From NCBI GenBank assembly GCA_041483895.1, contig JBGPGO010000001.1, forward strand, positions 192,001 to 256,000: a DNA stretch of 64,000 nucleotides, read 5' to 3'. The notes beneath the pieces are model-generated. The model worked only from the letters and a program-made list of their open reading frames with translations, had not been told where the DNA came from and searched no databases. This DNA is from Fimbriimonadia bacterium (lineage in GTDB: Bacteria > Armatimonadota > Fimbriimonadia > Fimbriimonadales > JABRVX01). A program made the translations under genes and the position numbers. Of this stretch, positions 1-64,000 are shown one piece after another; positions within the stretch are counted from its first letter, which is position 1; each line of letters starts with the position of its first letter.

Positions 1-657
1 GCCCCCATTAGTCCAGGCGACATTCCCCGTAATCATGTTGCCAACGATCTGTCCGCTGTAGTTCGAACAGTAGATACCGCCACCGTAGTTAATTGAATTA
101 GAATATTGCGTTGTATTGCCGCTGACGACGTTGTTCAGGATCGTGCATGACGAATTCGAACAGTAGATTCCAGCTCCCTGAACAGCCCCCGAATTCGATT
201 TAATCGTGTTGTTGGCAATTGTGAAGCTCGACGATGTGCAGGAGATCCCTTGCGTACCACCCGTAATCGTAAAGCCGTCGATTGTCGCGGTCTGTTCCCC
301 AAGGTTGTTGCACAAAACCAAGACGCCACTCTTCGGGCCAATCGTTGTCACGTTCGTAACCCAATTCCTTTGGGAAAGAACGGATTCTGTCCCGGCGAAG
401 CCCCCGTACAGGTACACATACCGCTTCAGAATGACGTTCTCCAGGTAGCTCCCAGCAGCCACCCACACATCACCAGGGCCTACTAACGCGGCCGCATCGA
501 TGCCACCCTGGATCGTTTTCTTCGCTTTCTCCCAAGACAAACCGTCATTCGAATCAGAACCCAATGGCGTGACGTGGATCGTCACAATTCCGAACCCAAT
601 AGAGTACACGCCGACCATGAACAACATGCAGGCAAGCGCTCGAATCAAGTTTCTCAT
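1..657 (-). CDS. Secreted right-handed parallel beta-helix (pectin lyase-like) protein, 5' part; runs off the left edge
   Basis: Not in the ORF track. Manual translation from ATG at 657 (GGAGG upstream) gives MRNLIRALACMLFMVGVYSIGFG (signal peptide), HVTPLGSDSNDGLSWEKAKKTIQGGIDAA..VWVAAGSYLENV, IDGFTITGG and repeated GGGIYC/NNxxxxN rungs; open to base 1. Confidence 0.8.
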   Translation of the reverse strand, partial: MRNLIRALACMLFMVGVYSIGFGIVTIHVTPLGSDSNDGLSWEKAKKTIQGGIDAAALVGPGDVWVAAGSYLENVILKRYVYLYGGFAGTESVLSQRNWVTNVTTIGPKSGVLVLCNNLGEQTATIDGFTITGGTQGISCTSSSFTIANNTIKSNSGAVQGAGIYCSNSSCTILNNVVSGNTTQYSNSINYGGGIYCSNYSGQIVGNMITGNVAWTNGG

Positions 658-741
658 TTCTGTGCCTCCGCTAATCGATAAAACCATATTGATATTTGCC
701 ACTCGGCTAGACTCCCAAATTATTCCTCGGCAAAGCCATTA

Positions 742-2481
742 CTATCGTCTCTCACGACCGAAACCCAAACGCTCCTGTGCTTTGAGTTCGACGTTTATCC
801 ATAGTCTCACTTCAGCCAGGTTCGGATTCATCTCGTCAATCGCGTAATTCAGCGCCAATCGACGGCCGAACTTTCCTGACTCCAGCTTGCCGTATGCCTC
901 CGCAAGGATGTGAAGCGCCATCCGGCCTCGCGGAGACCGGAGTTCATCGTCCGTCATCCATTCGATCTGTTGTTTGATTTCGCCGATGTACTTTCGCAAG
1001 TCCGGGTGATTTGGTCCTTGAACCCGATTGATCGCCTTGATTAGCCAAGGCACTGCTCCTCGGTCCGGATTCAAAAGTCTCGCCGCATCCGCAGCTTGCA
1101 CCGATGGCTCGAGATTCGGTGGCCTCGGCGGATCGAAAGGACGTCCTTCTCGTTTACCAGCGTCCAGGCGGCGCTTCACTTCGTCCAGGTGCTCTTGCTC
1201 CGCAATAACCCGCCGTACTTCCGTCAGCGCGGCAAAGGCCGGATTGCAGCGCAACCCGAAGCGGCCGACGTTTTCCAGCTTCTCATTGGCCCATTTCCAA
1301 TACAGCCTCGACGCAGGGTCGTAGATGACCGAGCAGGCATAACTCGCGATCATGTAGTCGTGCCAGCCGTCGTAGAGATCGCTGAGCCATTGCTGTTGAC
1401 CCGCTACGACAGTCTCTCGGCGGGCCATAAACGTCTTTGCGGGAAGCCAAGGCAACTCGTTTAATTTCCGTTTCGGTGGCTCTGCGGTTTCATCTTCCTG
1501 CGTTTTTTGGGCTTCGAGAACCCGATTGGCAATGGCCTCCGACTGCTCATCCCAGGTCACGATCTCTTTGGCGACAATTGCAATGGCCTGCATGCGCGGC
1601 GTGTGGGAGCTCTCCGGCAAGAGGGCCAGCGCATCGGGTACGTAGTCCGGGTAGCCGTGCAACAGAAGGGATTCCGCGAGTTGTTCGACTTCGGCGGGCT
1701 TTGCGCCGGTGACGGTCAAGCGCCGTTGAAGCGCAACGATCTCTCGCGGCCAGATCTCTGGGCTGGTCTCCCTTGGCGAGAAGATGAAGACTTCGGGTTC
1801 CTCGTTGGGGACAAGGATCAGGAGCACCCGCTGTCCCGCCCGTGCCGTCCTGCCTCCGATTTGGATTGCGCGCCGGGCGACTTGCAGGGCGATCCGGTGT
1901 TCTGATAGGACTTGGAAGTTGGCCTGCGAACCAAGACCTTCGATCTGCCCCTTGCGGCCCACCACGAATGCGTTGGCCCTGCCGAACCACTGCCATGACC
2001 AGAATCCGGCTTGTGTCACATGAACTTGAGGCTTTGTCGAACCCTGCCGAATGGTGGTCCCAAGGAACGAACCGCGGACCATTGTCTGGCCGCTCGGATC
2101 CCGAATGGCGAATTGTCCCGCCGACGGAAACTCCAGGACCGGAATTGCGGCGCTTTTGAGGACGCCATACGTCGACACTGCCAGAATTGTGATTGCCGCG
2201 GCGAAAAGTAACTTGCCGGCTGGTCGCCGGCGTTGGCGTTCCAGGTTCCGCATTACGAGTCGTGTAAATCGCGCGGCCTCCTCGGGCGATGATGGCTCCG
2301 CCGAGCGGAAGTGGTCCTTGAGCAGACCCGCGTCGTCCTGCATGGTCTTAATTCGGTCGCGGCAACTTTGACAGCTATCTACATGGCGCTGAATCACCTC
2401 GCGTTCGGATTGCGAAAGTTCGCCGTCTATCAGCGCCAGCAGGATCTCCGGGGCCGGGCATTCTATTTGTCCTTCGGTCAT
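742..2481 (-). CDS. Zinc-finger (HxxxCxxC) anti-sigma factor with TM helix and large extracytoplasmic domain
   Basis: C..LLALIDGELS..HVDSCQSC motif, then basic RRR and a hydrophobic helix; 4-bp overlap with the upstream ECF sigma. Confidence 0.8.
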   Translation of the reverse strand: MTEGQIECPAPEILLALIDGELSQSEREVIQRHVDSCQSCRDRIKTMQDDAGLLKDHFRSAEPSSPEEAARFTRLVMRNLERQRRRPAGKLLFAAAITILAVSTYGVLKSAAIPVLEFPSAGQFAIRDPSGQTMVRGSFLGTTIRQGSTKPQVHVTQAGFWSWQWFGRANAFVVGRKGQIEGLGSQANFQVLSEHRIALQVARRAIQIGGRTARAGQRVLLILVPNEEPEVFIFSPRETSPEIWPREIVALQRRLTVTGAKPAEVEQLAESLLLHGYPDYVPDALALLPESSHTPRMQAIAIVAKEIVTWDEQSEAIANRVLEAQKTQEDETAEPPKRKLNELPWLPAKTFMARRETVVAGQQQWLSDLYDGWHDYMIASYACSVIYDPASRLYWKWANEKLENVGRFGLRCNPAFAALTEVRRVIAEQEHLDEVKRRLDAGKREGRPFDPPRPPNLEPSVQAADAARLLNPDRGAVPWLIKAINRVQGPNHPDLRKYIGEIKQQIEWMTDDELRSPRGRMALHILAEAYGKLESGKFGRRLALNYAIDEMNPNLAEVRLWINVELKAQERLGFGRERR

Positions 2482-3017
2482 GATTCCTCATCTCCCCCAG
2501 CGATCTCCCGCAGCCGGATTAGGGCGCGGGAGATCCGTTTACGCACTGCATCGGGTTCCATTCCTATGATCTTCCCAATCTCCCGATGGCTCATCTCCTC
2601 CCCATAGCGAAGTCCCAAAATGCGACGGTCAATGTCGGTCAAAGCCGCTACCTTGGTCGCCAGGTCCATGTCCTCACAGTTGGCATCTGGAGGATTTGGA
2701 AACAGGCTTGCAGGATCCGGGTTCGCGATCTCCTGTCTTGGCCGACGCGAGTACCGAATCCAGTTCTTGCATCGGTTCCGGCTCACAACCACGACCCACG
2801 GCAAGAGGGCCTTTCGACCGTCGTACTTCGGCGCGTGTTGGCACAGATGCAGCAAGCACTCTTGGACCATGTCCTCCCGGTCGTCGGCGTCGCAATGGAA
2901 GTTGCGGACGACCGTTTTCACGGTTGGCAGGCAACAACCGATCCACCGCTCCACCGATGCCGGCTCGCGGCGTCTCACGCCCTCCACTAACTTGACCATT
3001 TCGGGTCCGGTTTCCAT
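2478..3017 (-). CDS. ECF RNA polymerase sigma factor
   Basis: Region 2 (DREDMVQE..PWVVVVSRNRCKN) and region 4 (LTDIDRRILGLRYGEEMSHREIGKIIG..VRKRISRA); start trimmed to METGPE. Confidence 0.85.
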   Translation of the reverse strand: METGPEMVKLVEGVRRREPASVERWIGCCLPTVKTVVRNFHCDADDREDMVQECLLHLCQHAPKYDGRKALLPWVVVVSRNRCKNWIRYSRRPRQEIANPDPASLFPNPPDANCEDMDLATKVAALTDIDRRILGLRYGEEMSHREIGKIIGMEPDAVRKRISRALIRLREIAGGDEES

Positions 3018-3110
3018 GCCTTCCCATTGAGATATTACAACTAGGACCAGCAAAACCGGACATTCTGCCGCTGGGACTGGATGTTTCCGCCGCCTCCTGG
3101 TACATGTCCT

Positions 3111-3144
3111 TTTGGTATCGATAATGGCCCTTTTCGATACCAAA
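3111..3144. other. Putative tyrosine-recombinase recombination site (14-6-14 inverted repeat)
   Basis: TTTGGTATCGATAA-TGGCCC-TTTTCGATACCAAA, 13/14 arm match, directly upstream of the integrase RBS. Confidence 0.6.
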
Positions 3145-3158
3145 GGAGGCAGAAAACC

Positions 3159-3610
3159 ATGGCAATTGAACTCAAAGTTACAGAAGCTGCCCCAGCCGGA
3201 CCGGATGCGCTGGAGTTCCTTCTGAAGTCCAAAAGGAGGGAGGTCACGAGGCTGGCCTACCAGCGGGACCTGCGGCTGTTCTTCCGGGTCTTCGCCCGAA
3301 GCGAGCCGACGCCGCAGACGATCGGCGCATTCTTCAAGCTGAACACGCCCGGCGTCGTTCGGGCGATGCTCACCTTCAAGATGCAGCAGATAGAGCAAGG
3401 CGTGGCCGAAGTCACGCTCAACCGTCGTCTGACCGCCATCCGCTCGCTTCTGAGCGTGGCAAGGCAGCTTGGCCTGACGGAAGTCAACCCGCAAGGCCTA
3501 GTGCCGGGCGAGAAGACGATGCAGTACCGCGACACGAGAGGCGTCGACAAGGACGCTGCGGCCGCGATGCTCCTTCTTCCCGATACCTCAATGCTCAAAG
3601 GGAACCGCAG
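3159..3610 (+). pseudogene. Tyrosine recombinase (Xer/integrase family): N-terminal core-binding domain only, catalytic domain deleted
   Basis: AGGAGG RBS; TRLAYQRDLRLF..TLNRRLTAIRSLL..NP..YRDTRGV..PDTSMLKGNR; similarity stops where RD-x-A-I-L and the R-H-x-x-R-H-Y residues should start. Confidence 0.75.
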
Positions 3611-3629
3611 CGCGGCGAGCCTCAGTGTA

Positions 3630-3930
3630 AGCAGCGGAGAGAACCGGGCCCACTTGGGCGGAGCAAATATGTACCACTGGACGGCGCTATGCGCTGATGC
3701 TGGAACTGGAGCAAATCAACCTGCCGCTGGAGTATTTGGACACGTTCCCTGCCAGGTTCGAGGCGATCACGGCTGCGAACATCCCGCACGTCGCGCGATA
3801 ATATCCGGCAAAGAACCGCATCCAGCTGATTTCAGCAGTGGAACGCAAACAGATCGAGGCGGGAGTGCGCAAATACGGGGCTACCGAAATCGTTTTGGAC
3901 GGCCAGCTTGACGAGAGAAGAAACCGCTGA
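3630..3930 (+). pseudogene. Degenerate C-terminal fragment of an M16-family peptidase
   Basis: Frame from 3661 reads LPLEYLDTFPARFEAITAANIPHVAR*YP..KQIEAGVRKYG, like M16 C-termini; in-frame TAA at 3799. Confidence 0.5.
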
Positions 3931-3981
3931 GGAGCGGAGGTTATTGACAATCGCACGATTTGGAGGTAGATCTCATTGTAA

Positions 3982-5589
3982 ATGCTGCCCCCAGAAATTA
4001 GGACGCTGAATCCGCGCGAAATTGATCGTCTCGTCGAATGCTTCAATCGATACGAGTATGTGGTTCCGTTTATTGGAGCGGGCATGTCGGTTCCTTTCGG
4101 ATATCCAAGCTGGACAGGATTTTTGCGCGGCGCCGCAAAGGACGCCAACCGATCTGCGGAAGTAGCGAACTCAATTGCAAAAGGCATGTTCGACGACGCT
4201 GCCCAAATTATTTGCGATGCGTTCGGGCAGTCGGTATTCGACGACCTTATCACGCAGACATTTGGCGACAACGGAAGCAAGGCCAAAGGAGCGGAACCAC
4301 TCGTCGTTGTACCGCACATTACCACTGGACTTGTGATCACTACGAATTTTGACTCGAAGACTAAGGACACGTTCGCCGAGAACGATGCACCGCTTGAATT
4401 GGCACGGGGGCCCGCGATCGATACCGTAGTTGGGGCCAGCCTCGCCCGCAAGCCGTTGCTTTGGCATGTCCACGGGACTGCGGATGAACGTAGCAACCGG
4501 GTGGTGACAGCATCGGATTATCGTAGGGCATATCCCGACGAGCGGCCAGATAAAACGATCGGGGTCGCTGTCGATTGGCTGCTCGAAAGAGTGTTCGTCT
4601 CCCAAAGAATGCTCTTCCTTGGCTGCAGTTTGCTGACCGATCGCACTGTGCAAGCACTTCAAAATGCGCATGGCAAAAACCCAGTCCGCCAGCATTTCGC
4701 CATTCTGGAAGAGCCTGTTGATAGCGATAAGATTCACCGGACCCGTCAGCTCGGCGAAATGGGAATTTGTCCAATCTGGTACCCAGCCGGCAGGTACGAC
4801 CTCATTTATCCCACACTGAGATGGATCGAAAGCAACACAGCAGAGAGCATCGCACACGACAGACCTTCCGCCAGACGGCAGTTTGCCATCGTCACATATG
4901 ACGCAACGCCATCATCAGTAATTGCTCATCCGGGTTGCCTCGACCTCCGCGCCCCATTTGCGTCCGGGCCACTGGCGGATGAGGCCGCTTGGACGGACCT
5001 GGTGGCGGGGCCAGTATCGCGATTTGCTCGGACCATGTGCGAAGAGGCTTCGGCGTGTGTCGTCCAATTGAATTGCAGGCTTGCAGTCGCATTCTGTTTA
5101 GGTACGAACGTCCCAATTGGTACGGGCATAAACATCGTAATTCTGCAACAGGGCATCAGCGGACCGCGAGAGTGGTCCCCCAGATGGGGAGAGGATTCTG
5201 GTCTACGGTGGAATATTACTAAAGCTGCCGTAGGTTCGGGGCAGGACATCGTTCTATCCGTGCATGCAGGACACGGTACCCTGAAGGAGCCGCCTGAATT
5301 CGCGAGTGCAGAGATCCCCAGTGCTGGTACCTTGATCGAAGCACAAATGGAGAATACAAACGCTACTGCCGCGGTGTCCAGCGGGGCGCACGCGTACGCC
5401 CTCGCCCAAGAGTTGATTCGAATTGTGTCCGACACTAGGTCAGCCAAAACCAGCACCCATATTTTCTATAAGGGACCCATTGCACTCGCGTTTTTCCTCG
5501 GTCAACTACATAAGAGCTTAGGGCCAGGCATCTTTTACGAGTATAATTCACCGGAAGCGAGCTACGTACCCGCAATACATTTTCCGTAG
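3982..5589 (+). CDS. CBASS effector: SIR2-like NADase domain fused to SAVED cyclic-oligonucleotide sensor
   Basis: PFIGAGMS..PSW, ITTNFD, HVHG, LFLGCSL (SIR2-like); C-terminal HIFYKGPIALAFFLGQ..YEY..YVPA (SAVED); first gene of the CD-NTase operon. Confidence 0.85.
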   Translation: MLPPEIRTLNPREIDRLVECFNRYEYVVPFIGAGMSVPFGYPSWTGFLRGAAKDANRSAEVANSIAKGMFDDAAQIICDAFGQSVFDDLITQTFGDNGSKAKGAEPLVVVPHITTGLVITTNFDSKTKDTFAENDAPLELARGPAIDTVVGASLARKPLLWHVHGTADERSNRVVTASDYRRAYPDERPDKTIGVAVDWLLERVFVSQRMLFLGCSLLTDRTVQALQNAHGKNPVRQHFAILEEPVDSDKIHRTRQLGEMGICPIWYPAGRYDLIYPTLRWIESNTAESIAHDRPSARRQFAIVTYDATPSSVIAHPGCLDLRAPFASGPLADEAAWTDLVAGPVSRFARTMCEEASACVVQLNCRLAVAFCLGTNVPIGTGINIVILQQGISGPREWSPRWGEDSGLRWNITKAAVGSGQDIVLSVHAGHGTLKEPPEFASAEIPSAGTLIEAQMENTNATAAVSSGAHAYALAQELIRIVSDTRSAKTSTHIFYKGPIALAFFLGQLHKSLGPGIFYEYNSPEASYVPAIHFP

Positions 5590-5618
5590 TGCCGGAAACG
5601 GCGGAAGTAGGTGAATAG

Positions 5619-6695
5619 ATGGATCTCCCGTACTATTTTAGTGAATTCGTGTCGCGGATCCGACTGGCCGACATGGCTAACTATGTCGACGCCCATAAAA
5701 TTCTTCGTGATCGGCTGAAAGCGTACCCATCGCTCAAGGAAATCTATATTTCTACGTTCCTCCAGGGCAGCTACCGCAGACATACGGCGATCCGCACGGT
5801 GGCCGGGAAAAGTGCCGACATAGATGTCGTCGTTGTCACGAACCTAAGGGAAGAAGAAAAGACACCGACTCAGGCGATGGCCATCTTTCGGCCTTTTCTC
5901 GACGAATACTATTCGGGGCAATGGCGTTATCAGGACCGCTCGATTCTCGTTAGTCTTCCCGACCTGGAACTCGATTTGGTCGTGACCTCAGCGCCATCGG
6001 AATCTGCCAAAGCGGTATTGTTGAGCGATCCAGTCATTTCATCGTTCGATGTCACTGATGACAGGCACGATGCATTTTGGAGCAACATTGGTGGCAGCAA
6101 CGGTATTTCTGCCGCAGAATCAGCCACGTGGAAATTAGATCCTTTGCGGATTCCAGATCGTAGTGCCAAAGAATGGACATCAACTCATCCGTTGGACCAA
6201 ATCGCATGGACATGGAAGAAGAATAAGGGCTGCGATTTCAACTATTTAGGTGTTGTTAAGATATTGAAGTGGTGGCGTCGAATCACTTACGACGAGCCCA
6301 AATATCCGAAAGGTTACCCCCTGGAGCATATCACTGGGTATTGCTGTCCGGACTCCATCAACGGGCTGGCCCAAGGCATCACCGAGACACTTGAATCGAT
6401 TGTGGCCACGTTCGCGGTAGATTTCCGGTTCGGCAAGGTGCCCGTGCTGCCGGATCATGGGGTTCCGGCCCACAACGTGCTTAAGCGGCTCACTGGAGAG
6501 GATTTTGCAACGTTTTACGAAAAGGCAAGCGATGCAGCAGCGAAAGCGCGCCTCGCGCTAGATGAACCAGACAAGGACAAGAGCATCCAATATTGGCGAG
6601 AACTGCTCGGTGATGAGTTTGGCGAGGATCCCGACGAATCTGAACGCATTCTTGCACCGGCGGTGGCGAAACCCAGAACGGAGCGATTTGCCTAG
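5619..6695 (+). CDS. CD-NTase (cGAS/DncV-like cyclic oligonucleotide synthase), CdnD-like
   Basis: FLQGSYRRHTAI..DIDVV, ELDLV, LRIPDR, W..THP, VKILKWWR, PKGYPLE; tail ends in RFA. Confidence 0.9.
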   Translation: MDLPYYFSEFVSRIRLADMANYVDAHKILRDRLKAYPSLKEIYISTFLQGSYRRHTAIRTVAGKSADIDVVVVTNLREEEKTPTQAMAIFRPFLDEYYSGQWRYQDRSILVSLPDLELDLVVTSAPSESAKAVLLSDPVISSFDVTDDRHDAFWSNIGGSNGISAAESATWKLDPLRIPDRSAKEWTSTHPLDQIAWTWKKNKGCDFNYLGVVKILKWWRRITYDEPKYPKGYPLEHITGYCCPDSINGLAQGITETLESIVATFAVDFRFGKVPVLPDHGVPAHNVLKRLTGEDFATFYEKASDAAAKARLALDEPDKDKSIQYWRELLGDEFGEDPDESERILAPAVAKPRTERFA

Positions 6696-6699
6696 GCAC

Positions 6700-8493
6700 G
6701 TGTCCTTTGAAATTCCAAAGCCGATACAGATGGGGTTGCGCGAAGCCGACGGGAGCGTGCCCCAAGTTCACCTCGTACCACCAGTCATCGCTGTTCAAGA
6801 AGGCACTTTCGCCCTTGAATTTAGGATCATATCAGAACACACGAGCCAGTTCGTGCCCGAATCGACGACGTGGTACGCAATTTTGCAAGAAGACTACCCA
6901 TACGGCAAAATCGACATTTTTCCGGCAAAGGAAGGCGGGATTACTTGCACCTTTCCGCATCAGCAGTTCAACGGTCCTAATACCTCCAGCGATTATCCGT
7001 GGCGAAGCGGCAACATTTGCGTTACGGAAACCGGATATCGCATCGGTCGCGAGGTCATTCTTGCAGAGCCATTCAATAGTAAACGTCTAGCATGGCATCT
7101 TGAACAGGCGAGAGACTGGATCCAATGTGCCGCAAGAGGGCTTCTGTCGCAACCAGGAGACCCTTTTGAATTGCCGGACTTTCCTCGGTCCGAAAACGCG
7201 ACGTCCTTTGCATATTGGGAAGACCGTACGACCTTTTCTGCATGGTCAGAGATTAACGAGGTCTGCGGTCTAGCTGAACTGTGTTCTGTTCCCGGGAATA
7301 GTAGCATCCGCGCAATTAAGTCATTCAATTCGGGTCGCGACACAATTGATCTCAGACCACCCTGGGGAAAGTTTCTGAAGGACAGAACACCAACGCAAGC
7401 CGCAATATGGCTCCGATTCCCAAGCGTTCCTATTCTCCCACCTTGGCAAGTTCCTGTGACAATCGGACAGCTCATCGATGCCGGCAACGTCGTCGGACTA
7501 GATGTCACTGATCAAGTTAAGGCAGCGATGCGCCACTGCCCAGCCTCATCTATTACATCATTCCTCGTCGGCATCCCGATACCCGAGTATTTTGGCGGAG
7601 TGCCGATTCAGTGGCATTGGCAGGCGATGGAGTTCGGGCCGTCGCTGCTTGATACCCAATCCGCGAAGAGAGTGAGACGCCGAGCCACCTTCTACAAAAG
7701 GGATATCGAGACATTGACGGAGAGGTCAAGAGGTATCGCGTGGTTTCCTTCAACAAACTGGTCTAAGGATCAGCTAATGGTGCGGGGTGCCATAGAGGCT
7801 ATTCAGGATAAGTTTATCCTGGTAATTGGCGTTGGCGCGATCGGGTCTGTAGTCGCTGAACTCCTCGTACGCGGAGGTTCGAAACGAGTAATGCTGGCTG
7901 ATGCAGAACGGTTCACTGTTGGCAATCTCGTTCGGCACATCGCTTCGATCCCACATGTTATGTTTCAAAAATCCATTGCGATGGAGCATCGTTACAATAA
8001 CACAGTTCCCTATGCGAATGTCGACAGTTCTATTAGCCGATTTCGAGCCAATGGAGCAGACTTCCCCGGGCACGCTCCAAATCTCGACCTAATTGTCGAT
8101 TGCACAGGAGAGGACGCCGTCATCGAGGGAGTCCAATTGTCCGCGTTGGAGGGGGATCTCCCATTCGTATCCATTTCTCTTGGTTGGGAAGCCAAGAGGT
8201 TGTTTCTGTACAGCGCACCCAAGCAATTGATCAATGTCGAGTGGTTTCAAGAAAAGTGGAACGAGGTTACCGAAGACGAGCGCAAGGTTCGCCGCAGAGA
8301 GGACTTTACAATGGAAGGTATTGGCTGTTGGCATCCGGCGTTTCCCGCACCCATTCATCGCGTTTGGTCGTTGGCTGCTCTTTCCGTTGTAGCCCTCGAA
8401 AAACTGCTCATTGAGGGCATCAATAACCCAGGTTTCCATGTGATCGAATTTGAAGCGGAAAGCGGCTCAGCATTGATCACCAGGATTCCGTGA
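6700..8493 (+). CDS. cap2: CBASS Cap2 E2-E1 (ThiF-like) ligase
   Basis: E2-like YPY..TFPHQ..GNICV; ThiF Rossmann VIGVGAIGS, GNLVRH, DCTG; E1 catalytic EGIGCWHPAFPA; GTG start just after the CD-NTase stop (ORF track starts at 6562). Confidence 0.85.
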   Translation: MSFEIPKPIQMGLREADGSVPQVHLVPPVIAVQEGTFALEFRIISEHTSQFVPESTTWYAILQEDYPYGKIDIFPAKEGGITCTFPHQQFNGPNTSSDYPWRSGNICVTETGYRIGREVILAEPFNSKRLAWHLEQARDWIQCAARGLLSQPGDPFELPDFPRSENATSFAYWEDRTTFSAWSEINEVCGLAELCSVPGNSSIRAIKSFNSGRDTIDLRPPWGKFLKDRTPTQAAIWLRFPSVPILPPWQVPVTIGQLIDAGNVVGLDVTDQVKAAMRHCPASSITSFLVGIPIPEYFGGVPIQWHWQAMEFGPSLLDTQSAKRVRRRATFYKRDIETLTERSRGIAWFPSTNWSKDQLMVRGAIEAIQDKFILVIGVGAIGSVVAELLVRGGSKRVMLADAERFTVGNLVRHIASIPHVMFQKSIAMEHRYNNTVPYANVDSSISRFRANGADFPGHAPNLDLIVDCTGEDAVIEGVQLSALEGDLPFVSISLGWEAKRLFLYSAPKQLINVEWFQEKWNEVTEDERKVRRREDFTMEGIGCWHPAFPAPIHRVWSLAALSVVALEKLLIEGINNPGFHVIEFEAESGSALITRIP

Positions 8494-9002
8494 GCGTGAA
8501 CTACGACCAATTGGAATTCGTCGGCAAGATCTCTACAGTCCTCGTCATCGTCTCATCCACCGCACTCTCGAAAATGCTAATGGAATGCTCCGTAGACCCA
8601 GATATTGAGACCGGAGGTGTTCTGCTGGGCCGGTTTCGGACAAAGGACGCCGCAGTTCTTGTGAAGGAAGCCACCGGTTCCCCAGCCGATTCGGCTAAGT
8701 CTCCTGGGGAGTTCATACGAGGAACTGAAGGATTAGACGATACCTTGCAACGAGCATATAATTGTTCACTTCAATATGTCGGTGAATGGCATTTCCACCG
8801 CACGGCAGAACCCAGGCCGAGCGATCGTGACCGGCGCACAATGATGGGCATAACTAAGAGCGATAACTACCACATGCTATATCCGATCCTAGCGATCGTT
8901 TCAAACAAAAAGGCTTGTTGGACCATTGGCATCTACCGCTTCGAACGGAGTGGAATGTGCGAGTGCTGTGGTACAGCATTATTCGCCACTACTGGGATAT
9001 AG
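8490..9002 (+). CDS. cap3: CBASS Cap3 JAB/MPN peptidase
   Basis: ETGGVLLG and YVGEWHFH..PSDRD JAMM motif; overlaps the cap2 stop. Confidence 0.85.
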   Translation: MSVNYDQLEFVGKISTVLVIVSSTALSKMLMECSVDPDIETGGVLLGRFRTKDAAVLVKEATGSPADSAKSPGEFIRGTEGLDDTLQRAYNCSLQYVGEWHFHRTAEPRPSDRDRRTMMGITKSDNYHMLYPILAIVSNKKACWTIGIYRFERSGMCECCGTALFATTGI

Positions 9003-9332
9003 AGAACTTGCGCTTGTGCGCCCCGATGCACCGGGTGGCTGACGGGCAAAATGGCGGAGAGAAATGCGGCCACATAGGCGGAGCAAAATTGTTCCACGTT
9101 GCGACGAGCTGTGTCAACGGCGGCGGAACAGTGTACCACTGCGGCGGTGGGTTATGACCCACCTCACCGCTGAATTTAGACTTCCAGAAGTTCCGGCTCC
9201 ATTCTGGCATTGGTCGTCAGAGTCGGTCTTATCAACATTGCCGACTTTGGGGGCATTCCAGGTGGAATAATGGTCTTCTTATTAGCCATGCGAGTCCCGG
9301 CTGGCCTACTCCATTCAGGGTGGCATGTCGAT

Positions 9333-10328
9333 CTATTGTTCGGGATGCGGAAGCCTGACAGCGGCGTCCGTCCGAGTGAATTCCTCCCAGTCTTCATCGC
9401 TGATCTTGTAATTCTCACGTTTCTCGACGTACTGGCGAATCTTGTCCATATCCACCACGTCATGGTGAACTCCAACCCCGACAGGGTCGACGGGCTGTTG
9501 AGCCGCACTTCCCGAAGAGCTGGACAGCTGATAAGCGGCAAGCCCGAGGCCCGTTAGCTCCTCATCGTACTGTTGGCATTCGGGACGAGTTTTGAACTTA
9601 GTCGAAGATTCGATCTCTACCAGCCATTTCCTAATCCTCGAAAAAGCCGTATGCATCCGGTGTTTCATAGGCTTTCTATCGTCGGGATTTTCGACCAATT
9701 CACCTTCTTTCGCAAACATCAGTACAGTTTCTCGTTCCATCTCGGAGGGTTTGACGCAATGCAGGGCAAACGCCTTCAGGTTCCTTTGTTCGGCCCCCGT
9801 GAGAGTCGGTCGGGGGCGACCGTGCACTAAGGGCACGAGCAATTCGCCGTGGTTGCCACGCTCATTCTTAAGATCTGCGCGTAGCGTGATGAGGGCAGAC
9901 TCGACCGCCTTGACTTCGCGAAGAGCATCTTCCACGCATTGAAGAGCGGTTTGCCAGGGTTGTTTGAATAGACGCTTTGCCAATCGAGTCGGCAGGTTCT
10001 CGGCTAGTTTCACCACTGCTTCGCGCTTTTTGCAAGTGGAGTAGCTGATGCGCGTCCAAGCGCTTGCTTTCGAGAATCCTTCTTCCCGCAGATCCTCTAA
10101 TTTCCGGAGCCATGCAAACCACATCCGCACCAAGCATTTTGGCCCAATCTCGTAGGGCCCACCGATCTCTTCGATGTCGAGAAACCGGCTACGGTTCCCG
10201 TCTCTCGCGTGACGACGGAGATTCAATGCCTCGAGTTGTTGTTGCAGACGATTGTCCGTAGCAACGATCAAATGGTGCATCAAGAAGGCGAGCTTGATGT
10301 CGTCTTGTTGGCTCTTCGATATCTCCAT
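9333..10328 (-). CDS. Hypothetical protein (island-borne)
   Basis: 331-aa charged ORF filling the gap between CBASS and the recombinases; no motif recognised. Confidence 0.55.
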   Translation of the reverse strand: MEISKSQQDDIKLAFLMHHLIVATDNRLQQQLEALNLRRHARDGNRSRFLDIEEIGGPYEIGPKCLVRMWFAWLRKLEDLREEGFSKASAWTRISYSTCKKREAVVKLAENLPTRLAKRLFKQPWQTALQCVEDALREVKAVESALITLRADLKNERGNHGELLVPLVHGRPRPTLTGAEQRNLKAFALHCVKPSEMERETVLMFAKEGELVENPDDRKPMKHRMHTAFSRIRKWLVEIESSTKFKTRPECQQYDEELTGLGLAAYQLSSSSGSAAQQPVDPVGVGVHHDVVDMDKIRQYVEKRENYKISDEDWEEFTRTDAAVRLPHPEQ

Positions 10329-10564
10329 TTTTTTCCTCTCACAAGAAACTCAGGCTCTAGATTGTGACACCCCTCCTCGTGAGATGCTCAATCCTATGCG
10401 CTCAGAGAGTTCAACTCCAAAGGACGGAGAAGAGACCGCCGGTGTGCCGGTGGATGGAAGTGAGCACGAGCGCCGCGACCAACACGAGGCGGAAAAGGTG
10501 TTGTTGCGGTTCTTCTCGATCCTCTTGCACATTTCTGAGAGCAAATCCAACGGAGGAGCAAAAC

Positions 10565-10759
10565 ATGAAGGGACCTAAGAAACGGGAGGCGTCGCGTCGC
10601 ACCCCTCATCCTAAGGACATGGAAGTCGTGAGAAGTGCTGGCTCGCTGCTTGCGGAAGCCGCACTACGCGCCGCAATGAACCCAAATCAAGGCGAGCGGC
10701 TAAGCATTGCGGACGCTTTGGATACACCAGTAAACGTCAACCACGAGACATCTGTCTAG
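10565..10759 (+). CDS. Small hypothetical protein upstream of the recombinase pair
   Basis: GGAGGAG RBS before ATG 10565; 64 aa with a basic N-terminus. Confidence 0.45.
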   Translation: MKGPKKREASRRTPHPKDMEVVRSAGSLLAEAALRAAMNPNQGERLSIADALDTPVNVNHETSV

Positions 10760-10798
10760 CTCTTTTATGCTACGATAAACTTCCAAAGGAGAAAGGTA

Positions 10799-12883
10799 AT
10801 GAATAACACAAACGAAACAAACCGAGCTATGCCGCACGTTGCCATCTATGCGCGTGTCAGTACCGAGGAGCAAGCAAGAGAGGGCTTTTCCATTAAAGTC
10901 CAGCCTCAACAGTGCATTGAGGAACTCGAAAAGCGATTTGGCAGGAACGGCTTCACCCATGAATCGTTCTCAGACGCCGGCAAGTCCGGATCCTCTGGAC
11001 CAAGACCATGGGAGCCCGATCTCCGCAAGCGTGGCGACCGCAAGGGCCTTCACGAGCTATTCGAAGGATTGCGGCAAAAACGGTTTACTCACATCGTTGC
11101 CCTCAGGCGAGATCGGATCTATCGAAACATCGCCAATTGGTTGGCCTTCAAGGCAATTATGTTGCAAGGCGTCGATCTGATATTTGTCTTGGAACCTGAT
11201 GAAGATGACTCACCTTCCGGCGAATTGGCGTCCGGCATGATTGCTTATGTTGCTCAGTATGAGTTGGACAAGACGCGCGAGAATGTCAAGAATGCGCTTC
11301 GTAAACGGGTAGCACAAGGCTACAAGCTCGGCGCCGAATTATATGGTTGGCGCAAACAGGAATCTCACGAGGTCGAAGCGGGAAAGCGCAAGAGCATCGT
11401 ACCGATTGAAGAGGAGCTTTCGATTGTGCGCCAGGTCAAGGACTGGTATCTGTCCGGGATGTCGTACGCTCAGATTGCTGACAAGCTCAACGATCTTGGT
11501 GTACCAAGACGCATAGCAAAGGGCAAGAAATGGGAAAGCTCGACGATTCGCATCTTGCTGTCCAATCCGACGCATGCAGGCTTGATCAAGAATGCCGACG
11601 GGGACCTCGTACCCGCGGAATTCTATGAGAGCCGTGCGTACGATCCGGAAGTCTACTACCGCATCCAACAGGTCAAGGCGGAACGCAATCGGCGCTTCAA
11701 GGGACTAGCGGCCACCGAACCCCATCGACTGTTCGCAAAAGTTGTGAGTTGCGGAATATGTAGCAAGGCTTTGCGATCCATGATGCAAGGGGACGGCTAC
11801 GCCTACCGATGCAACCAACGCCGATTCGGCCCGGCCCAAGGCCATGTGTATATCGCGGCAAAGACTCTTGAGAAAGCCATACTTTCAGAGCTCGAACGGG
11901 TATCTCAATTGCCCGATGTCTTGTCCGAAGCGGAGAATTGCATCCGTGAGTATTCGGATTCGAACGCAGGCCAACTCGAAGCAGAACTGAGGCGTCTGAA
12001 ACAACATGTCGCCGTTCTGGACTGTAGGAAGAAGGAATTGCAGCGGTCGGTTGTGCGAGGGGAGATCCAACCGAAGGAGTTTCAGCCGATCAGCGATTGC
12101 ATTGAAGAAGCTCGCAGCGGACCGCTAGCATCGATCACTGAGTTAGAGATGCAGCTGACGAATCGCACTTCTCATGAAGAGACATGCCGCAGAGCCATTG
12201 AGGCGCTTCGCTCGTTCCCGACGCTCTGGGGGAACCTCACCGACACCGAAAAGCGCGAGTTCCTCCGGATTGTTGTCGAAAAGGCGGTCCTAAACAAGGA
12301 TGAAAATGAGATGTGGCTGGAGCTCAAACTTTGCATGCTCGATGAAGTAAGGATCGCGGTGCCCCGCCGGGCTATCGACGGCAGGTACGAGCGTCCTCCA
12401 GGTGCTGAGGGGCTTACAGAGCGGCAACTTGCCATTCTATGGCACGTACTTCAAGGCCGCGGACCAAAGGAAATCGCTTCGCATTTTGAAGTGACGCCAA
12501 CCTCCGTCAATGAGATGGGCCGCAAGATCCGGCAGCACTTAGGAGTTGCCGATCTGGTGTCGGCAGCCGCCATGGCTCAGGAGGCGATCAACCGATATGA
12601 GCGCTTCTTGCCAGTCGAAGGCGCCTATTTCCGCAAATATAACTCGCTTCGTCTTCGCGTGACGGAGTATCGTGTCCTAACGGCGCTGGCCGCCGGGTCA
12701 AGTTGGGACGACATTTGCCAACAGGCCGGAATGGACTTACCTCGCCTGAAGAAGGCGTTCGCGAAGGCGGTTGCCAAACTGGGGACCGACGATCCCAAAG
12801 AAATGCTTCGCATTGCTAAGGACCGGAACCTGCTGCCATCGAGACTAAAGCGAAAGGATGAAAATGGGAAGGACCTCCTCTAA
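10799..12883 (+). CDS. Large serine recombinase with two C-terminal LuxR-type HTH domains
   Basis: YARVSTEEQ, DRIYR, recombinase domain, CGIC..YRC Zn ribbon, coiled coil; then LTERQLAILWHVLQG..KEIA..IRQHLGV and TEYRVLTALAAG..AVAKLG. Confidence 0.85.
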   Translation: MNNTNETNRAMPHVAIYARVSTEEQAREGFSIKVQPQQCIEELEKRFGRNGFTHESFSDAGKSGSSGPRPWEPDLRKRGDRKGLHELFEGLRQKRFTHIVALRRDRIYRNIANWLAFKAIMLQGVDLIFVLEPDEDDSPSGELASGMIAYVAQYELDKTRENVKNALRKRVAQGYKLGAELYGWRKQESHEVEAGKRKSIVPIEEELSIVRQVKDWYLSGMSYAQIADKLNDLGVPRRIAKGKKWESSTIRILLSNPTHAGLIKNADGDLVPAEFYESRAYDPEVYYRIQQVKAERNRRFKGLAATEPHRLFAKVVSCGICSKALRSMMQGDGYAYRCNQRRFGPAQGHVYIAAKTLEKAILSELERVSQLPDVLSEAENCIREYSDSNAGQLEAELRRLKQHVAVLDCRKKELQRSVVRGEIQPKEFQPISDCIEEARSGPLASITELEMQLTNRTSHEETCRRAIEALRSFPTLWGNLTDTEKREFLRIVVEKAVLNKDENEMWLELKLCMLDEVRIAVPRRAIDGRYERPPGAEGLTERQLAILWHVLQGRGPKEIASHFEVTPTSVNEMGRKIRQHLGVADLVSAAAMAQEAINRYERFLPVEGAYFRKYNSLRLRVTEYRVLTALAAGSSWDDICQQAGMDLPRLKKAFAKAVAKLGTDDPKEMLRIAKDRNLLPSRLKRKDENGKDLL

Positions 12884-14408
12884 CGGAAAATCGAGGCGCT
12901 CCACTGCCGTGATCTATGCGCGCGTTAGTTCCAAGGAGCAAAACGACGAAGGCTACAGCATTCCCGCTCAGCTTCGGCTCCTGCGGGATTATGCGCGCGA
13001 GAAGGGCATTGAGGTCGTTGAAGAATTCACGGATGCTGAAACGGCAAAGCAAGCCGGTCGAACTTCGTTTGCCAAGATGCTTCAATTCATCAAGGCAAAA
13101 TCTATCTCCACGATACTTGTTGAGAAGACCGATCGTCTCTACCGAAACTTTGCCGACTTCGTCAAGGTCGACGAATTGGGGTCCGAACTCCATTTTGTTA
13201 AAGAAGGTCAGGTCATCAGCGTCGAATCGCGGAGCGCCGATAAGTTCATGCATTCGATTCGGGTGTGCATGGCGAAGAACTACGTCGACAACTTAAGCGA
13301 AGAGATTCGCAAGGGCATGGCAGAGAAGGCGAGGCAAGGAATCTATCCGACCCACGCGCCCCTTGGCTACCTCAATGCTCCCGACGGTCCGAGGAAGAAG
13401 ATCGTACTGGATCCGGATCGAGGAGTACTCGTCACTCGCCTCTTCGAAGCCTATGCAAGCGGCTCATACTCTCTGACGCAATTGACACAGTTCGCTCGCG
13501 AGATCGGATTGGTGACAAAGAAGCATCACCAGGTGCAAAGGAGCAACATCGCCCTGATGCTCCAGAGCCCTGTCTATTCCGGCCGAATCGTATGGAACGG
13601 CGAGAGCTACCCAGGCACCCACACACCGCTTGTCGACAAGCTGACCTTCGATCGAGTCCAGGACATACTGCACGGCCGGCGCAGTAAGGCCGGGTTTGGC
13701 CATAGGGAGTTTGCATTCAAAGGGCTCGTATATTGCCGATGCGGCGCGGCCATGACCGGCGACATTAAGAAAGGGAAATACATCTACTACCGATGCAATG
13801 GGCGCAAAGGGCTGTGCGACAAGCCGAGTGTGAAAGAAGAGGTTTTCATTGACCACATCCGGGATCTGCTCTCAAGGCTGTCGTTGCCTCCTGAGATATT
13901 TGAATGGCTGAGGACGGCGCTCAAATCAAGCTTGGACGACGAACAACGATTTCGCCAACTAGAAGACGAGCGGATGGAAACGAACGCAGCACAGATCAAA
14001 AAGCGCCTCGAGACGCTCTACCTCGACAAGATTCAAGGCGATGTGTCAGCCGAGTTTTATCGCGACACCCGGCAGAAGTGGGAAGAGGAACTAGACGATA
14101 TTCGGGCCCGCCAGGCTGCGATGAGCCGGACTGAGGGCGCATATTACGACGATGGACTTCAATTGCTCGAACTCGCGAGAACAGCCGCAGACAGGTACGA
14201 ATCGGCCTCCGTGAGCGAGAAACGGGAACTCTTACAATGTATCTGTTCGAACTGCATCTTTGACGGCAGCACCATCTCCGTCAACCTGCGAAAACCGTTT
14301 GATTTGCTCCTAAAAGCGCCCGAATTCGGCAGCGTGCCTAATGCCGCAAAATGCCCAGATTCCCCAGCAAATCAAGATTGGTGGAGGCTAGCGGACTCGA
14401 ACCGCTGA
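12858..14408 (+). CDS. Large serine recombinase (integrase) adjacent to tRNA-Ala
   Basis: YARVSSKEQ, DRLYR, APLGY, CRCG..YYRC; last 10 codons overlap the tRNA on the opposite strand. Confidence 0.9.
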   Translation: MKMGRTSSNGKSRRSTAVIYARVSSKEQNDEGYSIPAQLRLLRDYAREKGIEVVEEFTDAETAKQAGRTSFAKMLQFIKAKSISTILVEKTDRLYRNFADFVKVDELGSELHFVKEGQVISVESRSADKFMHSIRVCMAKNYVDNLSEEIRKGMAEKARQGIYPTHAPLGYLNAPDGPRKKIVLDPDRGVLVTRLFEAYASGSYSLTQLTQFAREIGLVTKKHHQVQRSNIALMLQSPVYSGRIVWNGESYPGTHTPLVDKLTFDRVQDILHGRRSKAGFGHREFAFKGLVYCRCGAAMTGDIKKGKYIYYRCNGRKGLCDKPSVKEEVFIDHIRDLLSRLSLPPEIFEWLRTALKSSLDDEQRFRQLEDERMETNAAQIKKRLETLYLDKIQGDVSAEFYRDTRQKWEEELDDIRARQAAMSRTEGAYYDDGLQLLELARTAADRYESASVSEKRELLQCICSNCIFDGSTISVNLRKPFDLLLKAPEFGSVPNAAKCPDSPANQDWWRLADSNR

Positions 14409-14454
14409 CCTGTTGCATGCAAAGCAACTGCTCTCCCAACTGAGCTAAGCCCCC
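14379..14454 (-). tRNA. tRNA-Ala(TGC)
   Basis: GGGGGCTTAGCTCAGTTGGGAGAGC..TTTGCAT..GGTTCGAGTCC..CTCCACCA; G3:U70 pair; encoded CCA. Confidence 0.97.
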
Positions 14455-14598
14455 AAAGAAACAATCGCGTGGGTCTAGGTGGTCTACCATCGGACAGTTG
14501 TCGCCGATCCGACCCACGACACCATGCTGTCCAACGCGGGCCGTAGGTTGACGGAAAGAGAACATCCGGCATGCCGGCCCGCGCCTATAGAGGTATCT

Positions 14599-14674
14599 TG
14601 GTGGGCCCAGTTAGATTCGAACTAACCACCTCACCCTTATCAGGGGTGCGCTCTACCGAATGAGCTATGAGCCC
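14599..14674 (-). tRNA. tRNA-Ile(GAT)
   Basis: GGGCTCATAGCTCATTCGGTAGAGC..CTGATAA..GTTCGAATC..GGGCCCACCA. Confidence 0.97.
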
Positions 14675-14686
14675 AAACCGACGGCC

Positions 14687-14695
14687 ATTATACCA
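14687..14695 (-). promoter_or_regulatory. Extended -10 promoter for the tRNA-Ile-Ala pair
   Basis: TGGTATAAT 12 nt upstream of tRNA-Ile. Confidence 0.55.
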
Positions 14696-14741
14696 TTGTG
14701 GGCAGATAGGACCCCCACCCCAACCCTCCCCCATCCAGCAG

Positions 14742-15404
14742 TCAAAACAGCCGCATCTGTTCGTCACCGGCCGGGGCCTCGACCGGCTGCTGGGCCTTTT
14801 GCCAGGCCCGCTCCAGATCTTCCCGCAGCTCCTGCTCAGCGTTCGCGTACCCCTCGTTCATCCGCCGCAGAATATAGGCCGGATGAAGTGCGGCGGTAGC
14901 GACCGGGGCCCAGCGGCAGGGATAGAACTGCCCCCGCATCTGCGAAATCTTGAAGTTCCTGTCGATGACCAGCTTGGCGGCGGGCGCGCCGAGACAGCAG
15001 ATCACACGCGGGCTGATGATCGATAGCTGCGAATCCAGCCAGCGCGTGCAGGCCTGCACCTCCTCCGGCATTGGGGGACGGTTCTGCGCCCTGCCATCGA
15101 CGGTATCGAACGCACGGCACTTTACGATATTGCATATATAGACATCGCGGCGATTGACCCCAAAAGCCATCAAAGCCTTGTCCAGGCAAGCCCCTGCCCG
15201 CCCGACAAACGGCCTGCCGCTCGCATCCTCATGCTCGCCCGGCCCCTCCCCTATCAGAACCAGTGGGCTTTCGGCATTCCCCTCCCCGAACACGACGGTT
15301 CGCCGCGTCTCGGAGAGGACACATGCGGTGCATCCCGCCGCTTGCCCGCCCAGCACGGCCAAGCGACCCGATTTGTCCATCTCGACCGCCGCGGTGTTGC
15401 TCAC
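14742..15404 (-). CDS. Uracil-DNA glycosylase family 4 (Fe-S)
   Basis: CTACVL, IGEGPG, PFVGRAG, NIVKCR, LHPAYIL. Confidence 0.92.
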   Translation of the reverse strand: MSNTAAVEMDKSGRLAVLGGQAAGCTACVLSETRRTVVFGEGNAESPLVLIGEGPGEHEDASGRPFVGRAGACLDKALMAFGVNRRDVYICNIVKCRAFDTVDGRAQNRPPMPEEVQACTRWLDSQLSIISPRVICCLGAPAAKLVIDRNFKISQMRGQFYPCRWAPVATAALHPAYILRRMNEGYANAEQELREDLERAWQKAQQPVEAPAGDEQMRLF

Positions 15405-15886
15405 TTGTGGGCCTCCTCGCTCAATCTTTCATACGTCTTTTGGAGGGCTTCGGGCATGACGCGCACGTCGGCCAGCAACGGCATGAAATTTGTGTCTCCC
15501 GACCATCGAGGAACGACATGGATATGGATGTGACCCTCAATGCCCGCCCCTGCGGCACGGCCCAGGTTTGCGCCGATGTTGAATCCTTGGGGGCTATAGG
15601 CCGATATGAGCCATTTCCGGCACTCGCGCAGAAGACGGAACATCTCCAGCATCTCGGCGTCGGTCAATTCATCCAGCTCGGCGCTATGACGGTACGGGGC
15701 GACCATCAGATGCCCGTGTGAGTAAGGAAACGCGTTGAGCATGACAAAAGCCGTCTCGCCGCGAAACACGAGCAGGTTTCCGGCATCGTCCTTCTCTATC
15801 GGCTTGTCGCAGAAGATGCAGCCTCCAGATTTGTCCGCCTGCTCGATGTATTCCAGCCTCCACGGCGCCCATAAGCGCTCGGCCAC
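15401..15886 (-). CDS. HIT-family nucleotide hydrolase/phosphorylase
   Basis: LWAPWR, CIFC, NAFPY..GH, GAGI..HIHIHVVPRW. Confidence 0.92.
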   Translation of the reverse strand: MAERLWAPWRLEYIEQADKSGGCIFCDKPIEKDDAGNLLVFRGETAFVMLNAFPYSHGHLMVAPYRHSAELDELTDAEMLEMFRLLRECRKWLISAYSPQGFNIGANLGRAAGAGIEGHIHIHVVPRWSGDTNFMPLLADVRVMPEALQKTYERLSEEAHK

Positions 15887-16037
15887 GCGTCACCTCGTCT
15901 AGAAATGGGAATTCTTTCGCGGCCAAACAAGTCCTGCCCAAGAAAATCCTGGTCAGATTGTGTACCATGTTGTATTATAATGATGGTTAGCATTACGATT
16001 AGAGTTGGTGAACCTGCTTTCAGTGCATTCTTGCTTC

Positions 16038-17777
16038 ATGCGTGTCTGTTTGACCTGCGCGGTCGCTCTCATTGGGTTGACCTTCGGATATGGGCAGGTG
16101 AAGCAGGAGTGGCTGCGCGGATTTGACGGGCAACAGACGACGTCGATTGTCCCCACTTCTGACGGTGGGGCGGTGGCTTTGGTTGAAAAGAATGGGACCA
16201 CGTTCACGATTGCCCGAATGGCAACCGACGGACAGATTGTGTGGTCTCGCGATGAGTGGGTTACCCATTCATCGGCGGAAGCACCATATTCAAAGCTGTA
16301 TCGCGGTCCGAACGGATCGTGCTACGCCGTTTTGCGGGGCACTTTCACGGGTTCCGTCGGGTATGGCGTTCTGATCGTTCGGTATGGGGACGATGGCTCG
16401 GAGATTTGGCGCCGCATCTACGATTTGGGTGGCGATCCCTCATCGTCAAAGGACCTTTTCTATGATGGCTTCGTCGACGCCGAAGGGAATCTCTATCTGA
16501 CTGGGAGCCGATCGTTGGGATCGGTGGCGTTCGGCCCCTTCGTTGTAAAGTATACGGCAGCCGGCAGCATAGCCTATGCGGTTACGCCCGTGATGGCAGG
16601 CGTCGCCGGAAAAAGCATCACTGTGGATTCGGAAGGGTCCGCGTATGTGGCCACCAGCACAACGAACTCCCTGCTAACGCAGACTTCCGGCGCGATGGCG
16701 ATATCTCCCGGCGGGCTGTTGGATTGGTCGGTAAAGGTCAGCTCGGACAGCGCCGATCAGCGGGTCGGGCAGATCGGTTTGACCCCGGATGGCGGCTGCA
16801 TCCTTGCCGGCGCAACGATCGATTTAACCGGCAAGTGGCGGGTGATGCTCGCTCGGTTGACCGGAACTGGGGCGACGAGCTACTTCATGCAGTTGCCGGG
16901 GCTTTGGCTGCCAAACCCGGATAGCTATTTGGGAATGGTGCAAACGGATATCCGCATCTTCCTCGCCGGCACCGACGTTGGAGCGAATGGCGACGTCCAG
17001 ACGGGATTTGTCACGGCAATGGCGCTCGACGGGACCCGTATCTGGACTAGCTCCATCCGGGTTGGGCACGGCACGAGCCTGTTGGGAATCGCTCTCGACG
17101 CCGATTCACAGATTTATGTAACCGGCCAGACGACGCTCGGAGACGCGACCTCGCGATCCATATTTGCGACAAAATATCGCGCAAGCGGGGAGCGATTGTG
17201 GTCGACCCAGGTCGCGACGACGCGAATGCAATCCGTTTACAAATTCGCTCCGGTTGTAATGTCACCGGACAACACAATTCTCGTTGGCGGGCCGGATTGG
17301 AGCAGCTCGCCTTCCTCATTTGTAGCCAAGCATTCCGGCCTGTCATCCCGATTCCAGGTCGAGGTGGATCTCGATGTTCAGAACTACTCGATAGGGAAAG
17401 ATGTGGTAGGCAATCTCGATCTGATGGTGCTCGGCGGGTCGGCGACAGGGACTGAAGGCTATGCCCTGCAGCGCGGACGAAACATCATCACGCCTCTAAG
17501 CGCCCCAGGCAGCTTCGATTTGCAGATCACCGTGCCGCAGGGGTCTTGGCTGAAGCGCCATTTGCACGCGGCGCTTGCCGACCAGACCGAGATAAGCGCC
17601 ACGTTGCCGAATGGCGATGCCACTAGGGACGGCAAAGTGAATCTGTTCGATCTCTCCATGGAGTTCATATTATTTGGGAGTTCGGACCCGTCAGCGGATA
17701 TTGATGGGGATGGCGCTGTCACCCTCGCCGATCTTAACAGCGTGTTTCAGAACTTCGGCATGGTCGCCGACGACTAG
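16038..17777 (+). CDS. Secreted beta-propeller repeat protein with C-terminal dockerin-like domain
   Basis: Signal peptide; repeated D..G..Y.TG..KY...G...W blades; NGDATRDGKVNLFDL..ADIDGDGAVTLADL. Confidence 0.7.
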   Translation: MRVCLTCAVALIGLTFGYGQVKQEWLRGFDGQQTTSIVPTSDGGAVALVEKNGTTFTIARMATDGQIVWSRDEWVTHSSAEAPYSKLYRGPNGSCYAVLRGTFTGSVGYGVLIVRYGDDGSEIWRRIYDLGGDPSSSKDLFYDGFVDAEGNLYLTGSRSLGSVAFGPFVVKYTAAGSIAYAVTPVMAGVAGKSITVDSEGSAYVATSTTNSLLTQTSGAMAISPGGLLDWSVKVSSDSADQRVGQIGLTPDGGCILAGATIDLTGKWRVMLARLTGTGATSYFMQLPGLWLPNPDSYLGMVQTDIRIFLAGTDVGANGDVQTGFVTAMALDGTRIWTSSIRVGHGTSLLGIALDADSQIYVTGQTTLGDATSRSIFATKYRASGERLWSTQVATTRMQSVYKFAPVVMSPDNTILVGGPDWSSSPSSFVAKHSGLSSRFQVEVDLDVQNYSIGKDVVGNLDLMVLGGSATGTEGYALQRGRNIITPLSAPGSFDLQITVPQGSWLKRHLHAALADQTEISATLPNGDATRDGKVNLFDLSMEFILFGSSDPSADIDGDGAVTLADLNSVFQNFGMVADD

Positions 17778-17804
17778 TCGGGCCCCTTCGGTATACTGCC
17801 GGGC

Positions 17805-19079
17805 ATGCTGGACCGCCAACTATTGAGGGAAAATCCCGACCTTGTCCGCGCCGGTGTGGCCCGGAAACACATGGATGCTCCGATTGACGATCTCCTCGCC
17901 GTCGATTCCGAATGGCGGAAGCTCAAGACAGAGGGCGATACCCTGCGCGCTGAGTTGCAAAAGGTGAGCAAGGAGATCGGCGCGATGAAGGCCCGGGGCG
18001 AAGACGCCTCGGAAGTGATGGCGCGAACCCGCACGCTAGGGGACGATATCCGTGACAAGGAGGAGCTTGTCAAGGGACTGGAATCTAAGCTGGCTGAGTT
18101 CGAGCTTCAAATCCCCAACTTGGCTCATGCGAGCGTGCCCGACGGAAAAACGGAAGACGATAACCAGCAAGTCCGATCGTGGGGAGAAAAGCCAAAATTC
18201 GATTTCGATCCGCTCCCCCATTGGGACCTGGCGGAAAAAACGGGGATTCTGGACTTCGAGCGGGGCGCGAAGATCGCCGGCAGCGGGTTCATCCTCTACC
18301 GCGGTCTGGGCGCTCGGCTGGAGAGGTCGCTGATAAACTTCATGCTCGATACGCATATCGGGCGGCACGGATATACCGAATTATTTGTGCCGTTCCTGGC
18401 CAATCGGGACACGATGACCACGACGGGCCAACTCCCAAAATTCGAAGATGACATGTATCGGCTGCCGGAAGACGACTTTTTCCTGATCCCGACGGCAGAG
18501 GTCCCGATAACCAATATTTTCCGAGATGAAATACTTCCCGCAGAAAAGCTGACCGCCAAGTTCTGCGCGTATTCCCCCTGCTTTCGGCGCGAAGCTGGGG
18601 CGGCCGGGCGGGACACGCGGGGCCTCTTGCGGGTCCACCAATTCAACAAGGTAGAACTGGTCAAGTTCACGAAACCCGAGGACTCCTACGATGAGCTTGA
18701 GACGCTTTGCACCGATGCCTGCGCGATATTGGAGGCGCTCGGTCTGCACTATCGAGTGTCGGTTCTGTGCACGGGCGAGATGAGCTTTTCGAACGCCAAG
18801 TGCTACGACATCGAGGTCTGGTCGCCGGGGGTCGGGAAGTATTTGGAAGTCAGCTCGTGCAGCAATTTTGAGGCGTTTCAAGCGCGTCGCGGACAGATAA
18901 GATTTCGGCGCGAGCAGGGTGCCAAGCCGGAGCTGGTCCATACCCTAAACGCCTCCGGCACAGCATGTCCCCGGCTGTTTTCCGCAGTTGTGGAAACCTA
19001 CCAGCAACCCGACGGCTCGATCGCCGTCCCACCAGCCCTGCATTCGTACCTGGGCACAGACATCATTTCCATCGTATAA
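17805..19079 (+). CDS. serS: Serine--tRNA ligase
   Basis: N-terminal coiled coil, [37 protein letters not shown]. Confidence 0.97.
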
Positions 19080-19088
19080 TAGTATGGT

Positions 19089-19316
19089 ATGACAAACAAA
19101 ACGATACGCGGCACTTGGGATGAAATCGCAAGCAAATATGCCGGAGAGTTGAGAGGGCTCGAGGTGGAAGTGCGCGTTGTGAACGGCGAGGATGGGGCTA
19201 AGGGTTCGTTTGACCCTGTTCGGTGGGATCACGCGATGCGGATCATCGAGTCGTTTCGGGGCAAACTGCGATCGTTGCCAGACGAGGCGTTTACGACCGA
19301 AAGTCTCTACGATTAG
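19089..19316 (+). CDS. Small antitoxin-like protein (paralog of 60716..60943), no adjacent toxin
   Basis: IRGTWDEIA..ELRG..VEVRV resembles IEGTWEEVS..ELKG..VQVRV. Confidence 0.55.
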   Translation: MTNKTIRGTWDEIASKYAGELRGLEVEVRVVNGEDGAKGSFDPVRWDHAMRIIESFRGKLRSLPDEAFTTESLYD

Positions 19317-19321
19317 GGGCC

Positions 19322-20347
19322 CTACGGGGGCGATTCTTGGACTGCCACTTTGAGGCGGGTCGTGATCGGCAAGCGGTTGCGCAGCACCTTTATCTCAATC
19401 AGGGCGCCCTCGTCCTGATCGAATACTACCGCCGCCAGGTCCGCCGCGCTGCGTATCACCTTGCCACCCGCGGCGATAATCACATCACCCGGAAACAGCC
19501 CCGCCGCCTGGCCCGGTCCGTTGAAAGCGATACGCCCGACAACCGCACCCTGCGCATTGGCAGCGGATTGGCATTCCACCCCGATCCACCGATGCCGAAC
19601 CTTGAACGGCTCCTTCGAGAACCCATCGGCGACCCTAGCGACCAACTTGCCGCTCAGCGCAAACCAGGTCGCCTGTGGCCGATTGATAATCACGGTACCG
19701 GCCGTCTCCTGGGCGCGCACCATCCCCGCAAACTTTCCATCCATCGTAAAGATCGCCGCGCCACCCAGCCCTGTCGCCAATTCCTGTACGTGAAATTCGA
19801 CCAACGGCAGATATTGACGGGTCGCGGAATCAATCCCGACCGCCACCGATCCGGTGAACACAGCCTCCATCGGCTTGCGGCCCTGTGCGATGACCGCCGC
19901 CTTTTGTCCGGGCGCAATCCGAAGCTCGTCAATCGGTTCCACAGCGGCCAGCCTCGCATCCGGCGGCAAGGCCAATTGGATGGCGGCGAGCCCCGTGCGC
20001 GGGTCGATATTGACCAATCGAGCGGCGACGGCGGCGCCATCGTGCAGAACTACGGCAATAGTCGCCTGGGAAACATAGTTCGGAATCACCTGCCCTGACG
20101 AAGTGCGGGTCGCCAGGCCGTTGGAAAACGCTTCGGCTGGGACGAGCGCCATGCCGGTGGCACGAACAACCACGCCGAGAGCGACCCGATGGGTCTGCTC
20201 TACCCGGATGCTGATAACGGTCCGGCTAAGCTTGGCTATTTGCGCGGGGGTAAGCGCTGGGCCACCTTGATCGGGGTCCGTGTCAAACGCCATGCAGCGC
20301 GCGAGCGCGAGGCAGCAGCTAAGTATCGATAACGACTTCAGAGTCAT
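19322..20347 (-). CDS. HtrA/S1C-like trypsin-fold + PDZ protein, catalytic triad apparently lost
   Basis: Signal peptide, trypsin-like layout and PDZ (WIGV..GPGQAAGLFPGDVI); triad motifs substituted. Confidence 0.75.
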   Translation of the reverse strand: MTLKSLSILSCCLALARCMAFDTDPDQGGPALTPAQIAKLSRTVISIRVEQTHRVALGVVVRATGMALVPAEAFSNGLATRTSSGQVIPNYVSQATIAVVLHDGAAVAARLVNIDPRTGLAAIQLALPPDARLAAVEPIDELRIAPGQKAAVIAQGRKPMEAVFTGSVAVGIDSATRQYLPLVEFHVQELATGLGGAAIFTMDGKFAGMVRAQETAGTVIINRPQATWFALSGKLVARVADGFSKEPFKVRHRWIGVECQSAANAQGAVVGRIAFNGPGQAAGLFPGDVIIAAGGKVIRSAADLAAVVFDQDEGALIEIKVLRNRLPITTRLKVAVQESPP

Positions 20348-21011
20348 GTTCCTTTATCACCGAGGCGTCCATTTCGCCTGTATGACTGTTGGGCGCAAGC
20401 TCGACCGCAACCGAGCGGCGCGGCTCCCAACTGAAGGTGTCCTGACCGTTCATCGGCTCGGACGGATTTTCTTCCCGATTGACTGCCAATTCGGTTCTTG
20501 GTCTCACGCGCTTTCGGACGACCGAGGCAGAAATCTTTGCAGCCGGCTTCTTCACTTTCACCGTGGTTTCCGTGCGGGCTCCATTACCCGGCATTGGAGT
20601 GGGTGATTTGATCACATTGCCAGTCCCTGGACTCACCGCCACAGCGATGGGTTTTTCGGTCTGGGAACCCGATCCGGTCAGCCAGGAATATCCATAGAAG
20701 AGACAGCCGAGGAGTAAGACGGTCGCGCCTGAAGCCAATAGGATAGGCCGCAGCGTCTGAAGGAACGGCCTCCGCCGCAATTGACGCCGTTCGATGCGGG
20801 CCCGCACCGACGACCAGCTTGGCATGTTGCTTGGGGCCGGTCGGCTCGTGGCAGCTTCGCCGGACCAGGATCGCAGCGCCGAGTAGGTGGCGACTTCCCG
20901 CGAACAGTCCGCGCAGGCGTTCAAATGCTCTTGGCACCGCGTCCGGGAGGCGCCGTCCAGCTCGCCGTAGGCGTAAGAGGCCAACTGTTTCTTCCAAATC
21001 CTACATGACAT
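20319..21011 (-). CDS. Zinc-finger anti-sigma factor
   Basis: C..YAYGELD..HLNACADC, TM helix; follows the ECF sigma. Confidence 0.8.
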   Translation of the reverse strand: MSCRIWKKQLASYAYGELDGASRTRCQEHLNACADCSREVATYSALRSWSGEAATSRPAPSNMPSWSSVRARIERRQLRRRPFLQTLRPILLASGATVLLLGCLFYGYSWLTGSGSQTEKPIAVAVSPGTGNVIKSPTPMPGNGARTETTVKVKKPAAKISASVVRKRVRPRTELAVNREENPSEPMNGQDTFSWEPRRSVAVELAPNSHTGEMDASVIKEHDSEVVIDT

Positions 21012-21666
21012 AATCGCCTTCTCCTTCCAGAAGCGGCCGCAGCCGGTCCCGCAGCGCCCGCCGGGCCCGCAGCACCCGAAGCTTGGCTCCGCCGTATGTG
21101 CAGCCGATGATGGCGGATATCTCGTCGTATTCTCGTTCTTCAAAATCTCTTAGCACTATCATGAGCTTATGGTGTTCGGGCAGTGCGTTCAGAGCCCGTC
21201 GGACCGTGTTCGCTCGGCGCTCCAATTCCATGTTCTCGACCGGGTCCTCGGTGGCCTCGCCGGTCATCCAGATCAGCCCGTCGGCGGCCTCTTTGTCTTC
21301 TAGGGCGGTCCGCCGAACCTTCATGCGCGCCCGGTCGGTGCATAGGTTGACCGCGATGCGCATCAGCCAGGTCGTGAACCGGCACTCCGCGCGAAAATTG
21401 TCAAGTTTCTCGAACGCCCGGACAAAACACTCTTGGGTAATGTCCTCGGTATCGTCCCGGCTGCCGGCCATTTGAGATATGAAGCGATATACCATCATCC
21501 GGTGCCGCTCGAACAGCGTCTCGAAGGCGCTGACATCCCCGGCCATTGCCTGCAAGACAAGTGCCTCATCCGCCCCGGACCAAGCAAGATCACCGGGCGG
21601 CGTGCCGAGAGCTACGGCGTGTGCATCCATATCTGGCTTTGGGCTCGGAAGCCTCTCTGGTTTCAT
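21001..21666 (-). CDS. ECF RNA polymerase sigma factor (RpoE/SigW-like)
   Basis: GDVSAFETL, EDITQECF, FTTWLMRIAVN, LP..LRDFEEREYDEIS. Confidence 0.92.
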   Translation of the reverse strand: MKPERLPSPKPDMDAHAVALGTPPGDLAWSGADEALVLQAMAGDVSAFETLFERHRMMVYRFISQMAGSRDDTEDITQECFVRAFEKLDNFRAECRFTTWLMRIAVNLCTDRARMKVRRTALEDKEAADGLIWMTGEATEDPVENMELERRANTVRRALNALPEHHKLMIVLRDFEEREYDEISAIIGCTYGGAKLRVLRARRALRDRLRPLLEGEGDYVM

Positions 21667-21800
21667 TGACGCCTATCCACCGATTTGGGTACTGACAAAT
21701 CGCTCCCCATTCCATCTTTGGTGCAATCTACCTAGCCGTAAGACGGAATTGTGGGCGATTTCGTTTGCCGTTTGTCTCGTTCCCAGGATTTTTGCGGGCG

Positions 21801-22994
21801 TCAGCCGCGGCCCGGCTTGCCGGTCCGCCTCGTTTTCAGCAGCGGGACGAGGGCGGCAAGGATGACCCAACCGGCCGGCTCCGGGACGGGCGTGGAGAGG
21901 TAGTAGTAGGTTTGGTTGTTGTACTTGGCCGACCAAAGCACCTGTCCGTTTTGGTTGATGTCGAAGGCGGCTATGTAGCTGTAGGGCTGAGAACCGAGCG
22001 CATCTACACCGAGGTCCAGACCGTTAACGTATATGTGATTTCTTCTGTCAATGGTGCTGTACCCGCTCCACAGTACGTCCCCTCGATCATTCAGGTTGAT
22101 GCCCTTGCTGCCGATATTCGTGGTACCGACGACGGGGGTGCTGATGTCTTTGCCATCAAGCATGACAACGAAGTCACTGGTAGTCCTCAAGTAGTACCAA
22201 AGCACTTGATCGTGATTGTTGACGGCCTGCGGCTCGGATCCCTCATCTCTGCCAAGGTACTTGAGCGTAATGTCCGTCGTGTTGAAGAAGGCATGCCCGA
22301 ACTGAGGCGTTCCCCCCTGCCACACAACGTTACCCAGGTTGTTGATATCCTTCGCATAATACTCGGCTTGGGGTCCGAGCATATCATTCGTGATGTTCGT
22401 CCGATCGACATATATCTGGGTTCTTCCGTTTGAGAAATCCTGGTGTTGCCACAACACTTGGCCGAGGTCGTTGATGGCGCCGGCCCCCGCGCCATCCAGC
22501 AATTGGCTGTAATAGTCGTAGTTATAGTTCGTGGTTCCTTTGAACACGTACTGGGTGGAGCACTGATCGATGATCCCCCCGCATCCCTCCCACAAGGCGT
22601 CGCCCTGCTGGTTGAGTTGGAAGGCCCGCACCAGCGTCGCGCCGGAAAAGACCTGGTTGGTAAGGTTCGTGGAGTTCAGCCAGACTTTGTTGCGACCATC
22701 TGCCTTCCAATAGCCCTGCCAGAGCAGATCGCCTTTGTCATTGATGCCGAATGCTTGCGGAGACTCGACATTCGAGAATTGCGATGTGTAGTTGACCCCA
22801 TTCAGGTACAAATCTGTCTTACCATTGACTACAGCGGAAAGGAACACATCGCCCTTATTATTAAGGGCGGAATAGCCGCCGAACTGGGCGTCCGCGACGA
22901 ACACCAGGTCATGCCGGTACTGCTGGGCTGGTCCCTGTATGAAGGCACCGAGGCACAGGGACGCGGACCAGCCCAATCTCTTCCATTCTCCCAT
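21801..22994 (-). CDS. PEP-CTERM surface protein with (I/L)NxxGxVxW repeats
   Basis: About 9 repeats; C-terminal TPVPEP + hydrophobic helix + basic tail; start trimmed to MGEWKR. Confidence 0.8.
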   Translation of the reverse strand: MGEWKRLGWSASLCLGAFIQGPAQQYRHDLVFVADAQFGGYSALNNKGDVFLSAVVNGKTDLYLNGVNYTSQFSNVESPQAFGINDKGDLLWQGYWKADGRNKVWLNSTNLTNQVFSGATLVRAFQLNQQGDALWEGCGGIIDQCSTQYVFKGTTNYNYDYYSQLLDGAGAGAINDLGQVLWQHQDFSNGRTQIYVDRTNITNDMLGPQAEYYAKDINNLGNVVWQGGTPQFGHAFFNTTDITLKYLGRDEGSEPQAVNNHDQVLWYYLRTTSDFVVMLDGKDISTPVVGTTNIGSKGINLNDRGDVLWSGYSTIDRRNHIYVNGLDLGVDALGSQPYSYIAAFDINQNGQVLWSAKYNNQTYYYLSTPVPEPAGWVILAALVPLLKTRRTGKPGRG

Positions 22995-23228
22995 CCAGGT
23001 TCCCCTTTTACAATATATTCTAGTATCCGCCGCCGAAGGCGGTAAAAAGCTCGACCTCGTGGCCAAATTGGGCCGTGTTTTGCCAGCCCCCCAACATTTT
23101 ATACTCCATGATCCAGCCTTTCGCCAGGAAATAATGCTTAAAGAAGAATATGGGATCGCCCATGAGGGGATCAACGGAGCACCAGTCCCGTCCCAATACG
23201 GTGGATAGGGGTGCGGTGGCAGATTTGG

Positions 23229-23262
23229 ATCCCTCAATAATCACATTATTGAGGGTCTTTGG
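23229..23262 (+). repeat. Dispersed palindromic element, copy A
   Basis: AT-CCCTCAATAAT-CAC-ATTATTGAGGG-TCTTTGG. Confidence 0.7.
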
Positions 23263-23360
23263 CGACCACGCGCCTAACCTGCAGCAAAGCTCTTCATTGT
23301 ACGATCACCAACGAAATCATGTCCTATCAACGTACAGAAGACCTGTTGATGCATGGAAAC

Positions 23361-23396
23361 AAAAAGAAAAGAGGGGTGGCGTCTGGTGGCCACCCC
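23361..23396 (-). terminator. Rho-independent terminator
   Basis: GGGGTGGC/GCCACCCC stem followed by TCTTTTCTTTTT on the minus strand. Confidence 0.7.
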
Positions 23397-23417
23397 GAAT
23401 GTCTCAGCTAGTAGGTT

Positions 23418-25124
23418 TTAGTTCCAGAGAAGGGAATTAATCATCTCAATCAGTAAGCATCCGATCGGCTCCTCATCACTGTCGATCAGGTAGTCGCTAA
23501 TGAAGCGGGCATCATAGTTGCCCTTTCCATCCTTGGCATCTCGCAGCACGCTGAAGTCGATTGCGCAGAAGGCAACCACGAATTCGAACTCCAGCAGCGC
23601 CGTGAGGTTGTCCGGTTCATCCAAGGCTGTCAGCAGCGCGTCGCGGCATTCCGAAGTGATCTTGCACTTCTGCGTCACGCCGGCGGCGACTGTTCCGAAG
23701 TAATCGATGTTGCACCGAATGTCATCCCGATTCTCGACCACAACCGTCCAGCATAGCTCGACGGTCTTGGGCGCGGAGATTCGGCCATTCTTCAGACGGG
23801 TCGTGTAGGTGACCTTGAGGCGGTAGGTCGTCCCTGGAGGCGAGAACAGCAGGCATCGGTCGCCCAGACACGGGCCGTCATCCATCTTGAACGCCACATT
23901 GCAGACGGATCGGTCCAGGTAGCTGCTGTTCGCATAGATTTTGCCGGTTGTGAAATTGGTGTTTCGTCCGCTGCCGGGTCCAGTGACAAAGGCCAGGCAC
24001 TTGTAGAACGGAGTCACTTTGGAAACTTCAACGGCCTGGACGAGCAGATTGTTGTCGACTCTCACGTTGTTCGCGTCGAGCACGTTGCGGATGGTGAAAC
24101 CGTCGACATTGATGGTCTGCGGCCGGTACAGCCGTTTGGGGGACTTGGTGAACGGATCCGTCGCTTCGTCTCCACAGATCAGGTTCTTGAGCGGCGTGCA
24201 TCCTTCGATGATCTGCCCGTTGCGAAGAATGAGCGTCGAAAAGTAAGAGTTGGTATGCCCGCAGTTGTCGGACACTTTGAACTCCACCAGGTGCGGACCG
24301 TCCGGGTAGCCCAAAGTATCCCAGTTGGCGGCGATCGCGTCGCTCGTGCCGGATTTCGGACTCAGACCCAAAGTCTGACCGTCAATGTTGAGCGACCAGT
24401 CCACGATCTGGGCATTCGACACCAGCGCGCTGATGGGCACGATGCCAAGAACGATGCTTCCCGATATAGGAAGAATGTTCTGCAATGTCGGAGAATCGTT
24501 GTCCACGAAAACCGTGATGATTGACGACGCGCTCGAGTTGTTGCACAGGTCCCCGGCTTTGATCTGAATCGTATGATTCGAGTTGTTGGGCAGACCTGTC
24601 GTGTCCCATTGCGCGCCGACATTCGGCCCCGAGCCCGTAAATCGTTTAACGCCGTCGATCCAGATGGACCAGTCCCCCGGCCCGGAGAACGCGTCCGAGA
24701 CCGTACCAACAATGGAGACGATCCCGTTGACGCAGCCGCCGTCCTTCGGGTTGGTTATCTGCTCGCTTGGTGGCGTATTGTCCACGCCGAGGGTAAGAGT
24801 CGCGGTCGCGGAGCCTCCCGAGCCTGCCACTTTGAGCGTCAACGTGTGCCAGCCATCCGGCACTCCGAGCCCGATTGGGTCGTAGCCGATGGAGATCAGA
24901 GATGGCGGCGCCCCGGCGTAGATGGTATCGAAAATCTTGTGGTTGAGCTCGTCCGTCACTGTCACATGCAGGGGAAGCGGTCCGCCGACCTTGAAGTCGA
25001 TTTGTGCAAAAGAGTTGAAGCAGGTCCCGTCCGGCGGAGAGACGAACTGGGCCGTGTATTGCCCGAACGAACTCGCAGCAACGGATATGGTCAGCCAGGT
25101 CAGAATTCTACGCAATGAGCACAT
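23418..25124 (-). CDS. Secreted protein with three bacterial Ig-like domains and a Cys-rich C-terminal domain
   Basis: AAGGAG RBS, signal peptide, repeats PDG..WDTTG..DG.H....VDN. Confidence 0.7.
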   Translation of the reverse strand: MCSLRRILTWLTISVAASSFGQYTAQFVSPPDGTCFNSFAQIDFKVGGPLPLHVTVTDELNHKIFDTIYAGAPPSLISIGYDPIGLGVPDGWHTLTLKVAGSGGSATATLTLGVDNTPPSEQITNPKDGGCVNGIVSIVGTVSDAFSGPGDWSIWIDGVKRFTGSGPNVGAQWDTTGLPNNSNHTIQIKAGDLCNNSSASSIITVFVDNDSPTLQNILPISGSIVLGIVPISALVSNAQIVDWSLNIDGQTLGLSPKSGTSDAIAANWDTLGYPDGPHLVEFKVSDNCGHTNSYFSTLILRNGQIIEGCTPLKNLICGDEATDPFTKSPKRLYRPQTINVDGFTIRNVLDANNVRVDNNLLVQAVEVSKVTPFYKCLAFVTGPGSGRNTNFTTGKIYANSSYLDRSVCNVAFKMDDGPCLGDRCLLFSPPGTTYRLKVTYTTRLKNGRISAPKTVELCWTVVVENRDDIRCNIDYFGTVAAGVTQKCKITSECRDALLTALDEPDNLTALLEFEFVVAFCAIDFSVLRDAKDGKGNYDARFISDYLIDSDEEPIGCLLIEMINSLLWN

Positions 25125-25287
25125 CTCTGTCTCCTTCGAATGCAATAACAAACCCAGAATGGGCAAACAATGAAGCGGTCTTTTGGCCGTTTTGTGCAGT
25201 GTAACGCCGAACTGACCGTCTGCAACTGCCATAGCTACTGGGAACTGTCCGCTCGGCGGAAAAACCGTTATGGCTGCTTGCCGGGAG

Positions 25288-26463
25288 TTATTGTGGCAAG
25301 CAAATCGCTAAGAACGAGGTCCCTGTGGGTGAGGAGACTTGGAAGGCATCCGCGATCGTGGCCCCGATGTCCGCCATGGTTGTTCTGACGCCTAGATCTT
25401 TACCCGCCTTCAGCGATGGTGAATAGGCGAGGAGAGGGGTGTATTCTCGGCTGTGGTCGGTACTCGGCGTGGTCGGATCGTTGCCATGATCGGCGGTGAT
25501 GATCAGTAGATCGGCGGGGCGAAGATACCCCATGATTGTGCCCAGCATATCGTCGAACTGTCGCAGGCAATCGGCAAAGCCGAGCGGATCGTTCCTATGA
25601 CCATAAAGCATGTCGAAGTCCTCAAAGTTGGCGAAGATGAACTGCCAATCGCCGGCCATCGCCTTCTTGAGCTCTTTGAAATGCTCCTGATTGTCCTGCG
25701 TCCGCTTGCCGCCCGAAAACCCGCGCATCGAAAACACCTCGCATATCACGCCCACCGCATAGGAGCGGATGCCTTTTGCCGCCAGATTGTCGAGCACGTT
25801 GGGTGGCGCCGCCAGTGGGTAATCGCGCCGGTTCTCCGTTCGCTTGAAGGTGTCGGCTGATTCGCCGATAAAAGGGCGGGCGATGACACGGGCGACATTG
25901 TTTGGGGCCGTAAGCTGCTTTCGGGCAATCGCGCACACGTCGTAAAGTTGCTGTAGTCCGAAGTGCTCTTCATGGGCAGCGACTTGGAAGACACTGTCCG
26001 CGCTCGTATAGACGATGGGACATCCCGTCCGAAGATGCTCCTCACCCAGTTGCTTGATGATCTCCGTGCCGGATGCGGGGACATTTCCCAGCGCCTGGCA
26101 TCCGACAGCCGCCTCGAACGGTTCGATGACCTCTAGCGGAAAGCCGTGGGGATAGGTCGGGAATGCAACTTCGGTGTGGATCCCCATCATCTCCCAATGA
26201 CCTGTTACCGTGTCCTTGCCCATCGAGATTTCGCGGCAGCGGCCAAAGCAGCCGGCGGCTTCGACGGGGGGATGGCCCAGGTCCGCGATCTGCCCGAGGC
26301 CGATTTTTTCCAAGTTTGGAAGGATGAGACCGCCGGCGGACTTGGCCACATTAGTGATGGTGTTGCCGCTGTTCTCGCCTATGTCTCCAAACATGGCGGC
26401 ATCCGGGGCCAGTCCTGCCCCGCATCCGTCCATGACGATGAGGATTACCCGTTCGATATTCAC
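25288..26463 (-). CDS. deoB: Phosphopentomutase
   Basis: LIVMDG, GKDTVTGHWE, YTSADSVFQ, RVIARPF, DFDMLYGHRND, TADHGNDPT..DHSRE. Confidence 0.96.
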   Translation of the reverse strand: MNIERVILIVMDGCGAGLAPDAAMFGDIGENSGNTITNVAKSAGGLILPNLEKIGLGQIADLGHPPVEAAGCFGRCREISMGKDTVTGHWEMMGIHTEVAFPTYPHGFPLEVIEPFEAAVGCQALGNVPASGTEIIKQLGEEHLRTGCPIVYTSADSVFQVAAHEEHFGLQQLYDVCAIARKQLTAPNNVARVIARPFIGESADTFKRTENRRDYPLAAPPNVLDNLAAKGIRSYAVGVICEVFSMRGFSGGKRTQDNQEHFKELKKAMAGDWQFIFANFEDFDMLYGHRNDPLGFADCLRQFDDMLGTIMGYLRPADLLIITADHGNDPTTPSTDHSREYTPLLAYSPSLKAGKDLGVRTTMADIGATIADAFQVSSPTGTSFLAICLPQ

Positions 26464-26508
26464 GGTTCTAGCATAGCATGATCGCCAAATAGGCTAGAAT
26501 CTCATCAA

Positions 26509-26697
26509 ATGAAGATACCCGTTGACTTGTCACCGGATCCGGTCATCGAAGCCTATAAGAAAGATGTTGATCGGACTTTGCTACGCGCAAATCTCAAATT
26601 GACTCCTGCAGAACGTTTTCGTAATATGATGAAGTTGCAAGCGTTTGCCGAAGAGCTCCGTCGAGCCGGCCGGGCAGTCAAGAGGAAGCATGACTGA
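26509..26697 (+). CDS. Small putative antitoxin/partner protein
   Basis: YKKDVDRTLLRANLKLTPAER; stop overlaps the nucleotidyltransferase start. Confidence 0.65.
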   Translation: MKIPVDLSPDPVIEAYKKDVDRTLLRANLKLTPAERFRNMMKLQAFAEELRRAGRAVKRKHD

Positions 26698-27169
26698 CTA
26701 CGAAGGATTGCTCGATCTCCTGAACCGACATGATGTCAAGTTCATACTCATTGGTGGCGCGGCGGGAATTGCGCATGGCTCACCGAGACTCACTCTCGAT
26801 GTGGATGTCGTTTATCATCGCACGAACGAGAACATCGTGAAAATCGTTGACGCCCTTGCGAACCACGCCCCGTATCTGCGCGGAGCGCCGCCTGGATTGC
26901 CGTTCCTGTTCGACGCCCAGACCATCAAGAACGGATTGAATTTCACCCTGGAGACGGACTTGGGATGGTTGGATCTGCTTGGCGAGGTTACGGGCGGCGG
27001 ATCCTACGAAGACCTCCTCTCACACACAATTGTCCTCCCGATCTTTAGCAGCAGTTGTCTGTGTCTAGATTTGCCGACTCTAATCGCAACAAAGCGGGCT
27101 GCGGGGCGACCGAAGGACCTGGACGCAATTGCCGAGTTGGAAGCCCTCCGCGAAGAGTCTGATTCTTAG
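26690..27169 (+). CDS. Pol-beta-superfamily nucleotidyltransferase
   Basis: LIGGAA..HG..TLDVDV, LDLL, KRAAGRPKDLD. Confidence 0.75.
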   Translation: MTDYEGLLDLLNRHDVKFILIGGAAGIAHGSPRLTLDVDVVYHRTNENIVKIVDALANHAPYLRGAPPGLPFLFDAQTIKNGLNFTLETDLGWLDLLGEVTGGGSYEDLLSHTIVLPIFSSSCLCLDLPTLIATKRAAGRPKDLDAIAELEALREESDS

Positions 27170-27174
27170 CGCAG

Positions 27175-28623
27175 CTATTCGCCCTGCCCCATCGAATATC
27201 CCGGCTCGCCGTCATATTTGTACAGATTCTCCGTCTCGATGAAATCCACGCCGGCCTCGGCCATGCGGAATAACAGGTCGATAACGTCCCGGTGAGTAAT
27301 GGAAGACTTCGCGGCGGCTGCGAACCGGCAGCGCCAATGGTCCGTGCAGTAGGTTTCCGGCATGCCTTCCGGCCAGACCTTCACCCCGCGATTGCTGACC
27401 ATGGTGAGCTTCAGACTTTCGCCTTGCAACGCCGCCATTCGGCCGGCGAGGTCGTCCGGCGAGATGAAGCGCACGTGAACAAAGACATCCACCCCGACCA
27501 GCTCCTTATGCGCCGGCGGCCGCTCCACCCGTTGCATTTGAAACTTCCGCCGCTCCGTTCGGGCGTACCGGGCGGGGCGAAATCGCAGCGGTTCCTTCCC
27601 CAAACGCGCAACGACTGCCTTCGCGAACCCGTCCGTCCCAACGCGCTCAATGGTATGGGCGTCAGAGGCGACATCCGCCGTATGGATGCCGTCTTCGATC
27701 GTGGTCAGCCAGGCGTTGTGCACCGTCTCGGCCACCTCTGGCTGCCCGACGTGCACCAGCATCATGATCGCGCCATGCAGCAGGCCGGACGGGTTGGCAA
27801 CTCCCGCCCCCGCGATGTCCGGCGCGCTGCCGTGGATCGCCTCGAACATGGCGCACAGTTCGCCAATATTGGCCGAACCAGCCATGCCGACCGATCCCGC
27901 GATCTCCGCCGCCACGTCCGACAAGACGTCCCCGTAAAGGTTCGTGGTCACAATCACATCGAACTGTTCCGGCGCCGCAGCGAGGCGGGCCGTGCCGATG
28001 TCTATGATCTTGTGCTCCTGCATGATGTCGGGGTAGTCGGCGCCGATTTCGTCGAACACCTTGTGGAACAGCCCGTCCGTCATCTTCATGATGTTGTCCT
28101 TGGAGAAGCAGGACAGCTTCTTTCGCTCATGGGCGCGCGCGTACTCGAACGCATATCGGACGATCTTCTCGCAACCGGGGCGAGTGATGATTTTTAGCGC
28201 CTGGTACACCTCATCGGTCCCACGGTATTCGATACCGGCGTACAGGTCCTCTTCGTTCTCGCGGATGATCACCAGGTCCATCCCGGGATGCAGCGTGCGG
28301 ACATACGGGAAGTAAGCGATGCAGGGCCGGACATTGGCGAAAAGACCGAGGGTCTTGCGAATCGTGACGTTGAGGCTCTTGAAGCCGCCGCCCTGAGGCG
28401 TGGTGATGGGGGCTTTCAGGAACACTTTGGTGCGACGAAGCGATTCCCAGGCGGATGGCTCAATCCCGGCGCTGAAGCCGCGCTCGAACACTCGGCGGCC
28501 GATTTCGATTGTCTCCAGCTCGATGCCGGCCTCCGCCGCGTGCAGAATTTCCAGCGTCGCGGTCATGATTTCCGGCCCGATCCCGTCTCCGTAGGCCACC
28601 GTAATCGCCGTCTTATCGGTCAC
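27175..28623 (-). CDS. icd: NADP-dependent isocitrate dehydrogenase
   Basis: GDGIGPEI, KAPITTPQGGGFKSLNV, RENEEDLY, KDNIMK, NLYGD, FEAIHGSAPD; GTG start. Confidence 0.93.
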   Translation of the reverse strand: MTDKTAITVAYGDGIGPEIMTATLEILHAAEAGIELETIEIGRRVFERGFSAGIEPSAWESLRRTKVFLKAPITTPQGGGFKSLNVTIRKTLGLFANVRPCIAYFPYVRTLHPGMDLVIIRENEEDLYAGIEYRGTDEVYQALKIITRPGCEKIVRYAFEYARAHERKKLSCFSKDNIMKMTDGLFHKVFDEIGADYPDIMQEHKIIDIGTARLAAAPEQFDVIVTTNLYGDVLSDVAAEIAGSVGMAGSANIGELCAMFEAIHGSAPDIAGAGVANPSGLLHGAIMMLVHVGQPEVAETVHNAWLTTIEDGIHTADVASDAHTIERVGTDGFAKAVVARLGKEPLRFRPARYARTERRKFQMQRVERPPAHKELVGVDVFVHVRFISPDDLAGRMAALQGESLKLTMVSNRGVKVWPEGMPETYCTDHWRCRFAAAAKSSITHRDVIDLLFRMAEAGVDFIETENLYKYDGEPGYSMGQGE

Positions 28624-28753
28624 TGCGTCCCCCTTTTGCGGTCGGATTCTATCCGACTCACTCCCTCCCTCGCTTGGATTCCGCGGGCCTTGGGTTGTCG
28701 GCATGAGGAGAGTTGCGGCCAAGCGGACCCTCGGCTACAGGGGTTGGGCGGCG

Positions 28754-28869
28754 CCTATCTTAAGGTAAGGCCCGATGCGACCGGTCTCCCGACCGAGTCG
28801 CATCTTCCAAGGAGACGCAAGCTAAAGCTTGCAGCTACCGGAGGGAGCCGGACCGTATCTTAAGGTAAG
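28754..28869. promoter_or_regulatory. Two near-palindromic candidate operators between divergent icd and phhA
   Basis: TATCTTAAGGTAAG at 28756-28769 and 28856-28869; each 16-mer matches the palindrome CTTACCTTAAGGTAAG at 14/16. Confidence 0.6.
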
Positions 28870-28901
28870 CTACTTTCAACGTCTTTCAATGGGGAGGGAC
28901 C

Positions 28902-29624
28902 ATGTATATCGTACAGGACTACAACGCCTACACGGACCAACATCACCGAACGTGGCGGAAGCTGTTCAAAAAGCGGATGGAAACGCTGCCCGACCAGGCC
29001 TGTTCCTTTTTCCTCAAGGGTCTTGCGATTATCAACATGGTGCCTGACCGCATGCCTCGGATTGAGGAGATCAATGCGAATTTGAAGCCGATGACCTGCT
29101 GGCAGGCCTGCCCCGTTGCCGGCTATATCGCTGCCAAGGACTTCTTCGGCTCGTTGGCCCAACGGAAGTTCCCGACCACGATCACCATCCGGCCCGAGGA
29201 CCAGCTCGACTACCTGCCGGAACCCGACATGTTCCACGACGCATTTGGCCACGTGCCACTGCATACCGATACCGTGTTTGCCGACTTTCTACAGAAATTC
29301 GGCGAGGTCGGGATGCGGGAGATGAGTGATGAAGAACGCCTTCGATTGTCCCGGCTGTTTTGGTTCACGGTGGAGTTTGGGCTGGTAGAGGAGGATGGCA
29401 AGGTCAAGCTGTACGGTTCGGGGCTCTGCTCCTCACCCGGTGAGGGTGAGTACTCCCTGACTGACGCCGTGGAAAAGCGGCCTTTCAATGCGGAACGTGC
29501 CATGGATACGGCGTTCGAAATCGATCACTATCAGCCAATCCTGTACGTGGCGGAGTCGTTTGAGCAGATTTTTGAGGCGATCGATCAGCAGGCTCGGCGC
29601 ACCGAACCGGCGGCAGCTAACTAG
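28902..29624 (+). CDS. phhA: Phenylalanine 4-monooxygenase
   Basis: YLPEPDMFHDAFGHVP, WFTVEFGL, YGSGLCSSPGE, YQP. Confidence 0.93.
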   Translation: MYIVQDYNAYTDQHHRTWRKLFKKRMETLPDQACSFFLKGLAIINMVPDRMPRIEEINANLKPMTCWQACPVAGYIAAKDFFGSLAQRKFPTTITIRPEDQLDYLPEPDMFHDAFGHVPLHTDTVFADFLQKFGEVGMREMSDEERLRLSRLFWFTVEFGLVEEDGKVKLYGSGLCSSPGEGEYSLTDAVEKRPFNAERAMDTAFEIDHYQPILYVAESFEQIFEAIDQQARRTEPAAAN

Positions 29625-29691
29625 CGATTCGACCCCGATTGTAACAAAGAAGGACCCTCCGAAGACGGTCCTTGCTTCGAATCCAATTGGA

Positions 29692-30234
29692 TTACTTACG
29701 ACGCCGTCGAAGCCCCAGCATGCCGGCAGCCGCGATGCCAATGCCGGCCATCGCGTTCGGTTCTGGGACAACTGTTGGATACCAACTGATTTCGAAATGC
29801 CCTTCCCCGTGCGGTCCGAGGTCCACAAGGAAGTTCAGATTTGCATAGAAGGTATCACCCGGAGCGATGGACAGTCCACCTGGATCAAAAAACATGATCG
29901 AGGCATTCGGTGTCCCGCTTCCGGCGATGAACTGATTCCAGGACATTCCGGGAACCTTGCCACCATCTTGGGCGCCGACAAATGTGACGTTGCCCAAGAA
30001 GTTGTGGATATCAAAATGGAAATCAATCCACGTGTCGTGCGTGTTGTTAATCTCCGTGAAATTGAGGTTGATCGCCGCTGCGGGCGGTCCGCCTCCCATG
30101 TCCCCAGAATAGTCCCAATCTAGATAAGTCATGCCGTCCACCCACGTGTCGGTGAAATTCCACACGTGCTGCGCATGGGCGGACATGATGCTCGAGGCAA
30201 CTATTGCGGCAAACGCAAATAGCCTCACTTTCAT
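29692..30234 (-). CDS. PEP-CTERM protein
   Basis: Signal peptide, NNT..W.DFHF, VVPEP + TM + RRRK. Confidence 0.85.
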   Translation of the reverse strand: MKVRLFAFAAIVASSIMSAHAQHVWNFTDTWVDGMTYLDWDYSGDMGGGPPAAAINLNFTEINNTHDTWIDFHFDIHNFLGNVTFVGAQDGGKVPGMSWNQFIAGSGTPNASIMFFDPGGLSIAPGDTFYANLNFLVDLGPHGEGHFEISWYPTVVPEPNAMAGIGIAAAGMLGLRRRRK

Positions 30235-30400
30235 AGCCTAGGCTCCTTTCAATATCGGGAGTTTAGGCCACCCAAACTGGCATAAGCCAAAAACCATGTC
30301 TCTGTAGCTGCAGCCTACAGAACGAATTGCAATCCGAGTGTATGATATCGCAGGAATCCCCCGTTGTCAAGTAGATTCCCCAGCAATTGGACTATTTCTA

Positions 30401-31093
30401 ATGTTCAGCGACGCCATCAAGAAGCGAGTCCAGGCCGCGTTTGCCGACATTGAGCGCGCATGCGGGCAATCTGGGCGAGACGCGAGTGCGATCACGGTCG
30501 TGGCGGCCTCGGAATCCCGCTCGATTGAGGAGATCTTAGCGGCTCACCGGGCCGGCATAACCGATTTCGGGGCGAACTATTGGCAGGAGGCCCGCGACAA
30601 GGTCGATCGGGCGCCCGAAACCGTCACCTGGCACTTCATAGGCGCCTTGCAGGACAACAAGGCCAAGCACATCGCCCGCCATTTTCATGTCCTACAGTCC
30701 CTCGAAAGCATGAATCTTGCTAACACTCTTTCAAAATCGTTGATAGCTATTGACAGAACATGCAAAGTTTTGGTAGAAGTAAATATTGACAGCGAGCGTT
30801 CGAAGAGCGGTCTTGGGCCCGTTGCCGCATTGGATTTCGTGTTAGAAGCGGCAGAATTGCCGAATCTCGATGTTTGCGGCCTCATGACGATGGGTGAACC
30901 GGGCGCGAATGAGGCTATCTTATGGAAGAGATTTCGCCAAATGCGCGCTTTATTTGAGGGGCTGCCCGTCGAGCGCCGTAAAATCCTATCGATGGGGATG
31001 ACTGCCGATTTCGAGGTCGCGGTGGAAGAAGGCGCGACAATGGTCAGAATTGGGACCGCAATCTTCGGAGAGCGGCCCAGAAAAGAGGGCTGA
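30401..31093 (+). CDS. yggS: YggS/PLPBP-family protein (PLP lysine replaced by Glu)
   Basis: WHFIGALQDNK, EVNI..SKSG, GLMTM, LSMGMTADF..GATMVRIGTAIFG; upstream of sepF. Confidence 0.92.
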   Translation: MFSDAIKKRVQAAFADIERACGQSGRDASAITVVAASESRSIEEILAAHRAGITDFGANYWQEARDKVDRAPETVTWHFIGALQDNKAKHIARHFHVLQSLESMNLANTLSKSLIAIDRTCKVLVEVNIDSERSKSGLGPVAALDFVLEAAELPNLDVCGLMTMGEPGANEAILWKRFRQMRALFEGLPVERRKILSMGMTADFEVAVEEGATMVRIGTAIFGERPRKEG

Positions 31094-31097
31094 ACTC

Positions 31098-31526
31098 ATG
31101 GATGAGTTGATCGAGAAGGAAGACCGGGGCTTGCTCGGTCGCGTCGTGAAGCTGTTCCGTCGTGATGAGGAACAGGATGACTACGAAGAGGATCGATACG
31201 ATCTTCCGCCACTGGAAGGCAGACGGGGCTACTCAAAAATGCACCAAGTACATCCTTATAACGTATGTGTGCGAATGTATGTGAACTCATTCGAAGACGC
31301 GCGCCAGGCCGCGGACGGCCTGAAGTATGGTGAACAGCAGATTCTCAATCTCGTCGATACCGAGACGATCTTGCGGCAGAAGGTAGTCGACTTTCTTTCC
31401 GGCGTCGTCTATGCCCAAGAAGGCACCGTGGAGAAGCTGGCGGACAATGTGTTTCTGTTCGCGCCTCGCCAGGCGGTCGTGGACGTTTCACCGCCATCGC
31501 CTCGAATTGCCAGCATGAATAACTAA
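31098..31526 (+). CDS. sepF: Cell division protein SepF
   Basis: SFEDARQAADGLK..ILNL..VDFLSGVVYA..GTVEK..FLFAP; follows yggS. Confidence 0.9.
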   Translation: MDELIEKEDRGLLGRVVKLFRRDEEQDDYEEDRYDLPPLEGRRGYSKMHQVHPYNVCVRMYVNSFEDARQAADGLKYGEQQILNLVDTETILRQKVVDFLSGVVYAQEGTVEKLADNVFLFAPRQAVVDVSPPSPRIASMNN

Positions 31527-31542
31527 GCTTGTTTACAAACTG

Positions 31543-31575
31543 GAAGACCTCTGCAACTCGCAGGGGTTTTTTCTT
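31543..31575 (+). terminator. Rho-independent terminator after sepF
   Basis: ACCTCTGC-AACTC-GCAGGGGT followed by a T-run. Confidence 0.7.
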
Positions 31576-31606
31576 GTTGGAAGGAGAAAAGACGTTGGAG
31601 GCATCG

Positions 31607-33586
31607 ATGGATATTCGGCCGTTGACTATTGGAATTCTCCTTCTCGGCATGAGCGGGCGCGCGATTTGCCAGGCGGCGTATTGGGACCCCGAGTCCCAGG
31701 CCATGAAGCAGACCGTCACGGTCCGGGTGCCAATGGCGAGGGATAATACACAGGCGATGCAGCTTCGGGATCAGCTCCTCAAGCCGCCGGCGGGAATCCG
31801 CGAGGTCCCCAACAACATTCCCAAGGAGCTGGTCCGGCACTTTATCCAGGACCCTTCCCTTGCGCAAGCGACGACGAAGGACGACCTCGTCCAGCAACTA
31901 TCCATGCCGGGATCGGCATTCCCCGGTCCGGGAATCAATGGCTGGACCCCTGGCGACCCGAATATCGCCGTCGGGCCGAATAACATCGTGGCGGTGATCA
32001 ATGGCCGCATGACATTCCATTCCAAGACAGGGGCCATCAGTTTCAACGTCGATCCCTATACCTTTTACAGCAGTCTGCCTATCGGAGGCGCAAATCCGTT
32101 CGATCCAAGGGCCTGGTACGACCGAAGTATCGGGCGGTTCTGGATCAGTTACGCCTTGGCGACCAATGGCCGCGGTTACAACCTGATAGGCCTCTCGGAC
32201 GACAGCAATCCTAACGGGAATTGGACGTTGTGGATGCTGAACGATTCCCTCAATAATCAGAATGACGTGGCCGACTGGGCCGACTATCCGGGATTGGGAG
32301 GAAACGACGACTTCCTAGTGCTCACGATGAACATGTACCTGGACGCCGGCGGCGGTTACGGCAAAATCCGGCTGATGTCCAAAACGCAGTTTGTGAACGG
32401 ATCGAGCACGATCAGTTGGACCGATTTCTGGAATTTCAGCAATCCCGCCTTTGGGCACGGCACGGCCTGGAGCTTGCAGCCGGCGCGCCACATCGGACCC
32501 AGCGCAATGCCATTGATCGCAAACATCAGCGGCGCGAACCGATGCAACATTTACGGCATTCAGAACCCTGGGACCAGCCCCACTTTGAAGAAGTACGGGG
32601 TCGCTGTCAACACCTTCGCCGGTGGACCGAACGCCGATCAGAAAGGGACGGTCGCGCAGCTGAGCACAGTGGGCGATCGAATTTACGACGTGGCCGCGAG
32701 GGACAGTCATATCCTTGTCACGCACAACATCACCGGCGGGGGAGGATGCTGCATCCGATGGTATGACATCAACGTGTCGGCCTTTCCGCCGTCCGCAAGC
32801 GTCATCCAACAGGGGAACATCGAGGACGCCATCGCGGACATCTATTACGGCGCTCCCCAGATGAACCAGTTCGGCGTGATCGGCACGGGCGTCACGAAGT
32901 CCAGCGCGGCGGAATATGCGTCGCTCTACTTTGCCGGGCGCGAGCCAAGCGATCCGCTGGGGACGATGCAGCCGTTGGTGCTGAAAAAGTCGGGAACCAG
33001 CCCGTATGGCTCGTCTGGCGTGCAGCGTTGGGGCGATTATCAGGGCGGCGCGGTCGATCCATACGACGAGACGACGTTCTGGGCGATCGCGATGGTGCCG
33101 GTCAGCGGGATTTGGGCGACGGAGATCTACTCCTATCAGCTTGGTGCGCTGCCCGCATCCCTTATTGGGACGATCACGCTCGATCAATGGGTTGCCTCCC
33201 GCGCGGGTCTCACGGCCAATCTGGAATTACGCAATCCTGGCACGACGACGGTGGCGCATACTTATCCGATTACGCTCAGCTCATCCGGACACTATTCCTT
33301 GCCGAACGTGGCTATCGGCACATGGGACGTTGCGGTCAAGTTTTCTCATTGGCTTCGCGCAAAGGCCACCAATCGAACGATCAGCAACGGCTCGAATTTG
33401 GCCAACTTTGTGCTGACGAACGGCGATGCCTTTGCTGACAATTCCATCGATTTGGGCGATCTGAACCAGGTTATGACGGAATTCGGCACTGCGTCAACGG
33501 ACACAGATTTAGATGGCAGCGGTCTGGTCGATCTGCCAGATCTCAATATCGTGCTGACGAACTTTGCGATGTCCGGGGCGCAGTAG
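31607..33586 (+). CDS. Secreted RWGDY-motif protein (probable beta-propeller) with C-terminal Ig-like + dockerin-like domain, paralog 1
   Basis: GGAGG RBS, signal peptide, PGDPNIAVG, FDPR..YD, WADYPG, RWGDY..DP.D..TFW, NGDA..DLDGSG. Confidence 0.8.
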   Translation: MDIRPLTIGILLLGMSGRAICQAAYWDPESQAMKQTVTVRVPMARDNTQAMQLRDQLLKPPAGIREVPNNIPKELVRHFIQDPSLAQATTKDDLVQQLSMPGSAFPGPGINGWTPGDPNIAVGPNNIVAVINGRMTFHSKTGAISFNVDPYTFYSSLPIGGANPFDPRAWYDRSIGRFWISYALATNGRGYNLIGLSDDSNPNGNWTLWMLNDSLNNQNDVADWADYPGLGGNDDFLVLTMNMYLDAGGGYGKIRLMSKTQFVNGSSTISWTDFWNFSNPAFGHGTAWSLQPARHIGPSAMPLIANISGANRCNIYGIQNPGTSPTLKKYGVAVNTFAGGPNADQKGTVAQLSTVGDRIYDVAARDSHILVTHNITGGGGCCIRWYDINVSAFPPSASVIQQGNIEDAIADIYYGAPQMNQFGVIGTGVTKSSAAEYASLYFAGREPSDPLGTMQPLVLKKSGTSPYGSSGVQRWGDYQGGAVDPYDETTFWAIAMVPVSGIWATEIYSYQLGALPASLIGTITLDQWVASRAGLTANLELRNPGTTTVAHTYPITLSSSGHYSLPNVAIGTWDVAVKFSHWLRAKATNRTISNGSNLANFVLTNGDAFADNSIDLGDLNQVMTEFGTASTDTDLDGSGLVDLPDLNIVLTNFAMSGAQ

Positions 33587-33764
33587 TACACGCTCGAGTC
33601 TACTAATGGCGATGGTCGGTCGGTGCCATCCTGGCCGTAGCCATGATTCGACGCAATTGCGTCGGTCATGGACCTTCACGTCATGATTAATCGCGACATC
33701 CTGGGACATTGCTTGTTTGGTATCTTTGTGAGAAAATGACGACCATGTTATGTGATCTCCCCTT

Positions 33765-33992
33765 ATGGCAATTCACCGAAAGTCGGAGTACCATGTTAAT
33801 GGCCGCCTTCTAAGGAAAGAATGGTGGACCATGATGGGGCTGTACGTAACAAGCCCAACCGGAGCTCAACCCACAGGTTGGCCGAAGACTCTGAGTGAAA
33901 CGATTCCCGAGCATGACCTGGCGATGGACGTTGACGGAGCGATCATCTTCGTGACGGCAGACGGAGACGTCAAGGCATATTGGGGATATTGA
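33765..33992 (+). pseudogene. Possible 3' remnant of a beta-propeller protein
   Basis: GWP..LAMDVDGAIIFVTADGDVKAYWGY, no clear RBS; followed by a 13-bp perfect hairpin at 34000-34029. Confidence 0.3.
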
Positions 33993-34035
33993 TGTCTAGC
34001 TACTGGGGAGGCGCTTGCCTCCCCAGTAGATTTGG

Positions 34036-35391
34036 ATGGAGATCGTCATGAGAAACCTTTTGCTGTTCGTGCCTCTGCTGCTCCTACAGGCGCGAGGGCT
34101 CGCGCAAACCAAATGGCACCACGAATTGCTCAACACGCGAATTATTCAGATGGAGGGCCGCCTTGATGTCTTCTTCCGAGTGAATCCCTCAAACATCCCA
34201 ATCTATACGGCGCAGCCCATTGGTTACCCGGGGATGCACGCCTGGCGAGGAACGGAGAGCTTGAATGATACATATCTTGCGTATCCAAGTCAAGGCAAGG
34301 GATTCCAGATTAACCGCGCGGGCGAGGTTGCCTACACAGCACTGACTTTGTCTTCCCTCAAAGTGATGGTTGAAGGCACCGACTACTTTGAACCCATATT
34401 CGGTAAGAGCAAGAACTACTCGCTATTCATCGGTGGACTGAGTCAGAGTGGCATTCCTTTGTGGTTGGCGGACGATAGCACGACGCACGTGGTGCGAATA
34501 TTTTATGGCCTGGATGAACTAACCGAGGGGCGGCAATACTTCCTCCCGAAACCTCTCAAAGTGAACGAGAAAGGCGACGCGTTGTGGACGGGATACTACG
34601 AGGAAAACGGCCAGGATATCGAAGGCGTATTCGTCAACAAGACGGACGTTTCCACCCCGCTCCTGGGAGGCAACGCGTTCGTCCTCGCCGCCGATATGAA
34701 CGACAGTGGCGATGTCATCTTCGCCGGCACGGGTGACAACTTCGGTTTGAAGCAGAAGCTGTTTCTCAATGGCGTCAATATTACCGACACATATGGCATT
34801 GGCATGCTCCAAGTGAATCAGATCCGTTTGTCCAACAGCGGCCACTACTTGTGGCATATTATGGATCCGGACCGTCGCGAGCGCCTCATGTTCGACCATG
34901 TGGATCTGTCGCGGGCGGTGCTCGGGGATGTGGACTATGGGATTTACCAAGGGGAGCTATTCATCAACGATGCCGGGGACGTCGGTTGGACCGCGCAAGG
35001 AGACAGCTTCCATAAGAAGATATTTCGCAATAAGATCGATGTCTCTACCAACGCGATCGGATTCCCCTACGCGCCCTATGCGCCGTCACTCGTCGGGATC
35101 GATGGCATGGGAAATGTCGCCTGGTCCGGGGGCGGACCGCTAACCAACAACAAATACGAAGCGTTCGTCAACGATTTTTCAATTAGTCGCGACGCCCTCA
35201 AAGACCAGCCCTATGGCAACGCGTACGCCCTCGCCATTGGGGCGAATGGCGCCGTGCTCTGGTACTCGAACTATGCCGGAGACGGCTTCGCGAAGATCTG
35301 GCTCTCCACACCGGTACCGGAGCCATCGGCATTCACCCTTCTCGGCATCGGCCTCATCGGATATCTTATCAGAAGGCGGTCGAAGCCCTAA
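34036..35391 (+). CDS. PEP-CTERM surface protein with (I/L)NxxGxVxW repeats, paralog of 21801..22994
   Basis: Signal peptide, INRAGEVAY/MNDSGDVIF/INDAGDVGW repeats, LSTPVPEP + TM + RRR. Confidence 0.85.
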   Translation: MEIVMRNLLLFVPLLLLQARGLAQTKWHHELLNTRIIQMEGRLDVFFRVNPSNIPIYTAQPIGYPGMHAWRGTESLNDTYLAYPSQGKGFQINRAGEVAYTALTLSSLKVMVEGTDYFEPIFGKSKNYSLFIGGLSQSGIPLWLADDSTTHVVRIFYGLDELTEGRQYFLPKPLKVNEKGDALWTGYYEENGQDIEGVFVNKTDVSTPLLGGNAFVLAADMNDSGDVIFAGTGDNFGLKQKLFLNGVNITDTYGIGMLQVNQIRLSNSGHYLWHIMDPDRRERLMFDHVDLSRAVLGDVDYGIYQGELFINDAGDVGWTAQGDSFHKKIFRNKIDVSTNAIGFPYAPYAPSLVGIDGMGNVAWSGGGPLTNNKYEAFVNDFSISRDALKDQPYGNAYALAIGANGAVLWYSNYAGDGFAKIWLSTPVPEPSAFTLLGIGLIGYLIRRRSKP

Positions 35392-36491
35392 GCCCCCCTC
35401 CGAAACCCATCCATGAATTGCGCCAATGCCTCGCAGCCGGCGAGCGGAAACGCGTTGTAAACAGATGCGCGAAGGCCGCCGACGGAGCGATGCCCTTTCA
35501 GACCGGAGAATCCCGCCGACTCGGACTCGGCGACAAACCTCTTCTCCAGCTCTTCCGACGGCAGCCGGAAAGTGATGTTCATGCGGGAGCGGCTATCTGG
35601 CCGCGCATGCCCGCGATAGAAGCCGTCGCTCGAATCGATCGCATCATAAATCACGGCCGCCTTCTTCCTGTTTCGCTCCGCCATCACGGTCAGGCCGCCC
35701 TCGTCCAGCAAGTATTTTGCGACCAACCCGACCATGTAGATGGTGAAGCACGGCGGCGTGTTATACAGCGAATTGTTGGACGCCATCACCTTATAGTCGA
35801 GCATGGTATGCAGACCTTCCGCCGCGGTCTCCAGAAAGTCGTCGCAGATGATGCAGCAGGTCGCGCCGGCGGGACCCATGTTCTTTTGAGTGCCCGCGTA
35901 GATGAGCGAAAATCTGCTCACGTCAATCGGCCCGCTCAAAATATCGGAAGACATATCGCACACCAGGTGATGGCGCCCAACCGATGGCACATAGCTGAAT
36001 TCGGTTCCGAAAATTGTGTTGTTGGACGTGTAATGCACGTAGGCGGCGCCGGACGAGAAGCTCAATTCTTGTTGTGATGGGATTCGATCGAAGTTGGTCT
36101 CCTCCGAAGTGCCGGCAACATGAACGGTACCGACCCGCTTCGCCTCTTTGATCGCCTTCTTGGACCATTCGCCCGTGTTGATGTAATCGGCGCTGCCCGT
36201 ACGCGGTAGGAAGTTCATGGCGATCATGGAGAACTGCATGCTGGCCCCGCCTTGCAAGAACAAAATCTTGTAGTTGGAGGGAATCCCAAGCAGCGCGGCC
36301 AGATCCTGTTGCGTCTTCTCCAAAATCCCTTCAAATACTTTGCCGCGATGGCTTAGCTCCAGCACCGACATACCGACGCCGGGCAGAGAAAAGAGATCCC
36401 GCTGCGCCTGGCGCAATACCGGCTCCGGCAGAATCGCCGGTCCCGCCGAAAAATTGTAGATCCGCTCGGTCGTAACATCCGTTACATTCAT
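35388..36491 (-). CDS. serC: Phosphoserine aminotransferase
   Basis: NFSAGPA, ELSHR, LQGGA, NNTIFG, DMSS, AGTQKNMG, NTPP, GHRSVGGLRAS. Confidence 0.96.
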   Translation of the reverse strand: MNVTDVTTERIYNFSAGPAILPEPVLRQAQRDLFSLPGVGMSVLELSHRGKVFEGILEKTQQDLAALLGIPSNYKILFLQGGASMQFSMIAMNFLPRTGSADYINTGEWSKKAIKEAKRVGTVHVAGTSEETNFDRIPSQQELSFSSGAAYVHYTSNNTIFGTEFSYVPSVGRHHLVCDMSSDILSGPIDVSRFSLIYAGTQKNMGPAGATCCIICDDFLETAAEGLHTMLDYKVMASNNSLYNTPPCFTIYMVGLVAKYLLDEGGLTVMAERNRKKAAVIYDAIDSSDGFYRGHARPDSRSRMNITFRLPSEELEKRFVAESESAGFSGLKGHRSVGGLRASVYNAFPLAGCEALAQFMDGFRRGA

Positions 36492-36654
36492 TGAGTCCTC
36501 CCGGTCGATTCGCTGTTCCTATTGTATTCGAAACGCAGCCTCGGTGGCACGGTAATTGCCGCCAGTTGAAGGAACCGGACCTCTTGCGAACGTGTTAAGT
36601 AGTAGTACTGGAAGCGGCCCACTTGAGGGCCCCAAACGGAATCTTGGAGGATTT

Positions 36655-38655
36655 ATGTCACAAAGTCGATTTGCGCTCTCCGGCGTCGCGCTGATGGCGA
36701 TGGCAGCGGGTTCCCTTGCCCAGGGCCCGCAATACGACCCGGAGTCGGAGGCCATGAAACAGACCGTCACAATGAGGGTACCCATGGTGGTAGACACCAC
36801 CGCAGCAATGCAGTATCGAGAGCAGTTCCTCCGGCCACCCACGGGAATCTTGACCGTTCCGATCGGCCTTCCGAAGGAGTTGCTCCACTACTTTCCTGTA
36901 GGCAACGGTTTTGCATATAACCGGACACAGAACGACATCATGAGCCAACTTGGCTCTCCGGCGGGAGCGTTCCCAGGTCCCGGCGAACAGGGCCTGACCC
37001 CCGGGGACCCCGACGTTGCAGTGGGACCCGACTATGTGGTTGGAGTGGTCAATGGCCGAATCACCATCCACAACAAGGTCACCGGCGCAATCACCTTCAA
37101 CGTAAATCCAACGACATTCTTCAACGGCTTCGGCATCCCATTCTCGCTCGTGTATGATCCTCGCTGCTGGTACGATCAGTCTTCGGGCCGATTTTGGATT
37201 ATGTACGGCGGGTTGCATAACACGTTGAACATCAGCTACTTCTTGGTAGCCATGTCCGACGACAGCGATCCCAGGGGCACATGGACGAAATGGGCGCTCA
37301 ACTCGACTCTCAACGGCACGGTCGACAGCCTAGCGTGGAGCGATTATCCCGGCTTCGGGGGAAACAGCGACGTCCTGATGTTCACTGGCAACATGTTTGG
37401 ATTCTCCAGTGGTGGCGGTTATGGCAAGATTCGCGTCGCTCCCAAGGCGCAGTTCCTAGCCCTATCACCGACCATCACCTACACCGACATTTGGAGCTTC
37501 TCGAATCCCAGCGGCGGCACGGCATGGAGTCTGCAGCCGGCAAGGCACATTGGTTCCAGCGTCATGCCGTTACTCGCCAACGTCAGCGGAACAAACCGCT
37601 GCAACATCTTCGGCATTCAGAACCCCCTGACGACACCGGTCCTGAAGAAGATTGGCGTTTCAGTGTCGGCGTTCGGCGGTTCGGGAGCTGCCAATCAGAA
37701 GGGGACAACAGTGACCCTTGACACCCTGGACGGCCGCATCTATGACGTGGCTTGCCGAGACAACCGGGTTTTGGTCAGCCATAACATAGGCGGCGGTGGC
37801 GGATCGGTTGTCCGCTGGTACGACATTAATGCATCGTCGTTCCCGACAACCGCGTCGCTCACCCAATCCGGCAACTTGACCGACGCGACTTCCGACATCT
37901 ACTATTGCGCCCCGCAGATCAATCAGTACGGAACCATCGGCGCTGGAATTACCAAGTCGAGCGCGACCGAATTCGTATCTCTGTACTACACCGGCCATGA
38001 AACGACGGATGGCGCCGGCACAATGAAGGCGCTGACACTGAAGAAGGCCGCGACCTTGGGATATACCGGTAATGGCAACGGCGGCACGCAGCGATGGGGT
38101 GACTACCAGGGTGGCGACATCGATCCCGTCGATAACTACACGTTCTGGGCCATCGCGATGGTTCCCACGAGCGCATCGGCGTGGACAACGGAGATCTACT
38201 CCTACACCATCGGCGCGCTGCCCGCAAGCCTGACGGGAACGATCACCCTCGACGGCTGGTCCGCATCGCCGTCCGGTCAGTCCGCAACCCTCGAATTCCG
38301 CACGCCAAGCACGACGACGGTAGTCTATTCCTATCCAATCACGCTCGATGGATCGGGGCAATTCACCCTTCCCACCGTAGCGACGGGAACGTATGACATC
38401 GCCGTCAAGTTCTCGCACTGGCTCCGGAATTTGGTCCCCAGCAAGACCATCAGTGCAGGCGCCAATTCGATCATCCTGTCGCTTACGAATGGCGATGCAT
38501 TCGTGGACAATGGCGTCAACTTGCCCGATCTCAATGAGATCTTCACGAACTTTGCCACTGTGCTTGCCAGCGCCGACATGGATGGCAGTGGCTTGGTAGA
38601 TCTTCCCGATCTCAACATGGTATTCACGAACTTCGCGCTCAACGGCGTGCCGTAG
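36655..38655 (+). CDS. Secreted RWGDY-motif protein with dockerin-like C-terminus, paralog 2
   Basis: GGAGG RBS; collinear with 31607..33586 (YDPES.AMKQTVT, RWGDYQGG, AVKFSHWLR). Confidence 0.8.
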   Translation: MSQSRFALSGVALMAMAAGSLAQGPQYDPESEAMKQTVTMRVPMVVDTTAAMQYREQFLRPPTGILTVPIGLPKELLHYFPVGNGFAYNRTQNDIMSQLGSPAGAFPGPGEQGLTPGDPDVAVGPDYVVGVVNGRITIHNKVTGAITFNVNPTTFFNGFGIPFSLVYDPRCWYDQSSGRFWIMYGGLHNTLNISYFLVAMSDDSDPRGTWTKWALNSTLNGTVDSLAWSDYPGFGGNSDVLMFTGNMFGFSSGGGYGKIRVAPKAQFLALSPTITYTDIWSFSNPSGGTAWSLQPARHIGSSVMPLLANVSGTNRCNIFGIQNPLTTPVLKKIGVSVSAFGGSGAANQKGTTVTLDTLDGRIYDVACRDNRVLVSHNIGGGGGSVVRWYDINASSFPTTASLTQSGNLTDATSDIYYCAPQINQYGTIGAGITKSSATEFVSLYYTGHETTDGAGTMKALTLKKAATLGYTGNGNGGTQRWGDYQGGDIDPVDNYTFWAIAMVPTSASAWTTEIYSYTIGALPASLTGTITLDGWSASPSGQSATLEFRTPSTTTVVYSYPITLDGSGQFTLPTVATGTYDIAVKFSHWLRNLVPSKTISAGANSIILSLTNGDAFVDNGVNLPDLNEIFTNFATVLASADMDGSGLVDLPDLNMVFTNFALNGVP

Positions 38656-38685
38656 AAGCCGGTTCAAGAACCCTCAAACTCGCCA

Positions 38686-38728
38686 ACCGGGTGGCTGCCA
38701 AAAATACTGGCAACCACCCGGTAATTTT
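38686..38728 (+). terminator. Probable terminator hairpin
   Basis: ACCGGGTGGCTGCCA/TGGCAACCACCCGGT followed by AATTTT. Confidence 0.55.
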
Positions 38729-38808
38729 ATACAGTTCTGATATAATGCTCGGGTTGTTGTTATTTATTCCGGGCATCGAACCGCCCGCTTGTTTCAGGAG
38801 AAGGGGAA

Positions 38809-40728
38809 TTGGAACGTGTTTTTTTGCGCCGGCTCGCCGGCGCTGTCCTGCTGTCGGGTTGCCTGTCGCTTGCCTCAGGCCAATCAGAATATTTTGATCC
38901 GCAGTCCGGCTGTTACAAAGCGACGGTGTCGGAATTGGCTCCGTTTTCGAAAGATTCGACGGAAGCCATTGCCGCGCGGGATCTCGCCTTTCCTCCGCCA
39001 ACCGCGACGTCCATCGTCCCGATCGGCCTCCCTGGAGATTCTTTTCCAGGCCCCTCGCAAAACGGTCTGACTCCGGCGGACGCAAATATCGCGGTGGGTT
39101 TGCGCGCAATCGTCGCGACGGTCAATGGCCGAATCTCGATCCACGAAAAGCAAGACGGCACAATCGACTTCGAAGCCAGTCCTAACGCCTTCTTCTCCGA
39201 TCTGCCAATCAGCTACACGCAGATTTTCGATCCGCGCTGCTGGTACGACCGAGACCTCAAACGATTTTGGATCATGTATTGCGCGGTGGATCATACCGCC
39301 GCAACAGGCTATCTGCTGCTCGCGCTCTCCGATGACGAAAACCCGATTGGCACGTGGTATAAGTGGGCCCTGAAGACCCACTTCAATAATACAGAAAGCA
39401 CCAACTATTGGTGCGATTATCCAGGGATGGGCGGCAATAAGGACGTGTTGGCTTTTGGAATGAACATGTTCCCCTTTGGAGTCGGAAGTCCGTATGGAAA
39501 GATTCGAGTTTGCGATAAGACGCAGTTCCTCGCGCTCTCCCCGACGATTACTTGGACAGATTTTTGGGGCTTTAGCAATCCGAGCGGCGGAACGGCCATG
39601 AGTCTCCAGCCGGCACGGCAGATCGGGGGAACCGGCCGTCCAATATTTGCTAACGCGCAGAGCGCAGGACACCTCAATGTTTTTACAGTAGAAGATCCGC
39701 TGGGAATCGCGACTCTGCATGAATACGCTTTGGATATCCCGCCCTACTGGATATCTTTGGGCGCAAGGCAGCCGGAAAACGCCGCGCGGCTCGATACGCT
39801 CGATGGCCGCGTGCTCGACGTTTCGGCGCGGAACGACCGGCTCTTGGTATGCAACAACATCAAGAATGGTGATGGTTGCGCGCTGGCATGGTATGAGGTG
39901 GATCTATCGACCCTTCCCGATGCGGCATCGCTGGTTCAGCAAGGACTGATTGGGGATTCGGAGCACGATCACTGCTATGGCTCCCTACAAAGGAACGGTT
40001 TGGGCACAATCGCCACGGCGAGCACGCGAAGCGGTCCGATGGAAGGCCCTGCCCTAACCGCCACAGGTCATCAACCCAACGATCCGGCGGGAGTAATGGG
40101 AACGGTCATCGTGCTGAGGCAGGCCGACTCGCCCTACCTTGGGCCAGGGGACACTTCTGTTCGATGGGGAGACTATCTTGGCGGCGACGTGGATCCATGC
40201 GACGACTTCACTTTCTGGGGTATCGGCATGCTTCCACACCCGACGGATCCGTCTATTTGGGTGACCGAGATTTGCGCGTACACCATCGGAGAGCCGGTTT
40301 CGACCTTAAATGGCGCGCTTCAGCTCCAATTTGCCGTCGATCCCGACGGCTTAACCGGCACGGCGGAGTTTCGGGCGCCAGGGTCCAAAATCCCGGATTG
40401 CAGCTTCAACATTGCTCTGGATGGTCAGGGATCGTTCGAACTTTCTTCCGCGCCTGTCGGCGTCTGGGATATTGCCATCAAAGTTCGCGGCTATCTGCGT
40501 GCCATTGTGCCGGGCTATCGCGTGGTGGCCGGGAAAAACCGGTTGGAGCTCGCTTTGCCGGCGGGCGATTTGGATGGCAGCAACATTGTCGACACGCCGG
40601 ATTTGAACCTGATTTGCCTTTATTACCTCACTTCATCGCCGGAGGCGGACGTCAATGGGGATGGATATGTGGACATGTACGACCTCAATCCGGTTCTGGT
40701 CAACTTCCTGTTGAGCGGCTCCGAATAG
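38809..40728 (+). CDS. Secreted RWGDY-motif protein with dockerin-like C-terminus, paralog 3
   Basis: Same motifs (FDPRCWYD, WCDYPG, RWGDY, GDLDGSN..ADVNGDG). Confidence 0.8.
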   Translation: MERVFLRRLAGAVLLSGCLSLASGQSEYFDPQSGCYKATVSELAPFSKDSTEAIAARDLAFPPPTATSIVPIGLPGDSFPGPSQNGLTPADANIAVGLRAIVATVNGRISIHEKQDGTIDFEASPNAFFSDLPISYTQIFDPRCWYDRDLKRFWIMYCAVDHTAATGYLLLALSDDENPIGTWYKWALKTHFNNTESTNYWCDYPGMGGNKDVLAFGMNMFPFGVGSPYGKIRVCDKTQFLALSPTITWTDFWGFSNPSGGTAMSLQPARQIGGTGRPIFANAQSAGHLNVFTVEDPLGIATLHEYALDIPPYWISLGARQPENAARLDTLDGRVLDVSARNDRLLVCNNIKNGDGCALAWYEVDLSTLPDAASLVQQGLIGDSEHDHCYGSLQRNGLGTIATASTRSGPMEGPALTATGHQPNDPAGVMGTVIVLRQADSPYLGPGDTSVRWGDYLGGDVDPCDDFTFWGIGMLPHPTDPSIWVTEICAYTIGEPVSTLNGALQLQFAVDPDGLTGTAEFRAPGSKIPDCSFNIALDGQGSFELSSAPVGVWDIAIKVRGYLRAIVPGYRVVAGKNRLELALPAGDLDGSNIVDTPDLNLICLYYLTSSPEADVNGDGYVDMYDLNPVLVNFLLSGSE

Positions 40729-40744
40729 GTCTTTTTGCCGTATA

Positions 40745-40780
40745 GTAGACAAACTAGTAGACTAGTGCTATAATGTCTAC
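40745..40780 (+). promoter_or_regulatory. Sigma70-type promoter (leaderless) overlapped by GTAGAC/GTCTAC repeats
   Basis: TAGACA (40746)-17 bp-TATAAT (40769) with TG extension, 6 nt before the ATG. Confidence 0.7.
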
Positions 40781-41674
40781 ATGAGAGCCGCCACCATAAC
40801 GGAAACACGAGCGAAAAGCATACTGAACAAGTGTCCACTGGACTTCTCCGACTGGACGCTCAATCCTTATGCCGGCTGCGCGTTCGGCTGCACCTACTGC
40901 TACGTGCCGCCGCTAAAGGCCAAGCTGGGGGTAGAGCTTCCCGGCCCATGGGGCAGCTATGTCGACGTGAAGACAAACGCCGTCGAGCTGCTCCGTCGCG
41001 ACATGAGGAGAGTTGCCCCTACCGACCGCATCGCTATCGGCACGGCTACCGACCCGTACCAGCCGGTTGAGCGGACCCACCGCATTACCCGCTCGCTCTT
41101 GGAGCAGCTATGCTTCTATGAGAACCCTGTCAACATCGTTACCCGGTCGCCGCTGGTGATTCGGGATATCGATGTGCTCGCTAAATTGGAGAATGTGAGC
41201 GTGGGCATGTCGATTCCTACGGCGGATGAGGCGGCGCGGCGGGCTCTGGAGCCGAACGCCACCGCCATTCCGGGTCGTTTGGAGGCCGTTCGCCGGTTGC
41301 GGGACGCGGGAATTCTGGTGTCCATCTATTGGATGCCGATCCTGCCCGGAATCACGGACACGCGGCGCGGCATCCGGCAGTGCCTGGAAGCCTTCCAACC
41401 GCTCGGCGTTCGGGTCGTCGCCGGGGCAATGCGGGACTTTGAGTACTTTCGGCGGCCATACCTTGCCGCCCACTCGGAACTGGTTCGCATCCAGGGGATC
41501 GATTCCACGCAGCTATACGGCCGGGAGATTGGAGAAGAGATGCAGCGCGTGGCCCGGGAGCTGGAAGTGAACCTGGTAATCGCGCCGTCTTTGTTCGAGG
41601 GCAGCACCCGCAGAGTGCCGGCAAGGCGGAAAGCTTGGAACCAGAATGACAGGAGGCAACGTTTAGTGGTATGA
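40781..41674 (+). CDS. Radical SAM protein, SplB/Rv2578c-like (DNA-repair associated)
   Basis: LNPYAGCAFGCTYCY, GTATDPYQ, TRS.L..RD, LEP. Confidence 0.88.
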   Translation: MRAATITETRAKSILNKCPLDFSDWTLNPYAGCAFGCTYCYVPPLKAKLGVELPGPWGSYVDVKTNAVELLRRDMRRVAPTDRIAIGTATDPYQPVERTHRITRSLLEQLCFYENPVNIVTRSPLVIRDIDVLAKLENVSVGMSIPTADEAARRALEPNATAIPGRLEAVRRLRDAGILVSIYWMPILPGITDTRRGIRQCLEAFQPLGVRVVAGAMRDFEYFRRPYLAAHSELVRIQGIDSTQLYGREIGEEMQRVARELEVNLVIAPSLFEGSTRRVPARRKAWNQNDRRQRLVV

Positions 41675-41703
41675 CGGTCCGACATTAACCATAAGAGGTT
41701 TTT

Positions 41704-43527
41704 ATGCGCCTTTCCGCTACGATTTTGCTTACGCTTTTCGCTGGACTGCTGTTCGGCCAACAGCCGACGGTGACCGTAAAGCTGCCCAAGAACGCAAAGG
41801 CCGGGGATACCGTGAAGGCCACGGTTGAGGTTCAAGTACCGGCCGGTTGGCACGCATACTCCAATCCGCCAACGTCGCCGGAGCTGATCCCGCTTGCGGT
41901 GACGAAATTGGAGGGCGCTAAGCTAAAAAGCGTCAAGTATCCCAAAGCTAAGACCATCGATTTTGCCGGAAAGATGGTCGGCGGGTACGAGGGCAAGGTT
42001 TCTATTCCGATCCAGTTTGCGGTGGCGAAGGATGCCAAGGCCCCTTTGAATTTGAAGGTCACCGTGCACTACCAGATGTGCAACGACCAGACCTGTGGCA
42101 TGCCGGGGGATGTTTTTGCGAACGCGAAGCTGGCGGTCGTAAAAAAAAACGATGAAGCCCTAGCGGCTCCCGCCAAGCCGACTGATACAATTCCGCCGGT
42201 CGTGACCGCGCAAGTTCCTTCGAAGCAAGATGTTGCGCCGGAGCCGGCAAAGACCGCTCCCGCCATCGCGACCGCCCCGAAGAATCAGGGTTACGAAGAA
42301 GGGCTCGCGGGGCGGCTGGTGGATTGGTATAAGAGTGGCAAGTGGTACCTCCTGTTCCCTTCCCTGCTCCTTGTGGGACTGCTCATCAATTTGACGCCAT
42401 GCGTATATCCGGTCATCGCGCCGACAGCCGGCTTCATCGCCAAGCAGAGCGAGGGCGCGGTGGGAGGGCGATTTGCGTTTGGACTTGTGTTCCTCTTCGG
42501 CGCGGCGGCCATGTTCACTGTGATAGGAACCATCTTTGGGCTCTCGGGAACCGTCTTCGGATCGTTGTATCAACAGCCTTGGTTTACGATTGGGCTGGGC
42601 ATTTTGATGATGGCGCTCGCTCTCGCCATGTTCGATGTGTATCAAATTCGCCTTCCGAACGCCTTGGCTTCGGGGATGCGAGGCAGGGCGGGGCTGATCG
42701 GCGCGCTGATGATGGGAATGTTTATCGGGGTGGCGGCGGTACCGTGCGGCGGGCCTGTGATTGCGGCGGCGGCGGCAACGGCGTTCCAAACCCGCGATAC
42801 CGTTTTTGCCTCTCTGGTCTTCGCCGGAATTGGGCTGGGCATCGGTTTGCCGGTGGCGGTTTTGATCATGACAGGCGCGCTTGGCGTGTTGGCAAAGCCG
42901 GGCGAATGGATGGTGACGGTCAAGCATGTGTTGGGCCTCGCCGTCATCGCTTCGGGAATCTACTTCTTGTCGTTCACGCTGCGTCCGGCGATCGGCAGTC
43001 TTGGCATGGCGTGGGTGTGGACGGCTTATTTTGTCGCGGCCGCGTTCTACCTCATCGCGCTCGATCACACGGGCCGAACGCGCACGGGTCTGCTGGCATT
43101 CAAGGGCATCGTCGCTATCGGTGCGGTGCTGTATGGCGGCCTGATGTTGGCGAACATTGCCAACGAAGCGAAAACGCCGCAGATAGTGTCTTGGCAGGCC
43201 TTTGATCTGTCGAATTTCGATGCGGCGTTGGGTAAGGGCAGGCCGATAGTGATCGATTTTCGCTCTGACTGGTGCGCGATGTGCCGGGAGATTGAAGACA
43301 AGACGTTCTCGGATCCAAAGGTGCAGGCCGTGCTGGCGAAGATGGTCGCTTTCCGCGCGGACGAGACGACTGCGAATCCCACGATTGAATCCTGGAATCG
43401 CCGCTTCGGCATCGCTACATTGCCGGATGTGATCTTCTTCGACGGCCAGGGCAACCAGGTCCGGCGGTTCAAGACCTTTTTTGACACAGATGAGTTTGCC
43501 GACGCGAGCAAGTCGGCTGGTCTGTGA
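41704..43527 (+). CDS. dsbD: Thiol:disulfide interchange protein DsbD
   Basis: N-terminal CNDQTC, TM domain LTPCVYP and PCGGP, C-terminal thioredoxin WCAMC. Confidence 0.88.
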   Translation: MRLSATILLTLFAGLLFGQQPTVTVKLPKNAKAGDTVKATVEVQVPAGWHAYSNPPTSPELIPLAVTKLEGAKLKSVKYPKAKTIDFAGKMVGGYEGKVSIPIQFAVAKDAKAPLNLKVTVHYQMCNDQTCGMPGDVFANAKLAVVKKNDEALAAPAKPTDTIPPVVTAQVPSKQDVAPEPAKTAPAIATAPKNQGYEEGLAGRLVDWYKSGKWYLLFPSLLLVGLLINLTPCVYPVIAPTAGFIAKQSEGAVGGRFAFGLVFLFGAAAMFTVIGTIFGLSGTVFGSLYQQPWFTIGLGILMMALALAMFDVYQIRLPNALASGMRGRAGLIGALMMGMFIGVAAVPCGGPVIAAAAATAFQTRDTVFASLVFAGIGLGIGLPVAVLIMTGALGVLAKPGEWMVTVKHVLGLAVIASGIYFLSFTLRPAIGSLGMAWVWTAYFVAAAFYLIALDHTGRTRTGLLAFKGIVAIGAVLYGGLMLANIANEAKTPQIVSWQAFDLSNFDAALGKGRPIVIDFRSDWCAMCREIEDKTFSDPKVQAVLAKMVAFRADETTANPTIESWNRRFGIATLPDVIFFDGQGNQVRRFKTFFDTDEFADASKSAGL

Positions 43528-43532
43528 GGAAG

Positions 43533-43631
43533 GGCTGTCATTCCGAAGCGAAGCGAGGAATCCCTTTCCAGAGGTCCAACTGCGAGCAGCGTTCTGAAAG
43601 GGATTCCTCGCTTCGCTTCGGAATGACAGCC
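43533..43631. repeat. REP/MITE-like element with a perfect 36-bp inverted repeat
   Basis: GGCTGTCATTCCGAAGCGAAGCGAGGAATCCCTTTC (43533-43568) pairs exactly with 43596-43631; lies between convergent genes. Confidence 0.85.
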
Positions 43632-43676
43632 ATGTTGGCCGAGAAAGGGATTCGTCGGTTCGCTTCGGTATGCGGC

Positions 43677-46600
43677 TTAACGAATATTGAAGTAACGTGC
43701 TTCCGGGTGGTGGCAGATGATGGCGGAGGTGGATTGCTCCGGAACCATGTGAAATTGGTCGGTAAGCTCGATGCCGATGCGCTCCGGTTGAAGCAGCGAG
43801 AACAGCTTGGCCTGATCATCCAAATTCGGGCATGCCGGGTAACCGAACGAATACCGCGCGCCCTGATAGCTCATGCTGAACAGCAGCCGAATCTCTTTGG
43901 CATCCTTTTCGGCTATTCCCATCTCTTGGCGGACCTGCCCGTGCCAATACTCGGCCAAGCCTTCCGCCGTTTCGACCCCCATGCCGTGCAGATACAGATA
44001 CTCCTTGTAGTCGCCCGCGGCAAATCGTTCGCGCTCATAGTCAGAGATCTTCTGGCCCACTGTCACCGCATGGAAGGCCGCGACATCCATGCGCCCGGAC
44101 GACTTCGGCGCGAAGAAATCGGCAAGACATAAACGCCGATCGACGGATTGGCGAGGGAACGTGAATCGCATTCGCTCGGTCTTCTGATTGTCTTCAAAAA
44201 TGATCAGATCGTTGCCCTCCGATTGCGTTGGGAAGTACCCGTACACGACTTTTGGGATCATCAGTTTCTCGCGCGCGCAAAATCCTTTGAGTCGCTCGTA
44301 CGTCGGCCGCGCTTCGGATTCGAGCACCTGATCGAACTGTTCTTTCGACAGCTTGCCGCGCCGGAACTGCCACTGCCCACGGAATAGGGCAACCTCCGCA
44401 TTCACATACGGATACACGTCCCACAGATCGATATCCTCGACAATCCGCGTGCCCCAAAACGGCGGTTCTGGAATCGGCGCATGGGGCGAAACATCGCTGC
44501 GGCGGGTATCGATTTCTTTCGCCTTTTCTTCCGTTCGCGATTGGCCCACTCGCGGAACGTGATCATGATACAGTTGCTCCAACGCCGCCTGCCCTTTCGC
44601 CACCTCGCCCATCAGGTGCAGACCTTCAAACGCATCCTGTGCATAAAATACTTTGCCGTGATAGAGCGAGCGCAGGTCCTGTTCCACATAGGAGCGCGTG
44701 AGCGCCGCGCCGCCGAGCAGAACCGGATAGCTGAACAACCCCTGCCGATTCATCTCCTCCAAATTCTCCCGCATCACGACGGTGCTCTTGACCAAAAGCC
44801 CGCTCATGCCGACCGCGTCCACGGCATTCTCTTCCGCCGCGCGCAGGATATTCGCCAGCGACTGCTTGATGCCGATGTTGAAGACCAAATATCCGTTGTT
44901 TGTCAAAATAATATCAACAAGGTTCTTGCCGATATCGTGCACATCGCCCTCGACGGTCGCCAGCACAATCTTCCCTTTCGACCGGCCATCGACTCGATCC
45001 ATGTGCGGTTCCAGAAAGGCCACCGCGCGCTTCATCACTTCCGCGCTTTGCAAAACGAATGGAAGCTGCATCTCGCCGGAACCAAACAGCTCACCCACGG
45101 TTTTCATGCCCGCAAGCAGAATGTCGTTGATGATTTCCAATGGCTTGTAGGACTGCATCGCCAACTCCAATGCCGGTTCCAATCCGCCCTTTATGCCGTC
45201 CACGATATGCCGCTGCAAGCGCGTCTCGACCGGCAATTTCGAAAGGTCTTCCTTCTCGACAGCAACAGTCGTTTTTCCCTCGAACAGAGCCATAAATTTG
45301 TGCAGCGGATCGTCGCCCTCCGATCGCTCGTCATGGATCATCCGGCGCGCCATCGCCAACGCCTCGGGCTCGATTTTGTTGAGCGGAAGGATTTTCGCCG
45401 CGTGCACGATTGCTGCATCCAGCCCGGCCTCCACGCATTCATGAAGGAATACGGAGTTCAGCACAACGCGCGAAGCGGGTCTTAGGCCGAACGAGATATT
45501 GCTGACGCCCAAGATGGTATGGACTTCCGGCCATCGCTGCTTTATGAGTCGGATCGCTTCCATCGTCTCCATTCCCGCCTTGCGAAACTCTTCATCCCCA
45601 CTTCCCAAGGTAAACGTCAGTGCATCGAAAAATATATCCTCGGGTTGAATTCCGTGCTCGTCCACCAACAGATTGTAAATCTTTTCGGCGACCTCAATTT
45701 TTTTGTCAGCCGTCTTCGCCATGCCGTCCGCGTCGATCGTGAGAGCCACCAAAGCCGCGCCATACTTCTTCGCCATCGCGGTCACTTGGTGCAGACGCGG
45801 ACCGCCATCTTCTAAATTGACGGAGTTGATAATCGGCTTCCCTGCCAGGCGTTGCAGTGAGGACTCGATCACATCGGCCTGCGTGGAATCAATCATGATG
45901 GGAACCGTGACCTGCTTGTTCAGCATCGGCAGCAGTGTGTCCATGTCGCGGACCTCGTCGCGTCCGACATAGGCGGTGCAGACATCGAGGGCGTGGCTGC
46001 TTTCTTTTTCCTGTTCGCGAGCCATCTCCGATAGGCCGTCCCAATCCTCCGCGGCCAGCAGATCGCGAAACTTTCGGCTCCCGTTGGCATTCGTCCGCTC
46101 ACCGACGATGAAGAAGCTGGCGTCCTGTTTGTATGGCATCATCTGATACAGGCTCGAACATCCGGGAATGTGGTGCGGGTTTCTCGGCGCGGGCGTCGCG
46201 CCCCAAAGAGCTTCGGTCAGCGCGCTAATGTGATCAGAACTCGTCCCACAGCAGCCGCCGACGATACGTACTCCCATCTCGTTGACGAACAGAGCATGGT
46301 ATTCGACGAACTCCTCCGGTGTCAGCGGATAGCTGGCTTTGCCATCGACGACAGACGGCAGGCCGGCGTTGGGAAGGACGGAGATCGGCAAGCGGCTGTG
46401 GGTGGATAGGTATCGCACGTGTGGCACCATCTCTATCGGGCCGGTCGCGCAATTGACTCCGATGACATCCACGGCATCGAACGCTTCAATGCAGTTCAGT
46501 GCGGCGCCTATCTCGGAGCCCAGCAACATTGTTCCCGTTGTTTCCATTGTCGCGGAGACTATGAGCGGCAGCTTCTTTCCCGAATGCGAAAACGCCTCGC

Positions 46601-47114
46601 ATGTCCCAACAATGGCGGCCTTGCATTGAAGAAGGTCCTGGCAGGTCTCGATCATCAACGCATCGGCGCCGCCTTCGATACAGCCGAGCGCGTTTTGATA
46701 ATATGTGTCCGCTAGTTCCCGAAAGCTGATCTGCCCCAGCGTAACCAATTTCGTGCCGGGCCCCATCGATCCGATAACGAATCGGGGCCGGTCCGGCGTG
46801 GAAAAGTCAGCGCACACACCGCGGGCGATTTCGGCGGCCTTCTTGCTCAGCTCATGGACGCGATCGGCAATGCCGTACTCGCCCAAATTCATGGAGTTAG
46901 CGCCGAACGTGTTGGTCTCCACCGCGTCCGCACCCACAGCCAGATAGCTCTCGTGAAGCTTGGCAACCACGTCGGGTCGGCTGACGTTCAGGATCTCGTT
47001 GCACCCGTCGAGGCCTTGGAAGTCGTCAAGGGTCAGCGAGGCGGCCTGCAGCCCGGTGCCGGTCGCCCCGTCGAAAATGAGCAATCGCTCGCGCAAAGCT
47101 TCCAAGAAGGTCAT
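43677..47114 (-). CDS. metH: Cobalamin-dependent methionine synthase
   Basis: DGATGT, GGCCGT, GERTNANGS, GDVHDIGKN, MSGLL, GARYSFGYPACP. Confidence 0.97.
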   Translation of the reverse strand: MTFLEALRERLLIFDGATGTGLQAASLTLDDFQGLDGCNEILNVSRPDVVAKLHESYLAVGADAVETNTFGANSMNLGEYGIADRVHELSKKAAEIARGVCADFSTPDRPRFVIGSMGPGTKLVTLGQISFRELADTYYQNALGCIEGGADALMIETCQDLLQCKAAIVGTCEAFSHSGKKLPLIVSATMETTGTMLLGSEIGAALNCIEAFDAVDVIGVNCATGPIEMVPHVRYLSTHSRLPISVLPNAGLPSVVDGKASYPLTPEEFVEYHALFVNEMGVRIVGGCCGTSSDHISALTEALWGATPAPRNPHHIPGCSSLYQMMPYKQDASFFIVGERTNANGSRKFRDLLAAEDWDGLSEMAREQEKESSHALDVCTAYVGRDEVRDMDTLLPMLNKQVTVPIMIDSTQADVIESSLQRLAGKPIINSVNLEDGGPRLHQVTAMAKKYGAALVALTIDADGMAKTADKKIEVAEKIYNLLVDEHGIQPEDIFFDALTFTLGSGDEEFRKAGMETMEAIRLIKQRWPEVHTILGVSNISFGLRPASRVVLNSVFLHECVEAGLDAAIVHAAKILPLNKIEPEALAMARRMIHDERSEGDDPLHKFMALFEGKTTVAVEKEDLSKLPVETRLQRHIVDGIKGGLEPALELAMQSYKPLEIINDILLAGMKTVGELFGSGEMQLPFVLQSAEVMKRAVAFLEPHMDRVDGRSKGKIVLATVEGDVHDIGKNLVDIILTNNGYLVFNIGIKQSLANILRAAEENAVDAVGMSGLLVKSTVVMRENLEEMNRQGLFSYPVLLGGAALTRSYVEQDLRSLYHGKVFYAQDAFEGLHLMGEVAKGQAALEQLYHDHVPRVGQSRTEEKAKEIDTRRSDVSPHAPIPEPPFWGTRIVEDIDLWDVYPYVNAEVALFRGQWQFRRGKLSKEQFDQVLESEARPTYERLKGFCAREKLMIPKVVYGYFPTQSEGNDLIIFEDNQKTERMRFTFPRQSVDRRLCLADFFAPKSSGRMDVAAFHAVTVGQKISDYERERFAAGDYKEYLYLHGMGVETAEGLAEYWHGQVRQEMGIAEKDAKEIRLLFSMSYQGARYSFGYPACPNLDDQAKLFSLLQPERIGIELTDQFHMVPEQSTSAIICHHPEARYFNIR

Positions 47115-47186
47115 TGCCCCAGATTATGCACCCTCCCCGTTGACCGGAGACGGTTCCCCAACGAATCCTGTTAGAAGGACACGGGT

Positions 47187-47224
47187 AAAAAAACATCGAG
47201 ACGCTCCCAACGGAGCGTCTCGAT
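47187..47224 (-). terminator. Rho-independent terminator
   Basis: 13-bp stem ATCGAGACGCTCC/GGAGCGTCTCGAT plus T7 on the minus strand. Confidence 0.8.
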
Positions 47225-47270
47225 TTCTCTTAGCGTCCTCAGTTCTTGTGAAGACGTCTACTCACTGAGG

Positions 47271-48107
47271 TTACTTGCGTCGCCGGCGAAGGCCAACGAT
47301 GCCAAGCAGACCTGTCGCAACCGCAGCATAGGTGCTCGGCTCTGGAACGACCTCAATGCGCCAACCGTAATTGGCGATCGGCGCTCCGCCGAATGGAGAG
47401 TTCCGAAGCGCGCCGGCAGGATTCGCGGTTGTGAAGAATGAACCGGCCGCCGTGGTCAAGAAGTCGGTATCGGCGCTCGAGCCGACAGCCGGCGGACCGT
47501 ACATACCCTGTCCAAGCAGGTTCAACTGAGCCAGGGTCGCCATACCCGGGCCACTATTGTTGTTGTCGAATGTGATGCCGGCCCAGAATGAGCCCGACAC
47601 CAAGTTCATGTTAAAGGTCGGGAAAAGGTCAAAGAAAAACCCTGCAACAGTATTTGCAGCGACGGTTATCGGGTTGAAGGTGAATCCGACCGCCGCCGGA
47701 TCGTTATAGTACGTTCCGGGGGCACCGCCGGCTCCGTCGGAGAACCAGTAGCGGAGGCGCGGCCGAGCGGTTACAGCATCCGCATTGAGGTTGGCGAAGG
47801 TGAAGTACTGACGGGCGATTTTTTGTCCCGCATAACTGCTATGACCAAGGTTATCCGCCAAGAGTCTCGTGATTCCGTTGGTACCTTGGAGTACCGCACC
47901 GCCTTGTGTTGTCGCGAAGCCGCTGAAGGTGGCGAAGTTGTCATAGACGACAACGCCTGCAGCTTCCGGCGAGGGTACATTGACGGCAATGCCGATTTCA
48001 CCGCTCCAGAACTCATGAGCCACAACGCCTGTGTACTCGGTCTGGCTAAATGAAGGTAACGCAGCCGCAATGACCCCTACTGTGAATAGTGTTAGTCGAA
48101 TGCGCAT
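47271..48107 (-). CDS. PEP-CTERM protein
   Basis: Signal peptide; VVPEPSTYAAVATGLLGIVGLRRRRK. Confidence 0.88.
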   Translation of the reverse strand: MRIRLTLFTVGVIAAALPSFSQTEYTGVVAHEFWSGEIGIAVNVPSPEAAGVVVYDNFATFSGFATTQGGAVLQGTNGITRLLADNLGHSSYAGQKIARQYFTFANLNADAVTARPRLRYWFSDGAGGAPGTYYNDPAAVGFTFNPITVAANTVAGFFFDLFPTFNMNLVSGSFWAGITFDNNNSGPGMATLAQLNLLGQGMYGPPAVGSSADTDFLTTAAGSFFTTANPAGALRNSPFGGAPIANYGWRIEVVPEPSTYAAVATGLLGIVGLRRRRK

Positions 48108-48320
48108 TCTTAGCTAACTCCTTTACATTTCGCTAAGGATTAGCCATCCAAATGCAACAGAAACTACAACGCATCCAACCAGGAAGGAAAACGCAGCTTC
48201 TGTATCCAACCGAATTATAACGCGAAATACAAATTTCGGCAAGGTTATTAGAGAATTCTAATATATGGTTTCGTGGATTCCCAACGATCCCGTGCCCGTG
48301 TGGGGACTGCGGGCACGGGG

Positions 48321-48355
48321 AAAGACATCGGGACGCTCCCCATGGAGCGTCCCGA
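48321..48355 (-). terminator. Terminator-like hairpin homologous to 47187..47224
   Basis: TCGGGACGCTCC/GGAGCGTCCCGA, with a compensatory A-T to G-C change relative to the other copy. Confidence 0.65.
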
Positions 48356-48401
48356 CTCTCGCAGCGTCCTCAGTTTTTGTGAAGACGTCTACTCAATGAC
48401 C

Positions 48402-49199
48402 TTACTTGCGTCGTCGGCGAAGGCCAACGATACCAAGCAGACCCGTGACAATCGCCGCATAGGTGCTCGGTTCTGGAGCTACCTCCAAAACGAGGTTGGA
48501 CTTGTCGTTCGGCGGCCCGAAAGCGAAGGCTTCGTTGTTTTCCAGGAAGGTGTTGCTGTTGGCATCGCGCCAATAGTAATTGGATCCCGTTCCTTTCTCT
48601 ACCCCGCCGACCGAATATCCCGGTCGACCGTCTACGTCCGTCGCCGTGTTCGTGGCATTCCAGATCTGCTCCTCATACGCAAAGAACGTATTGACGAAGT
48701 TGATCTTCGAGCTGGTAGTCACGGTGAAGATGTAGATAAAGCCCTGCGGAAGGTTACCGGTACCGAAGGCAAATCCGCCAATGAAGCCGCTCATGACGTT
48801 GGACAATAGCGGGGCCGAATAGTTCATCGTTCCCCAGAACAGGCAGTTCGGTACATACGCTCTGCCAACAGAGCCACCGGTAACGGCGACGATGCCGACC
48901 TTGAACCTATCCGCACCCACGGGAGCCGTGAGAAAAGCTTCGTTCAATCGGCGATAGGTCGTCGCAGCCGTGGAACTTACGTAAGGACCTTGCGTGTTGG
49001 AATAGTAAGCGCCCGGACCGACTGCTTGGGAGGAAACATCTCCAATCCAGCTCTCTTCCGGACCACCATAGGTCATCATATCGCCATTCACCGAGGTTAT
49101 CTGTCGGCGCGTAGCTGAGATGACCGTGGCATTAAGCAGGCTCTGACCAAAGCTTGCCGTTACGGCAGCAATCGCCAGAAAGGAATATAGAATGCGCAT
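48402..49199 (-). CDS. PEP-CTERM protein
   Basis: Signal peptide; VAPEPSTYAAIVTGLLGIVGLRRRRK. Confidence 0.88.
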   Translation of the reverse strand: MRILYSFLAIAAVTASFGQSLLNATVISATRRQITSVNGDMMTYGGPEESWIGDVSSQAVGPGAYYSNTQGPYVSSTAATTYRRLNEAFLTAPVGADRFKVGIVAVTGGSVGRAYVPNCLFWGTMNYSAPLLSNVMSGFIGGFAFGTGNLPQGFIYIFTVTTSSKINFVNTFFAYEEQIWNATNTATDVDGRPGYSVGGVEKGTGSNYYWRDANSNTFLENNEAFAFGPPNDKSNLVLEVAPEPSTYAAIVTGLLGIVGLRRRRK

Positions 49200-49469
49200 T
49201 CCTAGCTAACTCCTTTTCGTATTGCTAAGGATTAGCCATCCAAATGGTACTTTGTATTACAATAAGAATACCCAGGAAGACAGAATGAAGCTAAAGCAGT
49301 GCCAGGAAGTTTAACACGGAACCGAGTTCGCGTCAAGGTCATTAAAGCTATTTAATGAATGACGCCCAGCAGTGCGGCACCCCTTACGTTTGTATAGGTC
49401 CAGGTTCGAATCGTCGCGGGGTGAGGGTATAATCCGGGCATCCATTGGAGGAGATGGTCCGTCCGAGCC

Positions 49470-49766
49470 TTGAGAAACATTCACATCCCGGAACGGACCT
49501 GCGCTGGATGTGGGCGAAAACATCCAAAGGCCTCGCTTTTTCGAGTGGCAAAACCGGCTGACGGAGTTGCCACAATCGACAGCCTGGGTAGGCTGTTCGG
49601 TCGCAGCGCCTACCTGTGCAGTTCGGATTGCCTGGCAGCCGCACTGAAATCCGGCAGGCTGCAAAGAGCGCTGAGAACCGTGCTGGACGAGGCCGACAAA
49701 GATTCGCTCCGACAATGGGCACTACATGAGGTGACGTTTGGAGGCAACAAAACTGAAGCTGAGTGA
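49470..49766 (+). CDS. ylxR: YlxR-family RNA-binding protein
   Basis: PERTCAGC..K..L.R..GRSAYLC..C..LQRAL; upstream of infB. Confidence 0.88.
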   Translation: MRNIHIPERTCAGCGRKHPKASLFRVAKPADGVATIDSLGRLFGRSAYLCSSDCLAAALKSGRLQRALRTVLDEADKDSLRQWALHEVTFGGNKTEAE

Positions 49767-51678
49767 CCTGGCGAAAGAGATGGGTATCTTGCCGTCTCAG
49801 CTCGTGCACGTGCTGGCTCAGCTGGGATTCTCATCGGCAGATGCCGACCCGGAACTTGGGCCGGATGAGGTCGAAGCTGCCAAGGAGCTCGCTCAGGAAG
49901 CCGATTTCGACAACGACAGAGTCTTTGCCCCGCCAAACCAGACCCTCCGATCCCTCGCAAAAATTCTCAACGTCCAACCTGCGGACATCCAAAAGAAGAT
50001 GATGGCCCACGGGACCCTCATCGCCGTGACGCAGAAACTTAAGCCGGAATTGGCCGAGCAGATCGCTGACGAAATGGGCTATGCGCTGGCCTGGGAGGAT
50101 GAAGCACCGAGCAAGGCGCTCGTGGCGCCGAAGAAGGCCAAACCTGCGGCAAAGGCCGGTGCGCAGCCTCGTCCGCCCATCGTAACAATCCTTGGCCACG
50201 TCGATCACGGCAAGACATCGCTGCTGGACTACATACGGAAAGCGAACGTGGCAAGCGGCGAGCATGGCGGCATCACCCAGCATATCGGCGCCTACCAGGT
50301 CGAGGTCGAGGGAAAAAAGATAACGTTTTTGGACACGCCGGGCCACGAGGCGTTCACAGCGATGCGGGCGCGAGGAGCCCAGGTCACGGATATCGCCGTA
50401 TTGGTCGTCGCGGCGGACGACGGGGTCATGCCGCAGACCAAAGAGGCGATCGACCATGCCAAGAATGCCGGGGTTCCCATCATTGTCGCCATCAATAAAA
50501 TCGACAAGCCGGATTCCCAGCCGGAGCGGGTAAAGCAGCAATTGACAGAATTTGGCCTCGTTGCCGAAGAATGGGGCGGCGATGTCATCGTTTGCAACGT
50601 ATCTGCCCTCACCGGTGAAGGCGTGCCGCATCTTCTGGAAATGATCTTGCTGGTCGCGGAAGTCAACGCCATCTCCGGCAACCCCAAAGCGCCCGTGGAA
50701 GCCGTTGTCGTCGAAGCCCGCCTGGACAAGGGCCGCGGACCGTTGGCGACTGTACTGGTGCATGATGGCACGCTCCATCGGGGCGATGCCATCCAAGTGA
50801 ATCAGGCGTACGGCACCGTGCGAGCGATGAACGATTATTTGGGCCAACCTCTGACAGAAGTGGGACCCGGGACCCCGGCGGAGATTGTTGGCCTGTCCCA
50901 ACCGCCCGAGGCCGGCGACCGGTTGAAAGTGTTCACCACCGATCGGGAAGCAAGGAATGCCGCACAGGGAGCGCAAGAGGAAATCAGAGAAGCTTCCCTC
51001 GCGCCGACTCACCATCACAAGGCCTCGCTGCAAGATCTGATCAAGGCGATGGAAGCGCAGGAAGTTAAAGTCCTCAATATCGTTGTTCGGGCGGACGTGC
51101 GGGGATCGGCTGAGGCCATCACAGAACAGCTCAACAAGGTGCGTGTGGAAGATGTTGAGGTGAGGGTGGTTTCGACCGGCGTCGGCTCGATCACGGAAAA
51201 CGACGTGCTGCTGGCCCGCGCCTCCAACGCCATCTGCATCTGCTTCAATACCCATCCGGAGCCCGGCGCGAAGAAGACCGCAAAAGACAACGGCATAGAC
51301 ATCCGCACCTACAACGTTATTTACGAATTGCTGGAAGACATTCGCTTGGCGGCAAAGGGCATGCTGGAGCCCAAGTTCGAAGAGATCAAATTGGGGGTTG
51401 CGGAAATCCGGCGTGTTTACAAGCTATCGCGCGGCTACACGATTGCCGGCTGTTATGTTACCGAGGGCAAGATCGTTCGGAACGCCAAGGTCCGGTTGTG
51501 GCGGTCGGGGCATGAGGAGCCGATTTGGCAGGGCGCCATCGCTTCCCTGAAGCATATCAAAGAGGACATTCGTGAGGCTGCGGCCGGGTTCGAATGCGGC
51601 ATCCAACTCGACAATTTTACTGGGTACGCCGAACACGACACGATCGAGTGCTACCAGCTCGAGCAGATCAACACCTAA
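49738..51678 (+). CDS. infB: Translation initiation factor IF-2
   Basis: [44 protein letters not shown]. Confidence 0.97.
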
Positions 51679-51744
51679 ACCGCTAACAGTCTCTGGTCTT
51701 GAACAATGGCACGGCGGTACACTTCTCTAAGAGATATCCGCTAA

Positions 51745-51873
51745 ATTTCCCTCGACGATCGCATCGTCGAGGTGGGGTTTAGAGATATCCCTTCACAGTC
51801 GTATTGTGAAGGGTAGGCAGTGAAGTGTAATTCTCCCTTCACAATCCCTATTGTGAAGGGTCTGGATTGAAGG
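51745..51873 (+). repeat. Three tandem copies (B, C, D) of the dispersed palindromic element
   Basis: CCTCGACGAT-CGC-ATCGTCGAGG; CCCTTCACAGT-CGT-ATTGTGAAGGG; CCCTTCACAAT-CCCT-ATTGTGAAGGG-TCTGG. Confidence 0.75.
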
Positions 51874-51881
51874 AGTGGCGT

Positions 51882-52586
51882 ATGTCGACCTCGATTACTT
51901 GGCTCGGCCATGCGGGGATAAAGCTGGTTAGCCCCGGTGGAAAAACGATCCTGATTGATCCCTGGTTTACGGGCAACCCAAAGGCCCCCTTCCCCATCGA
52001 ACAGCTCGACCGCTGCGATCTGCTGCTGATTACTCACGCCCACAGCGACCACGCCTCGGACGCGCCGGCCATCGCCAAGCGCTTCGGCTGCCCTCTGGTC
52101 ACGATCTTCGATTTCACCCAGATCCTGGCGAAGCAAGGGCTGGAAAACCTGATCGGCATCAACAAGGGTGGCTCGGTGGAGGTGCAAGGCATCAAGATAA
52201 CCGCCACTCAGGCTCTGCATAGCTCGACCTATACCGGTCCCGATGGCGAATCGGTCTACGCCGGGGAGCCAATGGGGTTTGTCCTCCGGCTGGAGGACGG
52301 AACGACGCTGTATCATGCCGGAGATACCGCTCTGTTTTGGGACATGAAGCTGATCGGGGAGATGCACCATCCCTCGCTCGCTTTCTTGCCGATCGGCGAC
52401 CATTTTACGATGGGTCCCATGGACGCGGCGTATGCGGCGAAGCTGCTGGAAGTGAAGAAGATCGTGCCGATCCACTGGGGCACCTTCCCACTTCTCATCG
52501 GCACGCCAGGGATGCTGAAACATCATCTGGAAGACACCAAGATCGACGTGATCGACCTGGCCCCCGGCGGGAGCTATACGCTGTAG
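51882..52586 (+). CDS. Metallo-beta-lactamase-fold hydrolase (UPF0173-like)
   Basis: WLGHA, IDPW, THAHSDH, YHAGDT, LPIG..FTMG, PIHWGTF. Confidence 0.9.
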   Translation: MSTSITWLGHAGIKLVSPGGKTILIDPWFTGNPKAPFPIEQLDRCDLLLITHAHSDHASDAPAIAKRFGCPLVTIFDFTQILAKQGLENLIGINKGGSVEVQGIKITATQALHSSTYTGPDGESVYAGEPMGFVLRLEDGTTLYHAGDTALFWDMKLIGEMHHPSLAFLPIGDHFTMGPMDAAYAAKLLEVKKIVPIHWGTFPLLIGTPGMLKHHLEDTKIDVIDLAPGGSYTL

Positions 52587-52593
52587 CCGTTAC

Positions 52594-52629
52594 ATCCCTC
52601 AAACAGGTCCTCCTGTTGAGGGTCTTTGG
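52594..52629 (+). repeat. Dispersed palindromic element, copy E
   Basis: AT-CCCTCAAACAGG-TCCT-CCTGTTGAGGG-TCTTTGG; both ends identical to copy A. Confidence 0.7.
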
Positions 52630-52743
52630 GACGCTCCCTGCCACCAAAACCCCCTCGGATGGTGTAAGATATCCACATGGCAGGCAACCGGCATTTCGGG
52701 AGATAAGTAAGATGAGTTCATCATGGCCGAAGCGGTCGGTACG

Positions 52744-52772
52744 GACCCTCAACAATATGATTGTTGAGGCAT
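52744..52772 (-). repeat. Dispersed palindromic element, copy F (inverted)
   Basis: Reverse strand reads ATG-CCTCAACAAT-CAT-ATTGTTGAGG-GTC. Confidence 0.7.
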
Positions 52773-53434
52773 TACATTCGAGGAGCAATCCGACCTTGCG
52801 GACCCAGGACAGCAAGCCGACGACCTGGACCTACGACGCTCTGGGGAGGCTGACCGGCGAGAAGTACGGCGGCACCCCGGCCTACAACCACACGTTTGCC
52901 TACGATTCTGTTGGCAACCGAACCATGTGGCACAAGGGCGGGACCGGCTTTAGCGAGAAGTACCATTTGAACACCTACGACAAGGCCGATCAGTTGACTC
53001 ACAGGACGGAAAAGGATGGGTTGCCGCAGACCGATTGGACCTACGTGCATGATGAGCGTGGTAACATGACAGAGTGGGGTCAAGGAGCAGGGTTACCGCT
53101 CAGCAACCCGACGACCTACGCGTATGATCTTGCGAACCGGATGATCAGCATCATTGCTTCCGGCGGTCTAAGGAGCACTTACACTTACGATGGTGACGGG
53201 TTGCGCCGCTCCAAGTGGGAACCGGCGGGGAGTCTGACCACCTTCGTCTGGGACGGCGATGATGTATTGCAAGAGAGAACGGACTAGTCATGGGAGTCGT
53301 CAACTACAGCTACGGCAACGGGCAGTTGGTTTCGGAGACGAGAGCAGGCGTCCATTCCGCCTACTGGTTCGATGCCCTGGGTAACACCACCAAGCTGATC
53401 GACACAACGAGCCTCACCGTTACCGACAAGTTGA
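52773..53434 (+). pseudogene. Internal fragment of an RHS/YD-repeat gene, frameshifted and truncated at both ends
   Basis: TYDALGRL, AYDSVGNR, YDKADQL, YDLANRM, YDGDGLR; after a frameshift near 53280 it continues ..YWFDALGNTTKLIDT..VTD; no DPxG or toxin tip. Confidence 0.85.
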
Positions 53435-53466
53435 ATCCCTAAACAATCACATTGTTTAGGGGCTGG
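53435..53466 (+). repeat. Dispersed palindromic element, copy G
   Basis: AT-CCCTAAACAAT-CAC-ATTGTTTAGGG-GCTGG. Confidence 0.7.
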
Positions 53467-53511
53467 TTTTGTATCCCTCCGCACGACGTGCGGAGGGAAT
53501 GCGCGTCCGAT

Positions 53512-53913
53512 CTACTTCCGCCTACCCGTCGGGCCGACCTGCTCCGGGAGGAGGTGCATGGCATCGATGTTCTTCGCCAACTGATCGCGCCACGATTTTG
53601 CGACCTTGTCCACCGTCGTCTTCGCCAGTTTCGCGTCTGCGACAGTCGCCACCGCGAATAGGTGACCCTTGACATAGATCGACCGATCCGCGCCGGTCTT
53701 CTTGATCACCACCTCCGCCGGTGTGATACTCGTCTCACCCAAGATATCGATCATCCTGCTGTCGATCTCGGCCACGCGCTGCGCCGGGGTCTTCCCCGCC
53801 GCAGAAGCCGTAATATAGAAAATCGTCCTACCCGCAAATGTGACAGGCTCGGCAAGCGCCGGCACGGTGAGCGCCACCACCGCTATCGCAATCATCCATC
53901 GCAAAACCTTCAT
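53512..53913 (-). CDS. Small secreted hypothetical protein
   Basis: AAGGAGG RBS, upstream TATAAT, signal peptide ending ALA. Confidence 0.7.
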   Translation of the reverse strand: MKVLRWMIAIAVVALTVPALAEPVTFAGRTIFYITASAAGKTPAQRVAEIDSRMIDILGETSITPAEVVIKKTGADRSIYVKGHLFAVATVADAKLAKTTVDKVAKSWRDQLAKNIDAMHLLPEQVGPTGRRK

Positions 53914-53992
53914 TCCATCCTCCTTGCTTTGGGCCTATGCGCCCGGTTCGGCCCGATTATACCGGGGTACCATCGGCGCGAGGAGGAATGCA

Positions 53993-55585
53993 ATGACGCT
54001 TGAGCAGTTTATCGAGGACCACACGAATACGGTCGAGGCGCTGGCAACTGAGGCGCACGGAGCCTATTGGGACTTTGAGACCACCGGCAAGGAAGAGGCC
54101 ATGAACCGCGCGGCCGAAGCGGACAAGAAGCATCGCGGGGTGTATGCCGAGCCGGGACCATTGGCGTTCCTCAAGGGAATCGATGGTTCCTCGATCTCTG
54201 ATGCCCGGACGCGGCGCATTCATAAATTGCTCGTTGACGCTTATCGCGGTGGGCAGATGAGCAAGGAGGCCATCGCGGCCATCGTCGCCAAAGAGACCGA
54301 GATTGGGAACATCTATAACCACTTTCGGTCCGAGTTGAACGGCGAAAAAGTTTCTGACAACGTGATCGTCGATATCTTGCGGGCAAGCAACGATAAAGGG
54401 GAGCGGCGGGCGGCATGGGAGGCTAGCAAGCAGATCGGCCCCTCTGTTGCGCCGCTGATCAGGGAGGTCGCCGATCTTCGAAACAGGGAATCCAAACGGC
54501 TGGGATTCAAGGACTTTTATTGGCAGAGCATGGAATTGCAGGAGCAGAATGTGGACGAGCTGTTTGGGTTGCTCGGCGAATTGGACCGCGCATCCGAGCT
54601 GCTGTTCACCAAATTGAAGTCGCAGCTCGATGAGGAGATTGGGACGCGATGTAGGCTTTCTGAGACGGAAAAATCGATGCCGTGGAATTATGCCGACCCG
54701 TTTTTCCAAGGAGCGCCTCCGGGAAAACTAAATCTCGACAAGTATTTTGAGGAAAAGAATCTGGAAGAGCTGACGATCCGATTCTTCGACCGCATTGGTC
54801 TGCCGATTGCAGACCTATTGCCTAAGTCAAGCTTGTATGAGGCGGTGGGAAAGAACCAACACGCATCCTGCCACGACATCGATCGCAAAGGGGACGTGCG
54901 GGTGCTGTGCAACATCCGCCCGACATCGCGGTGGATGGGTACTATGCTGCACGAGTTCGGCCATGCGGTATATGATAAGTATATGGACGCATCCCTGCCG
55001 TGGCTGCTCCGCACACCAAGTCATATTCTGACGACGGAAGCCATCGCTATCTTCATGGGTGGGCTCAGCAGCGGCGAGGCATGGTTGAAAGAGTATGTGG
55101 GAGTGGAGCCGTCCGAGGCCGCCGCCGTCGCCGCCGAGGCACGCCGCGAGGACCGGGCGCAAAAACTGATATTCACGCGATGGGTGCTAGTGATGACCGC
55201 ATTCGAGCGTGGTATGTATGAGAACCCGGATCGCGATCTCAATTCGTTTTGGTGGGACAGTGTGACAAAGTTCCAACAGGTGCGAAAACCGGAGGGACGC
55301 AACGGGCCGGATTGGGCGACGAAGTTGCACGTTGCGCTTGCGCCGGCATACTATCATAACTATCTGTTGGGTGATATGTATGCGTGCCAATTGCGGCATC
55401 ACATACTTACCAACGTGTTAGATGGCGGTGACATGCATGACTTGGTTACCAGCAAGCGGCTCGGCGAATTTTTGCGCGATGGTTTGTTTGCGATGGGTGC
55501 GTCGCATGAATGGAAGGAGACCATAGAGCGGACGACGGGCGAGCCGTTGAATCCGGCGTATTTTGTCAAAGAGTGTCAGGAGTGA
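53993..55585 (+). CDS. M3/M2-like zinc metallopeptidase
   Basis: GAGGAGG RBS; LHEFGHA, TEAIA, H....AYYHNY. Confidence 0.88.
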   Translation: MTLEQFIEDHTNTVEALATEAHGAYWDFETTGKEEAMNRAAEADKKHRGVYAEPGPLAFLKGIDGSSISDARTRRIHKLLVDAYRGGQMSKEAIAAIVAKETEIGNIYNHFRSELNGEKVSDNVIVDILRASNDKGERRAAWEASKQIGPSVAPLIREVADLRNRESKRLGFKDFYWQSMELQEQNVDELFGLLGELDRASELLFTKLKSQLDEEIGTRCRLSETEKSMPWNYADPFFQGAPPGKLNLDKYFEEKNLEELTIRFFDRIGLPIADLLPKSSLYEAVGKNQHASCHDIDRKGDVRVLCNIRPTSRWMGTMLHEFGHAVYDKYMDASLPWLLRTPSHILTTEAIAIFMGGLSSGEAWLKEYVGVEPSEAAAVAAEARREDRAQKLIFTRWVLVMTAFERGMYENPDRDLNSFWWDSVTKFQQVRKPEGRNGPDWATKLHVALAPAYYHNYLLGDMYACQLRHHILTNVLDGGDMHDLVTSKRLGEFLRDGLFAMGASHEWKETIERTTGEPLNPAYFVKECQE

Positions 55586-55606
55586 TTGAACTCCGCAACG
55601 CAGGAC

Positions 55607-55945
55607 CTATGGATGCGGCTGGTGCCAATCGATAACGGAGAACTTTCCGATTTGGAAGTCGTGGATGCGCTCTTCTATGGCGAGAATGCACGCTTGGTAA
55701 TCCTCCAAAGTATCAATAACTGCTGCTGGTACAACAACCGCAATCTTGAGATGCGCGATGGACGTCTGAAACGGCAGATTAGCATCAACGGTAAAAATCA
55801 GGTCGAATTCCTCGCTTGCTCGTTCTAACAGCTCACCGTTATCGATTCCCAACCACTTCATATCTCGGACATGGCGAACGAAGTGCTCATCTGAAAAGAA
55901 GCGCTTGCAACGTCGATCGACGCATTCATCAAGGAGGATTTTCAT
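55607..55945 (-). CDS. PIN-like toxin (DUF5615-like)
   Basis: MKILLDECV..W.G..NGELL..FD...TVD.NL..Q. Confidence 0.85.
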   Translation of the reverse strand: MKILLDECVDRRCKRFFSDEHFVRHVRDMKWLGIDNGELLERASEEFDLIFTVDANLPFQTSIAHLKIAVVVPAAVIDTLEDYQACILAIEERIHDFQIGKFSVIDWHQPHP

Positions 55946-55952
55946 CCGAAGA

Positions 55953-56183
55953 CTAGGCTGACTTCGCCTGGAGAGTTTCATGTTCAAGCGATTCGAGCGT
56001 GTGGGTCAGGACGGCAACAGCTTGCTCCCTCGAAACGCTTGGAAATCCGTCCAGAAAGTAATCGATATCGTGTCCGTGCTCCAAGTAGGAAAATAGAATT
56101 CGGACGGGTACGCGCGTCCCGGCGAAACATAGCGCCCCGCTCATTATTTTCGGATTCCTTCGGATTGCTTCATCGATCTTCAT
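55953..56183 (-). CDS. DUF433 antitoxin
   Basis: P.IMSG..CFAGTRVPV..L..G..FLDGFPSV. Confidence 0.88.
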   Translation of the reverse strand: MKIDEAIRRNPKIMSGALCFAGTRVPVRILFSYLEHGHDIDYFLDGFPSVSREQAVAVLTHTLESLEHETLQAKSA

Positions 56184-56207
56184 TACGACCTGATTATGAC
56201 CTATTTA

Positions 56208-57557
56208 TTAGGATCTCGCACCATCAACTCCTGATATTTTTACGGCCTGTTGGACATCCACAGCCTTAACGACCTTCAGCCCCGCGTCATCGGAATGGGC
56301 CTGATTCGCGCTCACCAAAGCGTTCTTGAACCCCAACCGCGCTGCCTCTTTCAACCGCCGATCCGCGTGATTCACCGACCGAATCTCGCCCCCAAGGCCG
56401 ACCTCGCCAAATGCGATCAGGTCAGGACGGAGCGGCTTGTCTCGAAGGCTGGAGGCGGCGGCAAGCAGCGCCGGAAGATCAGCCGCCGGCTCGTCGATCC
56501 GCAGCCCCGCCGTTACATTGATGAAGACGTCCTGCGCTCCCATCCGCATGTTCAGCCGCTTCTCCATTACCGCCAAAACAATTGTCATCCGGTTATAGTC
56601 CGCGCCGGTGATCACGCGCCGCGGGCTGGTCAGAAAACTCGGCGTGCATAGCGCCTGGATCTCCGCCAGCAGACACCGCGTGCCTTCCATGATCGGCACT
56701 ACAGCAGACCCGGACGCCTCTTTCGACCGTTCCGATAGCAGTGCGGCCGAGGCATTTTCCACATAGCGCAGACCGGTCTCCCCCATCTCGAACAGAGCGA
56801 TTTCCTCTGTTGCGCCAAATCGGTTTTTTGCGGCGCGCAACACCCGATACGGACCGGTGCGCTCGCCATCGAAGTAAAGAACGACATCCACCAAATGCTC
56901 CAAAACTCGCGGCCCGGCAATCGAGCCATCCTTCGTCACGTGGCCAATGAGAACTATTGGAACGTCCGTCTCTTTGGCAATCCGTTGGAGGATCGCGGCG
57001 CACTCCCTCACTTGGCCGACGCTGCCTGGCGCCGACTGCAACGAATCCGTTCGCACCGCCTGAATCGAATCGACGATGACCAAACTCGCCGCCGGAATGA
57101 GCGTTGCGATCGATTCCACGAAGTTCTCGCTGGTGATGAGAAAATTTTCCGGGAGCCGTCCCAGCCGCTCCGTTCGCATCTTCACCTGCTTCGGCGATTC
57201 TTCCGCCGAGACATAGAGGACGGTTTCCTGACCGGCGATTTGCATCGCGGCTTGGGTAACGAGTGTCGACTTCCCTACGCCCGGCTCTCCGCCGATCAGA
57301 ATGACGGATCCGGGCACGATTCCGCCGCCCAGAACCTGGTCCAACCCCGCGACATTGGTTGGCCGCCGATCCTCCGGCGCTGACGGCACCGCCATGAGTG
57401 CAATCGCTTGCGTTGTCGCAACCTTCGATGGCGCGCGATGGCTCGTCGGCTCCTCCACGATGGAGTTCCATGAGTTGCAGGCGGCGCACCGGCCGGTCCA
57501 TTTAGCCGACTCCGCGCCGCATTCTTGACAAATGAACTGGGTGGTTGCTTTAGCCAT
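56208..57557 (-). CDS. radA: DNA repair protein RadA/Sms
   Basis: CQECG..C..C Zn finger, GEPGVGKST, KNRFG, GEVGLGGE. Confidence 0.96.
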   Translation of the reverse strand: MAKATTQFICQECGAESAKWTGRCAACNSWNSIVEEPTSHRAPSKVATTQAIALMAVPSAPEDRRPTNVAGLDQVLGGGIVPGSVILIGGEPGVGKSTLVTQAAMQIAGQETVLYVSAEESPKQVKMRTERLGRLPENFLITSENFVESIATLIPAASLVIVDSIQAVRTDSLQSAPGSVGQVRECAAILQRIAKETDVPIVLIGHVTKDGSIAGPRVLEHLVDVVLYFDGERTGPYRVLRAAKNRFGATEEIALFEMGETGLRYVENASAALLSERSKEASGSAVVPIMEGTRCLLAEIQALCTPSFLTSPRRVITGADYNRMTIVLAVMEKRLNMRMGAQDVFINVTAGLRIDEPAADLPALLAAASSLRDKPLRPDLIAFGEVGLGGEIRSVNHADRRLKEAARLGFKNALVSANQAHSDDAGLKVVKAVDVQQAVKISGVDGARS

Positions 57558-58629
57558 GCCGTGTCCTTAACGCCTTAATCGGCCCCTCATCAATTGCACG
57601 CAAGAGTTTGCCCAGGTATTCCGTCATGTCCGGCCCTTCCGGCGCCTCCCGATCGAAAAAGTGATGCGCGCCGATCTCGCGCGCCGTCGGCTCCGGTATG
57701 TCATCCGGCAACGCGACATCGAGCCATTCCGCGCACGCCAGCGTCCAAATTCGCGGAACCGTCGTCAGATTGTATCCTCCACCGCCGACGGCAACGGTCG
57801 GCAATCCGAAGCTCTTGATCAATTTAACACCTTCCAGCCATCCCTGCGCAGTTAGCTGGAGGTTGCCGAGCGGATCCAAAAAATGCGCGTCCGCGCCCAT
57901 CTGCAAAACGACCGCTTCGGGCCGAAACAGATCGAACGCTTTCCGTACCGTGGGCTCCAATGCCGAGAGCCAATATCGATCCGTTGTGGCGGGAGGAAGC
58001 GGAATATTAATCGACGTCCCGGCGGCATCGCCCTCGCCCATCTCGCGCACAGACCCGGTACCGGGAAACAGCGTCCGACCGTCCTGATGAACAGAGACTG
58101 TCAGCACCGTGGGATCGTCATAGAATAGCCACTGCACACCATCGCCGTGATGCAAATCTATATCGACGTATGCGACTCTTTGAAAGCGATCTCTGAGGAT
58201 GGAGCAAGCGATGGCAGGGTCGTTGAAGATGCAGAACCCGCTGACGCGATCTCGCAGCGCATGATGCAGGCCGCCGCTGATGTTTATCGCGACTGGTGCT
58301 CCCTCCAGCACCGCATAGGATGCCGCAATTGTCGCCCCGGTATAGGCAATCGATGCCTCATACATGCCGGCAAAGGCCGGGTTGTCGCCGGGCCCAAAGC
58401 CGAAGTCGCCACTGCCGGATTGCACGGCGGCGATGTATTCCGGTGAATGAATACGCAGGAGGTCGGTGACGGCCGCCGGTTCGGGCTGCTCGACGGGAGT
58501 ATTCTCGAAAAGCCCAACCGCTTGCATCAGTTTTAGCGTTCGCTGCAGTCGCTGCGGCTTCAGCGGATGATGAAGCCCGAAATCATACTCAAACGCGCCC
58601 GGATGGAAAAAGAAGCGCAGCCGGCTCAC
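57550..58629 (-). CDS. acuC: AcuC/histone-deacetylase-family deacetylase
   Basis: HPLKP.R, GGLHHA, GFCIFND, DIDLHHGDG, GADAH..DPL, GGGGY. Confidence 0.88.
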   Translation of the reverse strand: MSRLRFFFHPGAFEYDFGLHHPLKPQRLQRTLKLMQAVGLFENTPVEQPEPAAVTDLLRIHSPEYIAAVQSGSGDFGFGPGDNPAFAGMYEASIAYTGATIAASYAVLEGAPVAINISGGLHHALRDRVSGFCIFNDPAIACSILRDRFQRVAYVDIDLHHGDGVQWLFYDDPTVLTVSVHQDGRTLFPGTGSVREMGEGDAAGTSINIPLPPATTDRYWLSALEPTVRKAFDLFRPEAVVLQMGADAHFLDPLGNLQLTAQGWLEGVKLIKSFGLPTVAVGGGGYNLTTVPRIWTLACAEWLDVALPDDIPEPTAREIGAHHFFDREAPEGPDMTEYLGKLLRAIDEGPIKALRTRHG

Positions 58630-59504
58630 AACTTTCCGAACTGCTGCAATGCTTTCCGGACCAGGTCGCGCTGCTCGTTAGTGAGCGGCACCATCGGCAA
58701 ACGCAGCGGGCCGACATCAAATCCTATCATTCCCATCGCCTCTTTGATTGGCACGGGATTCACCGTGCAGAACAGCGCGCGGATCAAAGGGTTCATTCGC
58801 TTGTGCAGTTCAATCGCCTGCGCGTTTCGGCCTGCGAGGAAATGGTCCAGCATTGTGGAAATCTCGCGCCCGGCGACGTGGGCGATGACGCTCACTATGC
58901 CATATCCTCCGACCGCCATAAGCGGCAAAGTCAGTGCGTCATCTCCGCTATAGACGCGGAACCCCTCCGGCATCTGCTCGCAAACTTCGGAGATTTGTGA
59001 TATGCTTCCGCTGGCTTCTTTTACGGCAACGATGTTGCCAATCTCGGCCATCCGCAGCAGCGTCACAGTCTCGATGTTGACCGCCGTCCGGCCCTGTATG
59101 TTATAAATAATAATCGGAAGCCGGGTCTTTGCGGCCACGGCGGCAAAGTGCTGATACAGACCCTCTTGCGACGGCTTGTTGTAATACGGCGACACCAACA
59201 TCGCCCCGTCCATCCCGCGCTCCTCGGCCTCCATAGTGAGCTGGATCGATTCCTGCGTGTTGTTGGATCCGGTGCCCGCGACCACGGCGCCCCGGTCGCC
59301 TATCGCTTCCTTGACGACCTCGAAACACCGCAGCTTTTCGTCGTGTGTGAGCGTCGGCGATTCCCCGGTGGTGCCGGCGACAACCACGCCGGTCGTGCCC
59401 GTGTCCACCAAATGATTCGCGATCCGCGCCAGCTCTTTGAAGTTCACTCCCGTCGAATCGAAGGGCGTGATGATGGCGGTCAGCAGTCGGCCCCAGTCCT
59501 TCAT
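58626..59504 (-). CDS. dapA: 4-hydroxy-tetrahydrodipicolinate synthase
   Basis: GTTGES, PYYNKP, YNI.GRT, VKEASG, SGDD, NPVPIK. Confidence 0.96.
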   Translation of the reverse strand: MKDWGRLLTAIITPFDSTGVNFKELARIANHLVDTGTTGVVVAGTTGESPTLTHDEKLRCFEVVKEAIGDRGAVVAGTGSNNTQESIQLTMEAEERGMDGAMLVSPYYNKPSQEGLYQHFAAVAAKTRLPIIIYNIQGRTAVNIETVTLLRMAEIGNIVAVKEASGSISQISEVCEQMPEGFRVYSGDDALTLPLMAVGGYGIVSVIAHVAGREISTMLDHFLAGRNAQAIELHKRMNPLIRALFCTVNPVPIKEAMGMIGFDVGPLRLPMVPLTNEQRDLVRKALQQFGKL

Positions 59505-60520
59505 ACCAGGCTCCTTTCCCGTACAAACTTGATCATCTCTTCGGCGATTTGGATGCTGTTGAGGGCGGCGCCTTTCCGCAGCTGATCCCCGGAAATTAGC
59601 AAGTTTAGTGCCCGAATGTTGTACAAATCCTTGCGAATTCTACCGACCAAGACATCGTCCGTCCCGCTCGCGTCGATGGGCATGGGAAACGTATTGTTGG
59701 CCCGGTCATCGATCACCCGCACGCCTGGAAAGCCATCGTAGGCCAGCCGAGCGGCCCCTTCCTCAATCTCCCGGTCGAAGATGATGTGAACGGATTCCGT
59801 ATGGGCGCGCAGGATCGGAACCCGAACGCATGTCGGCGTGACCTCTATCGATGGATCCGACAAGATCTTCTGCGTCTCGGCCACCACCTTTCGCTCCTCT
59901 TCGTTCAGCCCGGTTTCATCGATAGGGGTGTTGTGGCTGAATAGATTGAATGCGATCTGGTGCGGAAACTGGACCGGGATCGGTTTCTCGCCTTGCAGCA
60001 CCTGCTTCGTCTGGTCGATCAACTCCTGCATGGCCTTGGCCCCGGCCCCGCTTGCGGCCTGGTAAGTGGACACGATGACCCTCTGAATCTTGCCCAACTT
60101 TCGCAGGGGAGCGATGCCCATCACAAGCATGATTGCCGTGCAGTTGGGAACGGCGGCGATGGTGGTGTCAGCCGTCAGCGCGTCGGGATTGATCTCGGGC
60201 ACAACAAGCGGAACGTTTGCGTCCATTCGGAACGCGCTAGAGTTGTCGATCACCCGCGCGCCCGCCTCGACGGCAATCGGCGTAAACTGTTTCGACGTGC
60301 CGCTGCCGGCGGAAAAGAACACGATATCGAGGCTACGAAAACCGTCCGCAGACGGAACATCAACGACGCAGGATCGGCCACACGCCTCAATCACCCGGCC
60401 TTTAGATGCGGCCGACGCAAACAGCCGCAAATCCGATAGAGGAAACTTTCGTTCCTCCAGCAGCTTGATCAACTCCTCGCCAACGGCGCCGGTCGCCCCG
60501 ACAATTCCAACGTTAAACAT
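59501..60520 (-). CDS. asd: Aspartate-semialdehyde dehydrogenase
   Basis: VGATGAVG, DNSSAFRM, PNCT, TYQAASGAG, CVRVP..H, DQLRKGAA. Confidence 0.96.
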   Translation of the reverse strand: MFNVGIVGATGAVGEELIKLLEERKFPLSDLRLFASAASKGRVIEACGRSCVVDVPSADGFRSLDIVFFSAGSGTSKQFTPIAVEAGARVIDNSSAFRMDANVPLVVPEINPDALTADTTIAAVPNCTAIMLVMGIAPLRKLGKIQRVIVSTYQAASGAGAKAMQELIDQTKQVLQGEKPIPVQFPHQIAFNLFSHNTPIDETGLNEEERKVVAETQKILSDPSIEVTPTCVRVPILRAHTESVHIIFDREIEEGAARLAYDGFPGVRVIDDRANNTFPMPIDASGTDDVLVGRIRKDLYNIRALNLLISGDQLRKGAALNSIQIAEEMIKFVRERSLV

Positions 60521-60640
60521 ACGATCCAAGTATTGCTCCTCTCTTGATGCCAAGAAGGATACCCTGTCAAATGATCGTCGCCACAGACCAAAACAGTTAT
60601 TCAGGACTAGCCAACAGCCTCCGGGTGTACGGCCTTGATT

Positions 60641-60715
60641 TCAGCACCGAATCGACTGAAAACTGTCCAATTCCGCAAGTCGCAACAAGACGTTGGTGTC
60701 AACAATCCAGCGCAT
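60641..60715 (-). pseudogene. Truncated PIN/VapC toxin (24 codons)
   Basis: TGAATG coupling to the upstream gene; MRWIVDTNVLLRLAE then an early stop. Confidence 0.65.
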
Positions 60716-60943
60716 TCAATCGTCGCCTTCGTAAATGTCTTCTGCCTTCAACAATTTCATGATTCTTGGTTTCCCTGCCATGAGTTTTTGAACTAGCTCG
60801 CGCGCTGCATTCCATGCTGATTCGTCAAAATTCGACGCACGATTTCTGTCAATGACACGCACTTGGACGCGATGCCCCTTCAACTCGCTACCATGCCTTT
60901 CAGAAACTTCTTCCCATGTGCCTTCAATCAATCGCTCATCCAT
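60716..60943 (-). CDS. Small antitoxin-like protein
   Basis: Directly upstream of the PIN remnant; paralog of 19089..19316. Confidence 0.6.
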   Translation of the reverse strand: MDERLIEGTWEEVSERHGSELKGHRVQVRVIDRNRASNFDESAWNAARELVQKLMAGKPRIMKLLKAEDIYEGDD

Positions 60944-60997
60944 AGTTGCTAACCCCAATTCTCGATGATATCGCACGACAATAACGGCTGATTTGAC

Positions 60998-61789
60998 TCA
61001 TAATAGCGATTCTAGCCCGACCACGAGGCCCTTGACCTCCAGCACCTTCCGGATTGCCAGCAGAACCCCCGGCATGAAGCACTTTCGATCCATGGAATCG
61101 TGCCGGATCGTGAGCAGTTCCCCTGGCCCGCCGAACAGAACTTCCTGATGCGCTACCAGACCCGGCAGCCGAACGCTGTGGATTTTCACGCCCGAAAGCT
61201 CCGCCCCGCGCGCGCCTTCCAACGTCACCTTTTCCCGCGCGAACGAACGCGGCTTTGCCACCCGGCTCATCGAAAGCCGCTCCGCCGTCCGAGACGCCGT
61301 GCCGGAAGGCGCGTCCAGCTTGCCATCATGATGAAGCTCGATGATCTCGAAGTCCGGAAAATGCTTCGCCGCCTGCTCGGCGAACATCATCATTAGAATC
61401 GCGCCGATGGCAAAGTTTGGGACTAGGAGGCCGCCGATGCCCTGCTCCTCCAGCTCTTTCTTGATGATGCTCCGCTCCTGCGTCCCGTAGCCGCTGGTGC
61501 CGATGACGGGCCGAATTCCTCGGGTGGCCGCCGCCATCACCATGTTTGTCGACGCGCTGGCTATCGTAAAGTCAACCAAAACTTCGGGCCGAGTAGCGTC
61601 CAGCGTCTCGCCAATTCTGTCGTGAATGAGAATACCATTCGGTCCGCCGCCGCCGACGGTCCCACTGTCTTCGCCAACCCTCTCTCGGTCCACCGCCGCA
61701 ACCAGCTCCATATCCCGCTCGGAGCAGACCGCGCGCACGACCTCGCCGCCCATCCGCCCCGCGGCTCCGGCGACAGCCACCCGTATCAT
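60998..61789 (-). CDS. dapB: 4-hydroxy-tetrahydrodipicolinate reductase
   Basis: GAAGRMG, DFT, PNFAIG, ELHHDGKLDAPSGTA, HSVRLPG..AHQEV. Confidence 0.96.
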   Translation of the reverse strand: MIRVAVAGAAGRMGGEVVRAVCSERDMELVAAVDRERVGEDSGTVGGGGPNGILIHDRIGETLDATRPEVLVDFTIASASTNMVMAAATRGIRPVIGTSGYGTQERSIIKKELEEQGIGGLLVPNFAIGAILMMMFAEQAAKHFPDFEIIELHHDGKLDAPSGTASRTAERLSMSRVAKPRSFAREKVTLEGARGAELSGVKIHSVRLPGLVAHQEVLFGGPGELLTIRHDSMDRKCFMPGVLLAIRKVLEVKGLVVGLESLL

Positions 61790-63027
61790 GATTCGAACGG
61801 TCCTATGGTGGTCAGCGCCATTTTGTTGGGATTGAGGCAGACCTGCGCGATCCGGTGGATATCCGCCGTGGTGACGGCGTTTATTTTCTCCACGGTCTCC
61901 TCAATCGGGATGATGCGCTCAAAATAAAGCTCGTTTTTGGCCATGCGTGTCATGCGATTGCTCATCCCTTCGAGTCCTAGAACCATATTTCCCCGCAACT
62001 GGTTCTTGGCCTTCTCCACTTCATCCTCCGGCAGCGGCTCCTGGCAGAATTTATCCATCTCGATGCGGCTCAGCTCTTTGACCTGCTCGAAATTGCTCAT
62101 GCTGGTGCCGCCGTAAATCACGATAACGCCACCCTCCGCATAGGAGACAGCGTACGATCCAATCGCATAGACCAACCCGCGCTTCTCCCGAATCTCCTGG
62201 AACAGCCGGCTGCTCATGCTTCCGCCCAAAATCGTGTCCATCACCGCGATGGTGTACTTGTCGTCTTCGTGCTGACTAAATCCCGCGCCGCCGAGGCAGA
62301 AATGTACGCTCTCGATGTCCCGCGAGATTGTCATTGATTCTTTGTGAACGGTCGGCGCATGCGTTTTGATCATGTCGGATGTGCCATCTATCTGACCCAA
62401 CTGCGACTCCGCAAATCGCAAAATCATCTCCGGGTCGACATTGCCCGCCACGCTGATGACGATTCGATTCGGCGCGTACCGGCGATTCAGATACTTCAGA
62501 ATATCGTCTCTCCGAATGGCCGAAACGGACTCCGCGGTCCCGATGACCGGAAGCGCCAACGGATGCTCGCCCCACGCCGTCTGCATAAAAAGATCGTGTA
62601 CCAATTCCTCCGGCTGGTCTTCGTGACGCTTGATCTCTTCCAGCACGACCATCTCTTCCCGCTCCAGCTCTTCCGGGTCGTGCAGAGAGTTGAGAACCAT
62701 GTCGCTCAGCACATCGAGCGCATCCGCAACATCTTCGGACAGCACCCGCGCGTAGTAGCAGGTGAATTCCTTATCGGTGAAAGCGTTGAGCGATCCACCG
62801 CTGCTTTCGATCTCCTCCGCGATCTGCTTCGCGGTTCGGCTCTTGGTACCCTTGAACATCATGTGCTCGATCAGGTGCGAAATTCCCGCTTCGCTGGCGG
62901 TCTCGTACCGTGACCCGGTCCCGATCCAGAGCCCGATTGCGGCGGATTTCACATAATCCACCGGTTCCACCAGCACCCGCAACCCGTTCGATAGTCTCGT
63001 GTTGGAGATATTGTCGATGACCATCAC
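61786..63027 (-). CDS. M16-family zinc peptidase
   Basis: HLIEHMMFKGT (HxxEH), LNAFT, E..VVLEE, SSRLFQEIREKRGL.Y. Confidence 0.93.
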   Translation of the reverse strand: MMVIDNISNTRLSNGLRVLVEPVDYVKSAAIGLWIGTGSRYETASEAGISHLIEHMMFKGTKSRTAKQIAEEIESSGGSLNAFTDKEFTCYYARVLSEDVADALDVLSDMVLNSLHDPEELEREEMVVLEEIKRHEDQPEELVHDLFMQTAWGEHPLALPVIGTAESVSAIRRDDILKYLNRRYAPNRIVISVAGNVDPEMILRFAESQLGQIDGTSDMIKTHAPTVHKESMTISRDIESVHFCLGGAGFSQHEDDKYTIAVMDTILGGSMSSRLFQEIREKRGLVYAIGSYAVSYAEGGVIVIYGGTSMSNFEQVKELSRIEMDKFCQEPLPEDEVEKAKNQLRGNMVLGLEGMSNRMTRMAKNELYFERIIPIEETVEKINAVTTADIHRIAQVCLNPNKMALTTIGPFES

Positions 63028-63099
63028 GCCTCACTTTATACTGAGCGGTCGGCCGGCAAATACCGGCCGACCGCAATGATACTCGGACATTCTTCGAAG

Positions 63100-64000
63100 C
63101 TATCGCCTGGGTCGGAAGCGGGCGCCCGGAGAATCGTCGCCCTGCTCCTGTGTCGGCTCCTTGCTGGGTTCCGAAGGCGGCGGGGAATCTCTGCGCGGGG
63201 CCGGGCCCCGCGAATCGCTTCGTCCGCGCGGTGGTCCACCGCGCCGATCAGGTGGGCCGCCTCTGCCACGATCGCCGTAGCCGCCGCGGTCCCGATCGCC
63301 GTATCCGCCGCCACCTCGGTAGGGTGGCGGGCCACCACCACCGTTATTCTCGTCGCCCGGCCGATCCTGCAGCTCTTCCTTCGTCTGCGGCAAGCCCAAC
63401 GCCGAGAGGTTCAAGCGGCCAAGGTGGTCGATTTCGTCAATCTTCACCTTGATCGGATCGCCGACCTGCACCACATCTTCCGGTCGCCGAATTCGTCGCC
63501 GAACCAGCTTCTCGATGGGTACCAGGCCTTCGCGGCCGGGAAGGAACTCGACGAAGGCGCCGCGTCCCATCAATCGGGTCACCTTGCCGTCGTAGATTTC
63601 GCCGATCGTTGGATCGGTGGTCAGGTCGTGGATCATCTTCCGAGCCATCTCGCCCTTCTCGAAATCCGGCGCCGCGATGTAGACGCGTCCCGTCTGCTCG
63701 ATGTCGATTTCGGCGCCGGTCGTCGCGCAGATCTTTTGGATCACGCGGCCTCCGGGGCCGATGACTTCGCCGATGCGACTCGGGTCGATCTCCATAACGA
63801 AGATTCGAGGAGCGTACTGCGAGAGACTCTCTCTCGGAGCGGCGATTGACTTATCCAAACTGTCCAAGATGACCATGCGCGCATCGTTCGCCTGGGCGAG
63901 AGCCGCGCGTAGCAGCTCCACCGTCAGACCTCCGATTTTCGCGTCCAATTGCAGCGCGGTGATTCCGGCCCGTGTTCCCGCGATCTTGAAGTCCATGTCG
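63100..64000 (-). CDS. pnp: Polyribonucleotide nucleotidyltransferase (PNPase), 3' part
   Basis: DMDFKIAGT..GITALQLD, KH (IGEVIGPGG) and S1 (GAFVEFLPG) domains; runs off the right edge. Confidence 0.96.
   Translation of the reverse strand, partial: DMDFKIAGTRAGITALQLDAKIGGLTVELLRAALAQANDARMVILDSLDKSIAAPRESLSQYAPRIFVMEIDPSRIGEVIGPGGRVIQKICATTGAEIDIEQTGRVYIAAPDFEKGEMARKMIHDLTTDPTIGEIYDGKVTRLMGRGAFVEFLPGREGLVPIEKLVRRRIRRPEDVVQVGDPIKVKIDEIDHLGRLNLSALGLPQTKEELQDRPGDENNGGGGPPPYRGGGGYGDRDRGGYGDRGRGGPPDRRGGPPRGRSDSRGPAPRRDSPPPSEPSKEPTQEQGDDSPGARFRPRR

Follow-up and report, generated by a model that had tools for sequence, protein, structure and literature searches.

Can a CBASS signal switch on a sirtuin? 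The question is raised by four linked genes in the window (the whole 64,000-nucleotide stretch of Fimbriimonadia bacterium DNA that was analysed), the first of which encodes a SIR2 domain fused to a SAVED domain.

A type II CBASS operon with a SIR2-SAVED effector

A sequence-only reading had placed a complete type II CBASS operon at 3982..9002. Frames for all four genes lie there on the + strand, with domains identified by Pfam and PADLOC, and their order and gene set are those of Enterobacter cloacae CdnD/Cap2/Cap3/Cap4. This comparison confirms a type II CBASS of the E. cloacae kind. The operon and its surroundings comprise:

3159..3629, + strand: truncated tyrosine recombinase, corresponding to residues 1-157 of a 315-aa copy that is intact elsewhere in the genome
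3982..5589, + strand: effector gene, SIR2-SAVED fusion, 535 aa (ORF, Pfam and fold comparison)
3982..4845, + strand: SIR2 domain, residues 1-288, with GAGMS 32-36, N122, H164 and D220; ThsA/KomC/DSR2-like (Z 23.9 to BcThsA 8BTO)
4867..5583, + strand: SAVED domain, residues 296-534, EcCap4 subfamily (Z 26.8 to EcCap4 7YIA; phmmer 1e-16; column comparison)
5619..6695, + strand: CD-NTase of the E. cloacae CdnD type, 358 aa, C-terminus ...KPRTERFA (2.5e-82 to 7LJL)
6700..8493, + strand: Cap2 E2-linker-E1 ligase; longest frame from 6562 (2.2e-66 to 7TO3)
8490..9002, + strand: Cap3 JAB protease, 170 aa (PADLOC JAB 8e-34)
10799..14454, strand unassigned: a pair of serine recombinase genes; tRNA-Ala (14379-14454, - strand) contains the end of the second

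The genes are tightly packed: 29 nt separate the effector and cyclase genes, and the GTG start of Cap3 overlaps the Cap2 stop. Wherever contigs of four public sediment runs, one of which may be the source sample, cover the four genes, there are no letter differences. A single 1057-bp contig (4735-5791, 0 differences) runs from SIR2 through SAVED into the cyclase, and these bridging contigs led us to reject an assembly chimera or frameshift. The SAVED domain, cyclase, Cap2 and Cap3 have no further match elsewhere in the assembly.

An immune-type SIR2 domain is joined to a Cap4-type SAVED domain

Profile and structure comparisons bore out both domain calls for the effector. Pfam SIR2_2 matched residues 117-265 with 65.7 bits (cut-off 24.5), and the SIR2 fold superposed on BcThsA 8BTO with an rmsd of 3.2 A over 262 aligned residues. 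The best structural matches of this half were ThsA, KomC and DSR2, with Z scores of 20-24. These matches support assigning it to the immune NADase type rather than the deacetylase type, and a canonical deacetylase sirtuin was rejected on the same basis. The TTNFD (N122) and HVHG (H164) motifs are both present, and N122, H164 and D220 are kept in all 226 relatives. N122 falls in the TTN position, where the 8BTO ThsA chain carries Ala; when DSR2 and KomC carry His/Asn mutations, their score against the family profile falls below that of wild type.

The sequence-only reading had hung its proposal on a SAVED fold in the C-terminal part, and that fold is there. Pfam SAVED matched residues 354-533 with 70 bits (cut-off 26.2), the NCBIfam cut-off was also exceeded, and the domain superposed on EcCap4 with an rmsd of 2.5 A over 235 aligned residues, at 25% identity. 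Matches to Cap4 were confined to residues 284-534. A Cap4 nuclease-SAVED protein was rejected for the N-terminal half, as residues 1-288 are SIR2 by both Pfam and fold, and Thoeris was rejected because the protein ends in SAVED and has no SLOG domain. The analysis thus established directly which domains are present, how they fold, that the catalytic residues are in place and how the genes are ordered, and it is close to certain that the locus is a CdnD-chassis type II CBASS whose effector carries an immune-type sirtuin in place of the Cap4 nuclease.

The cyclase, Cap2 and Cap3 follow the Enterobacter proteins

The remaining genes carry the catalytic motifs that had been reported as intact. The CD-NTase (SMODS 74 bits; PADLOC cyclase 1e-127) is 42% identical to Enterobacter CdnD, and its GS..DID..D motif corresponds to S51, D67, D69 and D119, the three aspartates aligning with EcCdnD D69, D71 and D121. 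Among 17 nucleotide-contact residues of EcCdnD, as named in the available portion of PMC8096243, 16 are identical when mapped by hand on alignments; the lone exception is R204, here S188, where that portion describes a contact through the backbone. Because these residues are kept, the cyclase product is most likely a cyclic trinucleotide, 3'3'3'-cAAG. The terminal RFA noted earlier is also present and resembles the E. cloacae tail KTGRFA, as given in the part consulted of 10.1101/2022.03.31.486616. Cap2 (PADLOC E1-E2 2e-149) carries C153 (GNIC) and C589 (GCWHP) at the alignment positions of C109 and C548 in the Enterobacter protein. Its longest reading frame shares 134 nt with the cyclase gene; translation probably begins at the GTG at 6700, which would give 597 aa, compared with 600 aa in Enterobacter. 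Cap3 is 37% identical to its Enterobacter counterpart and retains E40, H101, H103, S111 and D114 of the JAB motif.

A model for signal-gated NAD+ depletion

From characterised relatives of each component, we infer the following sequence of events, to which as a whole we assign a probability of roughly 0.65 at this locus. Cap2 would activate the C-terminal Ala of the cyclase and conjugate the cyclase to a target, thereby priming it, and Cap3 would take it off again. Upon infection, the cyclase would make its cyclic trinucleotide, most likely 3'3'3'-cAAG, which would be sandwiched between SAVED domains so that effectors stack head to tail. The clustered SIR2 domains would then become active NADases, NAD+ would collapse, and the infected cell would arrest or die before phage maturation. 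The sections consulted of 10.1101/2022.05.04.490601 describe a TIR NADase switched on by ligand-driven SAVED stacking. Similarly, the available text of a 2026 review (PMC13434031) holds that SAVED clusters effectors whatever their chemistry and that the SIR2 of ThsA is activated by filament formation.

The SAVED pocket departs from its relatives

Judging from its residues, the SAVED pocket is the one non-canonical part of the system. Of 47 conserved columns defined in 14 non-SIR2 relatives, this SAVED retains 30. It has drifted at T305, G329, R366, A368 and G380, and four of its departures (S to T305, R/Q to G329, H to R366 and S to A368) are unique when compared with the 14 relatives and six other fusions. 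The RSF, GR and HxS motifs of EcCap4-subfamily SAVED domains are all changed, with HxS becoming RxA; Ala occurs at the HxS Ser column in none of 31 other rows, and the Arg of RSF is missing in all seven SIR2-SAVED fusions. Because the departures fall at motifs kept by relatives, the match to the ligand is uncertain.

The sensor of this copy may therefore have drifted such that it gives no response to the product of its own cyclase, leaving a weak or inert cassette, or such that it reads another nucleotide, either a trinucleotide isomer or a host dinucleotide. We regard this as the foremost alternative, though an improbable one. In addition to the unique pocket departures, the protein sits on a long branch (2.83) in the SAVED tree, and the part consulted of 10.1101/2025.06.19.660554 reports that TIR-SAVED can answer host c-di-AMP without its cyclase. 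The broken recombinase directly upstream points the same way: together with a consensus scan that detected no promoter on the + strand upstream of the operon, it suggests that the island may be decaying. The serine recombinase/tRNA-Ala region is the likely integration site of this island, and a second att copy or attL repeat of tRNA-Ala was not found in the assembly. However, all four frames are intact and every catalytic residue is present. Arg for His is a natural variant, found as RLS in 5 of 11 added SAVED domains and as R301 at the R366 column of AbCap4; here the AbCap4 alignment alone was used, the Cap4 score being set aside as circular since its alignment contained an Enterobacter Cap4. 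The C-terminal aromatics Y521 and Y528, H470, H493 and the P-x-x-LAF-x-LGQ element are retained. Furthermore, identity to the family is merely a few points lower for SAVED (22-29%) than for SIR2 (24-35%), and a similar gap separates other members.

The SIR2 domain is probably an NADase

A second, unlikely alternative is that the SIR2 domain is signal-gated and does not drain bulk NAD+, instead making an ADP-ribose-type second signal, ADP-ribosylating or deacylating a target, or serving as a scaffold. Human FAM118B is also among the proteins matched by the family profile, and the surroundings of the active site have drifted: five of the seven fusions carry TTNYE, and the Lys that precedes HG in 213 of 226 relatives is His in this effector. 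By contrast, the top structural matches (ThsA, KomC and DSR2) are all bulk NADases, and the operon encodes no partner for a second signal. The NADase-type Asp also appears to be kept. KomC D194 is reported as a marker of NADase-type SIR2 domains in the available part of PMC13454610; D220 aligns one residue off D194, its spacing from the GxS motif being one residue longer than that of ThsA and KomC.

SIR2-SAVED fusions form a small and rare family

The fusion is rare. We found six other full-length sequences, mutually less than 90% identical, all of which keep GAG, TTN, HG, the Asp and the SAVED core. In the SIR2 tree, six of the seven fusions fall in one clade (support 98/86), indicating two SIR2 origins; this clade and the retained motifs argue that the fusion is old and maintained. 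No SIR2-SAVED was present among 54 other SAVED loci, or in samples of four phyla (401, 401, 401 and 351 genomes), where in part 7-8 candidates were scored per genome. Scanning GTDB with the alignment of the family and SIR2-side patterns yielded 72 SIR2-only loci, none with SAVED, cyclase, Cap2 or Cap3 in the flanks. In JGI, the SAVED half retrieved 17 loci, none with a SIR2 match, three of them cut at the effector N-terminus. Viral scans came back empty, a phage search gave no match, and a plasmid search returned no record covering 80% of P0001, P0055 or P0054. A 554-aa SAVED frame in G047, suspected to be P0054, turned out to be TIR-SAVED. In the ESM Atlas, the whole effector had no match at 0.9 or more and the sensor half of the family matched SAVED clusters only. 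No RNA holder was listed, and PADLOC had no full-length model for the effector among its matches. The combination was not known to be experimentally characterised; consistent with this, a literature search turned up no description, although tables or supplements of earlier surveys could list one.

The CBASS link of the family comes from the present locus only, the one of seven whose gene neighbourhood was read. That SIR2-SAVED is a free module, stand-alone or linked to type III CRISPR, which happened to land before a CdnD operon is very improbable: two alpha/beta-hydrolase-SAVED relatives (L084 and L090) have no cyclase match nearby, but the fusion occupies the exact Cap4 slot immediately ahead of the cyclase, 14 of the 17 metagenome loci of this SAVED subfamily in the JGI scan have an adjoining cyclase match, and the operon holds no other effector gene. 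We give about an even chance to the broader proposal that SIR2-SAVED is an undescribed CBASS effector family of at least two origins, in which a CD-NTase signal would reach a sirtuin NADase via a head-to-tail SAVED filament and a remodelled pocket would read that signal differently from Cap4, or read another nucleotide.

Relation to known defence systems

NADase-SAVED proteins (TIR) and nucleotide-gated SIR2 proteins (ThsA, KomC) have already been characterised separately, and SIR2-SAVED is a predictable modular swap on the best-studied CBASS chassis. What is new is a small, rare family in which a sirtuin stands in for the nuclease. If the model holds, sirtuins join the list of CBASS effectors, and one protein unites a CBASS signal with a Thoeris-type killer, from the two main nucleotide-signalling defence toolkits. 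With the chemistry of every component already known, the gain is incremental and not a new principle. Because solved E. cloacae proteins are close to the cyclase, Cap2, Cap3 and SAVED alike, the locus could show, as a natural experiment, if a SAVED filament is able to activate whatever enzyme it carries. It also bears on the activation of SIR2 domains that ordinarily depend on dimer or tetramer contacts of their own.

The E. cloacae system (PDB 7LJL, 7TO3, 7YIA), whose proteins are the best solved relatives of each gene where searched, shares the order effector-CdnD-Cap2-Cap3, the cyclase active site, the RFA tail, both Cap2 cysteines, the JAB motif and the SAVED subfamily; it differs in having a nuclease domain where SIR2 is found here, and in the RSF, GR and HxS motifs of a SAVED domain only a quarter identical. 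TIR-SAVED of Microbacterium ketosireducens (PDB 7QQK) likewise places an N-terminal NADase on a cyclic-nucleotide-gated SAVED, with the same predicted output. However, the NADase folds of TIR and SIR2 are unrelated, and its sensor is distant from the present family (2e-5 to the family profile). ThsA (SIR2-SLOG), KomC and DSR2 have the SIR2 fold and the catalytic Asn and His in common with the effector, and a nucleotide signal switches on ThsA and KomC through a filament change. Their inputs differ: ThsA uses 3'cADPR via SLOG, KomC uses dITP via KomB and DSR2 responds to a phage tail protein, whereas the input here is predicted to be a CD-NTase signal read by SAVED. If the proposed reading is true, the head-to-tail SAVED filament would bring SIR2 domains together in a geometry other than those of ThsA, KomC and DSR2.

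An intact type II CBASS operon with a sirtuin effector

The four genes below constitute a genuine, intact type II CBASS operon with a rare, apparently uncharacterised sirtuin effector.

Window 3982-5589, + strand: effector gene (SIR2-SAVED); Pfam SIR2_2, 65.7 bits, and SAVED, 70 bits
Window 5619-6695, + strand: CD-NTase (cyclase) gene; Pfam SMODS; PADLOC CBASS cyclase, 1e-127
Window 6562/6700-8493, + strand: Cap2 gene; Pfam ThiF; PADLOC E1-E2, 2e-149
Window 8490-9002, + strand: Cap3 gene; Pfam Prok-JAB; PADLOC JAB, 8e-34

All five Pfam matches exceed the cut-off, and together with the PADLOC calls they bear out the domains assigned in the sequence-only reading; every catalytic motif it had listed in the four genes is present. 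In its longest frame Cap2 would share 134 nt with the cyclase gene, and we infer that translation starts instead at GTG 6700, which would yield a 597-aa protein in keeping with the 600-aa Enterobacter Cap2. Contigs from four sediment runs show zero differences inside the operon genes in the parts they cover, one spanning 4735-5791 and another 5728-8440. One run may be the source sample, so the match rules out gross assembly error at the operon and is not proof of independence.

By eye, a strong Shine-Dalgarno-like GGAGG (window 3962-3966) lies 9 nt ahead of a TTG that is followed directly by TAA and the effector ATG (contiguous TTG TAA ATG, within 3962-3984). This region is identical in the covering sediment contigs. 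The TTG-TAA may act as a start-stop element, damping or coupling the translation of the toxic effector, or it may be left over from an older start.

The SAVED sensor and the SIR2 domain

The effector was modelled with AlphaFold2 (pLDDT 80, pTM 0.68, 6 sequences). In the model, residues 296-534 superpose on the SAVED domain of Enterobacter cloacae Cap4 (EcCap4; Z 26.8, rmsd 2.5 Å, 235 residues), as the SAVED fold proposed earlier for the C-terminal part had predicted. Residues 1-288 superpose on BcThsA (Z 23.9, rmsd 3.2 Å, 262 residues), and this SIR2 half also superposes on KomC (Z 22.7) and DSR2 (Z 21.6). Foldseek agrees with the SAVED and ThsA/KomC/DSR2-type SIR2 assignments.

We compared the SAVED half with 14 non-SIR2 relatives: the plasmid Cap4 and 13 JGI metagenome loci, two near-duplicates and two truncated rows having been left out. 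The query retains 30 of the 47 columns conserved among them. The Arg of the RSF motif is absent from all seven SIR2-SAVED fusions. Among these sequences only the window protein has T305, G329, R366 and A368; the residues at these positions in the relatives and in the six remaining fusions are S, R/Q, H and S. Ala at the A368 (Ser) position is found in 0 of 31 other rows. These departures would fit a sensor that has drifted or is mismatched to its cyclase, a reading we consider unlikely though worth keeping in mind. Arg at the R366 column is natural elsewhere, with RLS in 5 of 11 further SAVEDs and R301 in AbCap4, so R366 is not necessarily a loss, and the C-terminal aromatics Y521 (aligned with AbCap4 W449) and Y528 are retained. 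AbCap4 R301 presumably contacts ligand; a literature search for this contact found nothing. The Y521 position is probably equivalent to W394 of TIR-SAVED, which the accessible part of 10.1101/2022.05.04.490601 describes as stacking on the ligand and conserved in Cap4.

In the SIR2 half, N122, H164, G165, G214 and D220 are present in 226 of 226 relatives collected by similarity. The N122 column reads TTAYD in the ThsA chain of 8BTO versus TTNYD in 6LHX; we take TTAYD to be a catalytic mutant. D220 is probably the equivalent, with a one-residue offset, of KomC D194, which the available text of PMC13454610 reports as conserved in NADase-type SIR2 domains and missing from deacetylases. That the SIR2 domain carries out chemistry other than bulk NAD+ hydrolysis seems to us improbable.

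Comparison with the Enterobacter system

The closest solved relatives of the cyclase, Cap2 and SAVED domain are all from E. cloacae: CdnD (2.5e-82), Cap2 (2.2e-66) and Cap4 (1e-16). An Enterobacter hormaechei plasmid encodes Cap4-CdnD-Cap2-Cap3 in the gene order of the window operon, with 42% (cyclase), 28% (Cap2) and 37% (Cap3) identity; that the SIR2-SAVED gene is an accidental neighbour of the CBASS genes is very improbable.

The accessible part of PMC8096243 lists 17 metal- or nucleotide-contacting residues of EcCdnD. When these were mapped by hand onto the alignments, 16 proved identical in the window cyclase (Q49, S51, R54, D67, D69, R107, D119, T123, D180, R181, T189, Q194, Y233, D279, V287 and R290), the sole exception being R204, a backbone contact, which is S188. 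This conservation points to cAAG as the likeliest product. EcCdnD Pro16, linked to constitutive activity in the same text, is Leu in the window cyclase. Judged against the available part of 10.1101/2022.03.31.486616, the cyclase tail KPRTERFA matches E. cloacae KPAEPQKTGRFA, and Cap2 C153/C589 correspond to Enterobacter C109/C548.

A rare fusion on a versatile sensor

Whole-length alignment to the query was found for four others among 150 listed representatives (P0055, P0056, P0057 and P0150). Another search gave one further fusion among 50 non-self matches (P0054, cluster mate P0202), a third gave none among 29 matches, and P0229 came from a separate search. Both Pfam domains exceed the cut-off in all six. 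In a SIR2 tree of 36 rows (the seven fusions and the 29 nearest unfused relatives chosen from 225), six fusions group in a single clade (98/86), of which the window protein is the deepest branch. P0054, odd in composition, is placed elsewhere; a single SIR2 clade of all seven was rejected (p-AU 0.007). The SAVED tree (21 rows) puts the seven together on the same side of one branch (92/91), an unsure grouping given the long branches. By these placements the fusion is old and was probably made, or re-equipped, twice.

SIR2-SAVED is rare. No SIR2 match was found at any of 17 JGI loci of the SAVED subfamily (three truncated at the N-terminus). The same held for 29 SAVED loci drawn from 400 genomes in the host's phylum and for 8 loci in 1,153 genomes belonging to three other phyla, and plasmid and phage sequence searches found no record covering the fusion. 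Literature searches for the exact phrase and variants found no paper; major surveys lay outside these searches, and an earlier bioinformatic mention is possible. The papers listed for combinations of CBASS, SAVED, sirtuin/Sir2, SMODS, NADase and CD-NTase contained no such system, in line with the earlier statement that the combination was not known to be characterised. In their accessible parts, PMC10419184 gives HNH, REase, TIR, phosphoesterase and 2TM as SAVED partners, PMC10952713 catalogues SIR2 systems with no CBASS among them, and PMC9704534, PMC12669027, 10.1101/2025.06.19.660554 and 10.64898/2026.10.26.761840 contain neither "sir2" nor "sirtuin".

Most members of the query's SAVED subfamily carry Cap4-like nucleases, as judged by eye. 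Two JGI loci encode alpha/beta-hydrolase-SAVED fusions, another little-described effector type (L084:4894-6555 and L090:4327-6180), with a GxSxG motif and, for L084, a weak DUF676 match; neither has a match to the window cyclase, Cap2 or Cap3 within ~6 kb. A ~750-aa frame at L132 (G765:C168) joins, by eye, a CHAT-like protease region to a Cap4-subfamily SAVED. At L105 (G064:C3) the JAB gene lies directly upstream, not downstream, of the SAVED effector, an unusual order. With nuclease, hydrolase and CHAT-like partners on one SAVED subfamily, effector exchange on this sensor is routine.

The operon lies in a defence island

The operon sits in a defence island that includes the following features.

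Contig C1:173023-186659 (L128, left of the window), first of three: DrmD-like SNF2 helicase, 1064 aa
Same locus, second: type IIG restriction-methyltransferase, 1679 aa
Same locus, third: DruE-like DEAH helicase, 1800 aa, carrying an MrfA zinc domain
Window 3159-3629, + strand, upstream of the operon: truncated tyrosine recombinase, the N-terminal half of a longer gene
Window 9333-10328, - strand: 331-aa ORF, convergent on Cap3
Window 10799-14454: two tandem serine recombinases, the first of 694 aa with a C-terminal LuxR-type HTH

The trio, ~9-23 kb upstream of the operon, is a DISARM-like restriction module of the same island. GC content is 0.51-0.55 in the operon versus ~0.58 for the contig, and no match to the operon DNA was found in 30 related genomes. 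The second serine recombinase terminates inside a tRNA-Ala of the opposite strand. Three longer copies of the tyrosine recombinase, at 85-87% nucleotide identity, lie elsewhere in the host assembly (C4:150749-151774, C7:50314-51249 and C7:66568-67515); the C4 copy, like the window copy, has by eye a divergent sigma-factor-like and anti-sigma-like pair. Beyond the recombinase break, window 3699-3878 is 72% similar to a stretch of another C1 gene. The 331-aa ORF has no Pfam, NCBIfam or PADLOC match.

Proposed mechanism

Building on these parts, folds, residues and gene order, we propose a mechanism to which, as a whole, we assign a probability of about 0.65. Cap2 would prime the cyclase via its C-terminal Ala, and Cap3 would reverse the priming. 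As in TIR-SAVED, the cyclic trinucleotide would make the SAVED domains stack head to tail, and the SIR2 domains, once clustered, would hydrolyse NAD+, like ThsA on filament formation, so that the cell aborts infection. According to the accessible part of a 2026 review (PMC13434031), SAVED clusters effectors whatever their chemistry and a swapped chimera is functional; this supports the proposed mechanism, and the swap is accordingly no surprise. The system belongs to type II CBASS, and neither to Cap4 nor to Thoeris; it would work in the manner of TIR-SAVED, but with a ThsA-type enzyme.
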